Shown in pieces: positions 1 through 64,000 of a stretch of DNA of 64,000 nt; the first letter of the stretch is position 1, and every line of letters starts with the position of its first letter. Below the pieces are notes generated by a model. It did no database searches. It worked only from the letters and a program-made list of their open reading frames with translations, and was not told where the DNA came from. The stretch lies in assembly GCA_965216875.1 (NCBI GenBank), contig OZ244207.1, positions 2,432,001 through 2,496,000 of the forward strand, written 5' to 3'. The stretch comes from Rubripirellula sp. GTDB lineage: Bacteria; Planctomycetota; Planctomycetia; Pirellulales; Pirellulaceae. Position numbers and translations under genes: made by a program.

Positions 1-1
1 C

Positions 2-622
2 TTGGTTTCGAAATCGGCCTGGACGCTTGAACAGCTTCCCGAAGGAGCCATCGTCGGGACGGGCAGTCGCCGACGGGCTGCCCAATTGCTCAACCACCGG
101 CCTGATCTGGACGTACGTCCCATTCGCGGGAATGTCCAAACGCGGCTCGCAAAGCTCGATGCGGGTGAATACGACGCGATTATGCTGGCGGAAGCAGGGA
201 TTGTGCGGCTCGGAATGGAGGACTTGGCGCGATCTGTCTTGCCGATCGAACAAATGCTGCCCGCTCCTGGTCAAGGTGCGCTGGCGATCGAGGTGCGAAG
301 TGACGACCAAGTTTCAAAGGACGCGGTCGCCCCGCTGGACGACTTGGCAACACGAGCAGCGGTCACCGCAGAACGAGCATTGCTGGCAGAACTGCATGGC
401 GGATGCCTCGCCCCGATCGCGGCACTCGGAAAAGTCGAGCAAGGAACTTTGACCCTGGATGCGGTTGTTTTGTCGACCGATGGCAAAGAACGACTCGATG
501 AGTCGGCGTCGGTTGCTTACGAGAGCGACAATTGGCAGGCAGCGGCCGCTGAAGTGGCTGATTCGGTCACCCGTTCGCTCGTCGCACGAGGCGCTCGCGA
601 ATTGGTCGAGCAACAACGATAG
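2..622 (+). CDS. hemC: Porphobilinogen deaminase (hydroxymethylbilane synthase), 5'-truncated by window edge
   Basis: VGTGSRRR, IRGNVQTRL, LPAPGQGAL, AERALL and the GGCLAPI cofactor-Cys motif. Confidence 0.96.
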   Translation: MVSKSAWTLEQLPEGAIVGTGSRRRAAQLLNHRPDLDVRPIRGNVQTRLAKLDAGEYDAIMLAEAGIVRLGMEDLARSVLPIEQMLPAPGQGALAIEVRSDDQVSKDAVAPLDDLATRAAVTAERALLAELHGGCLAPIAALGKVEQGTLTLDAVVLSTDGKERLDESASVAYESDNWQAAAAEVADSVTRSLVARGARELVEQQR

Positions 623-730
623 CCGATCAACAACAATACCAAAGCCTGACATGAAACCTCGCGAAGCCACGACCGAGGCCACCACCAACCCTCCCTAACC
701 TCACGCGCGTCTATGAATCGACCGACCGCA

Positions 731-2944
731 ATGAAGCAACACTCCGATGCGTCTGATCACAAGCGATCGCGCACCGGCACTTGGATCGCGGTCGGTTTGG
801 TGATGGGCGTGTTGACCGGGCTTTTCTTTGGCGAGTACTGCGAACCGCTGGAGTTGATTGGTCGAGCTTACGTCGGCTTGCTGCAGATGACCGTCTTGCC
901 CTACCTCGTTCTTTCTCTGGTCGGAAAGATGGGGCGTCTCAACCCACAGCAAGCAAGGATGCTCGGGGTCGTCGCCGTCGGAGTGATGCTCTTGCTTTGG
1001 CTGATCGGCATCATCTTGATCGTCGTCCTTAGCAGCATGTTGCCCCCGATCGATGGTGCTTCGTTCTTCAACCCGGTCCACGAGCACATCACGTACAGCC
1101 AAGAGAGCTTCCTTTCCAACTACATCCCCACGAACATTTTCCACGCCCTGTCTCGCGAGTACGTGCCCGCAGTCGTGCTGTTCTGCCTTTGCCTTGGCAG
1201 TGCGTTGATGCTCGTTCCGGGCAAAGAGCGCCTGATCGACTTGCTTGATTTGTGCAGCGCTGGAATCACTCGAATCAACGTGTTGCTGGTTCGCCTTGCC
1301 CCCGTGGGCCTGTTTACGTTGACCGCCGCTGCAGCCGGCACACTTGAAGTCGACGAACTCTCGCGACTTCAAGCCTATGTGTTGCTGTTCACGATCGCTT
1401 GTGGAGTCGCAGCCTTTGCTGCGCTACCGCTCCTTGCAAGCAGCCTGACTCACGTTGGCTATCGCAAACTCCTCAAGGCATCGGGCGAACCGATGTTGAT
1501 CGCCATCGCAACAGGAAAACTCTTTGTTGCATTGCCTCAGATCGCGGAAAAGTGCGAAGAGCTCATCCATGAAGATGAACTTGCACGTCAAGCGGAAGAG
1601 GCAGGATCCGAGCCTCGTGATGAGAGCTTGCAGGAATCGACGGTTAGCGTTCTTGTACCGCTCGCTTACCCATTCCCACACATCGGCAAGCTGTTTGCAT
1701 TCCTGTTCATTTCGTTTGCAGCTTGGTACGCGGGACAATCGCTGACAACGGGCCAGACCGCGTCGATGGCGACCACGGGCGTGGTCTCCAGTTTTGCAAG
1801 CCCGTTGATCACCATTCCCTACATGCTTGACCGGTATCATTTGCCACAAGACTTGATGACACTGTTCATCTTGCCAGGCTTCCTCACAACGCGTCTGGCC
1901 GACCTCGTCGGCGTCATGCATTTGATGGTGCTTTCGGTCGTCGTGACGTCAGTGCTTCAAGGCCGCTATCGGCTGCGTCTCAAGCGATTGGTGATCTCAA
2001 TCGTTTCAATGGCCGTCTGTTTGGCAATCGCTGTGGTTGTCTCGCGCGCCTACCTCGCATCGACCACCTTTGCCTATGATCTCGACCAGAGGTTTCTTTC
2101 GCTCGAAATCAACTCGCCTCACGAGGACGTGGCCGTTTATGCCCCGGGCGAAACGATCCCTCCGCGCCAGGTCAATGGACGCTCAACACTTGACCGGATT
2201 CGTTCCGACCGAGTGATTCGCGTTGGCTATCATCCCGACCATCTTCCCTATTCATTTTTTAACAAAAAGGGACATCTGGTTGGTTACGACGTCGAGTTGA
2301 TGCACCAACTTGCCAACCGCCTCGATGTGCGACTTGAGTTTGTGCCCTATCAATACGGGACGCTCGTTGACGACCTCCAATCGGGCGCCGTCGATGTTGG
2401 AGTCGGTGGCGTGATGATGAACCCATCGCGACTGCTTGAAGCAGGCTTTAGTCGGCCCTACCAAACGGTCACGCTCTCCGTTGTCACGCCAGACTTCAAG
2501 CGGGCCGAGTTTGATTTATGGAACGACCCTCATCGCCGCGCAGGTTCAAAACTTGGTGTTGTTCAGGAAGACTTGGCCGGAGTCGCACGTCGTGAACTCG
2601 AAAACACCGAAGTGGTCGTTGTCGAATCGATGCGAGCGTATTTCGACGGCCGGTATCCCGATCTCGACGGTCTCTTGGTGCCAGCCGAGGAGGGGGCTGC
2701 GTGGAATGTGCTGCATCCAAAACACACCGTGATGGTTCCAGAGCCCCAATTGCAACGTCCCGTCTGCATGGTCGTTCGCCCTGATGATGCGGAATGGCTG
2801 ACCTTTATCAACCGCTGGCTCGATTTCGAAGAACTCGACGGCAATCCAGCACGCTTGCGGGGATATTGGGTTGAAGGAGGCGGCACGAAAGAGCGTCCGC
2901 CACGGTGGTGCATCGCACGAGATGTATTGGGATGGTTGCCGTAG
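731..2944 (+). CDS. Dicarboxylate/amino acid:cation symporter (SDF/DAACS-like) fused to a C-terminal family-3 solute-binding domain
   Basis: N-terminal multi-TM region (LLQMTVLPYL, IPTNIFHAL, LAPVGLF). C-terminal STLDRIR..IRVGY..LPYSF..LVGYDVEL..LEFVP is SBP_bac_3-like. Start may be 713. Confidence 0.85.
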   Translation: MKQHSDASDHKRSRTGTWIAVGLVMGVLTGLFFGEYCEPLELIGRAYVGLLQMTVLPYLVLSLVGKMGRLNPQQARMLGVVAVGVMLLLWLIGIILIVVLSSMLPPIDGASFFNPVHEHITYSQESFLSNYIPTNIFHALSREYVPAVVLFCLCLGSALMLVPGKERLIDLLDLCSAGITRINVLLVRLAPVGLFTLTAAAAGTLEVDELSRLQAYVLLFTIACGVAAFAALPLLASSLTHVGYRKLLKASGEPMLIAIATGKLFVALPQIAEKCEELIHEDELARQAEEAGSEPRDESLQESTVSVLVPLAYPFPHIGKLFAFLFISFAAWYAGQSLTTGQTASMATTGVVSSFASPLITIPYMLDRYHLPQDLMTLFILPGFLTTRLADLVGVMHLMVLSVVVTSVLQGRYRLRLKRLVISIVSMAVCLAIAVVVSRAYLASTTFAYDLDQRFLSLEINSPHEDVAVYAPGETIPPRQVNGRSTLDRIRSDRVIRVGYHPDHLPYSFFNKKGHLVGYDVELMHQLANRLDVRLEFVPYQYGTLVDDLQSGAVDVGVGGVMMNPSRLLEAGFSRPYQTVTLSVVTPDFKRAEFDLWNDPHRRAGSKLGVVQEDLAGVARRELENTEVVVVESMRAYFDGRYPDLDGLLVPAEEGAAWNVLHPKHTVMVPEPQLQRPVCMVVRPDDAEWLTFINRWLDFEELDGNPARLRGYWVEGGGTKERPPRWCIARDVLGWLP

Positions 2945-3079
2945 CTCAGCCCGCATGAGCCAAACGGTGCAACAACGACACCATCTGGGGAGTCAAGGTT
3001 TTCCCCACTGCCGGAAAAACGCCCTGCTAAAATCTGTCGGTTGTCCCCGCCCCGCAGTGGAGGTTCCGTATTGGTTGGA

Positions 3080-3439
3080 ATGCAAAACCCTTACTCGCCA
3101 ACCGAGCTCGGCTCAGACAAAGAAAATGTGTTTGCTGAACCGGTGGAATCCCAATCGGTCCTACTCAAGAACCTGATTGGTCTGATCAGCGTCTCATCCT
3201 CATTCGCCGTCGTCTGTTTGGTCTACCGCTTGATGCAGTGGCAGATCGACGAGTTCCCGCCCATCATTGCAATCGTTGCTGCGGGCACAGCATCAGCGTG
3301 GGCCAACCTTCCCATTGGCGAGCGTTACAAGTGGAGCGGACCGAGCTTCCTGCTCTTCTTTCTCGCGGTTGGATTCTCAGTCACCTTAAACACCGTCGCA
3401 GCGGCCATCGCCGGCACTCTGGTCATGCATCTCGAATGA
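3080..3439 (+). CDS. Small hypothetical membrane protein
   Basis: MQNPYSP N-terminus (NPY motif common in planctomycete membrane proteins) followed by about 3 hydrophobic segments. Confidence 0.6.
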   Translation: MQNPYSPTELGSDKENVFAEPVESQSVLLKNLIGLISVSSSFAVVCLVYRLMQWQIDEFPPIIAIVAAGTASAWANLPIGERYKWSGPSFLLFFLAVGFSVTLNTVAAAIAGTLVMHLE

Positions 3440-3454
3440 CTAGTGAACCGAAAC

Positions 3455-3478
3455 GGGAGGGCGACGCTCCTGCGGAGC
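3455..3478. repeat. REP-like palindrome family G (GGGAGGGCGACGCTCCTGCGGAGC)
   Basis: Same 24-mer at 53443 and 55239, with partial copies near 53559. Here it lies between convergent genes. Confidence 0.8.
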
Positions 3479-3509
3479 CACGTTCTTCCCCACTAGCCGT
3501 CTAGCTTGC

Positions 3510-4244
3510 CTATCGGCTTAGCTTTTCGAACTCTTCGGGCGTAACGTCCCGATAGAGCTGCTGCATGCTTTGAACTTGATTGATCTCGTCACGATCCTCG
3601 TTCGAAAGAGCCGGCTTGATCTCCAAAGTGGACCGATGCCGAAGCATCCCTTCCTTGGTTGTCACAAGTCGCGTGATCTCTTTAGGCAGCAGACCGTCTG
3701 CGGTGATGCGATCGTTGAGTGTCATCAGCCCGAACTTTGGTGGGCCGAGGTTTTGAAACATATTCAAACGTGCGGCCAGATCGAAAAATCGACCGTAGTG
3801 CGCTGCGATCTCGCCCTGAGGTGCGTCCTGAGTTTCAACGCTGTAGCTGAATTTGTCGTAGCTGATCGAGTACTCGTCGCCTGAATTCTTGACTTCCGAA
3901 TTCAACCCCACGCGATCTGCCTTACCCTTTGCCGTCGCCGTCGCTCGCAGCTTTGCCGTGAAGTCGACCAAGTCGGGTGTACTGATTCGGGTCAGCACGT
4001 GGGCCTGACGATCCATGATCGTGATCTCTTCTCTGGCCCAGTCATAGATTGTGACCGTTCGTCCGTTGAGCTTCTGGACGTCGTAAATGACGCCCGAGTC
4101 AAACAGGATGTGATGCACATCAAGCGGCTTGTCGTTGCCAACCTCGTAGGTCGACGACACAACTTGAAATGTGACGGGCGTCGCGGCAGAAAGCGTTTGC
4201 GTTACCATGAATGTGGCCAATAGGACCAATAAGATCCGGTTCAT
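3510..4244 (-). CDS. Secreted hypothetical protein
   Basis: MNRILLVLLATFMVTQTLSA signal peptide followed by a soluble domain. Confidence 0.75.
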   Translation of the reverse strand: MNRILLVLLATFMVTQTLSAATPVTFQVVSSTYEVGNDKPLDVHHILFDSGVIYDVQKLNGRTVTIYDWAREEITIMDRQAHVLTRISTPDLVDFTAKLRATATAKGKADRVGLNSEVKNSGDEYSISYDKFSYSVETQDAPQGEIAAHYGRFFDLAARLNMFQNLGPPKFGLMTLNDRITADGLLPKEITRLVTTKEGMLRHRSTLEIKPALSNEDRDEINQVQSMQQLYRDVTPEEFEKLSR

Positions 4245-4524
4245 CTTGGATTGGGACGTGCTATCGAAGGGTGATTGGGCTCTTGACGCGTGGCAGCACG
4301 CCGAATGATCTCGCGGGCACAATTCTCGATCGCGACCAAAGATCTAGACGTGTTGATGCCCCGGAGCGTAGAAAAGCAACGATTCATACGTCCAGACGGA
4401 TATTCAAGACGGCGGCACGCTTGCTAGCATCTGGCCAGAGCAGCCAATCACAGTCGCGTCGCACAGCCATGTCGCATTGCCAGAGCGTTCATCGCGAAAC
4501 ACCCAAGCTTCCCTTTCAAAATCC

Positions 4525-5799
4525 ATGCATCGCACGCTCCTTTTTATTCCTCACGAAATCGCGGGCATTCCCGTCTTCGGGCTCGGCTGGGTACTGATGA
4601 TTGTCGCCGCTGCCTTGGTGGGGCGATTGATTTATGCCTCTCGAAAGGGCCAATCGATCGGAACGCTTTTGGCAACCGAGGGCGTCATGTGGGGCATCGT
4701 GATGGCTGCCGTCGTGTTTGTCTTGCCCCGAGTCGAACTGGTCAATATCGAGCGCGAGCCGGTCGGGATGGCGATCCGCGGCTACGGTGTGATGTTGCTT
4801 GCAGGTGTGGTTTCCGGAGTGGGCCTCGCAGCCTACCGAGCCAAACGTCGCGGTATGGATCCCGATGTGATCCTGTCGATGGCACCATGGGCATTTGTGG
4901 GCGGCATCTTGGGCGCCCGTCTCTTTTACGTGATTCAGTATCGTGAAAAATTCATCGGTGACACGATTGCCGAAACCGCTCGCAATGTCTTTGCGTTTAC
5001 CGAAGGCGGGCTGGTGGTCTACGGCTCGTTCATCGGTGGCTTCCTCGCGTTGGTCTACTTCATCATTCGACATCGACTGCCGCTGTTGAAACTTGGTGAC
5101 GTCATCGTTCCCTGCCTGTTCATCGGTGTCTTTTTCGGGCGCATCGGCTGTCTGATGAACGGATGTTGCTACGGCGGACGGTGCGAAGACGGCTGGGCGG
5201 CACTCTATTTCCCCCCAAACACTCAGGTCTACAGTGACCAGATCGCAACCGGCGAATTGCTCGGCATGAACGTCGACCCACAATCACGTGAGGTCAAAGA
5301 GGTGGCGCCAGAAAGCCCCGCGGGCAAAGCTGGGATCGCGCCGGGCGAAGTGGTCAACGAAATCACCTCCGACTTGGCAACGCTCAGCACAGCGCCAACC
5401 GATATCCCGCGCGAAGACGTCGTGCTTGGAATCGCTGCCACGGTCGGCGGAAAACGGTATCGCTGGTCACCCGACGAGTTGCCACCGCGCGCACTTGCGG
5501 TGAGTCCCGCGCAGTTGATCAGCAGTGGCAGTTCGCTCGTCCTTTGTTGCCTACTTTGCGCCCTCTCCTACGCGCGATTGCGCGAAGGAATGGTGATGAT
5601 GATTGGGTTTGCGTCTTACGCCATCCTGCGCTTTGTGCTCGAACTGGTTCGCGTTGACGAAGCGGGGCAATTCGGCACCGGGCTTTCGATTTCCCAACTC
5701 GTCAGCATTGTGGTCTTCACACTTTCGGTCGGCGGAATGATCTGGCTATCGCTGCGACCGCCAACGGACCCGGTGCCACAGGAAGCGCCGGCCAGCTAG
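4525..5799 (+). CDS. lgt: Prolipoprotein diacylglyceryl transferase with PDZ-like insertion
   Basis: RGYGVM, GARLFYV, GGLVVYG, GRIGCLMNGCCYG, PAQL, RFVLELVR, SISQ. Insert EVAPESPAGKAGIAPGEVV is PDZ-like. Confidence 0.9.
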   Translation: MHRTLLFIPHEIAGIPVFGLGWVLMIVAAALVGRLIYASRKGQSIGTLLATEGVMWGIVMAAVVFVLPRVELVNIEREPVGMAIRGYGVMLLAGVVSGVGLAAYRAKRRGMDPDVILSMAPWAFVGGILGARLFYVIQYREKFIGDTIAETARNVFAFTEGGLVVYGSFIGGFLALVYFIIRHRLPLLKLGDVIVPCLFIGVFFGRIGCLMNGCCYGGRCEDGWAALYFPPNTQVYSDQIATGELLGMNVDPQSREVKEVAPESPAGKAGIAPGEVVNEITSDLATLSTAPTDIPREDVVLGIAATVGGKRYRWSPDELPPRALAVSPAQLISSGSSLVLCCLLCALSYARLREGMVMMIGFASYAILRFVLELVRVDEAGQFGTGLSISQLVSIVVFTLSVGGMIWLSLRPPTDPVPQEAPAS

Positions 5800-5873
5800 A
5801 TGGAATTTCGCGGTTTCGCCAAGTCCCTGGCATTTCGTATCCTCGTCCCAACTCATCCAGGACGAGGAAGACG

Positions 5874-7427
5874 ATGGATCTGCTGATCACTCTCTTGCGG
5901 GCAGCCCACTGCCGCAGCACGCACCATTTTTTTGCCGTCGACGCGCTGCATCATCTCAATACCGCCAAGGGGTACGCGCTGGGCACCGTATTGCTTGACG
6001 AGCATGCCCAGTACCTGACCGGCGCCAAAGATCCAGACAAAAAGTTCCGCGACTTCCGCAATCACGTCGTCCATGTCGCCGACGGCCACTGGGGCGGCGC
6101 AACCAAAGCGGCGCGCCGCTGGTACGGAACGTTGATCGAAGCACTCGACGAAAACCGATGGTCTGATGCCGCCTACGCCGCTGGCGTGCTAAGCCATTAC
6201 TACACCGACCCGTTGATGCCGCTCCACACGGCTCAATCAAAAAGAGAATCCGTTGTCCATCGGCCGCTCGAATGGAGCGTCACGAAGTCGTACGAGCGAA
6301 TCTTGCAATGCTGGAGGACGGACGGGCATCGAATCGTCTTCGAACTTTCCAACCAAGACGATTGGCTCGAACAAGCGATCCACGCCGGCGCCGAGCTGGC
6401 ACATCAATACTACGACGAACTGATCGACGACTACGACCTAAAAGTGGGCTGCAAACGTCCGACCGAAGGATTCAACGCGCGAGCCATCGACACCCTAGCA
6501 GGTTTGTTTGGAGTCGCGATCACGGGTTGGGCAAAAATCCTTGAACGAGCCGCGTTCGAAACCAAAGCCAACATTCCCGAACAACCGCTTTCGGCAGCTG
6601 CGTTCGTTGCGGGCCTCAAAATGCCCGCCGCATGGGTAACAAAGAGAATCGAATCGGCGTCTGAGCGTCGCGCCGTCCAAGCGCTCTTTGACGAGTACAG
6701 CCGAACAGGCAAAGTCAAAAAGAACCTTCCCGAAGAAGTGAAGTCGGTCCGCAGAGCGCGGCGAAAAGACCGCGACGCCGAGCGTCAACGCGACAATCCG
6801 CACCAGGCAAGCCGGGACATCGCCACCACCGTCATGCCCGAGCCTCCGCGAGCGCCCACAAACCAAACCGAGCCTGCCGCAGAAACAGTCCCGATCCACA
6901 AACCAATTGAAAAGCGGGCACAAGGTTCAGAACTCGAAACCGCCCCGATCCAACAAACCGTATCGGCTCCCCAGCCTGAACGCTCACCAAGCGCATCGCT
7001 CGCACCCACCGATGATCTTGTTGACGCCCCTTCGATCGGTCCCAAAACAGCAAAACGCTTTGCCAAGATCGGGATCACCACCGTGGCTCAGTTCCTTGAC
7101 GCCTCTCCCGAAGAAATGGCCGAGCAGCTTGATACACGTTGGATCAACGAAGAATTGCTTGTCGACTGGCAGGACCAAGCACGTTTGGTCTGCGATGTCC
7201 CAAGTTTGTGCGGCTACAAAGCGCAATTGTTGGTCGGCGTCGAGTGTCGCGATGCAGCGTCCCTCGCCTCCGAGCGTGCCAAGCCGCTCCACAAAAAGAT
7301 CAAGGCCTTCGCGCAAACCTCGGACGGAAAACGCGCGCTGCGAAGCAGCCGCGTCCCATCAAAAGAAGACATCGCCCAGTGGATCGATGACGCGGTGTCG
7401 CAAATCGATCTCCGGAAGTCGGCGTAG
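5874..7427 (+). CDS. Zn-dependent phospholipase C/P1-nuclease-fold domain fused to DUF4332-like helix-hairpin-helix domain
   Basis: THH, GAKDPD, NH, SHYYTDPLMPLH and HRPLE metal-ligand pattern. C-terminal APSIGPKTAKRFAKIGITTV and WQDQARLVCDVPSL. Confidence 0.75.
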   Translation: MDLLITLLRAAHCRSTHHFFAVDALHHLNTAKGYALGTVLLDEHAQYLTGAKDPDKKFRDFRNHVVHVADGHWGGATKAARRWYGTLIEALDENRWSDAAYAAGVLSHYYTDPLMPLHTAQSKRESVVHRPLEWSVTKSYERILQCWRTDGHRIVFELSNQDDWLEQAIHAGAELAHQYYDELIDDYDLKVGCKRPTEGFNARAIDTLAGLFGVAITGWAKILERAAFETKANIPEQPLSAAAFVAGLKMPAAWVTKRIESASERRAVQALFDEYSRTGKVKKNLPEEVKSVRRARRKDRDAERQRDNPHQASRDIATTVMPEPPRAPTNQTEPAAETVPIHKPIEKRAQGSELETAPIQQTVSAPQPERSPSASLAPTDDLVDAPSIGPKTAKRFAKIGITTVAQFLDASPEEMAEQLDTRWINEELLVDWQDQARLVCDVPSLCGYKAQLLVGVECRDAASLASERAKPLHKKIKAFAQTSDGKRALRSSRVPSKEDIAQWIDDAVSQIDLRKSA

Positions 7428-7440
7428 CCACCGGCCGGCA

Positions 7441-7642
7441 GTTCGTAGTACCGAGCCATAGCCGAAATCTTCTCTCAGACCGCCTAGTTCGTAGTACCGA
7501 GCTTTAGCCGGAATCTTCACACTGACGGCCTAACGGCTGGACTACAAACGACAAGAACGACCTTCTGGCGAAGGTAGCTACTTCCAGGGAAGAGGACGCG
7601 GAGCGTCCGAGAGTGCGTTACCACGCGGAGCGTGGTAACGAG
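7441..7642. repeat. Mosaic REP cassette: two family-B units (GTAGTACCGAGC..AGCCG..AATC, the second closed by GGACTAC at 7545), family C (7561-7581) and family F (7594-7642)
   Basis: Short palindromes that recur at 11167-11330, 22922-22981 and 39735-40229. Located between convergent genes. Confidence 0.8.
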
Positions 7643-7668
7643 GTTGGCGTAGTGTTAATCAGCATGAC

Positions 7669-9009
7669 CTACAAGAGCGCCGCTGCTGCGTCGCACAATC
7701 CTTTTGCTTCGGTTTCGGACTCCGCTTCAGCAATCAGGCGAACGATCGGTTCGGTATTGCTGCCGCGAACGAGCAACCACTTATCATCCCACGCCAGTCG
7801 CAATCCATCTCCGGTCGACGCCTCCGCATCAGAATGTTGAGCGATGAGTGCATCGAACAGTGCCGGCAAACGCTCGGCCGAAACGGTTGCCTTTGATTTG
7901 TGAATGTGAAGCTTGGGAAGTGCATCGGCGAGTTCCGCGAGCGACTTTCCGGTGCTCGTCATCAAGTCGAGGACCTGGGCCATGCCGACGAAACTATCGC
8001 GGACATAACCGACTCTCGGGTCGATAGGGCCGCCATTGCCTTCGCCGCCATAAGTCGCTTCGTTTGCGATCATCATGTCAGCAACATTCGCCTCTCCAAC
8101 CGCTGACCGATGCGACGGCACACCGGCGTCCGCGGCAAGCCGTTCACTCATCCCGCTCGTTGCACCATTGATCACGATCGGCCCACGCGTTTCGTCGACG
8201 CCCATCGCTCGCTGAACGCAAAGGGCGAGCGTGTATTCTTCGCCGATGTATCTTCCGTCGCCATCAACCAACGCCAGGCGATCAGCATCGGGATCTTGGC
8301 AGAAGCCGACGGCACATTGGTTCTGCCGCACCAACTCGGAGATCCCGGTCAGGTTCTCGGCAGTCGGTTCAGGTACATGCTCAAATTGACCATCCGCAGT
8401 CGCTCCGACTGCGACGACCTCGCAACCGAGCGCTTCGAGCAAACGTTTTCCGAGCAAACCGCCAGCACCATGGTTGCTGTCGATCAGAACGCGATGCTTT
8501 TGGGCTTTGATGGCGTCAACATCCACCGTCGCCAGAACCTTTTCCAGGTGTGCGGCGTGCGGATCCGAATCGACCGAAACGTCACCGATTTGGTCAAAGG
8601 GAACCCAAGCAGCACCACCACTTTCGTAAAGATCGCGAATCGCGGCACCGGTTTCGCCATCAAGCACTCTTCCGCTGGCACCAAAAAGCTTGATCCCGTT
8701 GTACGGCGGCGGGTTATGACTCGCAGAAATCTGCACGGCTCCCGCTGCGCCACGCTCGCGCACAAGCACGCCGATCGTCGGCGTTGCCGCGACGTCAGCG
8801 TCGACACAATCTCGTCCGCATGCGGTAAGTGATGCGATGATCGCACGGCTCAGCATTGGTCCCGTACTGCGTCCGTCTCGTCCAATGATGATTGGACCTG
8901 CGGGCAACTTGGCCGCATAGGCAGCGACGTAGCGGGCCGCAACATCGGGCGTCAGCGTCTCGCCAACGATGCCGCGTAGACCGCTGACACTGATAATCAA
9001 CTTGCTCAT
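7669..9009 (-). CDS. glmM: Phosphoglucosamine mutase
   Basis: ISVSGLRG, SASHNP, DPDADRL, GGEGNGG, VRGSNTEP; about 446 aa. Confidence 0.82.
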   Translation of the reverse strand: MSKLIISVSGLRGIVGETLTPDVAARYVAAYAAKLPAGPIIIGRDGRSTGPMLSRAIIASLTACGRDCVDADVAATPTIGVLVRERGAAGAVQISASHNPPPYNGIKLFGASGRVLDGETGAAIRDLYESGGAAWVPFDQIGDVSVDSDPHAAHLEKVLATVDVDAIKAQKHRVLIDSNHGAGGLLGKRLLEALGCEVVAVGATADGQFEHVPEPTAENLTGISELVRQNQCAVGFCQDPDADRLALVDGDGRYIGEEYTLALCVQRAMGVDETRGPIVINGATSGMSERLAADAGVPSHRSAVGEANVADMMIANEATYGGEGNGGPIDPRVGYVRDSFVGMAQVLDLMTSTGKSLAELADALPKLHIHKSKATVSAERLPALFDALIAQHSDAEASTGDGLRLAWDDKWLLVRGSNTEPIVRLIAEAESETEAKGLCDAAAALL

Positions 9010-9246
9010 CATTCAACCTAGGGGTGCAATCTGCGGGGATACTTCGGTCGCATTCTGAGGCGACTTTGCCGCAGGGGGTGACTTTAAGGGATGGCAGCGG
9101 CAACAGATTGTCGCTTTAGGGTCGTCAATTCCGACCAGCTGCCGACACCTTGTTGCAGCGTATTGGGCCAAACAAATAGAATCCGGCAAGCCTTTGACAA
9201 CAAGGTCACGTCAATATTGTAACTGCCGCCAACCGCGACCCTCCAA

Positions 9247-11103
9247 ATGACCGCTCCCCTTTCCACCGAAGATTGTCTTCAAGCTGTTCAAAACGCACAC
9301 GCCGAGGGTTCGCTCAGTGAGACTGCCGTCACGAATTTGAAGGCCTGGCTTACCGAACCTCGATACGCCCAATATCGCGACGAAGTGGCCGAGCATATCC
9401 AACAAGGCCAGTGGCAAAAACTGGATGATGTCTTTTGGACCATCATCCCCTTCGGCACCGGTGGTCGCCGCGGACGGATGTACCCGATCGGATCCAACGC
9501 CATCAACGACCGCACGATCGGCGAAAGTGCTCAGGGACTCGCCGACTATGTCGTCGAATTCCACGGTGGTCAAAAAGAACTCTCCTGTGCGATCGCCTAC
9601 GACACTCGGCACAAGTCGCGTCACTTTACCGAGCTGTGCGCCGGCATCATGGCCGCCGCTGGAATCAAGGTCTTCCTGCTCGATGATTACCGAGCAACCC
9701 CGCAGCTTTCCTATGCCGTGCGAAAACTAGGATGCGACTGTGGGATCATGGTGACGGCCAGTCACAACCCACCGAGCGATAACGCCGTCAAGGTCTATTG
9801 GTCGAGCGGCGCGCAGGTCCTGCCGCCCCATGACAAAGCGATCATCGACCGCGTCATGACCTGCCAAGAAATCCGCTCCCTCCCCTTTGACCAAGCCGTA
9901 GCCGAAGGCAAAGTCGAAGTGGTTACCGAGCAAATCGACGCCGCCTACCTCGACGAATCGGCGGCCTGTGGTTTCGAAGGCCCGCGTGACGTGAAAGTGC
10001 TTTACACGCCGCTTCATGGTGTGGGCGCCGAAGCGGTCCTGCCGCTGCTTGCCCGCGACGGTTTTCAGGACGTTCATCTCTACGGTCCAAACGCCGAAAA
10101 GAGTGGCGACTTTCCAAACGTTCCAGGTCACGTGTCGAACCCTGAAAACAGCGCCGTCTTTGACAAGCCGATCGAAAACGCCAAAGAGATCGGTGCCGAT
10201 CTAGTCCTTGCGACCGACCCCGATTGCGACCGAATCGGTTGTGCAGCACCGAACACGCTCGAACCGGACTCCGAGTGGGGAACGCTGACCGGAAATCAAA
10301 TCGGCGCCGTCCTGGCCGACTACGTTTTGACTCGCCATGCCGCTGCCGGCTCACTCTCGCCCGAACAGTTCATCGTCAAGACCCTCGTCACCACCGAATT
10401 GACCCGGCGCATTGCCGAAGATCACGGCGTCCGCTGCGTCGGCGACTTGTTGGTTGGCTTCAAATACATCGCGGAAGTGATCGATCGCGAAGGCCCCGAT
10501 AAGTTCCTTTACGGTACCGAAGAATCACACGGCTACCTTGTCGGACAATACTGCCGCGACAAGGACGGTGCGGTCGCTTGCATGTTGATGAGCGAGTTGG
10601 TTGCCGAATTGAAATCACAAGGACGATCGTTGCATGAGTATCTGGCGGACCTGCAGAAGAAGCATGGCTACCACAAAGAAGCACTGATCAACCTGTTCAT
10701 GGAAGGCAGCGAAGGCATGGCCGCAATGCAACGGCTGATGACCGCGCTGCGCACGACGCCCCCAGAATCGCTCGCCGGAATCAAGGTCGCCAAAATCAGC
10801 GACTACGAAGCACAGACGCTCAAGGATGTCGCGACTGCCGAAACCAGCGGACTTGGATCTCGCGCACCCGATGGTCCTACCGACAACATTCCCGTCGGCA
10901 ACCTGATCATCTTGGACCTCGACGCCGAAGGCAATTATGTCGCCGCCCGGCCCAGTGGAACGGAGCCCAAGATCAAACTCTACGTCTTCACTCGAGCAAG
11001 CAAGGACGAGTCGCAAGACCCTGCCGCTGCCGAAGCCCTGCTCACCGAGCGAATCGAGCAGCTCGAAAAAGACGTTCGCGAATTTGCCAAAGCCAACTCC
11101 TAG
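9247..11103 (+). CDS. Phospho-sugar mutase (phosphomannomutase/phosphoglucomutase)
   Basis: FGTGGRRG, TASHNPP, DPDCDR, GTEESHG, RDKDG, RPSGTEPKIK. Confidence 0.92.
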   Translation: MTAPLSTEDCLQAVQNAHAEGSLSETAVTNLKAWLTEPRYAQYRDEVAEHIQQGQWQKLDDVFWTIIPFGTGGRRGRMYPIGSNAINDRTIGESAQGLADYVVEFHGGQKELSCAIAYDTRHKSRHFTELCAGIMAAAGIKVFLLDDYRATPQLSYAVRKLGCDCGIMVTASHNPPSDNAVKVYWSSGAQVLPPHDKAIIDRVMTCQEIRSLPFDQAVAEGKVEVVTEQIDAAYLDESAACGFEGPRDVKVLYTPLHGVGAEAVLPLLARDGFQDVHLYGPNAEKSGDFPNVPGHVSNPENSAVFDKPIENAKEIGADLVLATDPDCDRIGCAAPNTLEPDSEWGTLTGNQIGAVLADYVLTRHAAAGSLSPEQFIVKTLVTTELTRRIAEDHGVRCVGDLLVGFKYIAEVIDREGPDKFLYGTEESHGYLVGQYCRDKDGAVACMLMSELVAELKSQGRSLHEYLADLQKKHGYHKEALINLFMEGSEGMAAMQRLMTALRTTPPESLAGIKVAKISDYEAQTLKDVATAETSGLGSRAPDGPTDNIPVGNLIILDLDAEGNYVAARPSGTEPKIKLYVFTRASKDESQDPAAAEALLTERIEQLEKDVREFAKANS

Positions 11104-11166
11104 CAGCCACCAAAACGTCGGCCGGATCAAGCAGCGACAGCGACACCGATCCGGCATGACGACAAG

Positions 11167-11330
11167 TTTGTAGTTCCTAGCTCTAGCCGGAATCTTCCGC
11201 CGGCTTTCGCCTAAGGGCGCGACGACAAACGGGCTGAAAGACAACGATCATCTATTGACCGTCCGTTTGTAGTACCGAGCTTTAGCCGGAATCTTCAACC
11301 ACTTCCGCCTGAAGGCGGGACGACAAACGG
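11167..11330. repeat. Two tandem family-B REP pairs (TTTGTAG..AGCCGGAATC....GACGACAAAC)
   Basis: Units start at GTAG 11170 and GTAG 11269 and match 7445/7491. Outer inverted repeat CCGTTTGT..ACAAACGG. Confidence 0.8.
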
Positions 11331-11351
11331 AGCGTAAGACGTCGAATCGTT

Positions 11352-12185
11352 CTAGCGTTGACGCTGCTCAACCGCCCGGCCAAGCTCGCGAATCTGCTTT
11401 CGCATCGCCTCCATCTCCTTCATCATGTTTCGCATCATTGCGTGAACATCCTCGTCGCGATGTCTTGGCTCACGGTCACGGCGCTGCAACTGATGTTCGA
11501 GATCTTCCGTCCGTTCAGCAACCGCTCGAGCGAGCTCGGGTGCTCCGGCAGCCCGCAGGTGCTCCATTGCCGCGTGCAGATGCTCGATCTGTTGGTGAAT
11601 CCGAGCCTCACGATGCTCGGGGCCATGATGTTCGTGATCATGATCTCCGTGCGCATGATGTTCGTGATCGTGTCCTTCATGTCCGCCATGTTCATGATGA
11701 GCGTGATCGTCGTGACGGTGCTCGGCATGCCTTTTTTCGCGTTCGCGATACATCGCGGCAAGCTTCTCTCGAGTAACGGCGATCTTCTGTTGCACCGCCT
11801 CCAGGTCACGCCGCATCTTCGCTTCGACCTCGCGACTGAGTTCACCGCTTGCCAAGTCGCGTTGCAGCTTTTCCTTGGCCTCCATCAGCTTGGGCATGTA
11901 GGCAGCCGCTTCGCGTTGAAAACTTTCGGCTTCCGCATACGCCTGCTTGGCCCGTTTCTCAGCTTCGGCGCGAAGTTTCTTGGCCTGCTTTTGACCTTCC
12001 ACTAGAAGCCGCTCTTTCATTTCAGCAGCCTTCTTTTCGGCTGCCTCGGCGGCGGCGATCGCCTTCTCTTTGACCGCTGACTCGTAAGCCTCAAGTTCTT
12101 CGTACCGCTTGGTTTTGGCATCCTGAGCGACCGCGGAAAGCGACGCGAATGCAACGACCAACAATGCAACCGAATGACGCAACAT
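11352..12185 (-). CDS. Secreted coiled-coil protein with His-rich tract
   Basis: MLRHSVALLVVAFASLSAVA signal peptide, long E/K/A heptads and HAEHRHDDHAHHEHGGHEGHDHEHHAHGDHDHEHH. The upstream ORF extension crosses repeats and is likely spurious. Confidence 0.8.
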   Translation of the reverse strand: MLRHSVALLVVAFASLSAVAQDAKTKRYEELEAYESAVKEKAIAAAEAAEKKAAEMKERLLVEGQKQAKKLRAEAEKRAKQAYAEAESFQREAAAYMPKLMEAKEKLQRDLASGELSREVEAKMRRDLEAVQQKIAVTREKLAAMYREREKRHAEHRHDDHAHHEHGGHEGHDHEHHAHGDHDHEHHGPEHREARIHQQIEHLHAAMEHLRAAGAPELARAVAERTEDLEHQLQRRDREPRHRDEDVHAMMRNMMKEMEAMRKQIRELGRAVEQRQR

Positions 12186-12265
12186 TTTGAATATTCCTAA
12201 TTGGCAAGAATCGTCCGGGCCCGGTTCGTAACGAATCATTGTACCGCAGCCCCCGCCCGACAGCG

Positions 12266-12546
12266 CCAAGTAGCCAAGTAGCCAAGTAGCCAAGTAGCCA
12301 AGTAGGGTGTGTGCTTGCACGCACCATAAAAACCAAGATGAGCGGCACGCCGGATCTTCGCCAAAACGGGTGAGGGCCGCGGAGCGGCGAGGAGTGTGTT
12401 CCCACGGGGACCGTGGGAACAAGGTTATTTTCGATACCCGGCTCAGCACTCGATCGGAATCGTTCCACCGATGACGAGTACGAGTACCGCGGAGCTGAAC
12501 ACGAGAAGACCAAAGTGGGTTTTGTGCGTGCAAGCACACACCCTAC
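12266..12546. repeat. (CCAAGTAG)x5 microsatellite plus inverted pair of family-A REPs (12302-12325, 12523-12546) enclosing a family-F-like hairpin
   Basis: GTAGGGTGTGTGCTTGCACGCACC and its reverse complement. Internal TGTTCCCACGGGGACCGTGGGAACA and ACGAGTACGAGTACCG. Confidence 0.88.
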
Positions 12547-12559
12547 AAAGACTTAACGT

Positions 12560-15500
12560 TCACTTGAGCCAATTCGGGTTTGCGAGCGCATACTGCTCAA
12601 GTTGCCGGATCTGGTTCTCGAGCATTCCGGCTCGCTGAAAGCAATGTGACGGGAACTTTCGTCCAGGATTGAACACGCGGCGCGGTTGACGCTGGCCACC
12701 GTGCTTGGTGTGAAGATAGGCGAGCTCCGAAACCAACAGCGATGCAATGTCGTAGACATCGCTTGGAGTCGCTTCGGCAATCGCTTCATCGGCAACTTCC
12801 AATTCCAACATCTTGATCCCGGACACGTCGGCAATCTTTCGCACGCGAGCAAAACAGGCAATCAAGCGTCGGTAGACATCTGCGGGAGTCTTCGCCCGCT
12901 CAAAGGCCGGTTCGGCTGGCAACGCGACGGCGCCGGGAACATCGGCAAGCAAATTGGAACAATAACTGACAGCAAGGGTGGTCTGTTGAAAAACGTCGGA
13001 AGGCGTGAATTGGCGTTCCACCAACAGATTCGCCTGCCGATTCGCGACGGTGATTGCGACAAAAACATCGTTTGGCTTTTTGGCCCGATCGACCGGCGGT
13101 AATGCAACCTTTGTCTCGATTCCCAGCGTCGACTTAATCGTCTCGAGCCGCGACTGAATCACCTTCACCAATTCAAGCACATTCGCAGGCTGGATTGACC
13201 CTTGAGGCCGCGTCGGTCTGGCTGCGCGCGTGCGAGTGATTTCGAACCCAAGTTCATCAACCTTCTCAAAAAGGGTCAACGCCTGAAAATAGACTTCGTG
13301 CGGCTCTGCATTCTTGACCGGAACATTGACGACTTCACTTCGGGGCTTGCCCATCTCGCGCCGAATCAAATCAAGATCGCCAAGTACGACTTGCGCGTTT
13401 GCAAAGACATCGCCTGGCACAACGTTGTTGTCGGCTCGCGATTCGTCGGCTTGGGCCGATAGAGAGCAACACAGCACCAATGCCGAAGCCAAAAGCGACT
13501 TCTTCACGCTCGCTCGCCGCATCAATGACAACACACCTGCGAGCGCGACGCCGATCGCGATGTTCGCTCCGACCGTCATTGCCAAAAGACTCACACGATT
13601 GATCTGCATCGAGTTTTCTTCCGTTGCTTTTTGGATTTCGTCCACCACATCACTTAGCAGTTTTTCGGTCTTCTGTGAGGTAGGTAAAGCCTGGGTCTGC
13701 AATCGCCAAAGCGCAACGTTTGCCTGCGGGGAAGCGCGGAGCCGCAAGGCTTGTTGGGCAAGTCGACGATAGACTTCAATCTCGCCCTTGATCCACTCGA
13801 GTCGTTTCAACTCGCGCTGCGGTAATTCTGGATCACGCGTCACCAGTTCATCGACGGTCAATTGCAACTGTTTCAATCGATCCGAAAAACCTTCGGCACT
13901 GGTTGAATGCGTGTCGTTCACGGCATCAATTAGCAAGCGATGCGTCTGCGAAAAATCAAGCTGCATGCGTGCGTAAGTCGCCCAAACGGTGTTCGTTTCG
14001 GCCGATGCAACCTTCACACTCTCGATATCGTCGTCGGAGTGAGTTGCCTGTTCGAGATCGATCAAACTGGCAAACGCCGAAACGATTGACGATTCCACGG
14101 GTTCGATATCTCGTTGCAACAAATCGAGCGCGGGCTGATTACCCGGTGTTTGCGCGACCTCTTCGATCCACCATTGTTCTTCGTAGAGTTGATCAAGCAT
14201 CGAATTGAGTTGTTCCAAGCGTTGGCCGCTTTCAGGATTGTTGGCGTCGGTGGCGATTTTGGTCAGGATCGCGACCTGAGGCCGAATCTCTTCTGCCCAT
14301 GCGTTGGAACGAGCCGCTTTGAATTGTTCGTCACCCAAGGCCACCCACCCTCGCAAAGCTCCCAAGGAACGACGAATCCCACTTTGAAGGGACAGCGACG
14401 CAGCCATCGCCGGCTCATTGACGTTGGCCAATTGCAAAGCACTCGAGCGGAGTTGGCTGGCAACAAACATTCCCATCACCAACAAAACAGCAACCGCAGC
14501 AAGCAGCGAGCGCAATGCAACTTGCTGACGCTTGAGTTTCTGTGCGTCGAGGAATTGCTCTGCCTTGGCGACACGTACCGCACTGAAAAGCTCGCCGTGG
14601 TGAGCGATGTCTTCGTCCAGCAACGATTCGGCCAAGTCATAGTCGCCGCGATGATAGGCGGCTTGGGCATAAGCAAGTTGCGCGTCGGCAAGCTGGGCGT
14701 CAATCCGCGTGTTGGCTGGATTTAGATTCTGGGCTTGTTCGAACCCAAAGATCGCTCGGACAAAGTCCTGGTAGTTGCCGGTAACGGTCGCCGCCTCGAG
14801 CATTTCGGACGCACTCGCTGCGATCGCCTCACTTTCGCGGTGCGAGATCCATTCCCGGATCGCCTCCTGGAATTCCTCGACGGTTTGGTACCGATCTTCG
14901 GGGCTCGTCGCCATTGCTTTGATCGCGACGTCGACCAATCCACCGGTCTGGTCAGTCGGCACGATCTCATTTCGTGCTGCGGCTAACAGACACTTCATCA
15001 CCGTCTTGCCGCGATGAGGTGGGAAGCCGGCAACGATCTGATAGAGCGTCGCCCCAAGCAAATAGATGTCGCTCAGCGGTCCGATTCGATCTTTCCCGTA
15101 CGCCATCTCGGGAGCCATATAGGCCGGCGTCCCGCCCATCTGTTGCTTGGTTGTCAGCGCCGTCTTCCCATACTCGGGTGTCGGCTGGGCGAGTCCCCAG
15201 TCCATCAACCAAACTTCGCCGAACCGACCAAGCATCACATTCTCTGGCTTGATGTCTCGATGCACGATGCCGCGGGAATGGGCAAAGGCAACCGCGTCGG
15301 CGACGCGCATCAAGAGTTCGACGTTCTCTTCATCGGGCTTTTTGCCAATCACGTCTCTCCACGTTTGACCAGCAACCTTCTTCATCGAATAGAAAAGCGT
15401 TCCCTCTTCGTTGTGCCCCAGTTCGTGCACGGGAACGATCCCCGGATGGTCCAAATCCGCTGTGACGACCGCTTCTTGCAGAAACAACCTGCGTCTGGAA

Positions 15501-16081
15501 AGGTTTTCTTCATCACCTTGCTTGAGCATCTTCACCGCAACGACGCGATCGATCGACGATTGCTTCGCACTGTAGACGACCCCCATTCCACCTTTCCCAA
15601 TCACCTGCAAAAGGTGATAGTCCTCGGCGTCGGCATCATCCCCCGCGTCTTCGTCGATCTCGTGCCGCGTCGTCCGCTTGTTGATCGGCAACCGAACCGA
15701 CTGCTGAGCCTCGACGTCGACTTCGCCCTTGATCGTATGCGAGGCGTAGTTATCGCTGCTGGCAGCGCGAGACCACGTCGCGGTCACGTGACGCATTGTC
15801 TCGCCAGCCTTTTTACCGCTAGGCTCAACGGGAGCGCTGTCCAAAACAAAGGTCTCAGCACTTTCGATCTCTGGGCTTTCGATCCCAGCACTGTCGCCTC
15901 GGCTCATCGCGCGCACCCGATCCTCTAGCTCCGATCCGGGATGCTGAATCTCCTCGAGAACCTGCGAGCAGATCTCGCACGTCTCCAAATGCTTCTCAAT
16001 CGAATCAGCCACCGAGTCGGGCAATGAGAACGAGAGCCACTTTTGCAGCGTGTCGCGATCCGGGTGATCAGAATCGGTCAT
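12560..16081 (-). CDS. Membrane Ser/Thr protein kinase (Hanks type) with N-terminal anti-sigma-type Zn finger, periplasmic helical sensor and C-terminal repeat domain
   Basis: HLETCEIC; IGKGGMGVVY, VAVK, HRDIKPEN, DWGLA, GTPAYMAPE, SDIYLLG; three hydrophobic segments; eight P-x-D/E-V-F/Y repeats. Confidence 0.92.
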   Translation of the reverse strand: MTDSDHPDRDTLQKWLSFSLPDSVADSIEKHLETCEICSQVLEEIQHPGSELEDRVRAMSRGDSAGIESPEIESAETFVLDSAPVEPSGKKAGETMRHVTATWSRAASSDNYASHTIKGEVDVEAQQSVRLPINKRTTRHEIDEDAGDDADAEDYHLLQVIGKGGMGVVYSAKQSSIDRVVAVKMLKQGDEENLSRRRLFLQEAVVTADLDHPGIVPVHELGHNEEGTLFYSMKKVAGQTWRDVIGKKPDEENVELLMRVADAVAFAHSRGIVHRDIKPENVMLGRFGEVWLMDWGLAQPTPEYGKTALTTKQQMGGTPAYMAPEMAYGKDRIGPLSDIYLLGATLYQIVAGFPPHRGKTVMKCLLAAARNEIVPTDQTGGLVDVAIKAMATSPEDRYQTVEEFQEAIREWISHRESEAIAASASEMLEAATVTGNYQDFVRAIFGFEQAQNLNPANTRIDAQLADAQLAYAQAAYHRGDYDLAESLLDEDIAHHGELFSAVRVAKAEQFLDAQKLKRQQVALRSLLAAVAVLLVMGMFVASQLRSSALQLANVNEPAMAASLSLQSGIRRSLGALRGWVALGDEQFKAARSNAWAEEIRPQVAILTKIATDANNPESGQRLEQLNSMLDQLYEEQWWIEEVAQTPGNQPALDLLQRDIEPVESSIVSAFASLIDLEQATHSDDDIESVKVASAETNTVWATYARMQLDFSQTHRLLIDAVNDTHSTSAEGFSDRLKQLQLTVDELVTRDPELPQRELKRLEWIKGEIEVYRRLAQQALRLRASPQANVALWRLQTQALPTSQKTEKLLSDVVDEIQKATEENSMQINRVSLLAMTVGANIAIGVALAGVLSLMRRASVKKSLLASALVLCCSLSAQADESRADNNVVPGDVFANAQVVLGDLDLIRREMGKPRSEVVNVPVKNAEPHEVYFQALTLFEKVDELGFEITRTRAARPTRPQGSIQPANVLELVKVIQSRLETIKSTLGIETKVALPPVDRAKKPNDVFVAITVANRQANLLVERQFTPSDVFQQTTLAVSYCSNLLADVPGAVALPAEPAFERAKTPADVYRRLIACFARVRKIADVSGIKMLELEVADEAIAEATPSDVYDIASLLVSELAYLHTKHGGQRQPRRVFNPGRKFPSHCFQRAGMLENQIRQLEQYALANPNWLK

Positions 16082-16246
16082 TCAGGCGTCGGTGAGGTGT
16101 TTTGGCAGGTCTTTGTTTGGCCGCGTTTGGGGCGAACCGAACGACAGTGATCATCATGGTGGAATGATCGCCATCGGTCTACGGTGGTCCGCCGATTCCC
16201 CCGCCTCACGCTGGTCTCGGACACAGCCGATTGATCCGATTGCGGC

Positions 16247-18229
16247 TTACTTCTCAACCCGATTCAAATACCCCGTGGTTGTGAATCGAATGAACCACGC
16301 CGCGTCCCCCTCTGTCTCGGCGAACCGATCCATTAGAGCCTGCATTTGCGGGTGCAACGATCGCGCATCCTCACCGAGCATCTCCACCGCCCGAGCCGCC
16401 CGCAAAACGACGTCAAGACGATCGCCCTCCAGCATCGACGCAAGGACCGCTAGCGCTGGGTCGAGCTCGCCGTGCCTTGCGAGCGCCGTCGCGGCCTCAA
16501 TTCGGACCATTTCGTCCACGTCGTGCAGGGCCTCGGTAAGGCGACGACTGCTTTTCGGGTCGAGCGATGGGCAGGCGCTCAAAGCAACCATCGCCCAATA
16601 GCGAACCGCAGCATCGTGGCTTGTCGTCCAGCGCCGGATTTCGGATTCCTTGCCAGATCCGATAAGTTTGACTACCTCCAAGATTGTCTCGAGGTCGTAG
16701 GCTTCACTCATTCGCCAAAGCATCGGTGGCTGGTCTTCCGCAATCTTCGTTTGTTGCGTCTCGGGCAAAAAACCAAGATCCTTCGTCTCCAACAACTCCC
16801 GTTCAAGCCGCTCGCTTAACCGTTTGACAACATGCTGGAACTGCGGGCGACTTGCCAAGTTCTCCAGATTCATCGGATCGTTGATGTAATCGTAGAGCTC
16901 GACAGTTTCTCGTTGTGGCCGGACGAAGTGCCAAAGAGAAGGTGTCATCGCACCATCATCCTGTGCCGTGATGCCGTAGAAGACGTGACTCATTTCGCTC
17001 TGATCGACCCAAGCACTTGGTTGGTTGTAACTCAGGTGCGGCATGTAATTCCGGATCAACAGGTAGCGTTTGTCTCGAATGCTCCGCGCCATGTCGACCA
17101 CCTCATCGATTCGATCACGATGACCAAACACATACTCACGTGGCGCAGCTTGGTGCTCACCCAAGAACGGCTGACCGGTCATGTAGTCGTCAAGCTGCTC
17201 GATCCCGGCGAGTCGTTGCACGGTTGGCCCAAAGTCTTCGAAGCTGACCAAGCGATCGCAAGTCTCGCCAGGCGACTTGGGTGCGAGGTGCGCAAACTTT
17301 CTTGGGAAGCGAATCATCAACGGCACGCGCATCCCCGAATCGAGCAACAAACGCTTGTGCCGTGGCATACCCGAACCATGGTCCGAATAGAAGAAGACAA
17401 TCGTGTTCTCGTCCAGGCCGTCTTTGCGGAGATCATCAAGGATCTTCCCAACCTGTGTATCCATGTAGGAAACACAGTCGTAGTAGCGCGCGACCGTTTT
17501 GCGAATCAGCGGCGTGTCGGGATAGTAGGGTGGCAACGGGACCGCTTTCGGGTCGTGCAGGTTACCCGTGGGCATCTGCGACTGGATCTCTTTGACAAAC
17601 TCGTCGTAACTCCACACCATCGTGCGTGACTGGTGCGTGGTCATGAGATTGAAGACGGCGAAAAAGGGCTGGTCGCCATTCCGATTTCGCCAGGTCGCCT
17701 GCGAACTATTTTCGTCCCAGCAGACACGAATGATCTCTTCCGCGCTCGAGGTGTTGTAGTCGGTTTTGACGTTGTTGGTTGTGTAGTAGCCAAGGTCGCG
17801 CAACCGGGCCGGAAACCCCATAACCGAGTCGGGCAACGGAAACTCGCTGCGCATGTTGTGCGTGCCCAAAACAGGAGCTTGTGTCCCGGTGATCAAACAG
17901 CTGCGCGATGGCGAGCACACGGGTGAACTCGCAAACGCGTGAGAGAATTTCACCGAGGTTTTCGCAAACGCATCGAGGTTGGGAGTGTCCGCGAAGGTAT
18001 CGCCGTAACAACCCAGCGTTGGGCTCATGTCCTCGACGGTGATCCACAGGATGTTGGGGCGACCTTCGGCTCCGCTAACGGTTGTTGCTGCCCCAACCAT
18101 GCAAATCAGCGCGACGACCTGGCACGCGAAAAGAACGACCTGTGATCGTATTCTCGCCGCAACTTGCGGCCGAACGCTTCCTGGAGATTCAATGCCGGTG
18201 CGGTTTCGTGTATTGTATTGAGACTTCAT
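16247..18229 (-). CDS. Formylglycine-dependent sulfatase with C-terminal HEAT-like repeats
   Basis: PNILWITVED, CSPSRSCLITG, SDHG, ELYD..DP....NL; VRYWA and VRIEAA HEAT-like repeats. Start uncertain. Confidence 0.9.
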   Translation of the reverse strand: MKSQYNTRNRTGIESPGSVRPQVAARIRSQVVLFACQVVALICMVGAATTVSGAEGRPNILWITVEDMSPTLGCYGDTFADTPNLDAFAKTSVKFSHAFASSPVCSPSRSCLITGTQAPVLGTHNMRSEFPLPDSVMGFPARLRDLGYYTTNNVKTDYNTSSAEEIIRVCWDENSSQATWRNRNGDQPFFAVFNLMTTHQSRTMVWSYDEFVKEIQSQMPTGNLHDPKAVPLPPYYPDTPLIRKTVARYYDCVSYMDTQVGKILDDLRKDGLDENTIVFFYSDHGSGMPRHKRLLLDSGMRVPLMIRFPRKFAHLAPKSPGETCDRLVSFEDFGPTVQRLAGIEQLDDYMTGQPFLGEHQAAPREYVFGHRDRIDEVVDMARSIRDKRYLLIRNYMPHLSYNQPSAWVDQSEMSHVFYGITAQDDGAMTPSLWHFVRPQRETVELYDYINDPMNLENLASRPQFQHVVKRLSERLERELLETKDLGFLPETQQTKIAEDQPPMLWRMSEAYDLETILEVVKLIGSGKESEIRRWTTSHDAAVRYWAMVALSACPSLDPKSSRRLTEALHDVDEMVRIEAATALARHGELDPALAVLASMLEGDRLDVVLRAARAVEMLGEDARSLHPQMQALMDRFAETEGDAAWFIRFTTTGYLNRVEK

Positions 18230-18353
18230 CGTCTGCGTCTGCTTGGAGTTTTCCGGAACCTTCGACGGACAGTCGGACCTTGTCCTTTTGCTCAATGGTC
18301 GTGGTCGCCAACAATCGAAACTGGCGACCCACTTATGCCGGATTGGAACAACG

Positions 18354-19745
18354 ATGGCCACCCATTTTCGGTTGCGAAGCATCGCAATTGTAATCCCCCT
18401 CGCGGGCGCGATTCTTGCTGGCTGCACACCGCCTCAAAACAAGTACGAAGCGCCGCCGCCCCCCGAAGTCACCGTTGCCAAGCCCGTTCAGCAGACGGTC
18501 ACCCTCTTTCTCGAAAAGACTGGGCAAACCGAGGCCGTTGAATTCGCCGAGGTTCGATCGCGAGTTCGTGGGTTTATCGAAGAGATCAAGTTTGAACCCG
18601 GCCAACGGGTAAAAATCGGTGAAGTGATCTACGGCATCGAAAAGGACACGTACACCGCCGCTCGTGATTCGGCCCAAGCATCGGTCACCGCGGCGATCGC
18701 AGCCGTCTCGGTTGCCGAGGGAACGGTCGAAGTTCAGAAGGCGGAAGTGCTGCGTGCCAATCGCGACTACGACCGCCAGGAATCTCTGAAGGCTCAGAAC
18801 GCAACCTCCATTGCCGAATACGATGCGGCGCTGGCTGCCCGGGACGCGGCAGCGGCGAATCTGATCTCCGCCCAAGCCGCCGTGAAAGCAGCCAAGGGCG
18901 AGCAGGCTCAAGCAGAAGCCCAACTCAAACAAGCCAACCTCGATCTCGGCTATACCGACGTCGCGGCGCCTATCTCAGGTCGGATCTCCAAAACCGAAAT
19001 CAAACTCGGCAACCTTGTCGACAATGGTCAAGCATTGGCGTCGGTGACGAACAATCGATTCATCTTCGTTAACTTCACCCTGAGCGACCGAGAAATCCTT
19101 CAAATTCAAAAAGCGAGAATCGCTGAAGATCCCGAACGGGGCGCCGAACCTGAACCACGTGATTGGACTGCGATCCCAGTGTTTGTGCGTCGTGAACTCG
19201 ATGATGGTTACCCTTTCATTGGTCATCTCGAATACTTCGACACCAAAGGCATCAATGCCGCAACCGGTACTCTCGACTTACGTGCCGCATTTGACAATGA
19301 CGAAGAGTACTTGTTCCCGGGGCTCTTCGTTCACGTTCGCATACCAATCGCCCAACAGGAGAATGCACTTGTCGTTCCGGAGCGAGCCGTCGGACGAAAT
19401 GACGTTGGCGTATTTGTCCTTGTCGTTGGCGAAGGCAACAAAATCGAGCGCAGAATCGTCGAGACCGGTCAGAAACTTGACGGTTGGGTCGTCATCGCAA
19501 AGGGACTTGAGCCAACCGATTCCGTCGTGATCGACGGACTTCAGCGTTCGCGTCCAGGCATTGAGGTCACGCCAAACGAGACTCCGTTGACGACCGAGGA
19601 TTCGCCCTTCTTGCAGTTTGAACCACCGGACATGTCCGAGATCGAAACCTACGAGCCGGGCAAGGAACAGAAACCGTTCAAACAGAACATTGACGAGTCG
19701 GAACCAGTCACTCCAGCACCACAACCAGCGACGGACGGTGCTTGA
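18354..19745 (+). CDS. RND efflux periplasmic adaptor (MFP) lipoprotein
   Basis: LAGC lipobox, EVRSRVRG, coiled hairpin, APISGRI, FPGLFV, GLEPTDSVVIDGLQ. Confidence 0.93.
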   Translation: MATHFRLRSIAIVIPLAGAILAGCTPPQNKYEAPPPPEVTVAKPVQQTVTLFLEKTGQTEAVEFAEVRSRVRGFIEEIKFEPGQRVKIGEVIYGIEKDTYTAARDSAQASVTAAIAAVSVAEGTVEVQKAEVLRANRDYDRQESLKAQNATSIAEYDAALAARDAAAANLISAQAAVKAAKGEQAQAEAQLKQANLDLGYTDVAAPISGRISKTEIKLGNLVDNGQALASVTNNRFIFVNFTLSDREILQIQKARIAEDPERGAEPEPRDWTAIPVFVRRELDDGYPFIGHLEYFDTKGINAATGTLDLRAAFDNDEEYLFPGLFVHVRIPIAQQENALVVPERAVGRNDVGVFVLVVGEGNKIERRIVETGQKLDGWVVIAKGLEPTDSVVIDGLQRSRPGIEVTPNETPLTTEDSPFLQFEPPDMSEIETYEPGKEQKPFKQNIDESEPVTPAPQPATDGA

Positions 19746-22700
19746 TGTCAAAGTTCTTTATCTACCGCCCCATCTTTGCGACCGTGATCTCAATTGTGAT
19801 TGTGATCTCGGGAGTGGTGTCGTTCGGGGCACTGCCCGTCGCGAAGTTCCCCGAGATTTCGCCGCCAACCGTCAAGGTCACGGCCGTGTATCCGGGTGCC
19901 GACGCGCGAACGATCGCCGAAACGGTCGCGACACCCATTGAACAAGAAGTCAACGGCGTCGAAGGCATGCTCTACATGTCGTCGACGTGTGCCAGCGACG
20001 GTTCATACAACCTCACGGTCACGTTCGATCTTGGAACCGACATGGACATGGCGTCCGTTTTGGTCCAGAACCGTGTCGGGATCGCCGAACCCAAACTTCC
20101 GAGCGAAGTCCGCGCGCAGGGCATCACAACCAAGAAGCAATCGACGCAGATTCTTCAGTTCATCACGCTCAACTCGCCCGACAACACCTACGACGCACTC
20201 TACCTGAGCAACTACTCGCTGCGCATTAAAGATGAATTGAGCCGAATCGCGGGGGTCGGAGAAGTCACGGTGTTCGGCACCGGCGACTACAGCATGCGCG
20301 TGTGGCTGGACCCGCAAAAACTGAAACAACGCAGCTTGACCACCCAAGACGTCGTCGCTGCGGTCCAAGAGCAGAATATTCAGGTCGCGGCTGGCCAAAT
20401 TGGTGCAGCGCCCGCGCCCGAATCGACGCCCTTTGAACTCTCGGTCAACACGCAGGGGCGTTTGGTTGAGAAGGAAGAATTCGAGAACATTATCATCCGC
20501 GCCGAAGGGCGCGGCCGCGTCCTCCGCGTCAAGGACGTCGCTCGTGTTGAACTGGGATCCAAGGTTTACACGTACGACTCGAGATTCAACGGCGAACCCT
20601 CCTCGTCGATTGGAATTTATCAGTTGCCTGGTGCGAACGCATTGAACACGGCAGAGTTGGTCCGCGAGCGAATGGAACAACTGGCATCGGCGAGCAATTG
20701 GCCGGAAGGACTCGTCTACGGAATCCCCTTTGACTCGACACTCTTCGTCCAGGCGTCGATTTCGGAAGTCTACGACACCTTGTTTGTCGCGGTCGTCCTT
20801 GTCGTGGTCGTGATCTTTATCTTCCTTCAAGATTGGCGTGCCACGATCATTCCTGTCGCCGCGATTCCCGTTTCGTTGATCGGGACGTTCGCGATCATGA
20901 CGGGCCTCGGATTCTCGATCAACATGCTTTCGCTGTTCGGGGTTGTCCTTGCGATCGGGATTGTTGTCGACGACGCAATCGTCGTTGTCGAAAACGCGAC
21001 GCGGCACCTCTCGGATGGCTTGGCGCCGAAAGAAGCAGCCGTGAAAGCCATGGACGAGATCACCGGCCCCGTGATCGCGACCACATTGGTCCTGCTGGCG
21101 GTGTTTGTTCCGAGTGCGTTCATGCCAGGCATCACCGGCCAACTGTTCCGACAGTTCGCGTTGACCATTTCGGCCGCCGTGATCATCAGTACGATCAACG
21201 CGTTGACACTCAGCCCCGCGCTGTGCGGATTGATCCTGCGACAGCCCAAGGAATCGAGCTTCATCGGATTCAAGTTGTTCAACTTTGGTTTTGACAAAGC
21301 GACAGCGGCCTACGGGTTTGTCATTGGCCGCTTCGTTCGCGTCGTCTCGATCATCCTTCTGATTTACTTTGGACTGGTCGGGTTGACCGGTTACACGTTC
21401 AGCTCGTTGCCAACCGGTTTTGTTCCCGATGAGGACCAGGGATACCTGTTCGTCAACGTTCAACTCCCCGATGCGGCATCGTCCAACCGCACACGTCAAG
21501 TCATGACCGACTTGGACGACATTTACGAAAACACCCCTGGCGTCGATTCGGTACTTTCCATCGCCGGCTATTCGTTGCTTGGCGGACACGCAGGTTCGAA
21601 CATCGGCTTCTCCATTATCATCTTGAAGCCGTGGGACGAACGAACAACGCCCGAGACTCAGATTGGCTCGATCGTCCAACACTTGCAAGGCAAGTTCGCC
21701 GGCGTGCAGCGTGCGGTCGCATTCCCCTTCACGCCGCCGCCCATTGACGGCCTCGGCAGCGCTGGTGGTTTCCAAATGGAAGTCCAAGATCGCGGTGGCG
21801 TTGGGTACGCAGAATTGCAATCAACGGCCGAAGACCTGGTCGAGGCTGGTGGTGGACAGAGTGGACTTTCTGCGCTCAATACAACCTTCCGCGCGAACGT
21901 CCCACAGCTCTACGCCGACGTTGATCGAACCAAAGCGAAGTCGATGGACATCCCGCTTGCGACCGTCTTTGGAACTTTGCAGGCTTACCTCGGATCGGCT
22001 TACGTCAACGACTTCACCTACAACAATCGATCCTATCAAGTACGACTCCAAGCCGAATCGGAATTCCGTGATTCGGCGGACGACATCGTCAATCTTGATG
22101 TCCGCGATTCGTCGGGGCAAATGATCCCGCTTGGCTCGATCGTAAACGTCGAGGAGACCTTTGGGCCCGCGGTTGTGAAACGCTACAACCTTTACCCTAG
22201 TGCCTCGATCAACGGTTCTGCAGCGGCCGGCTTCAGCTCGGGTGAAGCATTGAACTTGATGGAGGACATGGCCGACTCGCGGATGTCGCCTGCGTTCGGA
22301 TACGAATGGACGGGGATGTCGTACCAAGAGAAACTGGCCGCAGGCGGGCAGGGCACGGTGTTCTTCCTGGCGGTGGTCTTCGTATTCCTCGTGCTTGCCG
22401 CCCAGTATGAAAGCTGGACGAGTCCGGCCGCAGTGATCGCGGTCGTTCCGCTCGCGGCGCTCGGCGTCGTGATTGCGTTGTTGGTTCGTGGTGCCGAAAA
22501 CAACACCTACACGCAAATTGGCGTCGTCCTGCTTGTGGCGTTGGCCAGTAAGAACGCGATTCTGATTGTCGAATTTGCTAGCGAGCAGCGGAAAGCGGGC
22601 ATGGGAATCAGGGATGCTGCCGTCGCAGCGGCTCGCCTGCGTTTCCGCGCGATTCTGATGACGGCGTTTTCATCGATCCTCGGTTTTCTGCCATTGCTTG

Positions 22701-22915
22701 TTGCCGCCGGCGCTGGTGCAGCGAGTCGTCAAGCAGTCGGCAATGCTGTGGTGGGTGGAATGATCGCCGCAACGGTCTTCTCACTCCTGTTTGTTCCGAC
22801 CTTCTTTGTCGTCTTTCAAATTATCGCTGAATGGCGAAGCGAACCCAAAGACGACACCGACCCTGATCCGGAACCTGCCCCAGAACCAAAACCTGAGCCG
22901 GAACCAGCTCAGTAG
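19745..22915 (+). CDS. RND efflux permease (AcrB/MexF-like, HAE1)
   Basis: FFIYRPIFA, AIGIVVDDAIVVVEN, KNAILIVEF, RFRAILMT. Start overlaps the MFP stop (TGATG). Confidence 0.96.
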   Translation: MSKFFIYRPIFATVISIVIVISGVVSFGALPVAKFPEISPPTVKVTAVYPGADARTIAETVATPIEQEVNGVEGMLYMSSTCASDGSYNLTVTFDLGTDMDMASVLVQNRVGIAEPKLPSEVRAQGITTKKQSTQILQFITLNSPDNTYDALYLSNYSLRIKDELSRIAGVGEVTVFGTGDYSMRVWLDPQKLKQRSLTTQDVVAAVQEQNIQVAAGQIGAAPAPESTPFELSVNTQGRLVEKEEFENIIIRAEGRGRVLRVKDVARVELGSKVYTYDSRFNGEPSSSIGIYQLPGANALNTAELVRERMEQLASASNWPEGLVYGIPFDSTLFVQASISEVYDTLFVAVVLVVVVIFIFLQDWRATIIPVAAIPVSLIGTFAIMTGLGFSINMLSLFGVVLAIGIVVDDAIVVVENATRHLSDGLAPKEAAVKAMDEITGPVIATTLVLLAVFVPSAFMPGITGQLFRQFALTISAAVIISTINALTLSPALCGLILRQPKESSFIGFKLFNFGFDKATAAYGFVIGRFVRVVSIILLIYFGLVGLTGYTFSSLPTGFVPDEDQGYLFVNVQLPDAASSNRTRQVMTDLDDIYENTPGVDSVLSIAGYSLLGGHAGSNIGFSIIILKPWDERTTPETQIGSIVQHLQGKFAGVQRAVAFPFTPPPIDGLGSAGGFQMEVQDRGGVGYAELQSTAEDLVEAGGGQSGLSALNTTFRANVPQLYADVDRTKAKSMDIPLATVFGTLQAYLGSAYVNDFTYNNRSYQVRLQAESEFRDSADDIVNLDVRDSSGQMIPLGSIVNVEETFGPAVVKRYNLYPSASINGSAAAGFSSGEALNLMEDMADSRMSPAFGYEWTGMSYQEKLAAGGQGTVFFLAVVFVFLVLAAQYESWTSPAAVIAVVPLAALGVVIALLVRGAENNTYTQIGVVLLVALASKNAILIVEFASEQRKAGMGIRDAAVAAARLRFRAILMTAFSSILGFLPLLVAAGAGAASRQAVGNAVVGGMIAATVFSLLFVPTFFVVFQIIAEWRSEPKDDTDPDPEPAPEPKPEPEPAQ

Positions 22916-22921
22916 GTTCCC

Positions 22922-22981
22922 GTAGCCACGTTCGCCAGAGCATGGTGAAGCGTGGCCCACCTTCCGGGCGAAGGTAGCTAC
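22922..22981. repeat. Family-C REP inverted pair (GTAGCCACGTTCGCCAGAGC .. GGCGAAGGTAGCTAC)
   Basis: GTAG and CTAC ends; related to 7561-7581, 39901-39925 and 40153-40177. Confidence 0.75.
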
Positions 22982-23016
22982 GGGGCACATCAACGCGAAG
23001 TATCGGAGAAAGCACC

Positions 23017-23769
23017 ATGTGCATGTTCACGGGTATCAGCACTGTTTCCAACACGAGCATCTTTGCTCGTCTGGAGGGCGTGCAACAGTATCTGGTCTAC
23101 CAAATGTCGTATTCTGCGGCACACGAACTTGCGATGGTGCTTCCGATCCCCGTGCCTGCGGGTTCGCCAGAGGACGCAGTTTCTTTCATTAGCTTTTACG
23201 ACTACGGATACTTCTTTGACGACATGCTCCGTGGTTTCCCCACGCGGGGCTCGACGCTGAGTCTTGACCTCGAGGGTTCGGTTGCCGCAGCGGCAGCATT
23301 GGAGGTGCATGATGTCGGAGACTACGAAGCATCGTTCGTCCCCGGCATCAGTGAATTTGGCCGACTCGATCCGCGGTTTAGGTTTAGCGACGCTATTTGG
23401 AACCAGCTACCACAATATCACGACTATGGATTTGCCGTATTCAAGCTGAAGTCGACTGCCAACTCGACCGATGTGCATCCGATTGCGTTCAAGTTCCCAA
23501 CGCGATTAACAGATTCCGTCTACTTCCCAACCCTGCACATTCACGATGGCTCGCTGCCAAGTAAGGCCAAGTTTGATCACATGCTCTTCTGCCAGGCTCC
23601 GCCCGATTACGAGCCTTCCCTCGGAGACTGGCATCGCTCCTTTGACGTCGCCGCAGAGTTCATTGACATACCGGCCTCGCTGGGAGTGGTGGATCCCAAT
23701 CGTTTCTGTTGGCAGAAAGGACTCAACGGCATGCTAGTCAATGAAGACACCATCATCGCTTCCGAATAG
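23017..23769 (+). CDS. Conserved hypothetical protein, possibly DUF2330-related
   Basis: MCMF start, AMVLPIPV, VGDYEASFV, GFAVFKL, HPIAF, FPTLHIH, FDH motifs; no signal peptide. Confidence 0.7.
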   Translation: MCMFTGISTVSNTSIFARLEGVQQYLVYQMSYSAAHELAMVLPIPVPAGSPEDAVSFISFYDYGYFFDDMLRGFPTRGSTLSLDLEGSVAAAAALEVHDVGDYEASFVPGISEFGRLDPRFRFSDAIWNQLPQYHDYGFAVFKLKSTANSTDVHPIAFKFPTRLTDSVYFPTLHIHDGSLPSKAKFDHMLFCQAPPDYEPSLGDWHRSFDVAAEFIDIPASLGVVDPNRFCWQKGLNGMLVNEDTIIASE

Positions 23770-23832
23770 CTACGCTTTGTTGTTAAGTTGGTGGAGCGGC
23801 ATCCCTTTGCAGAGTTTTGACTTGAACCGTGA

Positions 23833-24189
23833 ATGCGAGACGCCACTTTGAACGTGCTCTTTGTCTGCTCGAGAAATCAGTGGCGCAGTCCAACTGCCGA
23901 AAGCCTCTATGCGGACCAGCAAGGGATGCACGTCAGATCGCGTGGAACCAGTCGCGCTGCTAAACGTAGGCTAACCGCCGCCGATCTCGAATGGGCCGAC
24001 ATCGTGATCGCGATGGAGAACAAACACCTTTCGAGAATGCGATCTGAATTCCCGCATGCAAGTCGCGCGGTCGAGATGTTTTGCGCCGACATCCCCGACG
24101 ACTACCAATACATGGATCCTGAGCTCCAGCAACTGATCCGCGAGAGCGTTTCACGCATTCTCGATGACGGTCAATCGACCGATGCTTGA
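23833..24189 (+). CDS. Low-molecular-weight protein-tyrosine-phosphatase-like protein
   Basis: LFVCSRNQWRSPTAE P-loop, WADIVIAME, DIPDDYQYMDPEL. Confidence 0.9.
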   Translation: MRDATLNVLFVCSRNQWRSPTAESLYADQQGMHVRSRGTSRAAKRRLTAADLEWADIVIAMENKHLSRMRSEFPHASRAVEMFCADIPDDYQYMDPELQQLIRESVSRILDDGQSTDA

Positions 24190-24806
24190 TAGATTGGCCG
24201 TGCAGCTCTGTCGGCTATCCCAAAGACAGTAAATGATTCGCAATCAAAATCAAAGATACCAACGGTGTGACTGTCACGCCCCTTGAGGCTACAGCAAGCC
24301 CCCGGGTTGATGACTCTTTTACCTCGATAGGTCACATCAAACGGGCTGTGCGTGTGACCGACAACGATGAGCTCACAATCAGTCTTGGCAAGATCTTTCT
24401 TAAACCGTTTCGCAAGACGCGAGTCGCCATCCTCGTGAAAAACTCGACCCGCGTTATGCGAAACGGTGGCGTGTGTAACCAGCGTGCTTGTCGTCGCAAA
24501 CAGCCGCCGACATGTGTCCGGCAAGCCCTCGAGATAGTCGATCGTCGAAGTTTGCAGAGGCGTTTCGTCATCACCAACCACCTGACGAAGCCTGTGATGC
24601 CTCACGGCGTTTTCATCATGATTCCCTTTGACGCAAGGAATCTCGAGCTGACGAATCAAGGCAACAACCTGGTCGTGCTCACGCCCTTTCTCGACAAGAT
24701 CGCCTGCGCATACCATCTCGTCGATCCCTTGCTCACCAAACAGGTCGATCGCCGCCTGAAGGGAACCAAGGTCACCGTGCACGTCAGAAAAAAACCCAAT
24801 CTTCAT
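24171..24806 (-). CDS. Calcineurin-like metallophosphoesterase
   Basis: SDVHG, GDLV, GNHD, TH, GHTH, INPG. Confidence 0.9.
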   Translation of the reverse strand: MKIGFFSDVHGDLGSLQAAIDLFGEQGIDEMVCAGDLVEKGREHDQVVALIRQLEIPCVKGNHDENAVRHHRLRQVVGDDETPLQTSTIDYLEGLPDTCRRLFATTSTLVTHATVSHNAGRVFHEDGDSRLAKRFKKDLAKTDCELIVVGHTHSPFDVTYRGKRVINPGACCSLKGRDSHTVGIFDFDCESFTVFGIADRAARPIYQASVD

Positions 24807-24975
24807 CACTTGGCCGCCGGTCATCTTTAGAAACGTTAGACATCCGACACACTGGATCGATGACCGGTTCGCTAAAACGCCCCTGACAACGCTGTCCGTC
24901 GCAAACGCTCCTTCCAATCCCCCAGTAAAGCCAGCGACCTCAACAACCGCAAACGCTACCAACCGCCAAGCGAGT

Positions 24976-26142
24976 TTAGCGTGGATTCTCGAACCAGATC
25001 ACGCCGTGGTTTCTGCGTTCTTCGCAGGTCAAGATGTCGAGGTCACCATCCCCGTCGAGATCGATCAGCTCGATGCGATCAAACTTGCCCCCCTCGGGGT
25101 GGCCGATCGGCGACCAATCACCTGGTCCGTTTGATAGCCACAGCCCAGGTTGTCTCGCATCGCTTCGAGCCGTGTTGGCAGTCATCACGAGCGCCGACGC
25201 CGAAAGCCGTGCGATTGCTTTTCCATGTGGCACGCCATCAGGATGCTCAAACCGCGTTTCATTCCAACCGTCTCGCCGTCGCGTGTATCGAAACCAAGCC
25301 GAGTTGCGTGTCGACACCAACAGTTCGCTAACCCGGTCGCTCGATTCCTCTTTGACCACATCAAGGAACATCACTTCGTATTCCTTTGCGCCGACGGCAT
25401 GCTCCAGCCACCGTCCCGTTGGATCTTCGGGTTGTTCCAGCCAATAGACACCGCGCAAACTTCCCTTGCGGTCGCTCAGCAGGACATCCTCGTCACCATC
25501 CCCATCCATGTCGACACAGCGGATCGACATGATCCACCCAGCGTCTCGCAACTGGATTGCCGACCATTTGTGTAGGTCCGCTCGATCGGACTCAGGCGGA
25601 AGCAACAACGTCACGGTGGCACCATTGTTCTTCGCACCGATCACCAGCCCTTCGCCGCCACCCTGAAGCCGAACGGGCGCGGCAAACATCCACTGCAGAT
25701 GACCGAGCATTGGAAAACCGGTCGTCTCCCAATTCTGTGGATCAAGAAGGTCCTTGTCGCCCGTCTGTTCGCCGACAAACCGGTGAACAAGAACCTTACG
25801 CGTGTTGCCCTCGTGACAACTGACAACATCGAGATTCCCGTCGCCATCAACATCGAAGGGCACGGCGTCTTCAGGCGACCGCGATTTGCCAACGGTGACG
25901 ACCGGCCACGGCTGTTTTGCTTTCTGGTGGCCAGGGTTGAGATAGAGTCGAACGATGCCCGATTCTTCCCAGCCACTGACGATGTCACTCAAGCCATCGC
26001 CATTGAAATCGGCCAGGCGGACGCCATCGGCGCCGCGTAGATCATCGGAGCTGTCGATCGCGTGCCGTTTCCACGGCGATTGAGCCGTACAGGTTGCGGC
26101 AGACAGAACGACCAATGAGGCGAGTGCGATGCGAAAGCTCAT
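24976..26142 (-). CDS. Secreted FG-GAP/VCBS repeat beta-propeller protein
   Basis: Signal peptide; DFNGDGLSD, DVDGDGNLD, DMDGDGDED and DLDGDGDLD repeats; WFENP terminus. Confidence 0.88.
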   Translation of the reverse strand: MSFRIALASLVVLSAATCTAQSPWKRHAIDSSDDLRGADGVRLADFNGDGLSDIVSGWEESGIVRLYLNPGHQKAKQPWPVVTVGKSRSPEDAVPFDVDGDGNLDVVSCHEGNTRKVLVHRFVGEQTGDKDLLDPQNWETTGFPMLGHLQWMFAAPVRLQGGGEGLVIGAKNNGATVTLLLPPESDRADLHKWSAIQLRDAGWIMSIRCVDMDGDGDEDVLLSDRKGSLRGVYWLEQPEDPTGRWLEHAVGAKEYEVMFLDVVKEESSDRVSELLVSTRNSAWFRYTRRRDGWNETRFEHPDGVPHGKAIARLSASALVMTANTARSDARQPGLWLSNGPGDWSPIGHPEGGKFDRIELIDLDGDGDLDILTCEERRNHGVIWFENPR

Positions 26143-26188
26143 GAGCTTTCCTGGGCAGCGAGGTTTTGCGCCTCTAGAAGTTGCGCCC

Positions 26189-27205
26189 TTACAGGTTGCC
26201 AGGCTCGATCGTTCCAGTGACAACGCAGCTCGCTGACTTGTCGCCCGGTAAATCGGTCACAATCTTGATCTCTTGGGCGATTCGATCAGCACTCCCGTCG
26301 GCGCGGAAACGGAGCTTGACGAAATGAAGTTTCTTGCGTCCCAATGGTACTTCAAATTCAAAGCGATCGTCTGCACAAAGCACATCGGCCACTTCGAACG
26401 GCTCGTCAGCACGAACGATCAATCGTTTTTCAACCACACCATCAAGCTTGGTTGTCCCGAGACTCACCGCCGCAGGCGAAACACTGACCACTGGTCGAAT
26501 GCGACCTGAAATCGCCATTTCCGTGGTCGGAAAATCGCGGTCGTTGCTGATCAACGTCAACCGCTCGCGAATCTCCCCTTCCTTCATGTCTTCTTTCATA
26601 CGAACCGACATGCGGTAGCTTACCTTGCCCGCTGTTCGCTCTGCCGGATTCAATCGAACTTCCAACGAACTGCAATGACTGCGAACGTCCGTGATTTCCC
26701 AATTGCTGTTTCCGTTGTGAGTGATCACAACTTCGCGTTCACGTGATTGCCCTGCGGGGATCTCACCAAACGCCACTTCGGGTGGATCAAAGGTGATGTC
26801 GGTGCGGATGAATCCGCTGACCTTCAATTGCACTTCGGCGTAGTAGGGCTTGTCAAAGACAACGGTGATCGTCGCTGCTTTGGATCCAATGTGCGTGCTC
26901 GTGTTGAAGGTCGCCACGACAGCACCGGTCTCGTGTGTCTTCAGCGTCTTCTTGGTGATCGTGGGTGTCGTGCAACCACAGCTGGTACGCACTGCCGTGA
27001 TGTGAACATCTTCTTCGTACGGGTTGGTCAGCTCGAAGTGGTAGGCGCACTTCGTTCCACGCCCGACGGTTCGAAAGTCATGCGTCTTGACTTCGAACAT
27101 CTTCTGGGCCCACTCCTGGGCGGGAGCCTTTGTGGCCATCATCGAACCAACAAGTCCGAATGCCACCAACATGGTCAGTAGATCGCGTCGCAGGACGTTC
27201 GCCAT
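26189..27205 (-). CDS. DUF1573 domain-containing secreted protein
   Basis: Signal peptide, HDFRTVGRG, VRTSCGCT, tandem Ig-like repeats. Confidence 0.85.
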   Translation of the reverse strand: MANVLRRDLLTMLVAFGLVGSMMATKAPAQEWAQKMFEVKTHDFRTVGRGTKCAYHFELTNPYEEDVHITAVRTSCGCTTPTITKKTLKTHETGAVVATFNTSTHIGSKAATITVVFDKPYYAEVQLKVSGFIRTDITFDPPEVAFGEIPAGQSREREVVITHNGNSNWEITDVRSHCSSLEVRLNPAERTAGKVSYRMSVRMKEDMKEGEIRERLTLISNDRDFPTTEMAISGRIRPVVSVSPAAVSLGTTKLDGVVEKRLIVRADEPFEVADVLCADDRFEFEVPLGRKKLHFVKLRFRADGSADRIAQEIKIVTDLPGDKSASCVVTGTIEPGNL

Positions 27206-27329
27206 GATTTCCGTACCGATATGCGGGAGGTTGAATGAACAACGCAGGTAAGTTAGCAAAACTGGTTGGGTTTATACAGATGGAACGATTGCGGGGGTTT
27301 CCGCGGTTGTTCCAACGAAAACAGTCCCA

Positions 27330-27983
27330 TCAGCTACTAACGGTTTCGGCCAATGAGTCGAAATTTTCCAGTAATTCCGCCAAACGCTCCATCGGCAGAC
27401 CGACCACATTGCTCTCGCTACCCCCGTCGATCACGGCAAGCCAGTCATTACCGTCTTGGTAGCCAAAGGCACCCGCTTTCCCTTCCCAGAGCATGGAATC
27501 AAGGTATTCGTCGAGCATCGACTCGGACAATGCTTGCATTCTTAGTGACGTTCGCGTCACATCGACGCAGCACCGGTTTTGTGAGCGCGACCACAAACAG
27601 ACGCCGCTGTAGACGTCATGGTCTCGTCCGCTCAATCGCCTCAGGATCTGCTCGGCGTGGTCACGGTCAACCGGCTTGCCAAGGATTTGGGCGTCACACC
27701 AAGCGACGGTGTCGGCGGCGAGCACCAGTCCGCTATCAATTCTGGACACAACGTCCGCCGCCTTCCGAAAGGCATAGCGAGCCACCAATTCGGCGGCCGT
27801 TTCGTTGCTGCAAACCCCGCACTCGGCATCATCGCCGGCCGGTTTGATATCAAAGTCATATCCGGCCGCGCTCAGAAGTTGTGCGCGGCGGGGCGACGAG
27901 CTTGCCAGGATCAGCGGTTCGGTCGTTGGCAGATCCGCTTTCGGCAAGTTTTGCATCAGCGGCAGGTCATCTGAGAATTTCAT
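27330..27983 (-). CDS. maf: Maf family nucleoside triphosphate pyrophosphatase
   Basis: LILASSSPRRAQLL, AADTV, ILGKP, LSGRDH, GKAGAFG, NVVGLP. Confidence 0.92.
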   Translation of the reverse strand: MKFSDDLPLMQNLPKADLPTTEPLILASSSPRRAQLLSAAGYDFDIKPAGDDAECGVCSNETAAELVARYAFRKAADVVSRIDSGLVLAADTVAWCDAQILGKPVDRDHAEQILRRLSGRDHDVYSGVCLWSRSQNRCCVDVTRTSLRMQALSESMLDEYLDSMLWEGKAGAFGYQDGNDWLAVIDGGSESNVVGLPMERLAELLENFDSLAETVSS

Positions 27984-27993
27984 CGCCCCGCAC

Positions 27994-28707
27994 CTAGCCG
28001 TTCCCGTTCTGTCCACCTTTTTCAGAATCCGGTGGTTCGTCCTGGGGCCCTGGATTTGGCGGAGCATCCTCGGGTGGTGGTGGCAAATCCTCCGTTCCCT
28101 GAGTTGGAGGCATCGGCTGAGGTTGTTCGGCAGGTGGTGCCTGACCAGCAGCTTGCGATTGTCGTTGTTCAAGCTGACGCACGGCACCGCGCAATGACTC
28201 GAGCAGCCGTGGGACTTGCCCGGCCGACACAAACACCCGTGCGCTGACCGCGGACTGTGGGAAGAAGCTCGTCAGGAAATCGAGACCAAATTCACTGGCT
28301 CCATGCCCAATCATCACCCCGTTGGCGTAAACGCCACTCAAGACATCATCGGGGAGTTTCAAGTCGTCGTAGATTTCCTGCGGACTCGGGCGCCGAGCCT
28401 GGTTTTGCGGCTGAGCCTGAGGGACGGGCGGATCGCCAAAACGACTGCGGTAGAGATCCAAGTTGGTATTGAGTGCATCGATAAACTGCGGCATGACTGG
28501 ATGCGGAATCACCACACGAGCCGCGACGCGGTGCGGACGCCCAATCGTTTGCAGGAAGTCGACAATGAATTCGCTCGGCCCCGTCATCACGATCGCACCG
28601 GTGCTGAAACAACCATCGGCAACATGATCGGGCACGCGTGCACGCAGCGCAGAGTTGCCTTCGTTGGGGTCTGGGCGATCTGGATTGGAATTGGGATCCG
28701 TCGACAT
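27994..28707 (-). CDS. Tandem DUF3467-like domain protein with Pro-rich tail
   Basis: Internal duplication: GCFSTGAIVMTGPSEFIVDF..VAARVVI versus GVYANGVMIGHGASEFGLDF..VSARVFV. Confidence 0.8.
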   Translation of the reverse strand: MSTDPNSNPDRPDPNEGNSALRARVPDHVADGCFSTGAIVMTGPSEFIVDFLQTIGRPHRVAARVVIPHPVMPQFIDALNTNLDLYRSRFGDPPVPQAQPQNQARRPSPQEIYDDLKLPDDVLSGVYANGVMIGHGASEFGLDFLTSFFPQSAVSARVFVSAGQVPRLLESLRGAVRQLEQRQSQAAGQAPPAEQPQPMPPTQGTEDLPPPPEDAPPNPGPQDEPPDSEKGGQNGNG

Positions 28708-28792
28708 TCGAAGTACAACCGAACTTGAAGGTTACATCTGTCAGGAGTGAGCGATCCGTATTCTAAGGGCGGACATCGAAAGCTACACCCCC

Positions 28793-28830
28793 CGGAGGAT
28801 CGAAGGTTCGACGGAGGATCGAAGGTTCGA
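28793..28830. repeat. Perfect 19-bp tandem duplication CGGAGGATCGAAGGTTCGA x2
   Basis: Read directly; each unit contains a TCGAA-GG-TTCGA palindrome. Confidence 0.85.
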
Positions 28831-28928
28831 TGGCAGACCAATGAATCGGAGAGGAAACGCCATCGATTCACCCTATTGCCCTTCATATTGGATTCGCACG
28901 CTCCCAGCGATTCCAATCCGTGATGGCC

Positions 28929-30131
28929 CTACGGTTTGGTGACACCATGCGTCAGAAGTGGAAGACCGTAGTAGCACAGCCAAGAGCGCGGAGTCTCGGC
29001 GCGATTCATCGAGCGCACGATCGCTTTCAGGTTGGGAACGTCCGGCCAATGACTCAGCGCTACCTCGAACGTCCCCAAGAACGGCGTGTTGTTTTGAATG
29101 GCCCGCTGATCGCGAAAGTAGTAGTCACCGTTGATTCGAGCGTTTCGAAGCCGAAAGAAGTCGCTGTAAAAAGTGGCTGACGCCTCAAGCGACTCGCCAC
29201 TAGGCGCTTTCCAGTTCAACCAATCCTCGCCAGTCACGCGTGTCAGAACTTCGCCGGTGTAAAGCAACAACGTGAGCGACAGATGGCAATAGGTCAAACC
29301 GGCGCCCTGGTTGGTGCGACTTCGGTCTTGAATTTCGCCCTCATGAACCGGTTTGCCTCGGCGACCCCCATGCGGTGCATCGCCGGGCATCAAGATCAAA
29401 CCGGCGACGAGCTCTTTGTAGTCCTTCGGGTTCTCAGGTGAATCGAGCGCGAATTGAATCATTTCGTCATCACCAAGTGCGGCGCCGAAAATCACCAAGC
29501 CGAGCACGTGCGAAGCATGATGGTTCTGAAACGTTTGCCCGCCAAAATCGTCGTTCTCTTCCCAACGTCGAATCCCTTCCTTGACCACCAATGACAGTTG
29601 CCGGATCCAGGCGTCGATGCGCACTCGCTTGTCCTCGGTCAGCGACGGATGACCGGACAACAAATCGTATGCGGCGACAAACGGCAGCATGCCGCGCGCG
29701 ACATCCATCCCAGCATTCGGGTAGCGTATTGATGGATCGAACGTTGTTCCTGGAAGCGGTGATTGACTTGCCCATGAATCGATCACCGCGATCGCCTTTT
29801 CGCCAGCTTCGATGTCGCTTTCTAATTGCCAAGCGTAGGCCAACAACCGTGTCGCGATCCCATCCTGCTGTGCTGCTTGATGAAAACGCAGCGCATCAGG
29901 ACCTTGGTAGGGTGTTGGATCGAGTTCTTTCGCCGCTTTGATTTCGACTTGGGCCTTTTGCCAATACGAAAAGAAGGGTTCTTGCTTCGACTCGATCCGC
30001 GTTCGCGCTCGATGAATCTTTTCCTTGTCACATTCGATCCGCGGACTCGCCAAAGCCGCTCCCGGCTCAGCGGCTAACGCTGAAACCATCATCGCATTCA
30101 CAAAAAACACTGCCACGAAGAACGTTCTCAT
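28929..30131 (-). CDS. Alginate lyase family (alpha/alpha toroid) secreted protein
   Basis: Signal peptide; QNHHASH (NNH-like), DRSR and GLTYCHLSL motifs; helical protein. Confidence 0.65.
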   Translation of the reverse strand: MRTFFVAVFFVNAMMVSALAAEPGAALASPRIECDKEKIHRARTRIESKQEPFFSYWQKAQVEIKAAKELDPTPYQGPDALRFHQAAQQDGIATRLLAYAWQLESDIEAGEKAIAVIDSWASQSPLPGTTFDPSIRYPNAGMDVARGMLPFVAAYDLLSGHPSLTEDKRVRIDAWIRQLSLVVKEGIRRWEENDDFGGQTFQNHHASHVLGLVIFGAALGDDEMIQFALDSPENPKDYKELVAGLILMPGDAPHGGRRGKPVHEGEIQDRSRTNQGAGLTYCHLSLTLLLYTGEVLTRVTGEDWLNWKAPSGESLEASATFYSDFFRLRNARINGDYYFRDQRAIQNNTPFLGTFEVALSHWPDVPNLKAIVRSMNRAETPRSWLCYYGLPLLTHGVTKP

Positions 30132-30307
30132 CTCTCGATCACCTTGCGACGCTTCGGCAAGTTACATGAGTTTCATTTGCTTGATGCTTCGAATTCGATG
30201 CAATAGAGTAGCATCCTTCGAGTGTCAGGCGGAGTGACACGACGGGGCGGACGACAACGATTTTCGCGTGAACGATCAAACAATCGATTCATTCAATAGC
30301 TCGATCG

Positions 30308-33300
30308 ATGGAGGGATGTCCGTTGCCAAACAACGCTCGGATTCAACTGCTGATGTCACTTGGGATGCTGTTGGCGTCCGCCGCGATCACATGGGCCGAC
30401 GATTTGCCGATCGTTCCCGAGGGATTTACCGTTGATGTGGTCGCCAAAGAACCGACGGTCAGCAACCCCTGTGTGCTGGCATTCGATTCCTTGGGGCGTC
30501 TCTGCGTCGCGCAAGGTCCGCAGTGGCGCGGCCCGACGCCCGAGACTCCGGGCGATCGAATCGACATCCTGCTCGATCGCAATGGCGACGGCATCACCGA
30601 TGACGTCAAAACCTTTGCCAAAGGTTTCAATAGTGTGCAAGGAATCGCTTGGCATGGTGCCGACCTTTGGGTCGCCAATGCGCCTGATTTGACTGTGGTA
30701 CGAGACACCGATGGCGATGACACAGCGGATGTCTACATCAAGGTGTACACCGGATTGGGCAATCTCGAACATTCGCTTCACGGCCTGAACTTCGGTCCCG
30801 ACGGCAAACTCTACATGTCAAAAGGAAATTCCAAGGGCTATAACCGGCTCGACCAACTCGCCCCTAAAGCGTTCCGCGAACTTTGGGGGCTGGCGTCACC
30901 CGATGGCGCCCCCGACTACAGTCCAGTCGAATTCTTTACACGTGAGACCTACAAACGCGCCTATCACACGCCGCAGGACGACTGGGGACAGCAAGGTGGC
31001 ATCTTGCGATGTGATCCCTATTCGCCAAACGGTTCAGAAAACGAGATGGGGCGTCATCTCGAGATCGTCTCGCGCGGCTTTCGCAATCCGTGGGACATCT
31101 GTTTCGACGATGGGTTCGATTGGTTGGGGACTGATAACGACCAAACCTCAGGCGACAAGGTGTTCGCCCCTTTCTTTGGATCGCATTTCGGCTGGGGACA
31201 CCCGTGGAGCTTTGATTGGAAAGGGATCGGTCATCTCCCAACGGTCCCTATCAGCATGCCTCTTTACGAGGGTTCCGGCGCAGGTGTGATCCATTACAAC
31301 TCGGATCACTTTCCGCCCGAATACCGGAATGTGTTTTTCGTGAACGACTGGATGCGCCGCGAAGTCTATTTGTTCAAACCAGAATGGGACGGCGCGTTTC
31401 GACGACACAACAGCGGCGGTTTCCCTGGAGTGTTCGCCCACGCTGAAGGTGGCCGATCGTTACCGGCAAGCTCAGGACGCGTGTTCGAGCCGACCGACAT
31501 CGAGGTAGGCCCCGACGGAGCTCTCTACATTCTTAGCTGGGGACATGGCTACGGTGCGACGATCGAAAATGGCAAGCAAGTCGATGCCGGACGCGTCTAT
31601 CGAATCCGTCATGAAAAGAGCGACTTGCTTCCCTGGCGTGATGTGGACCGTCAACGACCTTACGAACAATGGAGTTTTCAAACACTGCTGACAGACTTGG
31701 GAGCGAGTGTCCCCGCCTGGCGCGTCAACGCGCAAAACGAATTCCTTCGACGCGGTACGGCGAGCGAAGCTTTCCTTGCCTCATCGCTCAAGCAGGATTT
31801 GACCAAAGCGCAGCGGACATGGGCCCTTTGGACACTCGGCCGTTTATCGCCAACGGCACTCCTTGAAGTCTTCGAATCACAAAACGATGACATCAACACC
31901 CACATCCAATGCCTGCGTATCCTTGCACAGCAAAAACCCGCCCTATTGGATCGATTGTTAGCTTGGGATTCGAAAAACGCGAGGCTCCGTCACGCGACCG
32001 TGCAAGCGGTTTGGCAAAGCAATCGTGTCGACCTCGCCGGCAGGTTGCTTGAACTCACCGCAACGGAAACAGATCGAGTCGTTTTTTACTCAGCATGGAA
32101 TGCGCTGCGCGATCTCGTCCCAACCGAACAGCTCAGGGAACTGATCAGCGATACCCGCCCCCACATTCGGCTCGCAGCATTGCTGGCTCTGTTTCTGGAC
32201 GATAAGCTCGAACCCGACGACGTCGTTCCGTTACGTACCGACAAGGACCCGCAGGTCGCCAGTCTGGTTGAACTATGGCTCAAGAAAACTGGCAATGCAG
32301 CGCCGTTGGTCGTGCTTTCGCCACCACCGGGCAAATACTCCGACACGATCCAGATCACGGCCAAGTCGACGATCCCACGAAGCATTTTGACCTACACGAC
32401 GGATGGCTCCGTCCCAGCGATGACGGGCAAACGCGTCGCGGGCCCCATCACCGTACAGCAAGATTCAACGCTACGATTTGGGCTCTTTCAAGATCATCAG
32501 CAAGCGGGCGCCATCACCGACGCCGAGTATACGATTCGGCCATCGCAAACCTATCGACATCGCGAGTTCATTCACGATTTCGTTTCTGACAGCGGCCGGC
32601 ACTACGAAATCGATTGGCGTGGGCTGGGCGCAGGCAAGCGTCATTACACCGACCGCGACTACCGGATCGTTGACTTCCCGGCTGAGCTAGCCGGCATCCC
32701 ATTTTTGCGGACCGCAAACGGCGATGACCGTCGTCTTGTCAAGCAACTCATGACCTTCAGGACGGATTCGGAAACCACCGTGCTTGTTGGCGTCGATGCG
32801 CGAAACCCCGAATCTCTTGCATGGATGAGAGTTAACGAAAGCGATGGATTCCATGACACGGGATTGCAAATCATCACAGACGACCCCACTTTCAATGTCT
32901 ACGCCAAACGGTTTCCTGCCGGACAGATCTCGCTGGGCCCAAACCTCAACCGCCCAACGGACTCGGGGCGCGGCAATTACATCGTTCTCTTCAAACGCGA
33001 CATCCTCAGTCAACGGCATCAACCCACCCCAGTAACCGTCGAGCAAGCGGTCGCAGCGATGTCGTCGGCAAACCCGCAGCGAGGACGCGAGCTGTTTCTA
33101 CACCCGCAAGGCGCCGGCTGTTTTAAGTGTCATCAGATGCACGGGATCGGCAACGTCCTCGGCCCAGACCTCTCTGACATCGGCACACGTGCCAAGAAAG
33201 CAGAGGTCCTGATCGAGTCGATCATTCATCCGAGCAAGGTCATTACTGAAGGCTTTGCCCAACAAAAGGTCCTCACGGTCGACGGACGCGTGGTCGCTGG

Positions 33301-34393
33301 CTCGGTCCTTGAGGAGACGGGACGTGTTCTCAAACTTGCGGGATCAGATGGGAGCATCACCACGATCAACCAGGAAGATATCGAGAAGCGGGTTGGCACA
33401 AAACTATCCCCGATGCCCGATGGCTTTGCCACCATGATGACCGCACAACAGATCGCTGATCTCGCCGCGTGGATGATGACGCAGAAGACCTTGGGCAATC
33501 GCGAGGGATTCTGGTTTCGCGATGACGGTGACAACCTACACATTCACTTTCGCGAGCAACGCATTGCCACGTACCTCAAGCGACATCCCAAACTCACGCG
33601 CCGCGCCTTGGTGAACGTGACGACGCCAAGCGGGATTCAGGTCACGCGAAACTTTCCTCCCCGAGCACCTGAAGACATCGACCCAGGATACAAGGCCGAA
33701 CTCGGGATCATTCATCCCATCATGCATCCAGGACTTTGGATCAGTTTCGGGGACGTCGACGGAAACGATTTCTGGCGACTGAAATCAAAGGCCACGTTTG
33801 ATCAGTTCACGAATCGCCCGCAAGGCAATCAAAGCGAAGGCAGCTTTACCGCATTGAACCGGCTGATGAATGAAGAGGGAAACCGCGAGGTTTGCCGCGA
33901 ACGCACTCATTACCATATCGAACGCATCGACGAAGGGCTGCGACTGCGGCTGACTGCCGAATACTGGTCCGAGACCGATGACTTCTATTTTGGCGACCAA
34001 GAAGAATCGGGGCTCGCGATTCGTGTCGCGTCGCCGATTCGCGTTCAAGGTGGTAACGGGACAATCTTGAATGATCGTGGACAACGAAATGGCGGCGAAA
34101 TCTGGGGCAAGGAAGCCAAATGGTTCGACTACTTTGGAATCATTGACGGCCGAGAGGTGGGCGTGATGGTGATTCCTGATCCTGACAATCCGCGTCCCTC
34201 ATGGCTCCACGCCCGAGACTACGGCGTCGTCGTGACCAACCCGTTCCCAAAGCAACCAAAAGAGCGACGTGAACCCTACGTGAAGACCCCTATCAAGAAA
34301 GGAGAGACCTTCAAACTCTCCTACACGATCGTGATCCACGATCTTCCAGCCGGCGAGTTTGACCGGAATCGCGTCACTCGATCCTTGAAATAG
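30308..34393 (+). CDS. PVC-type heme-binding CxxCH protein: GSDH-like propeller, HEAT repeats, Fn3-associated domain, cytochrome c and C-terminal DUF6807/'PmoA-family'-like domain
   Basis: VPEGFTVDVVAKEP, GFRNPWD, PTDIEVGPDGALY; YTTDGSVP; GRELF..CFKCH..GPDLS..ESIIHPS..SPMPDG; HPGLW, DFW and WLHARDYG. Confidence 0.85.
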   Translation: MEGCPLPNNARIQLLMSLGMLLASAAITWADDLPIVPEGFTVDVVAKEPTVSNPCVLAFDSLGRLCVAQGPQWRGPTPETPGDRIDILLDRNGDGITDDVKTFAKGFNSVQGIAWHGADLWVANAPDLTVVRDTDGDDTADVYIKVYTGLGNLEHSLHGLNFGPDGKLYMSKGNSKGYNRLDQLAPKAFRELWGLASPDGAPDYSPVEFFTRETYKRAYHTPQDDWGQQGGILRCDPYSPNGSENEMGRHLEIVSRGFRNPWDICFDDGFDWLGTDNDQTSGDKVFAPFFGSHFGWGHPWSFDWKGIGHLPTVPISMPLYEGSGAGVIHYNSDHFPPEYRNVFFVNDWMRREVYLFKPEWDGAFRRHNSGGFPGVFAHAEGGRSLPASSGRVFEPTDIEVGPDGALYILSWGHGYGATIENGKQVDAGRVYRIRHEKSDLLPWRDVDRQRPYEQWSFQTLLTDLGASVPAWRVNAQNEFLRRGTASEAFLASSLKQDLTKAQRTWALWTLGRLSPTALLEVFESQNDDINTHIQCLRILAQQKPALLDRLLAWDSKNARLRHATVQAVWQSNRVDLAGRLLELTATETDRVVFYSAWNALRDLVPTEQLRELISDTRPHIRLAALLALFLDDKLEPDDVVPLRTDKDPQVASLVELWLKKTGNAAPLVVLSPPPGKYSDTIQITAKSTIPRSILTYTTDGSVPAMTGKRVAGPITVQQDSTLRFGLFQDHQQAGAITDAEYTIRPSQTYRHREFIHDFVSDSGRHYEIDWRGLGAGKRHYTDRDYRIVDFPAELAGIPFLRTANGDDRRLVKQLMTFRTDSETTVLVGVDARNPESLAWMRVNESDGFHDTGLQIITDDPTFNVYAKRFPAGQISLGPNLNRPTDSGRGNYIVLFKRDILSQRHQPTPVTVEQAVAAMSSANPQRGRELFLHPQGAGCFKCHQMHGIGNVLGPDLSDIGTRAKKAEVLIESIIHPSKVITEGFAQQKVLTVDGRVVAGSVLEETGRVLKLAGSDGSITTINQEDIEKRVGTKLSPMPDGFATMMTAQQIADLAAWMMTQKTLGNREGFWFRDDGDNLHIHFREQRIATYLKRHPKLTRRALVNVTTPSGIQVTRNFPPRAPEDIDPGYKAELGIIHPIMHPGLWISFGDVDGNDFWRLKSKATFDQFTNRPQGNQSEGSFTALNRLMNEEGNREVCRERTHYHIERIDEGLRLRLTAEYWSETDDFYFGDQEESGLAIRVASPIRVQGGNGTILNDRGQRNGGEIWGKEAKWFDYFGIIDGREVGVMVIPDPDNPRPSWLHARDYGVVVTNPFPKQPKERREPYVKTPIKKGETFKLSYTIVIHDLPAGEFDRNRVTRSLK

Positions 34394-34405
34394 GTGACAA
34401 GAACG

Positions 34406-36001
34406 CTAATTCGCCCGTTCCAAAGCCTGGCGGACTCGCTTCGGTGTCGCAATGCGTCGTGGGAAGACAAGCTGAGGTGAAAGCAGCAACGCGGCAAAGA
34501 ACAACACCACGGACACGGTCGTCACCACATAGACATAGCTGTGCATCCGGAACCCGCGCCCAACCAAAGACAATGTCCACGCCCAATTGGTGACCTGCCA
34601 GATCGAATAGGGATACTCGCGGTAGTCGTTCCAATGCAGACCGACGGAATACGGGATCAGAGCCATCAACACGCCGACCGCTACTAGGGCGGCAAGCCCA
34701 ATTTCGACGCGCGGGTGGTTGTTGATTCGAATGACTTTGATCACCAAACGAACTGCGACCAACATCCCAACGAGGTAGGACGAATAGCAAATCACCAACA
34801 TCGTTTGCACGTCCCGCGCAAAACGCCCGCCCGGTATCCCCGGTTGGGAATACAACCAGTGCAATGCAAAGATCATGCCTCCGGCAAGCACCACGATGTT
34901 CACCGCCGCAAAGACCAGCCCGGTCGCTGGGCCGGGTGTGAGCCACGTCAAACAGACTCGACCCGCAAACGTACTCGGCAACCCTCGTCGCATGCGTGGC
35001 GTCATCACAGGCGACTCGGCAACCATCATGCTGCCGCACGCCGCCCAGAAAATTCCCAATCCGGCCCCCAACGTGAGGACCGCATCGGGTGCGAAGCGGT
35101 CAAGTGTCTGCATTGCCAAGGCACAGATCCCAACCGCCACCGCGGAAACGACGAGTGTCGATACTCGCAGGTGAGTCGACCGATTCTCGCTCTCGGGCGT
35201 CAACTGCGCGGCCGTGGCCGACAACAGAAGATGGCCAAGCGAAAGCAGCATCCCGACAACCGAGACCATCAAAAACAGCATCATCTGGGAGTTGAGGGGA
35301 TTCCCATAGAGAATCAATCCGATCGCAAGCGAGCCGATGCCCCATTCGGCCAGCACGATAATCAGAATCACAGCCAACAGCGTGACGATCCGCCCCGTGC
35401 GACCACGAGCGAGCGGTGCAAAGAAGAGCGCGATGATCGTCAACAAAAGCGCGCCCGCGAGCAGCATCGCCATCAACAAGAGAGTTGTTGGCAGGTCAAC
35501 GCCACGGAGCGTGTAAGCGTAGGCAACGCACGGGAAGAGGGCGACGAAATACAACAGCATCTGAAGCGAGGCACTCGCCAGTTTCCCGAGCACAATGTGC
35601 CAGGCACTTAGCGTTGTGATCGAAAGCAGCTCCAACGTCCCATCATCAATCTCGCCTTCGAGCGATCGATACGCGGCCAATGGCACGACCATCAACATGG
35701 GGATCGCCAGCACGATGTAGTAGCCGATCAGCAATCGGGGAGCCGACGGTTGCGTGTAGATCTGTGGCATCAACGTCAGCGAACCGACCACCGTCCATGC
35801 CAACGCTGCGAACAACAGCACGGAAAAGGTCATCACGAACTGACGGCTCTTGAGCGCTTGACGAGTCTCTTTGACCAAAATCGGGTTGAGCGAATCGCCG
35901 ATACGTTCGCACCAATCATCAATGCGAATCCAAAATCCGCTCTCGACATCAGCCGATGGATCTTCGCCAACAGGTTCGTTTGCGATGCTTGCACTCGCCA
36001 T
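34406..36001 (-). CDS. ABC-2 type exporter permease
   Basis: NPILVKETRQAL, EIDDGTLELLSITTL..IVLGKL, about 12 TM segments; follows the ABC ATPase. Confidence 0.85.
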   Translation of the reverse strand: MASASIANEPVGEDPSADVESGFWIRIDDWCERIGDSLNPILVKETRQALKSRQFVMTFSVLLFAALAWTVVGSLTLMPQIYTQPSAPRLLIGYYIVLAIPMLMVVPLAAYRSLEGEIDDGTLELLSITTLSAWHIVLGKLASASLQMLLYFVALFPCVAYAYTLRGVDLPTTLLLMAMLLAGALLLTIIALFFAPLARGRTGRIVTLLAVILIIVLAEWGIGSLAIGLILYGNPLNSQMMLFLMVSVVGMLLSLGHLLLSATAAQLTPESENRSTHLRVSTLVVSAVAVGICALAMQTLDRFAPDAVLTLGAGLGIFWAACGSMMVAESPVMTPRMRRGLPSTFAGRVCLTWLTPGPATGLVFAAVNIVVLAGGMIFALHWLYSQPGIPGGRFARDVQTMLVICYSSYLVGMLVAVRLVIKVIRINNHPRVEIGLAALVAVGVLMALIPYSVGLHWNDYREYPYSIWQVTNWAWTLSLVGRGFRMHSYVYVVTTVSVVLFFAALLLSPQLVFPRRIATPKRVRQALERAN

Positions 36002-36013
36002 TCTGCGTCCCGA

Positions 36014-37072
36014 CTACTGAACCAAACCTTCGGTGACCTGCAAGAAGACGTCCTCAAGGCTCTTCTTGTGCGAACTCACCTCAGCGACTTCGTAACCTTG
36101 CCCTACGAGCCAAGCGACCAGAGACGCCTGCTTCTTGTGATCGCCTTCAAACTCAAAGCGGATCAATTCCCCGTCGACAATGGGCGTCTCGATCCCATGT
36201 TCTTGACTCAGTCCAGCCGCTGCATCGCTCGCCCGTTCAAGCACACGAATCACCACATCACGATGCTGAGTTCGTTGACGTTGGATATCGTCAACACTAC
36301 CGGTCGCGAGCAATTTGCCCTGTTCAATGATTCCAACCGAATCGCACATCTCGGCAAGCTCAGTCAAAATATGACTGCTGATCAGAACCGTTTTGCCGCG
36401 GTCGGCAAGTTCGCGAATCATCCGACGAAGCTCAATCCGCGCTCTTGGGTCCAACCCCGCCGCGGGTTCGTCCAAGATCAACACGGCCGGGTCGTGGATC
36501 AACGCGCGGCCAAGGCACAATCGCTGCTTCATGCCCTTACTCAGCCCACGGATCGGCTTGTTCGCCATCCCGTCGGTACCGGTGAAGCCAAGCACCCAAT
36601 TCAATCGCTCGTTGCGTTGACGGCCGACCAGTCCATAAGCACGCGCAAAGAAATCGAGATACTCTTTGCAGTTCACATCTCGGTAGGTTCCGAACGAATC
36701 GGGCATGAAACCAAGCTCGCGACGCACCAATTCGGGATCGTTGACCACCGAAAAACCGTCGATAAATGCATCCCCATAACTCGGCAAATCCAACGTGGCA
36801 AGAATCCGCATCGACGTCGTCTTGCCGGCTCCGTTGGGACCGATGTAGCCAAACACGTGCCCACGCTCGACGCCGAACGAGATGTCTTGAACTGCCTTTG
36901 TCTCACCAAAGAAGCGGTGCAAACGCCGCAGCTCGATACAGGTGCTCTCTTCGGAATGCACGCCGGAACTCGATGCAGCCGCGAGCACGGCCGACGCCAC
37001 CGAGCTGGTCGAGTCGCTTGCAACATCGCTCGACACGGTGCCATCGGCTTCATTCACACTTTCCATCGTCAC
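36014..37072 (-). CDS. ABC transporter ATP-binding protein
   Basis: GPNGAGKTT, LSKGMKQR, LILDEP, SSH. Confidence 0.96.
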   Translation of the reverse strand: MTMESVNEADGTVSSDVASDSTSSVASAVLAAASSSGVHSEESTCIELRRLHRFFGETKAVQDISFGVERGHVFGYIGPNGAGKTTSMRILATLDLPSYGDAFIDGFSVVNDPELVRRELGFMPDSFGTYRDVNCKEYLDFFARAYGLVGRQRNERLNWVLGFTGTDGMANKPIRGLSKGMKQRLCLGRALIHDPAVLILDEPAAGLDPRARIELRRMIRELADRGKTVLISSHILTELAEMCDSVGIIEQGKLLATGSVDDIQRQRTQHRDVVIRVLERASDAAAGLSQEHGIETPIVDGELIRFEFEGDHKKQASLVAWLVGQGYEVAEVSSHKKSLEDVFLQVTEGLVQ

Positions 37073-37083
37073 CCTTTGCGCCC

Positions 37084-39225
37084 CTATTTCATGGTGCCGA
37101 AAACGTAGCGAATGCTGTCGACAACCTCTGCCGACTCAACCGCAAGCACGTCGTCACTCACGTCCGCAGTGGCGACAAACCAACCGTTGGGAATGTCTCC
37201 GACGTTCAACAGAAGATTGTCAAGCAACCATTGTTCAAACAAACCATCCGTAAAACGCCGTTGCCCATCCCCGAACTCCTGGTTCAACGTCAACATCCAG
37301 TCACGAATCTCGACCCGGTAGTTGCTTGACGTTTGACGAGATTCGCGGACCGCCGTCTCGGGGCGGTGATCAATGTAGAGCTTTCCGAGCAGCTTCGAGG
37401 CTTCCGTTGCTGTGAGCAGCTTTGCGGTGGCTGTACGCTTGCCGCCCAAATCTTCGACGGTCCAGATTTCTCCAGCATCGTCGCGCACCACGATTTGGTG
37501 ATACGTGATCGCCGTTCCGTTGGTAATCACTCCGGTGGCTGGATCAAATGAAACCGAACCAACTTGGTCGCGTGGTTGGTGCGTGACAAACTGCCGTTGC
37601 TGACGAGACGGCAGAAACGAGCGCCCGAAAACTTGAAAGTCGTCTCCTAGCGTCACCTGCCCGGCTACTGCAAGAGGCGACTCGCATGCGTCCATCCAGT
37701 TTTCGCCACCATTGCGGCGGTGCTCGACGACTTCGGCATTGGCCGGAAAACGAATCCCTTGCGATGGCCGAATTCCGGCAAAGTAGGTAGCGCGAACGCG
37801 TTCCCCAGCGTCACCACTTTTTCCGTCGACCCAAGTCAACTGTCGCACCCGTGCGACCGTACCAAAGCCATCCGCGATGATTCCGTAGGCGAACATCGAT
37901 AAGGTTGTGACCATCGCAAGCAACGGCGCGATTGCGAACATCAAGTGACTGCGGCCTTGCTTGGCGGTCTTTCGATAAGCAATCGGCCCCACGAGAATCA
38001 CGAAGACCGTCAACAGTCCGATGAAGGTATAGACTGGCGGTTGTGCAACACCAGGAACAAGCCAGCGGTAGTATCGACCGTCACCAAGCATCGGGTCCGC
38101 CCCGCGGCGCAGCATCGGCGATCGATGGTGACCGACGATTTCTGACGCGACGCGCATTCCAAACTCAGCCGCCTTCGGCTGACTTTCCACAACTCCGATC
38201 GCTTTCCCCGCTCCGACGCGCTGCACAAAGACTCGTTTAGACAACTCTCTCGGCGTGGAATGATAGATCCGCGACACGTTGGCCCCGACACCTGCGCGCA
38301 GCGCAATTGCCGTCATCGCGTTGGCGATCGCATCGACCGACTCCCTCTCGCTTGCCTCGCCCGTCCACTTAATATCCAACCATTCCGATAGCTCTTCACC
38401 CGAGGCGACGTTGTCAGCAATAACCACGCCACCGAGGAGCATCCATTGCCGAAGCGCCGCGAACGCCTTTGGTCGCGTGCGGAGCGCATCGACGCTTTCC
38501 AGATTAAGCACAACGACATCAAATGCTTGAAGCCCACGCCAGTCTTCCGGTACTTCATTGAAACTGGCAAGACGCATGCTGTCCTTCTGCTCGAGAGGCC
38601 ACCGACGCTTTAAGAGCGGGTCGAACCGCTGTGTAGTCGCTCTCCTTTCAGCGTTCAGGATTACTTTCGAATCCGAAACGTAAAGCCAGTTCCCAGCCTT
38701 CTCGGGACCGAACACGGTTGGGATCACGAGTGCGCCAGCCTGGTTCGAGCTGAACTGACTAGGACGGCCTGACGCGATTGCCCCCGCATAGTCCGGCAGC
38801 GCCAGTCCATCTTCCAAGACGCTGACAAAGTAGCCGTTGCCGACCGTCCATTTAGGCAAGTACTTCACGACCTTCACCGACGCCTGCCCCTGAGACGCCG
38901 TGATCGGAACATCGATCACCATCGTGTTACGCGGCGGCGCGTGGTTCGTATCCATATTCCGAAAACGAAACACAAGTTGACGGTCAGCGGAAAACCGCGG
39001 CATCCCAATGACATCGATCTCGACAGGGATCATCCCGACGATCTCTTGGTCCGCGACAGCCACCGTCGCGGTAAAGCCCTTAAGCATTTGATTCGAAAGG
39101 GGCAGCTGCACACTCTCTGGTGAAGGAACCAGAAGGTTGTCATCGCCATGGCTACGCCGTGAACTGACGACAACCAAGAGGCAAAGGGTACAAACGAGGC
39201 CAACCGGGCGCATCACCTTGCTCAA
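37084..39225 (-). CDS. Large membrane-anchored hypothetical protein (ABC-associated)
   Basis: Signal-like N-terminus, PEDWRGLQAFDVVV (GATase-like fragment), two central TMs; co-oriented with the ABC genes. Confidence 0.75.
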   Translation of the reverse strand: MSKVMRPVGLVCTLCLLVVVSSRRSHGDDNLLVPSPESVQLPLSNQMLKGFTATVAVADQEIVGMIPVEIDVIGMPRFSADRQLVFRFRNMDTNHAPPRNTMVIDVPITASQGQASVKVVKYLPKWTVGNGYFVSVLEDGLALPDYAGAIASGRPSQFSSNQAGALVIPTVFGPEKAGNWLYVSDSKVILNAERRATTQRFDPLLKRRWPLEQKDSMRLASFNEVPEDWRGLQAFDVVVLNLESVDALRTRPKAFAALRQWMLLGGVVIADNVASGEELSEWLDIKWTGEASERESVDAIANAMTAIALRAGVGANVSRIYHSTPRELSKRVFVQRVGAGKAIGVVESQPKAAEFGMRVASEIVGHHRSPMLRRGADPMLGDGRYYRWLVPGVAQPPVYTFIGLLTVFVILVGPIAYRKTAKQGRSHLMFAIAPLLAMVTTLSMFAYGIIADGFGTVARVRQLTWVDGKSGDAGERVRATYFAGIRPSQGIRFPANAEVVEHRRNGGENWMDACESPLAVAGQVTLGDDFQVFGRSFLPSRQQRQFVTHQPRDQVGSVSFDPATGVITNGTAITYHQIVVRDDAGEIWTVEDLGGKRTATAKLLTATEASKLLGKLYIDHRPETAVRESRQTSSNYRVEIRDWMLTLNQEFGDGQRRFTDGLFEQWLLDNLLLNVGDIPNGWFVATADVSDDVLAVESAEVVDSIRYVFGTMK

Positions 39226-39551
39226 GACTTGTTCTCCCGCGGCGGCAGGATCTGGGGTGGCAATTGTCCATCAGCAAACGGACTGCCTTTGAGCGATTCG
39301 TCATCCGCCTCGTACCACAACGAGGAGATTGCCCACGAGATAAGGAACAAAGCGGCAAAGCCGACGAACGTGATTGCCAGATACCCCGCAAAAGCAACGA
39401 GGCTCATCGCCAGCGCTCCGCCTTCGCCAGCAACCCGCGCCAGTGACGCGAACACGGCGACCAATGCGGTCACACCCAGGGCAAACTTAAAAGAGACCTG
39501 CGGCAGCAACCGACTGCGCACAACGGGCTCAACAGAAGGCGTTTTCACCAT
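39222..39551 (-). CDS. Small hypothetical membrane protein
   Basis: Two TMs and SPFADGQLPPQ tail; stop overlaps the next start. Confidence 0.7.
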   Translation of the reverse strand: MVKTPSVEPVVRSRLLPQVSFKFALGVTALVAVFASLARVAGEGGALAMSLVAFAGYLAITFVGFAALFLISWAISSLWYEADDESLKGSPFADGQLPPQILPPRENKS

Positions 39552-39734
39552 ACCGTGCTGCAATAACTAGATGAGGAGGTGCCAGGGACTCCGCCATTGT
39601 AGCGGCCCGACGAGACTGCCGCGGCATTCCCAGGCATAGCCAAAGATACGCAGACGCACGGGGCACGGTTCGGCAAAACCTGATTCGGAGCGTTGGCGAG
39701 CGTCGTGTAGGGAAGTGAATGATGACTCACACCA

Positions 39735-40229
39735 CGTTACCCCGCTCTGCGTGGTAACGCACTCTTCGCGTCCGAGGCCTGTGAGCCGCACGCGCTAGCG
39801 TCGGGCCTTACATTCGGTTTGATTCCGTAGGGCCCGACGCTAGCGCGTTCGGCTCACTTCGCCAGAAGGTGGATCGCATCGGTTGAAGACGCTCCATCAC
39901 CCCACGCTCTGGCGAGCGCAGGTACGGGAAGAAGAAGAGCAGTGGTTGGGGACTCGTAGCCTCGTCCACTTCGGGAAGACACGCCTCGTGACCACGCTCT
40001 GCGTGGTAACGCACTCTTCGCGTCCCAGGCCCGTGAGCCGCACGCGCTAGCGTCGGGCCTTACATTCGGTTTGATTCCGTAGGGCCCGACGCTAGCGCGT
40101 TCGGCTCACTCCGGCAGAAGGTAGATCGCATCGACTGAAGACGCTCCATCACCCCACGCTCTGGCGAGCGTAGCTACGGGAAGAAAGATCGGTGTGGCTG
40201 GGGACTCGTGGCCTCGTCCACTACGGGAG
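39735..40229. repeat. 252-bp-period tandem duplication of a mosaic REP cassette (families F, E pair, C pair, D)
   Basis: 39735-39977 matches 39987-40229 at constant offset 252 (e.g. GTGAGCCGCACGCG at 39781/40033, GGGACTCG at 39949/40201). Confidence 0.9.
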
Positions 40230-40505
40230 AAACCGCTCTTTGGCAAACCTTGCGGGTTAGCCGAACCCTGCCAGATATTCCGCTTCTGCGTGTTGGTGCT
40301 GCGTTAAATGGAGACTAATTAACCGTTCCTTCCAATGTGATCGATGCTGCCGGTTCGATGAAACGGGTGATGATCTTGGCTTATCAAGAGATGAATGATG
40401 TCGCAACCGTCCGCGGTCGCACGTCGCCGGGCAGCCGATCAGTCATAGCACTCCGCTACGAATCATCAAAATGCGAATAGCCGCACAAAGGGGCAGTTAC
40501 ATACC

Positions 40506-42542
40506 ATGACCAGAATCAATACGAACGTCTCGTCGCTAGTCGCACAGAACCGACTGCAGTCGAGCAACAACGACCTGCAGACCGCACTAACACGATTGAG
40601 CACCGGTCTGCGAATCAACAGCGGTGCAGACGACCCAGCGGGCTTGATTGCCAGTGAAGCACTGCGGAGTGAAATCACCAGCCTGGGCAAGGCTGTGTCG
40701 AACACTCGACGGGCAAGCCAGATTATCTCGACCGCTGACAGTGCACTGGGCCAAGTCAGCGCCCTGCTGAACGACATCCGCGGCCTGGTGGTCGAAGCCG
40801 CCAACGCAGGTGCCTTGAGCGAAGAGGAAATCTCGGCGAACCAGCTGCAAATCGACAGCTCCCTTGAAGCGATTAACCGTATCGCTCAAACCACAACGTT
40901 CCAGGGACGAAAGCTGCTCGACGGATCGCTCGACTTTGTCAGCACAGCGAGTAGTGTCGGCACCATCCGTGACGCCACGATCGACCAAGCCAACCTCGGT
41001 GCAACAGGCCAAATCGACGTCGAAGTGGTGATTAACGCCGCAGCAACCCAGGCGGAAGTCAACGCGGGAGCGTCCGCGTTCACCGCGACCGCTGCTGCAA
41101 ATACAAGTGCTCCGGACGCTGCTGTCGGCACCGCAGCAATCGGCGGTGAGACAATCACCATCACCGGCCAAGGATCATTCGACAACGTGATTCTGGTTGA
41201 CGCCGTTGGCGGCGGCACTGGCCAAGTCAGCTACAACGACACCAATGGTGACTTGACGATCACCGCAGACTTCACCGGTACGGCCGCCGACGCGCAAGTG
41301 ATCCAGGCTGCCATTGACGACCTCGAAGGCTTTGTCGCGACAGGTGCAACTGCGGCTGGTACGGGTGGTGGTACTGCGGGTGCGACCGCTGCCGGCACGC
41401 CAGGTCCGCTGCTCGATATCACTGCGGCCAACCTCGGCTCGGATTACAACAACGTCACGGTTCAATTCGTCGAAGGGGCAGCCAACGCTGCCGATTACGA
41501 CTCGACTCAAAAGATCCTGACCGTAACGGTCGACAACACCGCTCCGCAAACGGCGACCGCCATCGCAACCGCGATTGACAGCCACACCGTTGACGGCTCG
41601 ACACCCGCATCGGCACTGTTCAGCGCATCAGGCTTGGCAAGTGCTTCGATCGACATCCTCGACGGCCTGGACGACATCAACACCGGTAACACGGGTGGTG
41701 AAGTGCTCGCCGACAACCTGGTCTTCCAGCTCAATGGTGACTCGGGGGCGGAAACGTTCAACTTTGGTGCAGGTACCTCAGCAGCACAAATCGCTGACGC
41801 GGTGAACCTTGTTTCGGACAGTACCGGGGTGAGTGCCGCATCCGCATCGGCAACAGGCCTGACCTTCACGTCGACGTCCTACGGAAGCGACGCGTTGATC
41901 AATATCGACGTCATCAACGAAGGCAGCTCTGGCACCTTCGGCGCAAACTTGAGTGCGATTCGTGATGCTGGCGATGACATCGTCGCAACCGTCAACGGTG
42001 TCGAAGCCGGTGGTGACGCCAACACGCTGACCATCAATACGAGCACGCTTGACCTTAGCATTACCGTCGACGACGGCGACAACACGAACTTCTCGTTCTC
42101 GATCACCGGTGGTGGAGCACTGTTCCAACTTGGTCCCGATGTCACGAGTAACCAACAAGCACGGCTTGGAATCGGAAGCGTAAGTACCGGGCAAATCGGT
42201 GGTGCCACCGGCCGTCTTTACGAACTCGGTAGTGGCCAGGGCAGCGCTTTGACCAACGATGTCACAGGTGCGGCTCAAATCATCGACGAAGTGATCAACA
42301 AGGTCACCAGCCTTCGCGGTCGATTGGGTGCGTTCCAGTCAACGACTCTCGAGAGCAACTTGGTTAGCTTGAACGAAACCCAAGCCAACCTGCAAGAAGC
42401 CGAAAGCACGATTCGTGACGCCGATTTTGCCAAAGAATCAGCTTCGCTCACACGGGCACAAATCTTGGTTCAGTCCGGCACGAACGTCTTGTCGCTAGCT
42501 AACCAAAACCCTCAAAACGTCCTCTCCTTGCTGCGAGGATAA
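40506..42542 (+). CDS. fliC: Flagellin
   Basis: RINTNVSSL, RLSTGLRINSGADDPAG, C-terminal RGRLGA, IRDADFAKE..QIL..ANQ. Confidence 0.97.
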   Translation: MTRINTNVSSLVAQNRLQSSNNDLQTALTRLSTGLRINSGADDPAGLIASEALRSEITSLGKAVSNTRRASQIISTADSALGQVSALLNDIRGLVVEAANAGALSEEEISANQLQIDSSLEAINRIAQTTTFQGRKLLDGSLDFVSTASSVGTIRDATIDQANLGATGQIDVEVVINAAATQAEVNAGASAFTATAAANTSAPDAAVGTAAIGGETITITGQGSFDNVILVDAVGGGTGQVSYNDTNGDLTITADFTGTAADAQVIQAAIDDLEGFVATGATAAGTGGGTAGATAAGTPGPLLDITAANLGSDYNNVTVQFVEGAANAADYDSTQKILTVTVDNTAPQTATAIATAIDSHTVDGSTPASALFSASGLASASIDILDGLDDINTGNTGGEVLADNLVFQLNGDSGAETFNFGAGTSAAQIADAVNLVSDSTGVSAASASATGLTFTSTSYGSDALINIDVINEGSSGTFGANLSAIRDAGDDIVATVNGVEAGGDANTLTINTSTLDLSITVDDGDNTNFSFSITGGGALFQLGPDVTSNQQARLGIGSVSTGQIGGATGRLYELGSGQGSALTNDVTGAAQIIDEVINKVTSLRGRLGAFQSTTLESNLVSLNETQANLQEAESTIRDADFAKESASLTRAQILVQSGTNVLSLANQNPQNVLSLLRG

Positions 42543-42629
42543 TTCAGGTCATGGTTTCGATCTCGCGGCTTAGACGCTTCAGGCCGCAGAACGCTTAGAA
42601 ACCTGAGCACCCGAATTCGACATTTCGCC

Positions 42630-42666
42630 AGCGGCCACTTGAAGTTGACTTCAAGTGGCCGCTTTG
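42630..42666 (+). terminator. Long perfect hairpin after fliC, probable intrinsic terminator or transcript stabiliser
   Basis: AGCGGCCACTTGAAGT-TG-ACTTCAAGTGGCCGCT followed by TT; short U-tract. Confidence 0.65.
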
Positions 42667-42877
42667 CGTTAGCACTAACCCGGGAAACGCGTGAAACTGC
42701 AAAAACCGGACTTCACACCTCCACAACGTTGGGGGTGAGCTATCGTTTTACTGGACCTAACCGCGCAGGTTTGACGATCTTTCCGAGGTGGACCACCGCC
42801 ATCAGGGGCTTTTGGCGGATTCCCTGGCCACCACAAGGCAAAAGCGTTACTCACTTCCTTGCGACTGTTTTGAATTC

Positions 42878-45649
42878 ATGGGGCGTATCCAATCCTCTAT
42901 CGGCTTGATCACCGGCACCGATATTGCGGGCACGGTTGATCAATTGATTGCGATTAGCGGAGCGCCCCGCGACCGATTGGTTGCCCGAACCAATACGCTT
43001 TTTGAAGAACAAACCGCGCTGGCCGAGCTGACCGCTTCAGTGATTGGCGTCCAATTGGCGGGCAAGCAACTCTCGAGCGCCTCGATCTTTCGATCACGCG
43101 AAACGTCCTCGAGTGATTCCGAAACACTCTCGGCCGCTGCGGGCAACAACACGACTCCAGCAACGCACGTCGTCCGGACGCTACGTACCGCAGCGACACA
43201 CGACGTTTCATCACTTCAGCGTTACGAGGACGCCGAAGCCGATTTGAACTTCGTCGGCACACTCTCGATTGCTCCCACCGGAGGATTCCTCGACGAGTCG
43301 GCCAACCTCACCGACCTAAATGGCGGTCGCGGCGTCGAACTGGGCACGATCCGTATCACCGACCGCGGTGGTGCGTCGGCTGAAATTGACCTCACCGAAG
43401 CCAAAACCGTCGACGATGTTCTCGCCGCGATCAACGACGCCAACATTGAGGTCAAGGCAACCACCTCTGGCAATGCCTTTGTCCTCACCGACACATCCGG
43501 AAGCACCGCATCCAACCTTGTCGTCCAGCAACTTGGCAGCCAAGAAACCGCGGCCGACCTCGGCCTTTGGGGCATTGATGACGCCGCCAACTCCGTCACA
43601 GGCAACGATATCGACCTGGCTGCCGGCGTCTCCGCGCTGCGTGGCGTTGCACTGACCGAACTCGGCGGTGGATCAGGCATCGGTCCCCTCACTGACCTCG
43701 ACATCACCTTGTCCGATGGCAGCAGTGCCAGCATCGACCTTTCCTCAGCCAACACGACGGCCGAAGTGATCGACCTGATCGATGCTGCGGGTCTCGACCT
43801 GATCGTCAAACTCAATGACGCGCGAAACGGTCTTCAGCTTCGTGATGTCTCCGGTGGCACAGGGTCATTCGATATCTCATCGGTCGACACGACTGCAGCC
43901 GATTTGGGTATCGCCACGTCGACCACCGAAGACATTGTCGTGGGTGAAAACCTGGCACGTCAAAGCGTCACCTCAGACACCCTCATCGCCGATCTCAATC
44001 AGGGTTCCGGCCCAACCAGCGGAAGCTTCACCATCACCGACCGTGCGGGGATCACTGGCGCCGTCAACTTGGTCACCGACAATGTCAAGACAGTTGGCGA
44101 CCTTGTCGACGCGATCAACGACATCTCCGCTGATGTCACCGCCGCGATCAACGAAAGTGGTGATGGCATTCACATCATCGACAACAGCACCGGATCGGGA
44201 ACGCTGACCGTCGAAGACAGTGGATCGGGTACTGCCGCAGCCCAACTTGGCATCGCTGGCACTGCAACCACCCAAACCATCGGTGGCAACTCCGAATCGG
44301 CAATCGTGGGATCGCAATCGATTCGAATCGACGTCGCGGCGGACGATTCGCTTACCGACATCGCCGCAAAGATCAACGCCGCCGATCAATATGCCGACGC
44401 TGCCGTCGCCCTGAATGACGATGGATCGTATTCGCTGAATGTTCGCAGCCGAAAAGGGGGCGAAGACGGGCGTCTCGCGATCAACACCTCAGGTTTCGAT
44501 CTTGATCTTCGTACGACCAGTCGTGGCCAAGACGCATTGATCGCGGTGAGCACGGATAACGGAATCGAACGATTCCTTTCGTCGAGCGACGGTGTGTTCA
44601 CCCTTGATGACGACGGCAGCACGCTGAACACGATCAGTGGCGAAACCGCACTTGCTGACCTCAATCGAGGCCGCGGTATCGACGGCGGTAGCTTCACGAT
44701 CACCGACAGCTCTGGGGCGATCAGTGCCATCAACATTACAGCCGAAGGGATCACCACCGTCGATGAACTGATCAGCGCGTTCAACAACCTGAGCATTGGC
44801 GTGACTGCCTCGATCAACGATTCTGGCGACGGAATTGCCATCGTCGACAACGCGGGCGGCTCCGGAAAACTCACCATCACCGACACCGGCTCCGGCACAG
44901 CAGCTGCCGACTTGGGGGTCGCCGGCGAAGCAACCACACAAAGTGTCGGTGGGTTCAATGTCTCGGCGCTCGTCGGTCCTGCCGAAGATGAATTGGCAAG
45001 TGAAGCGGGCCTGACGCTAACACTCAAACAACTTTCAACCGACCCGATCACGGTAAGCGTTTCTGAAAACCCAGACGCGGTCGTTTCCGCCGCGAATTCA
45101 TTCGTCGACCAATTCAATTCGCTCGTCGACAAACTCGATTCGCTCACCTTCTTCAACGGCGACACCAACGAAGTCGGTCTGCTGTTTGGATCGAGTGAAG
45201 CGCTGCGTATCGAAAACAGCTACAACCGATTGTTGTCCGGACGCATTCAAGGTGCCGGAAACCTCGAATCAATCGGACAAGTGGGGCTACGATTCAACGA
45301 CAAAGGAAAACTCGACCTTGATGAATCGAAGCTTTCCGAAACGCTCTCGGAAAGCCCCGGCGCTGTCGAGGCATTCTTCACAACCGAAGAATATGGGCTT
45401 GCTCAGCGACTCGACGTTCTTGCCGAACGCATCGCCGGCGAGTCCAACAGCCTTCTCATTGGTCGCACGGAGAGCCTGACCACTCAGATCGAACGCAACA
45501 ACGAGCGCATCGACACGCTGAACCTCCGCCTCGAAAACGAACGCGAGCGATTGCTCAAGCAGTTCTATTCGACAGAATCTGCTATCGCAAAGATCACTTC
45601 GAACCAGCAATACCTCAGTGCGATCAAACCGGTATCGATCCCGAGTTAA
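42878..45649 (+). CDS. fliD: Flagellar filament cap protein with large repeated insertions
   Basis: GLITGTDIAGTVDQL N-terminus; GQDA, FVDQFN, GKLDLDESKL, RLLKQFYSTE C-terminus; located between fliC and fliS. Confidence 0.93.
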   Translation: MGRIQSSIGLITGTDIAGTVDQLIAISGAPRDRLVARTNTLFEEQTALAELTASVIGVQLAGKQLSSASIFRSRETSSSDSETLSAAAGNNTTPATHVVRTLRTAATHDVSSLQRYEDAEADLNFVGTLSIAPTGGFLDESANLTDLNGGRGVELGTIRITDRGGASAEIDLTEAKTVDDVLAAINDANIEVKATTSGNAFVLTDTSGSTASNLVVQQLGSQETAADLGLWGIDDAANSVTGNDIDLAAGVSALRGVALTELGGGSGIGPLTDLDITLSDGSSASIDLSSANTTAEVIDLIDAAGLDLIVKLNDARNGLQLRDVSGGTGSFDISSVDTTAADLGIATSTTEDIVVGENLARQSVTSDTLIADLNQGSGPTSGSFTITDRAGITGAVNLVTDNVKTVGDLVDAINDISADVTAAINESGDGIHIIDNSTGSGTLTVEDSGSGTAAAQLGIAGTATTQTIGGNSESAIVGSQSIRIDVAADDSLTDIAAKINAADQYADAAVALNDDGSYSLNVRSRKGGEDGRLAINTSGFDLDLRTTSRGQDALIAVSTDNGIERFLSSSDGVFTLDDDGSTLNTISGETALADLNRGRGIDGGSFTITDSSGAISAINITAEGITTVDELISAFNNLSIGVTASINDSGDGIAIVDNAGGSGKLTITDTGSGTAAADLGVAGEATTQSVGGFNVSALVGPAEDELASEAGLTLTLKQLSTDPITVSVSENPDAVVSAANSFVDQFNSLVDKLDSLTFFNGDTNEVGLLFGSSEALRIENSYNRLLSGRIQGAGNLESIGQVGLRFNDKGKLDLDESKLSETLSESPGAVEAFFTTEEYGLAQRLDVLAERIAGESNSLLIGRTESLTTQIERNNERIDTLNLRLENERERLLKQFYSTESAIAKITSNQQYLSAIKPVSIPS

Positions 45650-45729
45650 AAAGCCAGTCGCACTCCACCGGCACACACGAACAAGCCCCACACTGCTTGA
45701 AACCTTATCCCGCAAGGACGCAGCCCATT

Positions 45730-46218
45730 ATGTCGACCAACCCCGATCATTTTCGCCCTCGCGAATCTGCAGGTGGCCAACAATACCTCGACGCAACCAT
45801 TCGCACAGCATCGCCCGCTCGCCTACGCTTGATGTTGCTGCAGCGATCAGTCGAAGTGGCTTGTGTGCTTTCGGACACCTGGCGTCACGGACTCAACCCG
45901 GGCACAAACGAACATTCGCTGAAACTGCTCGACCTGCTCAACGAACTCCTCGCAGGGGTCAAGGGAAGCGAAACCGATTCCGAAAACCAGCTCTGCAGCC
46001 AAGTTGCCGACCTGTACGTTTTCTTGATGAAACACTTGGTCGCCGCAGAAAACAACAGCGATGCCAACCGCATCGACGAGATCCGTCTCGTTTTGGAAAC
46101 GGAAATGGAAACCTGGCAGAACGTTTGTGCCACCGAAGCATCGGCAATCGCGGTCCCACCAACCGCCGACATTCAAAACACTCCCGCTGCCTCATCGGGC
46201 CTGAATTTCACAGCCTGA
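45730..46218 (+). CDS. fliS: Flagellin export chaperone
   Basis: YLDATIRTASPARLRLML, LYVFL, ETW; follows fliD. Confidence 0.88.
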   Translation: MSTNPDHFRPRESAGGQQYLDATIRTASPARLRLMLLQRSVEVACVLSDTWRHGLNPGTNEHSLKLLDLLNELLAGVKGSETDSENQLCSQVADLYVFLMKHLVAAENNSDANRIDEIRLVLETEMETWQNVCATEASAIAVPPTADIQNTPAASSGLNFTA

Positions 46219-46441
46219 TCTGACTCCAGGTCGCCAAGATTCCGCGATCCTTGGCGAACAGCTGAATGCTGGGCAGCCTCTTTTGGTTCTCCAACACGTT
46301 TGAGCCCTTCAGGCTCGTGCCTAGGGAAACTTCTCCAAGACGCCCAGCTACATGCGAAAGCCCGAACGTCAGTTGCCGCCCTATTGCAGGTGCGCTATCC
46401 TTTAGATGTTCGGCTCAACTACCTCGACCGGAAGCCTTCCG

Positions 46442-47398
46442 ATGCGTACCTGTTTCCTGCTCTTGCTCGCCCTCCTGTTCGTCGCTGTCAGTGCACTTGA
46501 AAGTGTTGCCCAGACAGTTGTGCAAGCAACCAAAACCAAAGCTGAAGCGGGTGCTGACGTCGCGACCGACGCAAAGGCCAAAGACGACGCGGCAGAGCCG
46601 AAGAAAAAGGAAGCACTCTACCTTCAGATCAGCGAATCGGACGACGGCATCCCTCAAGCCTTGCAGACTGCGATCGTTCGCTACAAAGGCAAGAAAGACA
46701 CACCCTACGCCGGTCGAATCGTTGACCTCGTGGGCGTTGTTCACATCGGCCAAAAGGAATACTACGAAGACCTCAACAAACGACTGGCCAAGTACGACGT
46801 TGTTTTGTACGAACTCGTCGCCCCTGATGGCACGCGCATCAAGCCGGAGGATCTTGAAAAGCGGCGTTCACTGCTCGCTTCGATGCAAACCGGTATGAAG
46901 GACATGTTGAATCTCGAGTATCAGCTTGAACTCATTGACTACATGGCCGAGAACTTTCGTCACGCCGACATGAGTCCCAAGGAGTTCGTGGAAGATCTCG
47001 AACGTCGTGGTGACAGCATCTGGAAGATGGTCGCACGGATGATGGGGGCCGGTCTTGCTTCCTCGGCCTCGACCGGAGGCGACGCCGGCGTCTTGCTCGC
47101 AATGTTTTCAAACGACCGTAGCAAGAAGATGAAACAAACGATGGCCCGACAATTGATCGATGTTGAAGTCGTCACCGCGGGAATGGACGACGAAAATGGT
47201 GAAAACACGCTGATCAAGGGCCGCAACGCCAAGGCGTTTCAAATCCTGAAAGAAGAACTCGACAAAGGCAAAAAGAAAGTCTCTGTCTTCTACGGCGCTG
47301 GCCATCTACCCGATATGGCAGAACGACTCGAAAAAGAGTTCGAGATGGAAGCCAAAAAGACGACCTGGCTCGACGCCTGGGACCTGACGCGAAACTAA
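46442..47398 (+). CDS. Secreted TraB/GumN-like protein
   Basis: Signal peptide; LVGVVHIG, VLYEL, GRN and FYGAGHL resemble the TraB-family metal-site pattern. Confidence 0.6.
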   Translation: MRTCFLLLLALLFVAVSALESVAQTVVQATKTKAEAGADVATDAKAKDDAAEPKKKEALYLQISESDDGIPQALQTAIVRYKGKKDTPYAGRIVDLVGVVHIGQKEYYEDLNKRLAKYDVVLYELVAPDGTRIKPEDLEKRRSLLASMQTGMKDMLNLEYQLELIDYMAENFRHADMSPKEFVEDLERRGDSIWKMVARMMGAGLASSASTGGDAGVLLAMFSNDRSKKMKQTMARQLIDVEVVTAGMDDENGENTLIKGRNAKAFQILKEELDKGKKKVSVFYGAGHLPDMAERLEKEFEMEAKKTTWLDAWDLTRN

Positions 47399-47406
47399 TC
47401 GACTTT

Positions 47407-47464
47407 GGTGCGTGCAAGCACACACCCTACGGCTCCATTCGTAGGGTGTGTGCTTGCACGCACC
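47407..47464. repeat. Perfect inverted pair of family-A REPs with 10-nt spacer
   Basis: GGTGCGTGCAAGCACACACCCTAC-ggctccattc-GTAGGGTGTGTGCTTGCACGCACC between convergent genes. Confidence 0.92.
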
Positions 47465-47501
47465 TAGCTCCAACTTGCCGCCTACATCCATCACGCCATC
47501 G

Positions 47502-48464
47502 CTACTTCACCTCACAGTTCGGCAGCACCGCCCTGAGGATCGTGACTTCGCGCGAACCCATCGAGGTGTTGCCAACCCAAAGTTCTTTCAGTTGACGCAT
47601 CGCCGACAGGTGCTTCAGCGCACCGCGGTCAAATCTCCGATCCAGTAGGATCAGCTTCTCGAGTGTCTTGATCGTCTTGACCGACTCAAGGCAGTCATTG
47701 TCGACGCCGTCACCACACGCTTGATCAATCATCAACGATTTCAAACGAGGCAACCGCGAGACCTCTGCAATCCCCGCGTTGGTGATCGCCTCATTGCCGA
47801 TCGACAGTTCTTCGAGCTGGTTAAGACCCGAAATCAACTTCAGTCCTTCGTCGGTCAATTGAGTCCGCGTCACATCGAGTTTGCGGAGCTTCGGCAACTT
47901 CGAAAGCAAAGCTGCAGCGTCATCATCGATCGACGTCCCCGACAAGCTCAGACTCTCAATCTGCTCGCGTTTGACCACTTGGCCGACAAATTGATTCGTG
48001 ACATTGCAGTGGGTCACGTCCAAATCGGTCAACTTTGGTAGCTCCAATAGTTTCTCGAGCCCGCCTTCGCTCACACGCGAACTTGTGATCGAGACTGAAT
48101 GGAGTCCCTTCATCTTCGCGATCGACTCGAGCCCTCGATCGGTCGTCGCAGGTCCACCAATCGAGAGTTCGGGAAGTCGATCGAGTCGCTGAAGTTTCTC
48201 GATGCCGGCGTCCGACACATCGAACAACATGATGTACTCAAGGTTTTCGATTCCGGGAACGTCTTCAATCTTCTCGAAGTGCTCCGCCGCGCCGTCCCCT
48301 TTCATGAACTGCGTGATCGCAATCACGTTGCCAGCATCGTTGCGTTTGAGAATCGCCCCTGCTTTCTCGAGCTGGCTGAAGTCTTGCCCATTGCTATCGG
48401 CCACGCAAAACAACGAGCATAAGGCTGCACCACCGACGAGTATCGCTTGCTTCACTCCACCCAT
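47502..48464 (-). CDS. Secreted leucine-rich repeat protein
   Basis: About 24-aa LxxLxL..TxxTDxGL repeats; signal-like N-terminus. Confidence 0.88.
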   Translation of the reverse strand: MGGVKQAILVGGAALCSLFCVADSNGQDFSQLEKAGAILKRNDAGNVIAITQFMKGDGAAEHFEKIEDVPGIENLEYIMLFDVSDAGIEKLQRLDRLPELSIGGPATTDRGLESIAKMKGLHSVSITSSRVSEGGLEKLLELPKLTDLDVTHCNVTNQFVGQVVKREQIESLSLSGTSIDDDAAALLSKLPKLRKLDVTRTQLTDEGLKLISGLNQLEELSIGNEAITNAGIAEVSRLPRLKSLMIDQACGDGVDNDCLESVKTIKTLEKLILLDRRFDRGALKHLSAMRQLKELWVGNTSMGSREVTILRAVLPNCEVK

Positions 48465-48628
48465 ATGATCACCTGAATCGCCAACAATCGGATCGAACAT
48501 CACGATTGTAGCCACCCCCGTCCTCAGCAGCGATTCGATCGCAAAACAAAAGAGCCAACTCGAAACGATTTCGAACTGGCTCTCTTTCTTTTGAGACGAC
48601 TAGCGTTCCGTGTTTTGCAGATAAAGGG

Positions 48629-48817
48629 TCATTCACCTGTATCTGCGTCACCGGCATTGCTCATTGCTGCCTCATCTGCAGCGATCATCGCTTCGTACTC
48701 TTCGAGTGCCGCCTGGTCGACACCATCCATCAAGTTCTTTGGCTCGTTCGACGTGCAGCCTGTCGAGACAACAAAGCCCATCGCGAAGATCATTGCGGTG
48801 GCAAGTCCGCGTAACAT
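48629..48817 (-). CDS. Small acidic lipoprotein, partner of the DUF1559 gene
   Basis: Hydrophobic N-terminus with STGC lipobox; upstream AAGGAG SD; downstream of the DUF1559 gene. Confidence 0.75.
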   Translation of the reverse strand: MLRGLATAMIFAMGFVVSTGCTSNEPKNLMDGVDQAALEEYEAMIAADEAAMSNAGDADTGE

Positions 48818-48955
48818 GTTTCAATGACTCCTTGAGTTGCATTGGCAACGGTAAATGGTTTTTCAGCAGAACAACCATGGCCCGTCGATCGAATCGAGGT
48901 TTCGATTTCCTTGATCGATCTGGGGCCACGGCATAACAACAACTTGGCCCATCAC

Positions 48956-50215
48956 TTACTGATTGAGCTCTTCTTCGATCACTTCCTTGTTGGCTCGCGT
49001 GCCAAGCGACCCCCAAAGTCCATAGGGGCTGCCATTTCCGGGCGCTGACGCTCCCGAACCACCATGCCAAACCATTGGGTGATTGGAATTGCCTGCTTCA
49101 ATCGAATCAGAAATGAAGACCACCGCGCCGTCAGCCATCAGGAGATGGACGCCGCCTTGATGGCGACTCGAGGGTGGACAAACCGTGCGACCACCGGGGA
49201 ACCGTTGGGCACAAAGCTCGGAGTTTGGCGGCAGGATCGTGTGCATCCCACTCATCTCCATACGATGGCTCGCCCATCGGTATCCTCGTCCGTTGACGGG
49301 TCCCCAAACGGGTGTCGAAGGGGCCCAGAACTGCGGACGCTCTGGATCAGTCAAACCCTGTTCGCGGCAGTACCTTGGGTTGTCCCGAATATCGTTGACC
49401 CACTGGGTCGTTTCGTTGTCAGCAATCGTGCGGACGTCGCGATCACCCAAGTCGGTTGCAATCTCGCCGCCCATGATGGTATTGGACAACCCATCCAAGA
49501 TGTCGCGGAACTTCATGTCCCGATGAACGGTGAACACACCACGGTTGCAAGCACGTGAGTTGCGTGCCCAACCGGAATGCTCTTGGCGCTTCCAAGGCGG
49601 CGCTGGTTGCCGGAACCGTTTCGGTCCTTGAATCGACCAATAGTAGGAATCGCCAAGACATGCCGCGTAGTTGGTTCGCCCAAGCGCTGGTAATCCAACG
49701 CCCGGATCACTTGGACAACGGTACGTCGGAATCTGAGACGACCAAGGAATGTACCTCGCTTGACTCGGGACAGGCCCCATCGGTGGCCACGGCGGATCAT
49801 AGACCACAGTTTCATCAAGCGCATCTTGTTGGTTGGGCTGGGAAATCGTTTCCCACAAAGCCTGTTGCTCCACAAATGGAGTGATCCCAACCAAATAGCT
49901 CAGACGCCATGAATTGGAATGCGAATAGGTCGTCCACCAATTGTCACTCCCACCTGTGTTACCAAACGGTGGCGCTGCGCCCCCGGGGCTGTCGGTTCCG
50001 GCACCGTGCAGCGGCAACTGTTTGTAGGTTGAGTGATAGTTATGAATGCCGAGCCCAATTTGCTTGAAATTGTTGCTACAGCTCATTCGCCTCGCAGCTT
50101 CGCGAGCGGCTTGCACGGCGGGCAATAGCAGGCCCACTAAAACGCCGATGATGGCAATGACCACCAAGAGTTCGACAAGAGTAAACGCGTCAGACCGCGT
50201 TCTCAGTCTTTTCAC
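48956..50215 (-). CDS. DUF1559 family prepilin-type protein (N-methylation motif + SBP_bac_10 + H-X9-DG)
   Basis: [64 protein letters not shown]. Confidence 0.96.
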
Positions 50216-50319
50216 GATGATTCTCCAGATAAAGAAGGACGCAAACAATCAAATTGCAACCGCGTACTAGTGGAGAATTCCGGATGAACTCAGTTTTCCA
50301 CGCGAAAATTAAGAAATAA

Positions 50320-50334
50320 GGAAAATGATTTTCA
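50320..50334. promoter_or_regulatory. Putative Fur-family operator
   Basis: GGAAAATGATTTTCA (minus strand TGAAAATCATTTTCC), a 7-1-7 palindrome in an AT-rich patch about 105 nt upstream of the DUF1559 start. Confidence 0.45.
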
Positions 50335-50345
50335 GCTAGTGCTAG

Positions 50346-50432
50346 TGAGCCGCGATCGCGTAAGCGGCCGGGCCTTACTCACCTTCACCCCAGTTGCGCG
50401 TCGGCAAGGGCCCGAGGCCTCACGGCCAGCTC
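50346..50432. repeat. Diverged family-E REP pair
   Basis: GTGAGCCGCGATCGCGTAAGCGGCCGGGCCTTAC resembles 39781-39811; degenerate inverted partner near 50407-50432. Confidence 0.55.
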
Positions 50433-50747
50433 ATGTGCACTGCCCTGCGCCAGAAGTTGCTCTTGTTGCGCCGAGATTGCAATCCACAGCACCCTTTGTC
50501 GAGCAAGCCTTTGTTGAGCGAACCTTTGCCGAGGCGCACCTGTCATAAATTGCACGCGTGCCCAATGGCTGGAGCTTACAAACATTGCCGAGTGGCTCGG
50601 CATCAGGATTCCACCCTGACGTTTCCGGTTCGATTCCGGTCCCTGTACCAATCCTAGGGGATTACGTTCGCGCTTCTGCGACTTGCACGCTTCCTTTTTA
50701 GGTCATGCTGCGTCTGAGAAGCCGCCGCTTGTCATGCGGAGCATGAC

Positions 50748-51026
50748 CTACGTTTCGGACTCGCTGCCGACGTTGCAAAAACAGTGTAGCCGCGCGACGC
50801 CAATCTTCTTGTCGGCATCGGGATCTTGTTGACTAGCATCGAGCCACCCAAAACCACCACAGTGCTCGCACTTGGGATCGGCCGTACGGTGTTCGATCCA
50901 GCCGCGATGCCACGCCAGGAATTGAGCGGAATCGGCGTTCCCATAAGGATTCGATTTGACGCTGCCACCTGAACGGGCGCAGCTTGCCCCTTCTTCGTAG
51001 GAGGCATCAAACTCTGCTTCCGGCAT
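50748..51026 (-). CDS. Small Rmf/CrpP-fold-like protein with C-terminal Zn ribbon
   Basis: GGAGG SD upstream of ATG; SYEEG..ARSG....NPY.......WHRGW followed by CEHCGGFG..CFC; 92 aa. Confidence 0.7.
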   Translation of the reverse strand: MPEAEFDASYEEGASCARSGGSVKSNPYGNADSAQFLAWHRGWIEHRTADPKCEHCGGFGWLDASQQDPDADKKIGVARLHCFCNVGSESET

Positions 51027-51117
51027 TCTTGCCCCTCCGGATTGCGATTGATCGCATCCTATCAACATTAAACGAGTGCGCGCTGGGTGAAAACATCTCA
51101 CGGAACGAGATGCGTCG

Positions 51118-52941
51118 CTAAAGTGGATAGATCAACGGCGTCACAACGAGGTTGGCGATGAAGGCAAGCACCATAAGTGGGGCACCGATTTTCACGAAAT
51201 CCAGAAACGTGTATCGACCCGGATCAACAACCAACGTGACCACAGGTGATGCGACGGGACTTGCAAAGGCTGAGGAGGCGCCAATTAAAACGGTAACAGC
51301 AAGTGGATAGGGCGACACTTCCATTGACTCTGCAACTTTGATCGCGACCGGTGCAAGAAGCACTGCCGTCGCTGTATTGGAAAGCACCAAACTCATGCTT
51401 GCGGTTAACACAAACAACATCGCCATCATTGCGTAGGGGCCTGCACCACCCACATTCGCCACGACGGCATCAACAATCATTTGTGTGCCGCCCGTTTTGT
51501 CGAGTGCACGTGCGACAGGTAACATTCCGGCAAGCAACACAATGCTGCTCCAAGAGATCGATCGGTAGGCGTCTTCCGCAGTCAAGCAACGTCCAGCCAC
51601 CACAACGATCGCGGCAATGATCACCGCAATGGTGATCGGCATCACACCCAAAATGCTGGCAACGACCATGGCCAAGAGTGCAAGAATCGCAATCGGCGCA
51701 CGCCGAAAATTGGGACGCGCCTCGGCATGCTCGGCCGGCAACTCGAGCAACACAAAGTCGTGGTTCTCTTTGCCAAGGCCCGAGATGCGTTTCCAGGTAC
51801 CCGAGACCAACAACATATCGGCGGCGCGCATCGGCTCGTCGACAAAATCGTCGATTCGTTGACCATCCCGTTGAAGACCAATCACATGCACGCCATAGCG
51901 CGTTCGCAGCCGTGCCTGCCGAACCGATTTCCCCTTAAAGCGACAGTCGGGGTGAACCATCACCACCCCACCACCGCGTTCTTGCAATCGGTGACGTCGA
52001 TCCGCATCGGTGCGAGGAACAATCGTCACGCGTTCCTGCTCGACAAAGTCCTCGATGCCCTTCGGCTCGCCGTTGATCAACAGCTGAGATCCGGAGATCA
52101 ACCGATCGCTGGCGCCGATGTCTTCCAAATCACCGTAAAGACCATGATCCGACGCACGACTGATTCCAAGAATACGAACGCCATACTTCGGCTCCAAATC
52201 GCATTCAGAAACCATCTTGCCGCACATCGGTGAATCGGGCGCGATGCGAACCGTTTCCACACGTTTATGAAACGCAAAGTCTTGCCAGAGCTGATGCAAC
52301 GTACGCACTGGTTCCGAGTCAGCGTCATCGGTATCGCTGCGCAACATTCGATCGCCGATCACCAACATGTAGATGATCGCAGCGGCGAGGACGACGACCC
52401 CGACCGGCGCAAAGCCGAAAAAGGTCAACGGTTCGTACCCTGATGATTCGAGCTTTCCGCTAACGACCATGTTGGGCATCGTTGCGATCAACGTCAGCAT
52501 GCCCGAGATCATCGCGGCAAACGACATGGGAAGCAGCAGCCGTGATGCAGCGATTCCAGTGCGTCCCGCGATCTTGAAAATGATCGGGATGAAAATGGCA
52601 ACGACCGCCGTCGAACTCATCACACTGCTCAGCAGCGCCGTGCAAAGCATGATCAACGTCACCAGCGCCGTGCGGTTCTTGCCGCCAACGTCCGTGATCG
52701 CATTGCCCATCGCCTGGGCCACGCCCGTCCGATCAAGCGACTCACCAAGCACCATCAGACCGCAAACCAAAATCACCACCGGGTCCCCAAAACCGGCCAG
52801 CGCCTCTTGGGGCGAGAGGATTTCGCCAAGCGTTAGCGCAAGAACGACAAGCAACGCGATGAAATCGAGTCTCAGGCGATCGAGGGCAAACAGGATGGCG
52901 GCGACAATGACAACGCCAAAGACAAAGGTGGAGTCGTCCAT
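51118..52941 (-). CDS. SLC13 family permease with two TrkA-C domains
   Basis: MSSTAVV, SGMLTLIATMPN, central RCK_C repeats, SNTATAVLLAP, PGRYTFLDF. Confidence 0.92.
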   Translation of the reverse strand: MDDSTFVFGVVIVAAILFALDRLRLDFIALLVVLALTLGEILSPQEALAGFGDPVVILVCGLMVLGESLDRTGVAQAMGNAITDVGGKNRTALVTLIMLCTALLSSVMSSTAVVAIFIPIIFKIAGRTGIAASRLLLPMSFAAMISGMLTLIATMPNMVVSGKLESSGYEPLTFFGFAPVGVVVLAAAIIYMLVIGDRMLRSDTDDADSEPVRTLHQLWQDFAFHKRVETVRIAPDSPMCGKMVSECDLEPKYGVRILGISRASDHGLYGDLEDIGASDRLISGSQLLINGEPKGIEDFVEQERVTIVPRTDADRRHRLQERGGGVVMVHPDCRFKGKSVRQARLRTRYGVHVIGLQRDGQRIDDFVDEPMRAADMLLVSGTWKRISGLGKENHDFVLLELPAEHAEARPNFRRAPIAILALLAMVVASILGVMPITIAVIIAAIVVVAGRCLTAEDAYRSISWSSIVLLAGMLPVARALDKTGGTQMIVDAVVANVGGAGPYAMMAMLFVLTASMSLVLSNTATAVLLAPVAIKVAESMEVSPYPLAVTVLIGASSAFASPVASPVVTLVVDPGRYTFLDFVKIGAPLMVLAFIANLVVTPLIYPL

Positions 52942-53335
52942 AACATCGAAGGTGGGTGGATACGTATGACGTCAATGCAACCGTAGTCGTAAACGACTTG
53001 ACTGCGAAATTGAACCGGCCAATCGGTGAACGTCGTCACATGGCCCTAATCGAGCCTTTTTGCCGGATTGCCCACCCAAAGCGAAATCCACGGCTCAACG
53101 GACGAAATCCAGCAACGATCGCACGCGAAACCGCAAAAGGGCCCCTAAAACTCCAGGTTCGGCTCAGCCTCCTTCGCAGCAACCATCTCCTCGCCAGCGG
53201 CCAATTGTTCGCCACTAGCAAGTCAGTCGAGACTTTGGTACTTTTTCGCGGAAATGGAGGTTTCCCGACGACATCGAGTGGTGTCCGAAAGGGGACCGAG
53301 CCGACTAAAACGGTTACCAAATCGGCGTTTCCAAC

Positions 53336-53409
53336 GGCGGCATAGCTCAGCTGGTTAGAGCAGCGGAATCATAATCCGCGTGTCGGGGGTTCGAGTCCCT
53401 CTGCCGCTA
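53336..53409 (+). tRNA. tRNA-Met(CAT), elongator-like; CCA not encoded
   Basis: Acceptor GGCGGCA/TGCCGCT, D-arm GCTC..GAGC, anticodon arm GCGGA-ATCATAA-TCCGC, T-loop GTTCGAGTC. Ile2 not fully excluded. Confidence 0.92.
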
Positions 53410-53442
53410 CTTTCTCTTAAGCGCCCCGCTGGCGCACCAAGT

Positions 53443-53697
53443 GGGAGGGCGACGCTCCTGCGGAGCTCTATACGCAACAGCTCTTCTTGTAGTGAACGAG
53501 GCTACGAGTCCCTCCACTCCGATCCTCTACCAACCGCGAACCCCAAACCATCCATGGCGGCGACGCTCCTGCGGAGTTCGACACGCGACGGCTCTTCTTG
53601 TAGTGGACGAGGCTACGAGTCCCTCCACTCCGATCCCCAACCCCTCCGCTCCTACGGAGCTCGACACGCACCAGCTCGGCGGGAGCCTCGCCCTCCC
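53443..53697. repeat. Mosaic REP cassette (families G and D) duplicated with about 111-bp period and closed by an inverted G copy
   Basis: GTAGTG(A/G)ACGAGGCTACGAGTCCC at 53489 and 53600; GCTCGGCGGGAGCCTCGCCCTCCC near 53674. Confidence 0.85.
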
Positions 53698-53731
53698 GAG
53701 GACTCCTCGCCGCATGCACTACTGCACACAC

Positions 53732-55063
53732 CTAGCCGCCGATGGCCAAGAGGCGCGACGGAGTCCCGCCCAGGTCAATCTTGGCCTCGACGGTATAGTC
53801 GCGGAGAGAAATGACCCACGCACTACCATCTCCTGGATTGGTAATCATGACATGCCGTCGCCCGGGCAGCATCGCGGCGGCGTGATAACCGGCGTGACCT
53901 ACGATTTGGTTAGGACCCACGTCGATGCTGGCTTTGAGCTTCGCATCCTCGAAGTCCCCGTCGCGATTGGGGTCGAGCTCCACAAAGAGCATGCGATCGT
54001 CTGCCTGCGATTCTTTCTTTTGTCCAAACATCACCGCCAGCGTCTCGCCATATCGCGACGTCATCGTCACTGGCGTCGACACCGCTTCCCCCTCTTCAAC
54101 CTGGATCGCCAGGCTCTCCACACGTGGCTGGCTTGCCGAAGCGTCGACCCAACACAACTTGGTTGCGTCGCCCTTTCCAGCATTGAAAACAACATCCCGG
54201 CCAACGCGTGCGAAGGCGCCCGTTCGCAGTGGCTTGCCCTCACTGTCCTCTCCCAACGAAAGGTGATGCACCGCAACCGATTCCGGCCCATCATCCAGCT
54301 CGCGATCAACCGCGACCCAGCAAATCCCATCGGCAGGAGCAAAGAACGCTTTCCCTGCATTCATCGTTGCCCCGTGTAACGTTCCCGAGGGGCAGTGAAA
54401 AGAGTAGGACTTGCCGGCATTGCTTCCCAGTCCGATCACGTCGACGCGACCTTGATCGTCTCCGTCGCGCGCAATCCAGGTCGCGTACGCAACGGAATCT
54501 GGATCGACAGCAAGCGTGATGTGCCCATTGCCACCTTCATGGAAGGTCGCCGCTTGCGAGGTCACCTTGGCGTCGCGAATGCGTTTGGACGAAGTGATCG
54601 TGAATCCGTTCTTTTTGTCATTCGCCAAAACAAACGCGCGATCGTATTGATAGACATGCGCTGGATTGCCCTGAACTGCATCAATCATCGCGTGCGAAAC
54701 TCGCGGCGACTGAGTGTATCTCCAGTGCGAATGGTCACCATGCGGCTCCTCGACAACCCCTGACTCGATCGCGACCCAACCACTACCGAACGAACCGTTT
54801 TCGGTATCGCGCACGCCAACCACCATCAGACCATCGTCGGCAGTCATTTGAACAAGCGATTGCTGATCTTGATCGAGGTCTGGAAATCCTTCGATCGTTA
54901 ACTTTTCAATCGACCAACCAGCTGACGACTTTTTCAGGTCACCACTCGAAAGGGTCGCAGCGGAATCGTCCTGCCAGAAGACGCGGGCAACGGTACGCCC
55001 CTCGCCGAGAACGGGGGAAGCCACCGCGGCAAAGAGTAGTCCAACCAATCGAATATCAATCAT
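53732..55063 (-). CDS. Secreted His-rich beta-propeller, AztD-like zinc metallochaperone candidate
   Basis: Signal peptide; EEPHGDHSHW, NPAHVY, GHIT, LHG, HAGYH; beta-rich repeats; upstream Zur-like site. Confidence 0.65.
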   Translation of the reverse strand: MIDIRLVGLLFAAVASPVLGEGRTVARVFWQDDSAATLSSGDLKKSSAGWSIEKLTIEGFPDLDQDQQSLVQMTADDGLMVVGVRDTENGSFGSGWVAIESGVVEEPHGDHSHWRYTQSPRVSHAMIDAVQGNPAHVYQYDRAFVLANDKKNGFTITSSKRIRDAKVTSQAATFHEGGNGHITLAVDPDSVAYATWIARDGDDQGRVDVIGLGSNAGKSYSFHCPSGTLHGATMNAGKAFFAPADGICWVAVDRELDDGPESVAVHHLSLGEDSEGKPLRTGAFARVGRDVVFNAGKGDATKLCWVDASASQPRVESLAIQVEEGEAVSTPVTMTSRYGETLAVMFGQKKESQADDRMLFVELDPNRDGDFEDAKLKASIDVGPNQIVGHAGYHAAAMLPGRRHVMITNPGDGSAWVISLRDYTVEAKIDLGGTPSRLLAIGG

Positions 55064-55136
55064 GTGTGTTCCTTGTTAACCGGACGTGAAGCTATCCCAT
55101 CCAACGGATGGGCGAATTGGTCCGACCAAGACCCAC

Positions 55137-55153
55137 ATGCAAAAGGGTTGCAT
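55137..55153. promoter_or_regulatory. Putative Zur-type operator
   Basis: ATGCAAAAGGGTTGCAT, an ATGCAA-N5-TTGCAT palindrome 74 nt upstream of the His-rich gene. Confidence 0.55.
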
Positions 55154-55238
55154 TTACAGAATTCGGTGTCAAGCGGCACGAATCAAGAATTGTCGGCGCG
55201 CGAAGACGGCGTGCTCTGCGGGGACGGCGACGCATCTT

Positions 55239-55314
55239 GGGAGGGCGACGCTCCTGCGGAGCTCAGCGTGCAACAGCTCGGCGTGCAACAGCTCGGCGGG
55301 AGCCTCGCCCTCCC
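55239..55314. repeat. Family-G inverted pair with internal 15-bp tandem GCTC(A/G)GCGTGCAACA
   Basis: Read directly; units start at 55261, 55276 and 55291 (partial). Confidence 0.85.
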
Positions 55315-55332
55315 GAAGAAAAGGGAACGCAT

Positions 55333-55725
55333 CTACGCTTCGCCGCGCGGATGCCCCGCAAGATCATCGTCGATAACGGTCATCAACAACCGTGATTCGC
55401 GAATCAGCTGTATCGATGCGAAGGTGACGATGCAAACACCGAGGAACATCAACGATCTTGGAACGACTGGTGCCGCCTGACCCAACGCAGCGCCGAACAG
55501 GCTGGCAAATGCCAAGACCCCCACGCTCGTGTAAAGATTTACCAGTGCGCTATGCAGAAGTCTCGCGCGTCGACGCAGATGTGAGATCGACGCCTCGGTC
55601 CCCTCATGCAACTGCCGGTGCAATTCTTCATGGAGCTGACCAAAACGCGTCGACGTCGAGAGAATCAACAACGCCACACCTGGCTTCAGAAGTAGCGGAC
55701 TGGCCCACATGGCGATGTCGTCCAT
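55333..55725 (-). CDS. DUF2721-like small membrane protein
   Basis: PGVALLILSTSTRFGQL, LRRRARLL..AL..LY; three TMs. Confidence 0.78.
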   Translation of the reverse strand: MDDIAMWASPLLLKPGVALLILSTSTRFGQLHEELHRQLHEGTEASISHLRRRARLLHSALVNLYTSVGVLAFASLFGAALGQAAPVVPRSLMFLGVCIVTFASIQLIRESRLLMTVIDDDLAGHPRGEA

Positions 55726-55744
55726 CGGTTCTCTCTTGATCGGA

Positions 55745-56473
55745 CTAGACTGAGACCGCGGAAGCAGCCTTCATCTTCTCGACCGTGGCACTGGTTGTCC
55801 AAACGTCGCTGGCGAGCATTCGGTAGTTGATGAGAGCGGCGATCATCCCGTCGAGACCCGGAACTTTCGCAGCCGCCGTCGCGTCGGCTGCGACGCAAAC
55901 ATCAAAACCTCGCTCGAGCAACTCTCGAAGATGCGACTCCACGCAGAGGTTGGCTGACATACCCGCGAGGATCACATTTTCGATCTTCAATTTCTGGAGC
56001 TGAAGAATCAGGTCATTGTTCTCGGGGCCAAAGACCTTGTGCGGATTACAAATGACCGTCTTCTCGTGAAAGATCGACGGTTTGAACTGCTCCAGAAAGT
56101 CGGCGCCGCTGTTTTCGAAGCCTTCAAGTGTGAGCGTTCCCTTACGGTTGTACATGCGGATGTCATGCATCAACTTTTCGAGCGTCCCTCCCTTGAGCGT
56201 CCAGCCATAATCGGTTGGATAGTAGTAGTGCGGGCTGATCAGAAGCGGCGTTCCCGTTTCAACAGCGGTTTCCATCAGCGTTTGCAGGTTGGCGATCGTG
56301 TTGTTCTCGGTCGCGCTTTCGCCACAAACGCCCCAAGCGACGCCATCTTCGTGAAGAAAATCATTTTGCGGGTCGGTAATCACAACCGCGGTCCGTCCAT
56401 GCTCGATTTCAAATCCGGGGACCGGTAGTCCATGGTCCGCGTTGTCGGCTAGCCATTGTTCGACGCGATTCAT
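55745..56473 (-). CDS. Isochorismatase-like cysteine hydrolase
   Basis: TDPQNDF, HKVF and AGMSANLCVES catalytic D-K-C triad; AAGGGG SD. Confidence 0.9.
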   Translation of the reverse strand: MNRVEQWLADNADHGLPVPGFEIEHGRTAVVITDPQNDFLHEDGVAWGVCGESATENNTIANLQTLMETAVETGTPLLISPHYYYPTDYGWTLKGGTLEKLMHDIRMYNRKGTLTLEGFENSGADFLEQFKPSIFHEKTVICNPHKVFGPENNDLILQLQKLKIENVILAGMSANLCVESHLRELLERGFDVCVAADATAAAKVPGLDGMIAALINYRMLASDVWTTSATVEKMKAASAVSV

Positions 56474-56625
56474 CGCTGTCCCCCTTGATGAAATGAATGA
56501 AATGCACGGTACGGTCGCATCCCGTGATTCCGCATTGTTGCACAGCGTGAACCCCGCCAAGCCAACGTGATTGATTTTCGCACCGCGCGCCGCCACTCTA
56601 CATCGAGCACGCCCCATCAAACCAA

Positions 56626-56690
56626 AGCCCACATCCCTTACCCTCACATCTTTCTGCCCCACATCTCTCTGCCCCACATCTCTCTGCCCC
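56626..56690. repeat. 15-bp-period tandem repeat (consensus GCCCCACATCTCTCT, about 4 units)
   Basis: ACATC recurs at 56631, 56646, 56661 and 56676. Confidence 0.8.
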
Positions 56691-56907
56691 GCCGCGGCCC
56701 CCAAGTACTGCATCGCCGGCAGCGTCGCAGCCTCAAAACGGCCTTTCCTTGACCAAGTCGCGAACAAGCAATCGCCGAAGGCCACGAGAGGCCCCTCGAG
56801 CATCGCGCGAGGGTTCGCATCACGCCCTAGATACGCATCGCGTAATTCTGCCCGTTGGCGTATCATTTTGTTGGGCACTCGTTTACTCATCCAACACGGA
56901 ACTTCCT

Positions 56908-59751
56908 GTGAAATCCTTGGTGATACTGGCGTGTGCCTTCGTTGCGCTTCTATCAGGGCAGTCTTTGGGCAGTGCCGCCGATCGTGTGATCCCTGCCAAT
57001 CAATTCGCCTCGATCACGACCAAGTCGGACGTTCACCGAACTCGCGTCAAGACTTCCGGAACGATCGTTTGGCTCAACCCTTACTGGCATTCACTTGTCA
57101 TCGTCGACCAAGCCGACGCAACCGGCGTTCTTGTCGAGCTCTCGAACAAACATGAATCCGAAGGCTTGGAGATTGGTAGCCATGTCACCATCGAAGGGGA
57201 AGTTGTCGTTTGGGAGGGACACGCAAGCCTGAAGGCCGGGACGGTCGAAGAGATCGGCCCCAGCGAGATGCCCACACCAAAAGCCCTCGCCCGAACCATT
57301 TCCCAGCGAGACATTTTTGATCTCGATTGCCAACTCGTTTCGGTCGAAGGTCGCATCAGTTTTGTGATGCAGCACTTTGAACGCTACGTGTTCTGGATCG
57401 ATGGCTACGGTGTACCGATTCGAGCCGAGTTCTACGAGCAGCCGAAAGAGACCGTTGGATTGGACTTGGCCGGAGCGACGGTTCGCATCACCGGCGTTGC
57501 CATGCAACGAGGCGAAGGCCCCTCCAAACGCGCCGTCTTGATGCTCAACCCCACCAGCGCGGACGATATCGAGGTCCTTGAAAGGGGCCCGACATGGCCA
57601 AGCGACGGAACAGGCGCGGGCGTCAACGGTGTGATCGTTTGCCAAACTTCGGAGAACCGATACTTCTTTCGCTCTGACTCGAGAGAGATTCTTGAACTTG
57701 AAGTTTACGACACCCAATTCTTGAGCGTTGGAGACATGGTGCGATACGTCGGCAAGGACGTGATCGGTCCCGACCATCGCAAGGTCAGTGTCACCGGCAT
57801 GCACGTACACGCAACGGCAAACGACTGGGTGTTAACGCCCCTGAGCCGCGCACAACCTGTCACATCCCATTCGGCATCCGGCGACTACTGCACCGTCCTC
57901 GGAAGCATGTCGCGAATCAACGATGAAGGTGAGTTCTTTGAATTGATCGACGACTCAGGACAACGCATTCGTATCGAAATCTCGATGCTCTCTGGCGACA
58001 TCGCGACACTCCAGCTCCCGACGGCCAAGAAAGTCGAAGTTGCAGGCTATGTCGACTACCGAAGCGTGGGAACGGTTGTGATCCCAAGAAGCTTCCGCGA
58101 CATCAAGGTGGTCGAACGAAGTCCCTGGTACGCCAATCCGCGTGCCCGAGTCACTACCGTTTCAACCTTGGTCTTGCTGACCCTCTGCATCGGATCGATC
58201 TTCTTTTTGCGTGGAGCAATACGTGCAAAGACTCGCGCGCTCGAAGAAAGTGCCGGCTTGCTCAATGCCTCTTACGAAGCTGTCCGCGAAGGCGTTTGCG
58301 TTATTGATCGCAACGACGTCTTTCTGATGGGCAATGGTCGCTTCTTCGAAATGCTCGGGCTTTCGCCACATGCCCTCAAAGGCATGCCCGCCGATCAGCT
58401 CTATTTCGCACTCTCCAGTCAGCTCGATGCAAAAGGGAAAGACCTTTTCAAACAGCTATGGAACGACGACTTTCCGCGCGGGTCTTCTCCCGAGGTCAGC
58501 GTTGGTGTCAGCGACGGCTCCCAACGCGAGCTCACCGTCTATTCGGTCCGAGACACGGATGCGCTTGGTGCCAACATTGGCCGAGTACTCGTATTTCATG
58601 ATTCAACCGAAAGACGGCAACTCGAAAAATCTTTGGCGCAAGCTCAGAAGATGGACGCTGTCGGCACTCTAGCCGCTGGCGTTGCGCACGATTTCAACAA
58701 TTCCCTCTCGGCGATCGTAAACTTTGCCGAAGTGGCTAAACGCAGCATCGATCCCGAGGACGATCTTTACGAAATCGTGTCCCATATTCTTGACGCGGCC
58801 AATCAAGCCGCCGGAACAACACGTGGACTCCTCACTTTCTGTGGCAAACGCACCTCCGAAAAAAGCATCGTCGACTTAGCGGAGCTGCTTGGTTCATTTG
58901 TCGCATTTGTCGAGAGGCTGCTCCCAGCCAAAATCAGCATCACAATCGATTCCCCACCTGACCAACCGATCATGTGCCGAGTCGACGAATCGCAACTTCA
59001 GCAAGCAATGCTCAATCTTGTTGTCAATTCGCGCGATGCAATGCCAGACGGCGGAGAGATCTGCATCAAACTCCTTCCCGACCCGATCGACCGCCAAGTG
59101 TTGGTCAAAGTCATTGATAACGGCCAGGGGATGGATCCGGGCACTCGCGAGCAAGCGTTCGACCCCTTCTTTTCCACCAAGGAACGCGGAAAAGGAACGG
59201 GGCTAGGAATGGCGATCGTCCACGGCATCGTGACCGACCATGGAGGTAACGTCGGTGTCGCGTCGGAGTTGGACGAAGGTACGACCGTCACCATCATGTT
59301 GCCCATGGTGGGTGGATCCCCTTCGAGTTCTGACACATCATTCACCAAAATGAACGCGATCGCCGGTAATACGTTTCTGGTCGTGGAAGATCAGAAACCG
59401 GTGCTCGCATCGATTGCACAGCAACTACGTTCCAACGACCTGCACGTTGTTGAATGCGGAAGCGCGGAAGAGGCGATGCAGATTATCACCGACAACGCCT
59501 CGCAAATCTCGTTCGCGTTGGTGGACGTGGACCTGCCCGGTTCAAGTGGCATTGAATTCAAAGAGCGAGCTCGTCAGATCGCCCCCGGCCTGCCCGTCGT
59601 TCTGATGAGCGGCCTGCCAAGGTACCAGGAGGCAGACAACGCAGCCTTTCTCGCGAAGCCGTTTGGCCTCGAGAAGCTTGCCAAAGCGGTCAACGCCGCA
59701 ACGCAATTCGTCCTGGAAAACGAGCCGCAACCCAAGGCCTCGATACGCTAA
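56908..59751 (+). CDS. Hybrid sensor histidine kinase (OB-fold-like periplasmic repeats, TM, PAS, HisKA, HATPase, REC)
   Basis: AHDFNN, NLVVNSRDAM, DNGQGM, FFSTK..GTGLG, LVDVDLPG, FLAKPF; GTG start chosen for the signal peptide. Confidence 0.93.
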   Translation: MKSLVILACAFVALLSGQSLGSAADRVIPANQFASITTKSDVHRTRVKTSGTIVWLNPYWHSLVIVDQADATGVLVELSNKHESEGLEIGSHVTIEGEVVVWEGHASLKAGTVEEIGPSEMPTPKALARTISQRDIFDLDCQLVSVEGRISFVMQHFERYVFWIDGYGVPIRAEFYEQPKETVGLDLAGATVRITGVAMQRGEGPSKRAVLMLNPTSADDIEVLERGPTWPSDGTGAGVNGVIVCQTSENRYFFRSDSREILELEVYDTQFLSVGDMVRYVGKDVIGPDHRKVSVTGMHVHATANDWVLTPLSRAQPVTSHSASGDYCTVLGSMSRINDEGEFFELIDDSGQRIRIEISMLSGDIATLQLPTAKKVEVAGYVDYRSVGTVVIPRSFRDIKVVERSPWYANPRARVTTVSTLVLLTLCIGSIFFLRGAIRAKTRALEESAGLLNASYEAVREGVCVIDRNDVFLMGNGRFFEMLGLSPHALKGMPADQLYFALSSQLDAKGKDLFKQLWNDDFPRGSSPEVSVGVSDGSQRELTVYSVRDTDALGANIGRVLVFHDSTERRQLEKSLAQAQKMDAVGTLAAGVAHDFNNSLSAIVNFAEVAKRSIDPEDDLYEIVSHILDAANQAAGTTRGLLTFCGKRTSEKSIVDLAELLGSFVAFVERLLPAKISITIDSPPDQPIMCRVDESQLQQAMLNLVVNSRDAMPDGGEICIKLLPDPIDRQVLVKVIDNGQGMDPGTREQAFDPFFSTKERGKGTGLGMAIVHGIVTDHGGNVGVASELDEGTTVTIMLPMVGGSPSSSDTSFTKMNAIAGNTFLVVEDQKPVLASIAQQLRSNDLHVVECGSAEEAMQIITDNASQISFALVDVDLPGSSGIEFKERARQIAPGLPVVLMSGLPRYQEADNAAFLAKPFGLEKLAKAVNAATQFVLENEPQPKASIR

Positions 59752-59805
59752 CGAGTCGCGAACTCGCCGTTGGTTCCGCTAGGCTTCGAAACTGCGCTCT
59801 TAACA

Positions 59806-59910
59806 CTCTCCCTTGGGAGAGTCGGGCTCTAAGGCCCGGAGAGGGTTTGTATTGCGGGAACTATTCCCTCCCCGGACTTTGCGTCCGACCCTCCCGCAAG
59901 CGGGAGGGTG
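59806..59910. repeat. CCCTCCC/GGGAGGG-type palindromic repeat pair (family H)
   Basis: CTCTCCCTTGGGAGAG..GGAGAGGG and CCCTCCCC..CCCTCCCGCAAGCGGGAGGG. Confidence 0.65.
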
Positions 59911-60111
59911 ATTGTTGGAATGGGCAAGCACTTCACCTCATGGCCCCGCAATTGCAATCGGTACCACGAGCGTTGGAGCCTATGAGAAAAAACGTGTGCA
60001 AGGACCGACGCAAACGCGCTGGGCTCACATATAATTTAAAAGTAGCGCCCCAGACGCAACTTTCGCGGAGCGAAAGGCGCCAATAAGTAGATTGAATCGG
60101 CATTTCATCCC

Positions 60112-60591
60112 ATGACTCGGTTTAGATTCTCCATTCGCGCTTTGCTCGCGTTGACCCTCGTGGTTGCCGTCGCGGTTTTCCTTTGGCCACGACCAGATCC
60201 AAACGCGCCAGATCCCGTATGGAGAGAAACGGTGCTTGGCAACTCGGAGCCACTCTGGAACATTCCTGACGTTTCGCTGCCTTCGCAGGGAAATGGCCCG
60301 ATCAATGTGACTGCGACGAACGTTGGGCGCACGACGCTTACGTACCGCGGCGAGAGTCAATCTCGCATCCTGCTCTTCCAAGAAGTTCGTGGCGATTCAG
60401 GCTGGCAACAGGACGCATGGTCCGGCGAGGGACCGTGCGAAGAGTCCTACGAGATCGCGCCGGGGGAATCCGTCAAGTTAGAGATCGAGTTCTTTGACGA
60501 TGCCGATGGCCTTCGGATGCTCGGCAAGTTCGCTGAAAAGGGCACCAAACGGTCGGGGCTGGTTGTGTTGGCAACCAGCCGCTCTCGCTAA
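60112..60591 (+). CDS. Hypothetical membrane-anchored protein
   Basis: RFRFSIRALLALTLVVAV N-terminus (planctomycete-type), followed by an Ig-like beta domain. Confidence 0.75.
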   Translation: MTRFRFSIRALLALTLVVAVAVFLWPRPDPNAPDPVWRETVLGNSEPLWNIPDVSLPSQGNGPINVTATNVGRTTLTYRGESQSRILLFQEVRGDSGWQQDAWSGEGPCEESYEIAPGESVKLEIEFFDDADGLRMLGKFAEKGTKRSGLVVLATSRSR

Positions 60592-60612
60592 GAGGTTCGC
60601 ACTTGCAACTTG

Positions 60613-61003
60613 CTTGGCGACGCTCGCCAGAGCAACCTATCGCGCCCAGGTCGCGACGGTTTCAATGTCGCCTTTCGCTCCGCGAAAGTAGCGTTGAAAA
60701 ACGAGAGTTTTCGGAGCAATAGGCGACGATGTGGGCAAAGAATGCGCGAGGATGGACAACGAAACCTAAGGGACTCGTAGCCTCGTCCACTACGAAGTCG
60801 GATCCCAAAACCACTGGTCGCGGATTCATCGCCCCACTCGATCACGAGCAAGTCGTTGGGTGTGTGCTTGCACGCACCAAATCCACTTCGGTCCTCTCGA
60901 CTCAGCATCGCGGTATTCGATCATGCGTACGAGTACCGGTCTGCGTCCTGAGCAAGAATCGGAGGTCGGGTTTCAGGATGGTGCGTGCAAGCACACACCC
61001 TAC
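60613..61003. repeat. Mosaic REP cassette: C-like (about 60613-60632), I pair (60667-60727), D (60770-60793), A pair (60855-60878, 60980-61003)
   Basis: Matches to the families elsewhere in the window; family I is GTCGCCTTTCGCTCCGCGAAAG..TTTCGGAGCAATAGGCGAC. Confidence 0.85.
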
Positions 61004-61138
<135 letters not shown>

Positions 61139-61250
61139 CAGGAAGCAATCATACCTCCCTCCGCGAAACTCGCTTTCCTGATGGCGAATCGGGTAAGATG
61201 TTTTGGTGAGTATGACTGCACACTCCCGCTACTCGAATGAGACCAATGAC

Positions 61251-61835
61251 ATGCGCATCAGCCCCGTCTCAAGCAGCTTTCTCTTTGCTTCGATCACCGC
61301 GTTGCTTCCGGCGATTGCCTTTGCGGATACGCCAGTTGATGATCCGTCGTCGCGACTGATCGTGACGGTACGTGAATACAGGACCGACGTTCCGCCCTCA
61401 CCCGGCACCTCGTCCGCCGAAGTCGCCAGACGATTTCTCGAGGGGGAGAGCGAACCGGTACGAACGATCAGGATGCCAACCATTGACAATTGCGAAGCTC
61501 ATTTCAGCAATGGCGAACGCATTTACCTGCCCCAGCTCACTTCTTCTGGCAAGGCAGATCGCGGCGAGGTACGTCCGGTCGCGGTAGGCACGATCTTTCA
61601 GGTAACGGCCAAACGCACCTCCAAGACGGTCTTGATGCAGTTCAACTACACAACGTCGAGCCTGGTTAACGAAAACGCCGCTGACTCAATCCCACGTGTG
61701 AAAGAAACGACGGTGCAAGGGACCTACTCGTTTCAACTGGGAGAACCGGTGCTGATTGGCGGCCTGACCGAAAGCAACGGAATCTATCTGATTGCAACCG
61801 TCACCGTTCCGCAAGAGCGACAGACGAAAAACTGA
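61251..61835 (+). CDS. Secreted protein with a minimal secretin-like domain
   Basis: Signal peptide (AFA); TIDNCEAHFSNGERI, VGTIFQVTA and TTVQG..GEPVLIGGL resemble secretin core motifs. Confidence 0.6.
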   Translation: MRISPVSSSFLFASITALLPAIAFADTPVDDPSSRLIVTVREYRTDVPPSPGTSSAEVARRFLEGESEPVRTIRMPTIDNCEAHFSNGERIYLPQLTSSGKADRGEVRPVAVGTIFQVTAKRTSKTVLMQFNYTTSSLVNENAADSIPRVKETTVQGTYSFQLGEPVLIGGLTESNGIYLIATVTVPQERQTKN

Positions 61836-61991
61836 GCCGACACGACCGTTGGACACAGCATCTGTTGCAGCTGGGACTCAGCAAATTTGACTGAACCAAG
61901 CAGAATCCGTCGCAAATTAGATCGATGCCCCAAAGCCGTTTCCTGCTATTCAGAATCAACCGACGCGCTACCTGACCTTCTTAGAGGCCGA

Positions 61992-63443
61992 CTAGTCGGG
62001 TTGGACGAGGGCAAATTCGTCTTCGTAGTGGCTGAGGACGTTTTTCATCCAGCGATTGTTGCTGAGCCAGCGTGGGGTATGTTTGAAGCCGGCTTCCCAT
62101 TCAGCAAGCTTACGCATGAGCTCACTTGCTTTCTCTGGTTTAGCGTTAGCGAGGTTGCGCTGCTCGCTTATGTCGGTTGCGAGGTTATAGAGCTGGGGCG
62201 TCAAATGTGGCGTTCGCACAAGTTTCCAATCTCCCGATCGAATCGCTGCACCGCGATGCGTGATTCGCCAGTAAAGCTGGCGGTGAGGAGGCTCATCCCC
62301 CTGCTGACCACGAATGTGGGGAAGTAGATCGACTCCGTCATAGATTTTCCCGTCGATTTTGCCGTTACGCAGCGACCACGGTTTCCCTGCGGCACTCAAA
62401 AAGGTCGGCAAAAGGTCCAGCGAGATAAACGGCTGTTCGTAGGTTATTCCGGCGGGCAGATTTCCATCAGGCCAACAGAAAACGAACGGCACTCGCATCC
62501 CTCCATCGAGAAACATCGACTTGCGACCGCGGAGCGGTGCATTGATTGATTGCTCGACTCCCTTGGTGACTCCGCCGTTGTCGCTGAAGAAAACGATCAG
62601 CGTGTTCTCAAAACGGCCGCTGTCCTTGAGGTGGTTAATGAGCTGCCCGATATTCTCGTCCAAGCAATGCTGCATCGCGCACAGGGTGCGCCGTGACTTG
62701 CTCTCGATGTGCTGAAACCGAGCCAGGTCATCCTCCTTGGCCTGCAAGGGAGTGTGGGGCGTGTCGTGTGCCAAATACAGAAAGAAAGGCATTTCTCGCG
62801 GCGTGCGTTTGACGAAATCGATGGCCTCTGACGTGTACCAGTCAGTCGTGTAGGGGACATCAATGCTGGTGACCGGCTCCCTCTGGCGATAAATCGCCTT
62901 GTCGCTGACCTTGGGGAAATAGCCATGCCCTTTGAAGCGGCCAAAGTAGTAGTCAAACCCACGGGAATTGGGATGCATCGATTCGCTGCTACCGAGGTGC
63001 CATTTACCAATGCACGCTGTTCGATAGCCAAGCCCCTTCAAACGATCTGCCATCGTGACCTCGTCGACCGGAAGTCCAATCTGTTCGCGGTCGTAGTAGT
63101 CGGCGGCACCCACGATATTGTGTTCAAACCCAAACCGGTTCTGATACCGCCCTGTCATCAATCCAGCACGTGAGGGTGCACAGACAACGCCGCTAACGTA
63201 TCCGTTGGTGCACCTGATTCCCTGCTTGGCGAGTGCGTCGATGTTGGGCGTTGCGATCTGTTTCGAACCATAGCAACTCAGATCGCCATAACCCATGTCG
63301 TCGGCAAGAATCACGATGATGTTCGGCTGAGCAGCGCCGAGCAAAACGGCATGTCCCAAACTCACCAGCACTGCGACTAACAACGCGAGCCGATATTGGG
63401 TCGTGATCTTGATAGCCGAACGCGTCTTCACTGCAGCTGTCAT
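61992..63443 (-). CDS. Formylglycine-dependent sulfatase (arylsulfatase-like)
   Basis: PNIIVILADDMGYGD, CAPSRAGLMTGR, GKWHLG, SDNGG, GGMRVP. Start uncertain. Confidence 0.95.
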   Translation of the reverse strand: MTAAVKTRSAIKITTQYRLALLVAVLVSLGHAVLLGAAQPNIIVILADDMGYGDLSCYGSKQIATPNIDALAKQGIRCTNGYVSGVVCAPSRAGLMTGRYQNRFGFEHNIVGAADYYDREQIGLPVDEVTMADRLKGLGYRTACIGKWHLGSSESMHPNSRGFDYYFGRFKGHGYFPKVSDKAIYRQREPVTSIDVPYTTDWYTSEAIDFVKRTPREMPFFLYLAHDTPHTPLQAKEDDLARFQHIESKSRRTLCAMQHCLDENIGQLINHLKDSGRFENTLIVFFSDNGGVTKGVEQSINAPLRGRKSMFLDGGMRVPFVFCWPDGNLPAGITYEQPFISLDLLPTFLSAAGKPWSLRNGKIDGKIYDGVDLLPHIRGQQGDEPPHRQLYWRITHRGAAIRSGDWKLVRTPHLTPQLYNLATDISEQRNLANAKPEKASELMRKLAEWEAGFKHTPRWLSNNRWMKNVLSHYEDEFALVQPD

Positions 63444-63622
63444 GTTCACGGGAGTTGTCATGATTCGAGGGGCATTCACAATCTGAAGTCTCATCACGGG
63501 CGCAAGTCGGAAGGTTCCTCAGCCCGTTAGTGCGTTTCGCCCACCGATTGGACATCGATTCTTCGACAAAACAGGCAAATGCCCTCCCGACCCAAGGACA
63601 CACCACAATTGCCAGCGACGAA

Positions 63623-64000
63623 CTAGCGGTCCACACGCTTGTACGGTGCGTACCCGTAGTACTTCGGACGTGAATCGAGTCGCACATGCAACCACGCGAC
63701 TCCGCCGCCAGCGGTGTTGAGCCAAAGGGTGCGTTCACCAATGCTGGCCAGAACCGTTTCGGCAATCACTCGCCAAAAGGCTTGATGCTGCTCCTCGGGC
63801 GCCTGCCGAATGAAACTGGCGAGATGGCCGTAGGCGTCCTGGTCGGTTCGTGGTGAGGGGACGATCAGCGTGGCGTCGCCACTGAGGTTTTTGAACGAAA
63901 CCAGGCCAGCGTTGGAATCGTCCTTGCTGAAGTACTTTCGATAAGTCTTCGTGTCGGTCTTTCGTGAACAGAACCAACCGCTTTCGAGCAGCACGAATTC
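63623..64000 (-). CDS. DUF6940-like hypothetical protein, 5'-truncated by window edge
   Basis: FKNLSGDATLIVP, YGHLASFIR, WLNTAGGGVAWLHVRLDSRPKYY. Confidence 0.75.
   Translation of the reverse strand, partial: EFVLLESGWFCSRKTDTKTYRKYFSKDDSNAGLVSFKNLSGDATLIVPSPRTDQDAYGHLASFIRQAPEEQHQAFWRVIAETVLASIGERTLWLNTAGGGVAWLHVRLDSRPKYYGYAPYKRVDR

What the first reader, a model, noticed from the sequence alone, without database searches (positions are those of the whole stretch)
12560..16081. Receptor Ser/Thr kinase that appears to carry its own cleavable periplasmic partner (polyprotein-like)
Seen order: HxxxCxxC Zn finger, Hanks kinase, TPR-like helices, TM1 (about 14455-14520), a helical sensor of about 285 aa (SLGALRGWVALGDEQFKAARSNAW), TM2 (about 13523-13595), then M854-RRASVKKSLLASALVLCCSLSAQA|DES, a textbook Sec signal peptide with AxA site, then a repeat domain of about 295 aa. 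The reading frame is uninterrupted and a weak AGGTG lies upstream of the internal ATG at 13522. Known: two-TM helical-bundle sensors typify MCPs and histidine kinases, and some need periplasmic co-receptors (e.g. TorS/TorT). Inference: a chemoreceptor-type sensor and its normally separate accessory gene were grafted onto a eukaryote-like kinase, and signal peptidase I or internal initiation releases the partner. No ECF sigma gene is adjacent despite the anti-sigma-like finger.
Basis: partly seen in the sequence, partly recalled or inferred. Interest (0 to 1): 0.8.

Follow-up and report, generated by a model that had tools for sequence, protein, structure and literature searches.

The report
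Kinase receptor fused to its co-receptor
One gene encodes a membrane protein kinase together with a partner protein that other bacteria encode as a separate neighbouring gene, and a signal-peptide-like stretch kept between them is predicted to let the cell cut the partner free outside the membrane, where it likely docks on the kinase's own sensor.

Summary
The 1173-aa frame is intact, and the same fusion occurs in 8 other protein clusters. The C-terminal 295 aa belong to an unnamed family that usually stands alone with an N-terminal signal peptide. Its gene lies near a gene with this same sensor in 59 of 80 loci and in 14 of 19 genomes of a family sample. Those receptors are mostly histidine kinases, also cyclases, phosphatases and chemoreceptors. 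The sensor's predicted fold is closest to McpS and TorS; the partner has no close solved fold. Two relatives keep kinase and partner as overlapping separate genes, so a frameshift fusion is the likely origin. All 9 junctions keep a basic loop, a short hydrophobic core and a signal-peptidase-type site, against 8-14 of 141 control anchors. Cleavage and binding are predicted, not shown; the complex could not be folded. An uncut third helix or an internal start remain rivals. The scan's index had no look-alike of this DNA; it noted a similar internal-signal design once, in a polysaccharide exporter.

The parts
12560..16081 (-). Whole fused gene, 1173 aa (P0001)
   Evidence: contigs of runs X4 and X5; 8 fused relatives
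15968..15991 (-). HxxxCxxC putative zinc finger, residues 31-38 (anti-sigma-like label is recalled, no family hit)
   Evidence: present in 5 of the 7 fused proteins that have an N-terminus
14885..15619 (-). Hanks-type Ser/Thr kinase domain, catalytic motifs intact
   Evidence: Pkinase E 5.5e-36; motifs
14522..14836 (-). TPR-like helices and linker helix to TM1, shared with two paralogous kinases of this genome
   Evidence: TPR_4 E 0.027; tblastn 44% and 35%
14450..14506 (-). TM1, predicted inside-to-outside anchor
   Evidence: Kyte-Doolittle 19-residue mean 2.36
13595..14449 (-). Periplasmic sensor, predicted bimodular helical bundle (McpS HBM/TorS-like)
   Evidence: AF2 pLDDT 93.8; Foldseek E 3.6e-4 McpS, 3.7e-4 TorS; VIA Z 15.7 over 235 residues, rmsd 4.4; 4HB_MCP_1 in 24 of 55 relatives
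14138..14176 (-). QWWIEEVAQTPGN motif of the sensor, candidate partner-docking patch (inferred)
   Evidence: double Trp in 39 of 55 rows, in 11 of 13 further partner-adjacent sensors and 0 of 10 sensors from genomes without a partner hit
13526..13588 (-). TM2, predicted outside-to-inside; no HAMP domain follows
   Evidence: HAMP follows the sensor in most unfused receptors
13448..13522 (-). Internal signal-peptide-like segment M854-A878, predicted SPase I site AQA|D879
12563..13447 (-). Partner domain: unnamed all-helical family, two ~140-aa repeats, normally a standalone secreted protein
   Evidence: 441 relatives of 163-520 aa; AF2 pLDDT 92.5; repeat; no Pfam or NCBIfam hit

Best explanation
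This is a conserved in-frame fusion of a two-helix membrane Ser/Thr kinase with the product of its usual neighbouring gene; the retained signal-peptide-like segment is predicted to re-export that partner, signal peptidase I likely cuts it free at AQA|D879, and the partner likely docks on the sensor and gates kinase activity. Shown: intact frame, conserved fusion, gene-level coupling of partner and sensor, split forms of the same kinase. Predicted: three-crossing topology, McpS/TorS-like sensor fold, cleavage site. Inferred: cleavage in the cell, binding of partner to sensor at the double-Trp patch, signalling through TM1 and the TPR-like helices (there is no HAMP domain), and origin by a frameshift at an overlapping stop/start. 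After cutting, the kinase would keep the signal peptide as a short third helix or lose it. The ligand and the kinase substrate are unknown.
For: Fusion in 9 clusters, 44-49% sensor identity in the six found and 52-60% partner identity; 8 form one clade in both trees (SH-aLRT 99 and 100). Partner gene directly upstream of a sensor gene in 54 of 80 loci, fused in 2, directly behind an unfused kinase-sensor gene in 2, 3.7 kb from a sensor gene in 1; 14 of 19 in a family sample. Split kinases L019 and L035 end shortly after TM2 and overlap the partner start by 17 and 4 nt. Junction hydrophobicity 1.15-1.8 in all 9, like standalone signal peptides (median 1.68, n=106) and below TM1 anchors (median 2.44, 10th percentile 2.07, n=141); cleavage-matrix score median 10.4 versus 11.6 and 5.4. 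Site motif in 9 of 9 junctions, 76 of 106 standalone proteins, 8-14 of 141 TM1 controls, 290 of 1465 random windows. Strain X5 carries a polar change at position -5 of the site (my translation of place 13461). The genome encodes Peptidase_S26 matches. Precedent for SPase I cutting a polytopic protein: LtaS (PMC12260438, passages).
Against: No experiment shows cleavage or binding. The cleavage matrix is home-made, not SignalP; it put the cut at the site read by eye in only 5 of 9 junctions, and 2 of 9 did not beat their shuffles (p 0.12 and 0.28). The motif was chosen after seeing the sequences, and the 9 junctions are kin. A Met lies before the hydrophobic core in 6 of 9 junctions (chance about 0.014-0.04 if independent), which fits an internal start. 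The pairing is not obligatory: 21 of 80 partner loci have no sensor (2 end at the contig edge), and 11 of 13 other sensor-bearing genomes in a phylum sample had no partner hit. The partner does not have a solute-binding-protein fold match, so ligand carriage is unsupported.
Confidence: 0.55

Rival explanations
1. The segment is not cut. It serves as a third membrane helix that tethers the partner in the periplasm beside its sensor, giving a three-helix receptor with a built-in accessory domain.
For: Re-export is needed either way, so a basic loop and a hydrophobic core would be kept without cleavage. The matrix score is weak for P0136 and P0122.
Against: The core is shorter and less hydrophobic than real anchors in all 9, and a -3/-1 site is kept in 9 of 9 although the letters around it do not align.
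Confidence: 0.2
2. Most partner is made from an internal start (Met854 here), so the two genes still work as two, and the in-frame join is secondary.
For: Met before the core in 6 of 9 junctions; AGGTG upstream of ATG 13522.
Against: 3 of 9 junctions have no Met there (GTG or TTG cannot be checked without their DNA); Met positions do not align; anti-SD pairing is matched by 12.5% of internal ATGs, and did not separate my rough set of true starts from internal ATGs. It does not explain why no stop follows TM2 in an 8-member clade.
Confidence: 0.12
3. The partner is released but does not gate the sensor: it is a folding aid, scaffold or independently acting secreted protein that merely travels with this sensor.
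For: 21 of 80 partner loci lack the sensor and share no common neighbour; no ligand-binding fold match.
Against: The pairing holds across many phyla and six kinds of output domain, and a sensor motif tracks the partner's presence.
Confidence: 0.1
4. A chance lost stop codon or an assembly or gene-calling error joined two genes.
For: Overlapping split forms exist (L019, L035), and fused P0136 is sister to split L035, so that one join could be recent or an error.
Against: Eight diverged fused proteins form one clade; contigs of two studies cross the junction in frame.
Confidence: 0.03

Closest known systems
TorS-TorT (histidine kinase with bimodular helical sensor plus periplasmic binding protein); also CtpL-PstS
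   Same: Sensor fold match to TorS and McpS; a separate periplasmic protein stimulates the receptor (PMC8050422, passages).
   Different: Output is a Ser/Thr kinase N-terminal to TM1, no HAMP; the partner is all-helical with no match to TorT or other solute-binding folds; both are in one frame.
GlnH-GlnX-PknG of Actinobacteria
   Same: Periplasmic partner, two four-helix bundles and a TPR-bearing Ser/Thr kinase in one pathway (PMC9769921 and PMC11032199, passages).
   Different: Three separate proteins there; GlnX has four helices and side-by-side bundles, GlnH is a lipoprotein. Here one chain; no homology was shown.
LtaS of Staphylococcus aureus
   Same: [quoted passage not shown]
   Different: An enzyme whose own domain is shed; not a receptor delivering a co-receptor derived from a separate gene.
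Bradyrhizobium fbcH cytochrome b-c1 precursor (recalled; not confirmed, listings only)
   Same: As recalled, two subunits of one complex in one frame, split at an internal signal sequence.
   Different: Respiratory complex, not signalling.
Planctomycete membrane Ser/Thr kinases
   Same: Cytoplasmic kinase with periplasmic accessory domains (PMC11032199, passages); the kinase-TPR block is shared with two paralogues here.
   Different: The passages read describe mostly single-span proteins with periplasmic TPR or WD40; none described this architecture. Supplements not seen.

Membership tests
Hanks-type Ser/Thr kinase (PF00069) | Domain match over cut-off and catalytic motifs | tested here: met
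   124.8 bits versus 31.7; motifs
Hanks-type Ser/Thr kinase (PF00069) | Kinase activity | not testable with these tools
   needs an assay
Bimodular four-helix-bundle sensors (HBM/TorS type) | Two stacked helical modules between two membrane helices | tested here: met
   full-length structural matches to McpS and TorS; halves match each other, hhalign 85.8%
Pfam HBM (PF16591) | Profile match over the curated cut-off | tested here: not met
   no hit for this sensor; 1 of 55 relatives at E 0.0013
Solute-binding-protein-stimulated receptors (TorT type) | Partner has an alpha/beta periplasmic-binding-protein fold | tested here: not met
   confident model is nearly all helix, no strand of 3 or more residues; no Pfam SBP hit in 55 rows
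Solute-binding-protein-stimulated receptors (TorT type) | Partner gene linked to receptor gene | tested here: met
Solute-binding-protein-stimulated receptors (TorT type) | Partner binds sensor and ligand | not tested
Sec/SPase I substrates | Basic n-region, short h-region, small residues at -3 and -1 | tested here: met
   (own matrix and motif, not SignalP)
Sec/SPase I substrates | Observed cleavage | not testable with these tools
   needs proteomics or a blot
Zinc-binding anti-sigma kinases paired with an ECF sigma | zf-HC2 match and adjacent ECF sigma gene | tested here: inconclusive
   motif present, no Pfam hit; two neighbours scanned, neither a sigma; others read by eye

The most novel reading that the evidence does not exclude
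A bacterial receptor polyprotein: one Ser/Thr kinase gene makes the receptor and, by internal signal-peptidase cleavage, its own co-receptor one to one; and that co-receptor is the first member of an unnamed all-helical class of periplasmic accessory proteins that gates a sensor shared by histidine kinases, cyclases, phosphatases, chemoreceptors and Ser/Thr kinases in many phyla.
Probability: 0.45. Interest if true: 0.86.

Novelty: new variant of a known kind. Interest (0 to 1): 0.72.

Why it matters
What switches on bacterial Ser/Thr kinases is mostly unknown. Here the gene itself names the likely activating partner, which makes the question testable with two soluble domains. The fusion also exposes an unannotated sensor-partner pair used by at least six kinds of signalling output. 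If cleavage is confirmed, it adds a signalling example to the few bacterial proteins cut internally by signal peptidase, and shows a simple route to them: a frameshift at an overlapping stop/start that keeps the downstream signal peptide. Annotation pipelines that look for signal peptides only at the N-terminus would miss such cases.

Tried and rejected
Complex prediction of sensor with partner was not available, so binding has no computed verdict. A second read-laying over the junction gave no answer. No RNA holder was listed. Partner fold: no Foldseek match at E<=0.001, best VIA Z 6.1 over 88 residues, no PDB sequence hit under E 0.2; this does not prove a new fold. ESM Atlas gave only unnamed clusters for the partner and 4HB_MCP_1/CHASE3-type clusters for the sensor. 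The Shine-Dalgarno test did not discriminate. Tat export was considered because 8 of 9 junctions have RR, but the standalone signal peptides lack a consistent motif (by eye). No recurrent non-signalling neighbour hints at the ligand. The metagenome loci (25 of 42 testable with sensor, 20 of 62 too short) were not counted as independent, because one search pattern came from the sensor. The careful sensor tree did not finish; both trees are quick trees without bootstrap. Paper searches showed no description of this fusion or partner family in listings; subscription papers are mostly not covered.

Full report
Observation. The minus-strand frame 12560-16081 gives 1173 aa without a stop. It holds an HxxxCxxC motif, a kinase with intact catalytic motifs, weak TPR-like helices, two strong hydrophobic segments, a 285-aa region between them, the segment M854-A878, and a 295-aa C-terminal domain made of two ~140-aa repeats. 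A contig of run X4 is identical across the gene; it may be the source sample. A contig from another study (X5) spans 12513-15975 with 85 substitutions and one in-frame 15-nt deletion. Of its listed changes, the two nearest the junction read as N840I and L874Q (my translation); 68 rows were not shown.

The fusion is conserved. A search among proteins of 645-2053 aa with the C-terminal domain gave 9 hits: this protein and 8 others at 52-60% identity. All align through sensor, TM2, junction and C-terminal domain; six of the eight have a Pkinase annotation and two are N-terminally partial. In quick trees of 61 sensors and 61 partners, eight fused proteins form one branch (SH-aLRT 99 and 100); the ninth, P0136, is sister to an unfused kinase, L035. 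So there were two fusions, or one and a re-split. The trait is patchy: among 400 other genomes of the family 19 have the partner and 1 of these is fused; the two other genomes of the genus gave no match.

The C-terminal domain is normally a separate secreted protein. It has 441 relatives of 163-520 aa, whose N-termini read as signal peptides. No Pfam or NCBIfam family matches. Its model is confident and helical (pLDDT 92.5), with no close solved structure. Of 80 loci from named genomes, 54 have the partner gene directly upstream of a gene with this sensor, 2 are fused, 2 lie directly behind an unfused kinase-sensor gene, 1 is 3.7 kb from a sensor gene, and 21 have no sensor, 2 of them at a contig edge. 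In the family sample, 14 of 19 have the sensor within 1.5 kb. I scanned 53 of the 57 unfused sensor genes: 31 histidine kinases, 5 GGDEF proteins, 3 adenylate/guanylate cyclases, 2 SpoIIE phosphatases, 2 chemoreceptors, 2 Ser/Thr kinases and 8 with no output domain found (my count). The reverse link is looser: of 13 other sensor-bearing genomes in a phylum sample of 400, 2 have the partner, both adjacent. The double Trp of the QWWIEEVAQTPGN motif is present in 11 of 13 further partner-adjacent sensors and in 0 of 10 sensors from 9 genomes without a partner hit, several of them kin. I infer a partner-using subfamily with this patch as a candidate contact.

The sensor. Its model (pLDDT 93.8) matches McpS and TorS best by Foldseek (E 3.6e-4 and 3.7e-4); VIA-align gives Z 15.7 over 235 residues for McpS and 14.5 over 250 for TorS, with single four-helix sensors scoring similarly on half the length. 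4HB_MCP_1 hits 24 and CHASE3 13 of 55 relatives. The family is large (779 representatives at E<=0.001). A review (PMC8050422, passages) lists TorS-TorT and CtpL-PstS as bimodular sensors driven by a periplasmic partner.

Origin. L019 and L035 encode kinase, TM1, sensor, TM2, a short tail and a stop that overlaps the partner's start by 17 and 4 nt. A frameshift there would give the fused form with the signal peptide in place (inference). The kinase-TPR block is shared with two paralogues in this genome that end in other domains, so the sensor-partner pair was likely grafted onto a modular kinase.

The junction. Its letters do not align and Met854 is not conserved in position, yet its features are kept. 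The best 19-residue hydrophobicity is 1.15-1.8 in all 9, against a median of 1.68 for 106 standalone signal peptides and 2.44 for 141 TM1 anchors. A matrix trained on the standalone proteins scores the junctions at median 10.4, held-out standalone ones at 11.6 and TM1 controls at 5.4; 7 of 9 beat their shuffles at p<=0.04 and 2 did not. Thirteen of the 120 standalone proteins were left out as partial or extended before training, and one more failed the start/length filter. A small-x-[AG]|[QDE] site follows the core in 9 of 9 junctions, 76 of 106 standalone proteins, 8-14 of 141 TM1 controls and 290 of 1465 random windows; the motif was set after seeing the data and the junctions are related. 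Against a pure cleavage model, 6 of 9 junctions have a Met before the core. The AGGTG is uninformative. The genome has Peptidase_S26 matches.

Mechanism. Predicted topology: kinase inside, TM1 out, sensor in the periplasm, TM2 in, basic loop inside, signal segment out, partner in the periplasm. Most likely SPase I cuts at A878|D879 and the partner binds the sensor, as TorT does TorS; with no HAMP domain the signal would pass through TM1 and the TPR-like helices to the kinase. I put this whole chain at 0.55, an uncut tether at 0.2, internal initiation at 0.12, a non-gating partner at 0.1 and an artefact at 0.03.

Known systems. It works like TorS-TorT and like GlnH-GlnX-PknG (PMC9769921, passages; PMC11032199, passages) but is a member of neither: the partner is not a solute-binding fold and all parts are in one frame. 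Internal SPase I cleavage has precedent in LtaS (PMC12260438, passages) and, from recall only, in fbcH. PMC5727409 (passages) added nothing. Searches listed no paper on this fusion or partner family; I read no supplements, and the domain tables of PMC11032199 could bear on that. The scan's index had no look-alike and one analogous note on a polysaccharide exporter, which I did not test.

Verdict. Real, conserved and unusual: a new variant of partner-dependent receptor, with an unannotated partner family and a strong but unproven polyprotein mechanism. Interest 0.72.

Noticed in passing
P0034: A predicted protein labelled Durusdinium trenchii joins partner then sensor in one chain; probably bacterial DNA in a eukaryotic assembly with two genes merged by the gene caller (inference).
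   Followed up: no
P0066: A response-regulator receiver domain is joined in frame to a partner with its signal peptide inside: a second possible internal-signal fusion, seen once.
   Followed up: no
P0129-P0131: Ser/Thr kinases with the same sensor in the opposite order (sensor first, kinase after TM2): a second graft of this sensor onto kinases. Their gene neighbours were not seen.
   Followed up: no
L147:3028-4848: A 607-aa secreted-looking protein with about four units of the partner repeat and no sensor hit in 9 kb.
   Followed up: partly
L085:1-972: A partner frame open to the contig edge with a basic stretch before its Met; could be a cut-off fused form.
   Followed up: partly
window 12297-12550 and about 11300-11330: Short sequence matched by many contigs of the same runs: an interspersed repeat downstream of the gene.
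   Followed up: no
window 11352-12242 (-): His-rich, charged, secreted-looking protein without Pfam hit.
   Followed up: partly
G000:C1:277936-283551 and 2115993-2118149: Two paralogues share the kinase-TPR block but end in WD40-like repeats after one membrane helix, or PAS-like domains without one (labels read by eye).
   Followed up: partly
G000:C1:5888268-5890607: A receiver/ATPase/kinase protein carries the HxxxCxxC segment at its C-terminus instead of the N-terminus.
   Followed up: no
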